In this document: positions 1 to 13,982 of the stretch, one piece after another | How positions within the stretch are numbered: position 1 is the first letter of the stretch | Layout of the letters: the number at the start of each line of letters is the position of its first letter | Assembly (NCBI GenBank): GCA_965644315.1 | Contig: CBFFRQ010000204.1 | Coordinates: forward strand, 1-13,982 | Direction: 5' to 3' | Length of the DNA: 13,982 nucleotides | DNA from: Caecitellus pseudoparvulus | Lineage: Eukaryota > Protista > Bigyra: Bicosoecida | Program-made: the position numbers and the translations under genes | Notes under the pieces: generated by a model | Seen by the model: the letters and a program-made list of their open reading frames with translations, nothing else | Databases searched by the model: none | What the model was told of the DNA's origin: nothing

Positions 1-718
1 ACGCACTTGGGCCGGCGACATGACTACTCTCTTGTCCCATTCCTGCGTGAGTTTAAGAGGAGTGCCAGGTCATCGCACGGGCATTCACCCCGGACGGTCA
101 AGGGAGGGGGCTGGGAGTCCATTAAATGGGGGTGGACGAATGGGACTAATGGCTGGTACCCTTGGGGAAGGTTTGGGGTGCAAGCTGACAGCACGTATTC
201 CATGGTCTTTGACAATGGTGACAGCAAAGGAGACATGCTTGCTCTGTTTCATCAGGCGTCGTGGACGTTTCGTCAAAGACTGGGCGGTACCGAGAGGCAG
301 CGGGAAATGTCGCTGGCAGGCCTGTAAGGCTTTGAGACAGCTTGTGGGGCACAGGGTGACGAGGGCCGGGTGGAGCAGGACGTACACAATGTGCGCGGGG
401 ACAATGTGGAGGCGCGACTACCATTACTTGGTCTGTTTTCGCTTTCAGCTTGAAAATCAGCCCAGTATCAACGTGGAGTGTGCGATAGTGGACGGCGGTC
501 CGATTTCGCAAGATGTAGGAGACACCGAGGCACGCATGCAAATCGTCAAAACGTGTCGCAAAATACACAGGCAACTTCATCCATGCAGAGCATGTGGACA
601 GCGTCTGACACAGGGAGAATGATTCCCGACATGGTGCCCAAGGAATGAATTCATTGTCGCCTCTTGTTTTCACCACACTCACCTCACACTTGCTCCTCAA
701 GGAAGCGGGCCGGTGCGT

Positions 719-743
719 CGAGAATAAGTTTATAGTCTAGGTA
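719..743 (+). repeat. Left terminal inverted repeat
   Basis: CGAGAATAAGTTTATAGTCTAGGTA. Its reverse complement TACCTAGACTATAAACTTATTCTCG matches 6143..6167 at 24/25 positions. It is an AT-rich island in GC-rich DNA. Confidence 0.9.
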
Positions 744-764
744 AATTGTCGGGTGACAAAGGTG

Positions 765-777
765 GCATTTGGACACT
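765..777 (+). repeat. Left subterminal inverted repeat (partner 6056..6068)
   Basis: GCATTTGGACACT is the exact reverse complement of AGTGTCCAAATGC at 6056..6068. Confidence 0.7.
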
Positions 778-1045
778 CATGAACTTGGATTTGATCTCCT
801 TCACTTGGCGCCTTTGCCCCTCTCTCCTTGACCGTCACATCGTTTTGAATGTACCCCCCACCTCCTCCGGTACCAGCTCCAACGGGCGCCCCCACTGACC
901 GAGGAACGACATTGCGCTACCCAGGCCAGGATGCCGCGAAGAGCCCCAGGGGTGCTTACAACGCACTGTATCAAGGTAGAAAGGTCCAAGGCTTCTGAAT
1001 GTCAGCTTTGCTCGCTCCGGGCCGTGGCCATTGCACAAGGGTGCC

Positions 1046-1328
1046 ATGCTCCACGCAAGGGCAGTAGCAACTCAACCTTCGTTGACGGCACTCACTACCA
1101 CTGCTCCTCTGACGTGTGTTTTTGGCGTGCAATGGCGAAAAAAGGATTTGAAGCTCACTCCTGTGGGGCAGGACGTGTCAAAATGGCAGCAGAAGGTGCG
1201 TACTCGCGTCTTGTGGTGCAAACGGCGTTTCGCCCATAACGGCAGCACCAGCTGCGAGCCTTTCCGTACCACAGAGCAAGATGCAGACACTCTGGTGCCC
1301 CATGAAGCACCACAAGGGCATGAAGAAG
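1046..1328 (+). CDS. Putative upstream coding exon of the transposase
   Basis: Open frame (MLHARAVATQP...FGVQWRKKDLKLTPVGQDVSKWQQK...PQGHEE) ending at AAG|GTGAGG (1329). A phase-1 GT-AG intron 1329..1408 with a pyrimidine-rich CCGCAG acceptor joins it exactly into the transposase frame. Confidence 0.4.
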
Positions 1329-1431
1329 GTGAGGCTGAAGCTTCTCTCCTGTTTCCTGCAGGCTCTCAGCTCGTACCTGCAGTCCCCCATGTCCACCTCT
1401 GTCCGCAGGCCATCCTGGTGCCCAGAGCCCC

Positions 1432-4400
1432 TTGGAGGTTACAGTTGCTTCGGTCTCGGTCGAAGACCTGTCACCAGAGTCACTGGCAGAATCAACGTTG
1501 CAGAGCCTGCGCCGCAGCGTTCCGCTGGGGCACGGTAGCACGTGGTCCGACCAGGCCCTGGCCCAGTCTGAAGCTATTGTTCACAGGTGTGCCCCAGCAG
1601 CCTCCCACCTTCTCCTTCACGGTGACATGAGTCCAGGCGAGCTCACCAAGCAGTGCTCTGCACTGGGGCCCGCTGAGCATTGCCTCCCACAGCCTCCTAG
1701 GGAGGTTCTCGTGCCCACCTGTCCAGCGGCGCTCGCCGGGAACATGAGCACAATCCTGACCGTGTTAATGGCATCGCCTGCCAAGCCTGCCACTGTTGAG
1801 CTTGTCGGGTCGAGCGTGATGATGGTGCGCGCTGCCTTGGGCAGGATGGCGCTCCCTCCACAGCCTGGGGAGGGGCTTGTGCTGGCCTACATGGCAGACA
1901 AGGCAGAGATTGGGATTGCGGCCGCGTTGCGGGACGCACAGGGACCCGTGACTGCCGCTCTTCGGGACAAGGTCGGCAGCATTGAAGGTGGCTTGGTGTA
2001 TCGAACCACAGACCGCGAGGAGGAGTGTGTCGGCGAGCAGGGTCTCCTCGGGGGATACACACACACCATCCACGAAGACAAGTGGTATGTCGAGAAACCT
2101 GAGCATGCTGCGGTCGCTGGCACAGTTTACAAGCATTTCATTCCTCACCAGAAGCAGCCCCCAGAGCGGCGGATTCAGGCAGTTGGCGTCGCTGCCGCAC
2201 ACCCAGCTCTGGGGAGCAGGTTCGATCAGGCGGATGAGGAGACCCACAAGCTGGTCGAAGGACCCATCCCCTGGACACCTGACGGGCACACCTTCCCCGA
2301 CAGCGATGCATACCAAGCCAAAGCCGCAGAAGGGGGGGTTTCCTTTCGGTCAGCCATGGCAGCGCGTGCTGAGGAGCCATGGACAGGGGGGGCCGCAGCT
2401 GCAGAGGCTGGCCCGCTGCCTGAGAAGTTGACTGGGATGCTCAGGAACATGGAAAAAGAACTAAAGGAAAGTATGGCCCCAAGTTCGACGGCCGCTCCTT
2501 TGCGAATGATGTCTGTCCCGGTAGACGGAGGCTCAGACGGACGCCCTGTGGTGCCCTGGGGCATGTGTCCCAACGCGGACACGGCCGGCACTTGTGCCTG
2601 GACAACAAATGGGATACAGGAGTGTACGCAGTGTTTGATTACTGGCATGCGTGGCGTGCAGTCGGTCAAAAAGGTCAGGTACACCTGCCAGAAGCACGGT
2701 GCCTCTGTCCTTGTCGGTACGCAGAAGTTCTGGAAGCTCAAGGACCGGCTTTTCCCCGAGCAGCAGCAGGACGGTACCCCCTTTCCCCATATGGAGGGGC
2801 GCAGGCTGAACCTGTCCATACCTTGTGCACTTGCTGGCTCCCTGCTCCTGGATGAAGATGCAGCAGAGAGTTTGTGGGAGTGCTACGTCGCGCACCGTCG
2901 CGAAGGCATGGCCAAGGTACAGGATGCATTCTACAGAGACCTGATGCACCCTTTTCGGGACACGTTTAGGAAGTGGAAGAGAGAGCTGCGACAAAAGTTC
3001 TGGTACCAGAAGGACGATGCCATTGGCAGGGCCGTGGCGGGGATCGTGCGCCGCGTGAGGACCCCCATCGAGGAGAGGCTGCAGCTGAGCACTGGTGTGG
3101 AGGCTTTGCGAGATGCTGTGCTGCATATCTTCCATGTCACAGTGGAGCCACACGTCAGTCTGTACGAGGAAGCCCTAGCGCGCTTCGCTGACACCATCAG
3201 CGTGGACTGGACCTTCGCATCCTCCGCGCGGGTGCACGTGGTTGGTCCGAGGCCTGGGCAGCATGACAGCATGCAAGCAGCTGACGTGCCCCCCGGACCT
3301 GATGGGCAGGAGTACGACGGAGAACATCCAGATGGAGATGATGATGAAGCTGGTGAAGACACAGGCGATGCGCAGGCCTTGCCAGCATGCACCGGGGATG
3401 GCAGTGGTAGCACTGCCACAGCAACTCGGGCCAGAGGCACAACCCGGTGGCGGGTAGCTCCCTGTATAGCCACGGTTGTGGGGCGATACGGCTTCATCTT
3501 GCAGCGTCCCATGCTCACGGGCCACGAGAGTGGGGCCAACCTGGCCTGGGTCCTGGACTTTTTACTGTGCAAGCTGAAGGGACACCTGCGGGAGCGTGGC
3601 CCGGCGGCGTCCCACCCCATCGTCATCACAGTGGACAACCTCAGGACCCACCAGCACACCCTGCAGAAAATCATCGACGTGCACTTCCCACTGCTAAAGA
3701 AAGGCGTGGTGCGGTTCGCGGTAGACCCGTGGCACTTCGCCAGCCGCGTGACCAAGACCATTCCCAGCAAATCCGTGCACCAAGATGGCAAGATGATGTC
3801 AAGGCTTTGGTTTGACACTGTACACTGGATACGGACGCCCCCCAGAACGGAAGTGTCTTCGCGCTTGATGCTGCCAGAGCGAGACATTGATCAGCAGTTG
3901 AATGACCTGCCCTCTGCAAGGGAAGCGATACAGGGATTCAAAGCTTGCGCTCATGCTATCCTTGCACGCAAGCCCCTGAGCCAGGGACAGCAGGGGGTGG
4001 TCAAGTCCTTCCTTGCCAAGTTTGGGTGGGCTGTGTATGGGCCAGCGCGTGCAGTTGGGGCTGCTGCAAGGCTTCGCAAGCACGTCCCCCTCGCCTTGGC
4101 AGCTGTGTGTGCCGCTGCTGCCGGCATGCTGCATCGCCGCTCCCGTGGCCAGCCATTCACTGTGACTGCTGAAGGCGTACATGAAGGTGAAGGTGCCGTT
4201 CCCATGCTTCCTCTGCACGTGGGTCCAGACAACGTGAGCCAAGCTCAGGCTGAGCTGAAGCGGGTTGCCAAGCTCTTCGAGGTAGTCTGGGCGCCCCCCA
4301 GCGAGAGTGGTGCCACATCTGTTGTACGCGGTGCTCCCACCCACGGCATCCTTGAGAAAGGATCCCCCTACGCATTGACTCGATCCCGGGTCAAGGCCTC

Positions 4401-5232
4401 ATGCAAGAACTTAGTCGGCATTCAGGGTCTGATGAATGGGCGGGATGCGGTTCACGGCGCGACGACAACAGGGGGAAACGAAAGCCTACACGCTGGGATG
4501 CGAGACATGGTGACGGCAGGGACCTCAACCCGCCTCGATGTGGCCAAGATGAACCTGACACTGTACTGGCTGGAGAGGAACCAAGCCACTGCTGCCAAGC
4601 TGCTGTCTAAGTACACCAACTCGCACAGTCGCAAGCGCGAGACCCGATCCAAGGCGGGCAAAGCAGCAGACAGCTTGGATCTGCTGTCTGCGTTGTGCTC
4701 TAGTGTCACTGGCCTCGGTGATGGAGAGATCACTGCGGCGCTTCAACGCAACCCAGTTCCACCCGCTCCACCATCCTTCGAGGAAGTCGAGGCCTCTGGT
4801 CTGCCCCTGTACCACAGGGCCACCTCGTCTGTCACCCCGGAGTTAGAACATGAGATTCGCCAGCTGTTCCTGGAGGAGCAGCAGGCACGCAAGGATGGGA
4901 CCTGCCCCTACAGTGAGAGAACGTTGGTATCACGGGTTGCCTCTGCAGCACACGCAACGGAAGGACAGGTGAGGAAGGTAGCCCAAATGATGCAGGCGGA
5001 GGCAGCTGTCCAAGATGAAGAGGTCAAGACTCAGAAGCAGAGTGGGGCCGAGACAGGCCACGAACGTGCGGGGGCCAAGGTTGGTCCAAAGGGTGGGACG
5101 GCCAAGACAGAAGCAAAGGTCGGTGGGGCCAAAACGAAAGCTCGCACTGGTGGGAAAAAGAGGTCCATGGGTAATAAACCCGTGCGAAATCTGTCAAAAC
5201 GGCCGCGGCGCACGAGCGCATGCGCTTTCTGA
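1432..5232 (+). CDS. DDE transposase, Dada/DUF6729-like (MULE-hAT-P-Kolobok-IS256 group)
   Basis: 1266-codon ORF with no disruptions. Motifs in order (ORF numbering): zinc finger CPx7C...NG...RYTCQKH (2566..2697); ISVDWTF (D592, nt 3205); ATVVGRYGFIL...LTGHES; PIVITVDN (D735, nt 3634); HFPLL; VDPWHFASR (DxxH, D765/H768); TTGGNESLH (E1017, nt 4480); helical HTH; Lys/Arg-rich NLS-like tail (GGKKR, SKRPRR). The TTG start is doubtful: the first in-frame ATG is at 1627, or the exon is entered by splicing at 1409. Confidence 0.82.
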   Translation: MEVTVASVSVEDLSPESLAESTLQSLRRSVPLGHGSTWSDQALAQSEAIVHRCAPAASHLLLHGDMSPGELTKQCSALGPAEHCLPQPPREVLVPTCPAALAGNMSTILTVLMASPAKPATVELVGSSVMMVRAALGRMALPPQPGEGLVLAYMADKAEIGIAAALRDAQGPVTAALRDKVGSIEGGLVYRTTDREEECVGEQGLLGGYTHTIHEDKWYVEKPEHAAVAGTVYKHFIPHQKQPPERRIQAVGVAAAHPALGSRFDQADEETHKLVEGPIPWTPDGHTFPDSDAYQAKAAEGGVSFRSAMAARAEEPWTGGAAAAEAGPLPEKLTGMLRNMEKELKESMAPSSTAAPLRMMSVPVDGGSDGRPVVPWGMCPNADTAGTCAWTTNGIQECTQCLITGMRGVQSVKKVRYTCQKHGASVLVGTQKFWKLKDRLFPEQQQDGTPFPHMEGRRLNLSIPCALAGSLLLDEDAAESLWECYVAHRREGMAKVQDAFYRDLMHPFRDTFRKWKRELRQKFWYQKDDAIGRAVAGIVRRVRTPIEERLQLSTGVEALRDAVLHIFHVTVEPHVSLYEEALARFADTISVDWTFASSARVHVVGPRPGQHDSMQAADVPPGPDGQEYDGEHPDGDDDEAGEDTGDAQALPACTGDGSGSTATATRARGTTRWRVAPCIATVVGRYGFILQRPMLTGHESGANLAWVLDFLLCKLKGHLRERGPAASHPIVITVDNLRTHQHTLQKIIDVHFPLLKKGVVRFAVDPWHFASRVTKTIPSKSVHQDGKMMSRLWFDTVHWIRTPPRTEVSSRLMLPERDIDQQLNDLPSAREAIQGFKACAHAILARKPLSQGQQGVVKSFLAKFGWAVYGPARAVGAAARLRKHVPLALAAVCAAAAGMLHRRSRGQPFTVTAEGVHEGEGAVPMLPLHVGPDNVSQAQAELKRVAKLFEVVWAPPSESGATSVVRGAPTHGILEKGSPYALTRSRVKASCKNLVGIQGLMNGRDAVHGATTTGGNESLHAGMRDMVTAGTSTRLDVAKMNLTLYWLERNQATAAKLLSKYTNSHSRKRETRSKAGKAADSLDLLSALCSSVTGLGDGEITAALQRNPVPPAPPSFEEVEASGLPLYHRATSSVTPELEHEIRQLFLEEQQARKDGTCPYSERTLVSRVASAAHATEGQVRKVAQMMQAEAAVQDEEVKTQKQSGAETGHERAGAKVGPKGGTAKTEAKVGGAKTKARTGGKKRSMGNKPVRNLSKRPRRTSACAF

Positions 5233-6055
5233 CCGGCCAAGTTTCACGGGAGTTTCACCCCAGAACCAGTCCAACAAAGACGGCCTCCAAACCCACAAAG
5301 AACGAAGCAGTTCTGAGCTTATTTTACGCCTCGAAATGTATGCCACCAAATAACGCTTCTTGCAGGATTACAGCCATCCCGTACTCTACCGCACCCTCTG
5401 TGGGTCCACATGGAACTCGGCCAGGGAAGAGTGCCAGATGAAACGCCACGCCGGGCCGTTTGCCGAGTCTCCTGAGCACATGAGGCAAGCAAGAAGCCTA
5501 CCATACCTTTGAATATTCTAAAGCCTCTTATTCTTTTCCATTGATACCCAGTTTTGATGAAAAGATAGTGAAAATTGAGTGTCTGGAGGTGGATGAAGGG
5601 TAAGAGTTTGGAGTCACACGAGAAGTAGATAATCACTCCCAGGACAACAGCTTGCACATCCTTCTATCGCAGTCTACAAGACATTTCAACACATTCAATC
5701 TGGCTAGAATGCATCATATCTACTTAAAGACGTACCCCCTTGACTCTTGTTGCCGCAAGTGAGCTCCTGAGTGTGTACTAGGTGCCGGAGCCTCCGGGGC
5801 GGCTGATCAAGTTCCGCATTCCGCAACGGTCGGTGCTGATTGGTGGTTTTCTCGAGAGAGAGACGATCAGAAGATGCCTTAACTACCAAGACACAAGATC
5901 CCGTGAATTCATGGACTTTCGGTTTGGTTTCACTCATGGGGAGCGCCTGGATGGTCCTGTGGGACAACGCAACAGTCGAGGACAATGTTGCCCACCAAAA
6001 CACGTCCCAAACTTGCCTCAATATCAAGCAAACGGCCCATGCAAGTGAGCGCAAT

Positions 6056-6068
6056 AGTGTCCAAATGC
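6056..6068 (-). repeat. Right subterminal inverted repeat (partner 765..777)
   Basis: AGTGTCCAAATGC, 13/13 inverted match. It sits 74 bp inside the right TIR, whereas the left copy is 21 bp inside the left TIR. Confidence 0.7.
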
Positions 6069-6142
6069 TGTTTAAATTCTTTGCTCTTGGCCCCAAACAC
6101 AGCTTCACACCCCAACACTCACTTCTTCGCGGAGAACTATCG

Positions 6143-6167
6143 TACCTAGACTATAAACTTATCCTCG
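6143..6167 (-). repeat. Right terminal inverted repeat
   Basis: TACCTAGACTATAAACTTATCCTCG, the inverted copy of 719..743 with one mismatch (6163). Confidence 0.9.
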
Positions 6168-6306
6168 TTCACACGTGCACCGTCCACCTGCCTGCCGACA
6201 GCTCCTGCTCTGGGGCCAAGCTGATTGTGGACATGAGCAAAGCCAGCTGGAGTGAAAGCAGGTGGCTATTGTTTGAGAATGGTGTGATTTTGAGCAGGGA
6301 TTGTCA

Positions 6307-6460
6307 GGGTGTCCGGCTCCGCACCCTCCGGGTGTCCGGCTGAAGGGGGCCTCCGGCCCCTTCGTCCAGCCGTCCCCCCCCACCCCCACACGACCGCCTC
6401 CCCAGCGCCCGTGCGCCACCGCGGCACGCCACAATCCCCACCAGCCACTCCCAGCCACCT
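6307..6460. repeat. GC-rich short direct repeats, hairpin and C-tracts
   Basis: GGGTGTCCGGCT at 6307 and 6330; hairpin GAAGGGGGCC-TCC-GGCCCCTTC (6342..6363); several C-runs; CCAGCCAC at 6441 and 6451. Confidence 0.5.
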
Positions 6461-7884
6461 AACCAAACCACTTGCATGCATTTCCTGGCCATCCCCGCCA
6501 CTTTGAAAAGTCACTCACAGTTGACAGGCGTTCGCGCAAAAGTTGCCACCCGCGAAGGATCGGTGACGGAAGGGGGTACCGTTGTGGAGCCTTGAGCCCA
6601 CACGCAATGTCATCTCCAGCAGAAACATGGATATTTCTAGTAGCAATGCCGAAATTGTGCTGTTTTATTGTGTTGGTGCACCAGTGACTTGTTTCTCGCC
6701 GCAAAGCCAAGAGAGCGTGTGGGTCGTTTGGCGAAGGCAGCAGGTGCAGAATAGTGCACGCTTCACGCTGAAAAGCTTGTGCGTGCTGATCCTGCTCGAC
6801 TAGTTGACTACAGGAGAAAATGGTGGGGTTGAATTCATTCTGGTGTCCTTGTTTGGTGAGCAGCTTGTGCGAATGCTGCAGGGTGCCTCTGCGCGCTGGA
6901 GTCATCAGCCGCACATCTCAGAGCTAACGTGCAAGCCTTCGCAAAGAGGCAGGCAGGTGTTGAAGTTAATTTCTGTTGGGAACATTAAGATAAAGTGCAC
7001 TTGCATGCGCTACACTGCTGATAGGAAGAGCAGCTTCCGAGACAAAGGCCGCAAGCCGGGCGGTGTTTGTGCGGCGCAATTTCCGCACGAAAGCCACGAC
7101 GCACACAGCTGAAGAAGGATTGCAAACGCTTTCTCCGCACACCCTTCATGAAGTACGGAGACCATAGGTCAACAATCGTTCATTCTTGATTGAACGGGAT
7201 CGCTCTCCCCTCCGGGAAGCGCGACCAGGAACTCTGCGTTGCTGGCAGGCATCCAAGTGTTTCTCCACCGTGGAGCTATTTTCAGGCCGCACAGCGGCAA
7301 ACGACCCGGGTGCGTGGAGGCTGAACTTCAGAATGCCTTCAGAGGCTAGAACGATGAGCAGTGTCTTTGTGTGCAACTCTCCACAGGGCCGGCGAGCAGA
7401 GGTCGCCATCACTCACGCACATATCCAACCTGTGCATCATTCACGGAACTCCACTTCCAGAGTCACAGCAGCAGAGCTTGCATACATGGAGCCAATTGAA
7501 TTTCACTCGCCTCACCTTCTCCGCATCGCTGCACTTGCACCCCTTGGCTCAAGTAAGTACAGAATGCTGGAAGCGCAGCATCGTGTGCTCGAAAGCTGCC
7601 CCCGCCAAGTCCCGCTGCCGTGTGGCTGTTACCGGGTACCTGTGCTGCTACCCGCCGTATCCTTGCTGTGTCCTTCACCATAGCATGGTGGCCCCCTCAC
7701 ACTCCTCATGTAGCTTGTCTTTGCCGGTGGTCCTCCTGCGTGGGGCCTGCCCTTCACCCGTATTGAGCAGCCCAAGACACATTACATTGACTCGCGTTTC
7801 CGCAGCTTCCGTGATCAGGAACAACCCTTCAATGCAAGAGTTGCTTCAAGACTGTCCAAGTGCACCGACAGCATTCCAAGGAAA

Positions 7885-10800
7885 ATGAAGTTGTTCAATG
7901 CCAAGGTCCCCAATTCCACGGGTTTGAATCTGCGCACTGCTCAACGACCACCAGCATGGCGTTTCGGTATCGCTCTGTTGGCTCTGCTGATAGGTGGTGC
8001 GCATGCCTTCAGTAGCAACAGCACCCTCCGTGGGCTGAAGCGACGTGAGGTGCTCGTCCCTCTTGGCAGGCTGCTGACTGCGGGCCTTGCTCCAATGGCC
8101 AATTTCTCGGTTGGCGGCTCCCACACCTGTGTTGTGCTGACTAGTGGTGACGTGATGTGCTGGGGGGATGGAGGGAGTGGCAGACTTGGGTACGGCAACA
8201 TTGACAACATCGGTGACGATGCGCTCCCGTACACAGCAGGCACTGTGAATCTGGGCACGGGTGTGACCGCTGCACAGGTGTCGGGTGGTAGCACCCACAC
8301 CTGTGTTGTGCTGACTAGTGGTGACGTGATGTGCTGGGGGGATGGAAGGAGTGGCAGACTTGGGAACGGCAACACTGACAACATCGGTGACAATGAGCTC
8401 CCGTACACAGCAGGCACCGTGAATCTGGGCACGGGTGTGACCGCTGCACAGGTGTCGGCTGGTAGCACCCACACCTGTGTTGTGCTGACTAGTGGTGACG
8501 TGATGTGCTGGGGGTATGGAAGGAGTGGCAGACTTGGGAACGGCAACACTGACAACATCGGTGACAATGAGCTCCCGTACACAGCAGGCACCGTGAATCT
8601 GGGCACGGGTGTGACCGCTGCACAGGTGTCGGGTGGTAGCACCCACACCTGTGTTGTGCTGACTAGTGGTGACGTGATGTGCTGGGGGTATGGATGGAGT
8701 GGCAGACTTGGGTACGGCAACACTGACAACATTGGTGACAATGAGCTCCCGTACACAGCAGGCACCGTGAATCTGGGCACGGGTGTGACCGCTGCACAGG
8801 TGTCGGCTGGTAGCACCCACACCTGTGTTGTGCTGACTAGTGGTGACGTGATGTGCTGGGGGTATGGATGGAGTGGCAGACTTGGGTACGGCAACACTGA
8901 CAACATTGGTGACAATGAGCTCCCGTACACAGCAGGCACTGTGAATCTGGGCACGGGTGTGACCGCTGCACACGTCTCGGCTGGCGACTCCCACACGTGT
9001 GTTGTGCTGACCAGTGGTGGCGTGATGTGCTGGGGGGATGGAGGGAGTGGCAGACTTGGGTACGGCAACACTGACAACATCGGTGACGATGAGCTCCCGT
9101 ACACAGCAGGCACTGTGAATCTGGGCACGGGTGTGACCGCTGCACAGGTGTCGGCTGGTAGCACCCACACCTGTGTTGTGCTGACTAGTGGTGACGTGAT
9201 GTGCTGGGGGTATGGATGGAGTGGCAGACTTGGGTACGGCAACACAAACGACATCGGTGACGATGCGCTCCCGTACACAGCAGGCACCGTGAATCTGGGC
9301 ACGGGTGTGACCGCTGCACAGGTGTCGGGTGGTAGCACCCACACCTGTGTTGTGCTGACTAGTGGTGACGTGATGTGCTGGGGGGATGGAAGGAGTGGCA
9401 GACTTGGGAACGGCAACACTGACAACATCGGTGACAATGAGCTCCCGTACACAGCAGGCACCGTGAATCTGGGCACGGGTGTGACCGCTGCACAGGTGTC
9501 GGCTGGTAGCACCCACACCTGTGTTGTGCTGACTAGTGGTGACGTGATGTGCTGGGGGTATGGAAGGAGTGGCAGACTTGGGAACGGCAACACTGACAAC
9601 ATCGGTGACAATGAGCTCCCGTACACAGCAGGCACCGTGAATCTGGGCACGGGTGTGACCGCTGCACAGGTGTCGGGTGGTAGCACCCACACCTGTGTTG
9701 TGCTGACTAGTGGTGACGTGATGTGCTGGGGGTATGGATGGAGTGGCAGACTTGGGTACGGCAACACTGACAACATTGGTGACAATGAGCTCCCGTACAC
9801 AGCAGGCACCGTGAATCTGGGCACGGGTGTGACCGCTGCACAGGTGTCGGCTGGTAGCACCCACACCTGTGTTGTGCTGACTAGTGGTGACGTGATGTGC
9901 TGGGGGTATGGATGGAGTGGCAGACTTGGGTACGGCAACACTGACAACATTGGTGACAATGAGCTCCCGTACACAGCAGGCACTGTGAATCTGGGCACGG
10001 GTGTGACCGCTGCACACGTCTCGGCTGGCGACTCCCACACGTGTGTTGTGCTGACCAGTGGTGGCGTGATGTGCTGGGGGGATGGAGGGAGTGGCAGACT
10101 TGGGTACGGCAACACTGACAACATCGGTGACGATGAGCTCCCGTACACAGCAGGCACTGTGAATCTGGGCACGGGTGTGACCGCTGCACAGGTGTCGGCT
10201 GGTAGCACCCACACCTGTGTTGTGCTGACTAGTGGTGACGTGATGTGCTGGGGGTATGGATGGAGTGGCAGACTTGGGTACGGCAACACAAACGACATCG
10301 GTGACAATGAGCACCCAGTTACTGCTGGAGCTGTGTCTGTCGCAGCCCCTTCAGCAGCTCCAACTACGAGCAGCTCACCTTCGTCGTCGCCCACCCAGTC
10401 CCCTTCACATTCGCCAACGTCGTCTCCGACTGCATCGTCTTCGGCATCACCAACACCCACGGCAACACCATCAGTGTCGGGCACACCATCACAAACGGCC
10501 TCTTCCACTGCCACGAGCACACCCTCCACAACAGGCACGCCTACCGTGACGTCAACGCCCACTCCAACCTCAACGCCGTCTCCATCAGTATCGGGCACAC
10601 CGTCACAAACGGCCTCTTCCACTGCCACGAGCACACCCTCCACAACAGGCACGCCTACCGTGACGTCAACGCCCACTCCAACCTCAACGCCGTCTCCATC
10701 AGTATCGGGCACACCGTCACAAACGGCCTCTTCCACTGCCACGAGCACACCCTCCACAACAGGCACGCCTACCGTGACGTCAACGCCCACTCCAACCTCA

Positions 10801-11142
10801 ACGCCGTCTCCATCAGTATCGTGCACACCGTCACAAACGGCCTCTTCCACTGCCTCCACAACAGGCACGCCTACTGTGACGTCAACGCCCACTCCAACCT
10901 CAACGCCGTCTCCATCAGTGTCGGGCACACCCTCTGCATCTTCGGCAGCGCGGCTTGCCGACTCAGCGCAGGGCTCAGTCACGGGCAATGACGGAACACA
11001 GAGCTCGAATGCGTACCTGGGTGCCGGTATTGCGGTCATTGTTGGCCTTTTCCTTTGTGTTTGTGCGTTCGTTCTATACCGACGACGCAAACAAGGCAGC
11101 CGCAAACAAGCACGTCACATCGAAAAGGAGCAACCTGTGTGA
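7885..11142 (+). CDS. Type-I membrane protein with extracellular RCC1/BLIP-II beta-propeller repeats and a Ser/Thr/Pro mucin-like stalk
   Basis: 1085 aa. Hydrophobic signal FGIALLALLIGGAHA with an A-x-A cleavage site; 13 repeats of 58 aa carrying the RCC1 signature VSAGxxHTC..L.SG.V.CWG.G.SGRLG; S/T/P stalk; TM segment AYLGAGIAVIVGLFLCVCAFVLY (11011..11079) followed by stop-transfer RRRK; 20-aa cytoplasmic tail. Confidence 0.93.
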   Translation: MKLFNAKVPNSTGLNLRTAQRPPAWRFGIALLALLIGGAHAFSSNSTLRGLKRREVLVPLGRLLTAGLAPMANFSVGGSHTCVVLTSGDVMCWGDGGSGRLGYGNIDNIGDDALPYTAGTVNLGTGVTAAQVSGGSTHTCVVLTSGDVMCWGDGRSGRLGNGNTDNIGDNELPYTAGTVNLGTGVTAAQVSAGSTHTCVVLTSGDVMCWGYGRSGRLGNGNTDNIGDNELPYTAGTVNLGTGVTAAQVSGGSTHTCVVLTSGDVMCWGYGWSGRLGYGNTDNIGDNELPYTAGTVNLGTGVTAAQVSAGSTHTCVVLTSGDVMCWGYGWSGRLGYGNTDNIGDNELPYTAGTVNLGTGVTAAHVSAGDSHTCVVLTSGGVMCWGDGGSGRLGYGNTDNIGDDELPYTAGTVNLGTGVTAAQVSAGSTHTCVVLTSGDVMCWGYGWSGRLGYGNTNDIGDDALPYTAGTVNLGTGVTAAQVSGGSTHTCVVLTSGDVMCWGDGRSGRLGNGNTDNIGDNELPYTAGTVNLGTGVTAAQVSAGSTHTCVVLTSGDVMCWGYGRSGRLGNGNTDNIGDNELPYTAGTVNLGTGVTAAQVSGGSTHTCVVLTSGDVMCWGYGWSGRLGYGNTDNIGDNELPYTAGTVNLGTGVTAAQVSAGSTHTCVVLTSGDVMCWGYGWSGRLGYGNTDNIGDNELPYTAGTVNLGTGVTAAHVSAGDSHTCVVLTSGGVMCWGDGGSGRLGYGNTDNIGDDELPYTAGTVNLGTGVTAAQVSAGSTHTCVVLTSGDVMCWGYGWSGRLGYGNTNDIGDNEHPVTAGAVSVAAPSAAPTTSSSPSSSPTQSPSHSPTSSPTASSSASPTPTATPSVSGTPSQTASSTATSTPSTTGTPTVTSTPTPTSTPSPSVSGTPSQTASSTATSTPSTTGTPTVTSTPTPTSTPSPSVSGTPSQTASSTATSTPSTTGTPTVTSTPTPTSTPSPSVSCTPSQTASSTASTTGTPTVTSTPTPTSTPSPSVSGTPSASSAARLADSAQGSVTGNDGTQSSNAYLGAGIAVIVGLFLCVCAFVLYRRRKQGSRKQARHIEKEQPV
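8122..10310 (+). repeat. Coding tandem array of 174-bp units, 13 copies (last one diverges at its 3' end)
   Basis: The HTC codon block starts at 8122, 8296, 8470, 8644, 8818, 8992, 9166, 9340, 9514, 9688, 9862, 10036 and 10210: an exact 174-bp period with no indels. Confidence 0.98.
8207..10305 (+). repeat. Higher-order 1044-bp (6-unit) tandem duplication
   Basis: Units 8-12 are identical to units 2-6. Segments 8207..9250 and 9251..10294 differ at only one position I could see (8244 T vs 9288 C, synonymous). Confidence 0.93.
10468..10931 (+). repeat. Coding tandem repeat, 114-bp (38-aa) Ser/Thr/Pro unit, about 4 copies
   Basis: The TCG(G/T)GCACACC anchor occurs at 10477, 10591, 10705, 10819 and 10921 (spacing 114, 114, 114, 102). 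The fourth unit has a 12-bp in-frame deletion and a GGC>TGC change. Confidence 0.95.
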
Positions 11143-11435
11143 GGCTTTACACCCCCCGTGCCAGCCCAAGAAAAGAAATAATTCAATGCTGGTCACATGT
11201 TTTCCACCACATCCACTCCATACCTGCTCCTCTTCCGGTCCACCTTGCCCAGGAGCGAGGTGGCTCGGCATGGTCCGTGCGGCAGGCGTGGCGGCTGTGT
11301 AGCGGGCTCGCCGCGCGAGGTGTGCAGCGGGCTGCCCGCGTTCCACGCCTGCGCCATGAAGTTGAGCTTCGACCACATGATCAAACACGGCCCCACAGTA
11401 CGGAATGCTCGTTTTCAGGACTTGCATCCATCTGG

Positions 11436-11573
11436 GAGGTGCGGCAACCACCTCGTGGGGCCAGTAGAAATTTTTGCCGTCTGCGGCACCCCCAGAATTC
11501 GGGAGCAACTTTTGCCGCAGGGGCCCGTAAATGCACTAAGTGCTTCAGCGGCATTCACTGGGCCCTGGGGCAG
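11436..11573. repeat. Cluster of inverted repeats / hairpins
   Basis: GAGGTG/CACCTC (11436..11454), TGCCG/CGGCA (11475..11488), and 22-bp arms 11513..11534 / 11551..11572 (18/22 match). Confidence 0.6.
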
Positions 11574-12600
11574 CATGTGGCGGTGTTTCAGACAGACACT
11601 GTTCTCATGTGCATTTCGTTTCAGGTCATTCAAAGCTGGACAAGCAGTGTCGCCAGCATGTTGAACACTGCGGTTGACATAAGCAAATCGACCCCCAGTC
11701 TTGGGCAGCATCCGTGAAGGTCAGATGTCTTGCTTCATGCTCACTCCGCCACACAGCTTGCCAGGCTTGGCCTTCGTTGCAAGACAGGTGTGAGCCTTGC
11801 CTTTGCAGATCATGGCCGTGCCGTCATTGGATGCCATTGAACAAACAAATCTGGAGGTAACCCAATACTGCCAAGCATATCATGGTGTGCTGTGCAGTCC
11901 CTGTACCTGGGCAGCCATGCCATCGTGGACAGCTCCTTGCTTTGGTTTGCGCTGCCGTGGGCAGAGCCAGTCCAACACGTTCTGCAGCCTGGCAGCAAAA
12001 GGGGCAGGATTGGGAGCCCTGAGTGGCCACCAATGAAATCTCTCGTCCATATGTCAAAATGAAAGAATTCGCCTTGCCGCTGTAATCCAGCGGCAGGACG
12101 CCCGGGGGCAGTGCAGAGCAGGCAGGTGAGCTGCGGAAATCGGATGTAGGTGCAGTGTCTTGCACGGGAGATATTTGTGAGCCTGACGCGCGGTGGGGCC
12201 GGCTGTCGTGATTGACACGTCAATGCTTTAGAAACACTGTTACATGTGAAGTGTGAAGGCTGGCGTCCCACCCTGACCCCGCTGCTGCCTGTGAAGCTCG
12301 CCGCTGCTGTTGTCTTGGACTACTCGCGGTGCGAACTGGTCGCTGACCAAGCTGCTGGCGGTGGAGGAGGGGCCCGATGCTGAATGACCATGGCATGAGT
12401 TGCACTGATGTCGGGTTTCACCCCCTCTTTACTTGACGGCATGGACGAGGGAGTGCTTTGTGAGAGGTGTTGGTGTTGCTGCCGCTTCGTGCGCCTGGGA
12501 GCGTTCTGCCACTGCCACTGACGGCAGCTGCGCCGCTCAGCGCAGGGTGGCGCGCCTCCCACAGGCGCTGCACAAGGGTGCATGCGTAGCATGACGTATC

Positions 12601-13982
12601 CTTCAGCATGCTCGCGGCAGTTTTCCACGCCCATCCCACGATGCCACAGCCTGCGCCGCCACGCCCTCAGCACCAGCTGCATCCGCTCCCAGCAACTCCC
12701 CCTCTGCGACGCCATCAGTGACAGCAACTCCCAGCGCGACTCCGTCTTCAAGGCCGCCCGAGTGGCTGTCCTCGACTGTGCAGCAGGAAGTGGCCTTGGA
12801 TGGGGGCACCATCGAGGCAGCACTGCACGATCCAGCGGTGCTGTTGGTCGGTGCTCAGACAGGGACCAGTGTTGGCGCTCACCTGTCGCTATCTGATGCA
12901 GCTGACGTCGGACCTGCTGAAAATCTGGTTGTTTTGAGCGTGTCGTGCATCGATGCGAGACTGGATGGTTGGGGTCCTTGTCTGCACTCAACTGACTGGT
13001 GAGGGTGACTCGAACCTTGACGTCAACGTTTCCACGCTTGGAAGTATCTCTTTCCTTGCAGCTTGGGTCTGCTGTAGTTGATGGGCTGCCACGACTCCCC
13101 AGCGCGTACTTGAAGTCGACTGGGAACTCGGGAGCATTTGACCTTCTGGTTCACGTCCGTGGCGTCGCCGGCTTGAATGCGACTCCAGTCTTACCCGAGA
13201 AAGTGGTGGACTTGGCTCAAAGCTCAGCGCCACTGCCTTCCATCGCCCCTTCTAGATCGCCCCTTGTCCGCCGGTCAAGCAGCAGGACTCCAGCGCCAAC
13301 GGCATCCAGCAGTGCATCCGCCCAACCAACCAAGTCACCCGGCGCCTCCTCCTCTTCCACCGCCGGTGTCACTCCCCAACCCTTGCCGTTCCTCACTGCA
13401 TTCCCTGTGGAAGTGGCCGCTGCTTTCGAGCTCAACGGCCAGTCTGACACAAAGTCTCAAGCTGGCATTGTGTCCAGTGCCGAGCATGTGCACTGGGACG
13501 CCCGGGTCTCCTTTCGGGGCCAGCAACAGGGCTGGCTGACCCTGTCTGCATCCCAGAAGGCGCGACCCCCCGCAAACCAAGGCCAACAAGGAGTCATCTT
13601 GACCATGAGATCTGCGAACCTTCCTCCTGGCCTGCACCGTGCCACTGGCACCTTCCAGGCAAACTCGACGGCTTCAATCGAAGCGGCCGGCGGGGCAAAT
13701 GGGCGACTTCGGGTGGCCGACCTTTGCCTGTCATTGTGCAGGTTTCATTGCGGGTCATCGCGCCGATCTCGGACATGCGGCCTCGTGTCCTGGAGAGCAA
13801 CGTCATCCCAGGCGGCAACAGCACCCAGTAGCTGCTTCTGCGAAACGTTGGGTCTGGCACCCTGACCTGGAGACTTGACCATGCGGACGCTAGCTTGGCA
13901 CCATGGCTCGCAGTGTGTACCCCAGCAGGTTTGTGTGGCCACGCGGGAAGCGCTGACTCCAGCATTACTTCAGTGCTTGCCG
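12601..13982 (+). pseudogene. Disrupted gene for a Ser/Thr/Pro-linker protein with BACON-like Ig-fold domains (5' start not located; runs off the window)
   Basis: Three protein-like segments in different frames: 12601..12999 (ATPSAPAASAPSNSPSATPSVTATPS...STDW); 12999..~13720 (VRVTRTL...HWDARVSFRGQQQGWLTLS...LTMRSANLPPGLHRATGTF); ~13725..end (VIVQVSLRV...NSTQ*LLLRNVGSGTLTWRLDHADASLAPWLAV). Frame changes near 12999 and ~13720, and an in-frame TAG at 13829..13831. Confidence 0.65.

What the first reader, a model, noticed from the sequence alone, without database searches (positions are those of the whole stretch)
719..6167. Dada-like transposase inside an element with true 25-bp TIRs and no small-RNA target: possible undescribed transposon lineage
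Seen: an intact DDE/DxxH transposase ORF between near-perfect 25-bp inverted repeats. Established, from recollection of the Dada superfamily: DxxH-type DDE transposase, insertion into U6/U1 snRNA or tRNA genes, 6-7-bp TSDs, only very short subterminal inverted repeats. Here the motif series (S.D.TF, TV.G..G.IL...LT..ES, TVDN, FP.L, D.WHF..R, G...ESLH) looks Dada/DUF6729-like, yet there are conventional TIRs and I recognise no snRNA or tRNA halves in the flanks. Inference: a divergent protist branch that kept or regained TIRs and has different target rules. The intact ORF and 24/25 TIR identity suggest it is young and possibly active.
Basis: partly seen in the sequence, partly recalled or inferred. 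Interest (0 to 1): 0.78.

Follow-up and report, generated by a model that had tools for sequence, protein, structure and literature searches.

The report
Dada-related transposon with inset inverted repeats
This is a multicopy jumping gene, likely from a marine single-celled eukaryote, whose cutting enzyme most resembles the Dada group; its 25-base mirror repeats lie inside the ends, not at them, and no small-RNA landing gene is detectable, so it likely widens a known group and does not found a new one.

Summary
The inverted repeat (719-743/6143-6167, 24/25) and the DDE/DxxH transposase frame are real. The 'true TIR' reading is not supported. Contigs of three public runs follow the window 8 bases past the right repeat, to 6175, then diverge or stop. 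On the left, shared sequence reaches 711 in one run and about 641-648 in two others. The repeats are therefore subterminal, the Dada layout, but 25 bp against the published 7-9 bp. The protein has no relevant Pfam hit. Language-model features place it next to DUF6729 (0.94), which I recall as the Dada family, and a relative's model matches the IS256 transposase best (Z 10.6). No RNA gene lies in the flanks, flanks differ between copies, and no clean target duplication is seen. The C-terminal CCHC finger of Dada is absent, and no Dada sequence was available for a tree, so membership is unproven. Verdict: a divergent, apparently untargeted Dada-related family; a new variant of a known kind.

The parts
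641..710 (+). Outer left segment. Favoured reading: the element's true left end, beginning AGGAA at 641. Rival reading: an adjacent repeat or target.
   Evidence: 6 contigs of X1 and 3 of X7 join the window at 648 from unlike upstream DNA, with a consensus ending AGGAAGTTC. One X7 contig spans 641-900 and then runs on unlike the window. The X1 flank contig at depth 29 stops at 681. Dada-U6 ends of zebrafish and Capitella begin AGGAA.
711..718 (+). 8-bp spacer outside the left repeat; 711 is the rival left end (mirror position of 6175)
   Evidence: An X11 contig begins at 711. Only 2 of 8 bases pair with 6168-6175.
719..743 (+). Left subterminal inverted repeat, 25 bp, 32% GC
931..1195 (+). Predicted first exon with a CxxC...HYHC...C...H zinc finger
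   Evidence: The ORF 931-1239 matches the N-termini of P0013 (E 7e-6) and P0006 (E 1e-3) in pairwise BLAST and is in the same frame as the long ORF.
1196..1408 (+). Predicted GT-AG intron (acceptor at 1408 or 1369; 1361 needs a weaker donor); no RNA evidence
   Evidence: The join gives one open frame of 1362 aa (1375 aa with the 1369 acceptor). Other joins are also in frame.
1409..5232 (+). Main transposase exon: C-C-C-H finger (2560-2697), D at 3205, D at 3634, DxxH at 3724-3735, E at 4480, basic C-terminal tail
6143..6167 (-). Right subterminal inverted repeat
   Evidence: no listed variant of four runs falls in 6141-6175, whereas 7 sites vary in 6124-6140 (the table does not list every difference)
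6168..6175 (+). 8 terminal bases; right end at 6175 (or 6174)

Best explanation
This is a multicopy DNA transposon of about 5.5 kb whose DDE/DxxH transposase is likely a distant Dada relative; its 25-bp inverted repeats sit inside the ends, and it likely inserts without a small-RNA gene target. Shown: the repeats, the catalytic motif set, several copies in four public runs, a right end 8 bp outside the right repeat, and differing flanks between copies. Inferred: a spliced transposase of about 1360 aa binds the two inset repeats through its zinc-finger and helical parts, cuts at a fixed distance outside them and joins the ends to new DNA with the RNase H-fold DDE site, as in the IS256/MULE/hAT/P/Kolobok/Dada group. 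The left end is most likely 641 (about 55%) or 711 (about 35%). Any target duplication is 6-7 bp and imperfect, or absent.
For: Invariant D, D, DxxH and E in 7 of 7 family members at 21-26% identity. Best ESM Atlas clusters carry DUF6729 for the window core (0.94, 193 of 256 features) and for relative P0006 (0.95); Mutator and MULE clusters score 0.80-0.83. The model of relative P0007 (pLDDT 61) matches ISCth4/IS256 first (Z 10.6, rmsd 4.7, 241 aligned); Foldseek ranks ISCth4, Hermes and P transposases among its first ten rows, all at E > 1e-3. Right end at 6175 in 3 of the 4 runs laid. Left extension to 641-648 in 2 of 4 runs and to 711 in 1 of 4. Published Dada elements have subterminal repeats only, and two of three Dada-U6 ends shown begin AGGAA. 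With ends 641/6175 the flanking hexamers match at 4 of 6; with 641/6174 the heptamers match at 5 of 7.
Against: No profile-HMM hit to DUF6729 or any transposase family. The DUF6729-Dada link is my recall, with 0 papers found for the term. No C-terminal CCHC finger. D-to-D spacing is 84-88 aa in relatives (143 here) and D-to-E 282-481 aa, against 68 and 176 in Dada-U6_DR. Ends rest on few short contigs with truncated tables (148 and 16 loose-end rows not shown), and no whole second copy was seen. The window reads AGGAATG where other copies read AGGAAGTTC. An asymmetric 78/8-bp inset is unlike the symmetric 14-bp inset I read from the Dada-U6_DR figure. A 4/6 flank match arises by chance about 4% of the time per register (my arithmetic).
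Confidence: 0.6

Rival explanations
1. The family is a separate, unnamed superfamily of the C/DxxH group, sister to Dada and not part of it.
For: No HMM hit. Only 13 proteins among 1.84 billion representatives match, none with a family name. CCHC finger absent, much longer insertion domain, 25-bp repeats, no RNA target. Three deep subgroups, each with SH-aLRT of 99 or more in a quick tree.
Against: Two family members independently score 0.94-0.95 against DUF6729 clusters, well above Mutator. A zinc finger precedes the first D and the repeats are subterminal, both as in Dada.
Confidence: 0.15
2. The element is target-specific after all: the 641-710 segment is one half of an unrecognised multicopy target, and the element starts at about 711.
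For: The segment also occurs followed by other sequence after about 711 (loose ends at 698-700 in X3 and X7), abuts the element in two contexts (window and one X7 contig), and an X11 contig starts at 711. One-sided insertions are reported for Dada.
Against: Right flanks differ between copies. No empty-site joint from about 718 to 6168 was listed in four runs. No Rfam or tRNA match. Sister families at 40-67% protein identity exist and could share the left end.
Confidence: 0.13
3. One reading: the 25-bp repeats are true terminal repeats, with ends at or within 2 bp of 719 on the left and a short duplication such as GTGC (713-716/6175-6178) in a palindromic site.
For: Ends 717/6174 give a 4-bp duplication and a 10-bp palindromic empty site; 10 of 3000 random junction grids did as well (criteria chosen after seeing it). 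Ends 719/6174 give 4 of 6.
Against: Bases 6168-6175 are shared by copies in three other runs, so 6167 is not the end. Bases 711-718 and 641-718 are attached to the element in X11 and X7. At 719/6167 the flanks match 1 of 6, 1 of 7 and 0 of 8.
Confidence: 0.08

Closest known systems
Dada superfamily (Kojima & Jurka 2013, PMC3706591, parts 1-3 of 4 and Figs S2, S3 read; Kojima 2022, PMC8869645, parts 1-3 of 5 and supplement passages read)
   Same: DDE triad with DxxH; zinc finger before the first D; no terminal repeats but subterminal inverted repeats; length within 4.7-11 kb; often imperfect or replaced flanking hexamers; possible AGGAA start as in Dada-U6.
   Different: Repeats of 25 bp, not 7-9 bp; no small-RNA gene target found; no C-terminal CCHC finger; fourth finger ligand H, not C, in this copy; much longer D-to-E insertion; no exonuclease domain seen.
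Pfam DUF6729 (PF20499) proteins; their identity with Dada transposases is recalled, not shown by a call
   Same: Top three ESM Atlas clusters for two family members (0.91-0.95); DUF6729 is carried by 24-82% of those clusters' members.
   Different: The Pfam model itself gives no hit, even at E 10.
IS256 (ISCth4 TnpA, PDB 6XG8) / MuDR-MULE transposases
   Same: Best structural match to a relative's model (Z 10.6); C/DxxH signature.
   Different: No MULE or Mutator Pfam hit; Atlas scores 0.80-0.83; no long terminal repeats and no 8-9-bp duplication at any tested end pair.

Membership tests
Dada | DDE triad with DxxH after the second D | tested here: met
   Invariant in 7 of 7; RNase H fold in a relative's model.
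Dada | Sequence or tree affinity to described Dada transposases | tested here: inconclusive
   Atlas features point to DUF6729; no HMM hit. The paper's alignment file could not be read, so no tree with Dada references was built.
Dada | N-terminal CCCC zinc finger before the first D | tested here: inconclusive
   C-C-C-H in the window family and in P0004, P0010, P0012; CxxC as last pair in P0006 and P0013; 162-176 aa before the first D against 135 in Dada-U6_DR.
Dada | C-terminal CCHC zinc finger | tested here: not met
   Pattern absent from the window protein and from the C-termini of 6 of 6 relatives; none seen in the three forward frames of 5233-6145.
Dada | No terminal repeats; subterminal inverted repeats | tested here: met
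   Shared sequence extends outside both arms and the outer 8 bases pair 2 of 8; the arms are longer than published.
Dada | 6-7-bp target site duplication | tested here: inconclusive
   4 of 6 or 5 of 7 for a left end at 641; 1 of 6 for 711; left end not fixed.
Dada | Insertion into a multicopy small-RNA gene | tested here: not met
   No Rfam or ARAGORN hit in the flanks or in six computed joins; right flanks differ among copies. A very divergent RNA gene could be missed.
Kolobok | TTAA duplication, RR...YY termini (PMC9587614, passages) | tested here: not met
   No TTAA at any candidate end.
MuDR/MULE and hAT | True terminal repeats with an 8-10-bp duplication (recalled) | tested here: not met
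   Repeats are inset; in-register flank identity is 0-3 of 8 and 1-4 of 9 over six end pairs; no Pfam hit.
KDZ/Zisupton | KDZ transposase and CxC domains (recalled) | tested here: inconclusive
   No Pfam hit; not among the Atlas rows shown.

The most novel reading that the evidence does not exclude
A deep, unnamed branch of C/DxxH transposons in marine microbial eukaryotes, sister to Dada, that lands without an RNA-gene target and recognises its ends through long inset repeats: an intermediate between TIR transposons and target-specific Dada, showing how Dada's short target-mimicking repeats could have arisen.
Probability: 0.2. Interest if true: 0.7.

Novelty: new variant of a known kind. Interest (0 to 1): 0.45.

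Why it matters
The 2013 paper could define Dada ends only for elements inside small-RNA genes, and the 2022 survey kept only such elements by design. A Dada-related family with mappable ends, scattered insertions and long inset repeats would give the missing untargeted comparison for asking how Dada finds its targets and where it cuts. The family is invisible to Pfam, so it is probably unannotated wherever it occurs. The surprise is limited: the 2013 list already holds algal, fungal and protist Dada families without a named target, and unchecked notes of this scan report untargeted Dada elements in other genomes.

Tried and rejected
No host genome is held, so copies could not be collected directly. 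An exact search for the repeat core gave 0 matches in viral contigs and 10 in metagenome contigs, all 10 unrelated chance matches. Protein-based locus searches found nothing in viral contigs or prokaryotic genomes; tblastn of plasmids gave no match. Word-indexed protein searches gave 1 hit each. A PDB sequence search gave only noise. The full-length model was poor (pLDDT 41) and its Foldseek result is meaningless. A 30-base loose end upstream of paralogues of 6177-6294 was tested as an empty site: it fits 645 (top 0.3% of positions, 4-7%) and 717 (2-3%) about equally, so it decides nothing. A CG 2-bp duplication at 719-720/6166-6167 was dropped because the right end lies at 6175. A resemblance of TAGTCTAG in the repeat to a tRNA A box was dropped because a sister copy changes it. 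A U2-like look of 6286-6300 had no Rfam support. Searches of papers: Dada+transposon+terminal inverted repeats+DDE (9 papers), Cafeteria+DNA transposon+Dada (0; the genus was only a guess), DUF6729 (0), Dada/Kolobok/Zisupton/DxxH (42, 20 listed), Dada+subterminal inverted repeats (1, irrelevant). From listings and abstracts none describes a Dada with long repeats; Repbase entries and subscription papers were not searchable.

Full report
Observation. The inverted repeat is as described: 719-743 and 6143-6167, 24 of 25 bases complementary, the best of 87 inverted pairs in the window, with about 1e-5 expected by chance. The long frame is open from 1339 to 5232; the first ATG is at 1627. No tRNA lies in the window. 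Rfam gave only sub-threshold noise for 1-7800 and for each flank alone, and ARAGORN found 0 genes in 6 computed flank joins.

The protein. Pfam and NCBIfam give no relevant hit. A full phmmer scan of 1.84 billion representatives returned 13 proteins: one near-identical copy, six fragments of sister families at about 40-67% identity, and six distant relatives of 615-1695 aa at 21-26% identity. In the alignment of one window-family member and those six, D, D, DxxH and E are invariant, and a cysteine-rich finger precedes the first D. The window's own model failed (pLDDT 41). A model of relative P0007 (pLDDT 61, pTM 0.52) shows the RNase H order of strands and matches ISCth4, an IS256 transposase, first among 48,161 chains (Z 10.6, rmsd 4.7, 241 residues; integrases follow at Z 8-9.8 over about 150 residues). 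Foldseek lists ISCth4, Hermes and P transposases at the top, none below E 1e-3. [quoted passage not shown] Within it, the ESM Atlas ranks DUF6729 clusters first for the window core (0.94) and for P0006 (0.95), and Mutator or MULE clusters at 0.80-0.83. The tool notes that its calibration was not measured for parts of proteins, and that DUF6729 marks Dada transposases is my recall. Against plain membership: the C-terminal CCHC finger that the 2013 paper finds in all Dada transposases is missing, and the D-to-E stretch is 282-481 aa against 176. A quick, unfinished tree of 9 rows gives three deep subgroups and contains no reference sequences.

A missed exon. The ORF at 931-1239 is in the same frame as the long ORF and matches the N-terminal zinc finger of two relatives. 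Removing a GT-AG intron from 1196 to 1408 gives 1362 aa without a stop; other joins also work. Splicing is predicted, not shown; two compensating frameshifts are the alternative.

Copies and ends. No host genome is held. Of 24 listed runs, 20 hold part of the stretch, from 11 studies, many of them marine. I laid 5 of them, all as contigs: X1, X3, X7, X11 on 1-7800 and X1, X3, X7, X12 on 6060-6680. X1 may be the window's own source. In X1 the flank contigs 129-681 and 6521-7800 have depth about 30, and interior majority forms about 150-250; depth is not a copy number, but this points to several copies. At the right end an X12 contig follows the window to 6175 and then runs on unlike it, an X1 contig matches to 6175 with two letters left over, and an X7 contig ends at 6175; the X3 contig stops at 6146 and says nothing. 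The stretches 6177-6294, 6295-6359 and 6386-6569 occur in other contexts and are separate repeats. So the right end is 6175 (or 6174), 8 bases outside the arm. At the left end the data conflict. Six X1 contigs and three X7 contigs meet the window at 648 from unlike upstream DNA, their consensus ending in AGGAAGTTC, and one X7 contig runs from 641 through the arm to 900 with a different upstream flank. This favours an end at about 641, where the window reads AGGAA, the start of the zebrafish and Capitella Dada-U6 ends in Fig. S2. But an X11 contig starts at 711, the exact mirror of 6175, and versions of the 648-711 segment continue into other sequence in X3 and X7. Neither call listed a loose end at 718/719 or 6167/6168, though both tables were cut (148 and 16 rows not shown). 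No joint marking an empty site was listed.

Target site. With 641/6175 they match at 4 of 6, with 641/6174 at 5 of 7, with 711/6175 at 1 of 6. A third option, 717/6174, gives a perfect 4-bp duplication inside a 10-bp palindrome (10 of 3000 random grids, post hoc), but it conflicts with the X7 and X11 contigs. The duplication is unresolved. Imperfect, replaced or one-sided duplications are reported for Dada.

Age. Three other full-length proteins are 96-97% identical to this one and differ from each other at 27-31 of 1173 residues; two shorter proteins look like one frameshifted copy (same contig inferred from equal contig length). Several intact frames make recent activity of the family plausible. 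This copy carries minority letters at many sites, including seven just inside the right arm, and a variant left end, so it is not shown to be young or mobile.

How it likely works. Shown: catalytic residues, fold class in a relative, inset repeats, multiple copies with different right flanks. Inferred: the spliced enzyme binds the two 25-bp repeats, cuts a fixed distance outside them and inserts at scattered sites. [quoted passage not shown]

Comparison and verdict. It works like a Dada element in enzyme class and end layout. It is not filed as a member, because two defining features (CCHC finger, small-RNA target) were tested and not met and the tree test could not be run; the paper's protein alignment was unreadable here. 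The headline of conventional TIRs falls. What remains is a divergent, unannotated, apparently untargeted Dada-related family with unusually long inset repeats. Unchecked notes of this scan describe untargeted Dada elements in other genomes, which lowers the surprise without counting as support. Interest 0.45; new variant of a known kind.

Noticed in passing
window 6295-6375: Start of a separate high-copy repeat beginning CAGGG with GC-rich hairpins; many contigs join at 6288-6308. It looks like one end of a hAT-type element (recalled resemblance); its other end is not in the window.
   Followed up: partly
window 6177-6294 and 6386-6569: Two further repeat fragments at 85-90% identity to copies in other contexts; the element sits in a cluster of repeat debris.
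   Followed up: partly
window 7885-11142 (+): Uninterrupted 1085-aa ORF: 13 RCC1 repeats on a 174-bp tandem unit, a Ser/Thr/Pro stalk on a 114-bp unit and a C-terminal hydrophobic segment; likely a surface protein.
   Followed up: partly
window 728-733 (-) and 6153-6158 (+): Each repeat arm holds TATAAA reading outward, and a sister copy keeps it; it could be a binding site or an outward promoter.
   Followed up: no
window 3240-3430 (+): An acidic insertion of about 55-60 aa between the first strands of the catalytic core, present in this family and sister P0038 but not in the six distant relatives.
   Followed up: partly
window 20-622 (+): 200-aa ORF with no Pfam hit ending just before the element; 1-128 appears multicopy in X1.
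   Followed up: partly
window 675-689, 6106-6123, 6168-6174: Short TCACAC/CACTCAC direct repeats near both ends.
   Followed up: no
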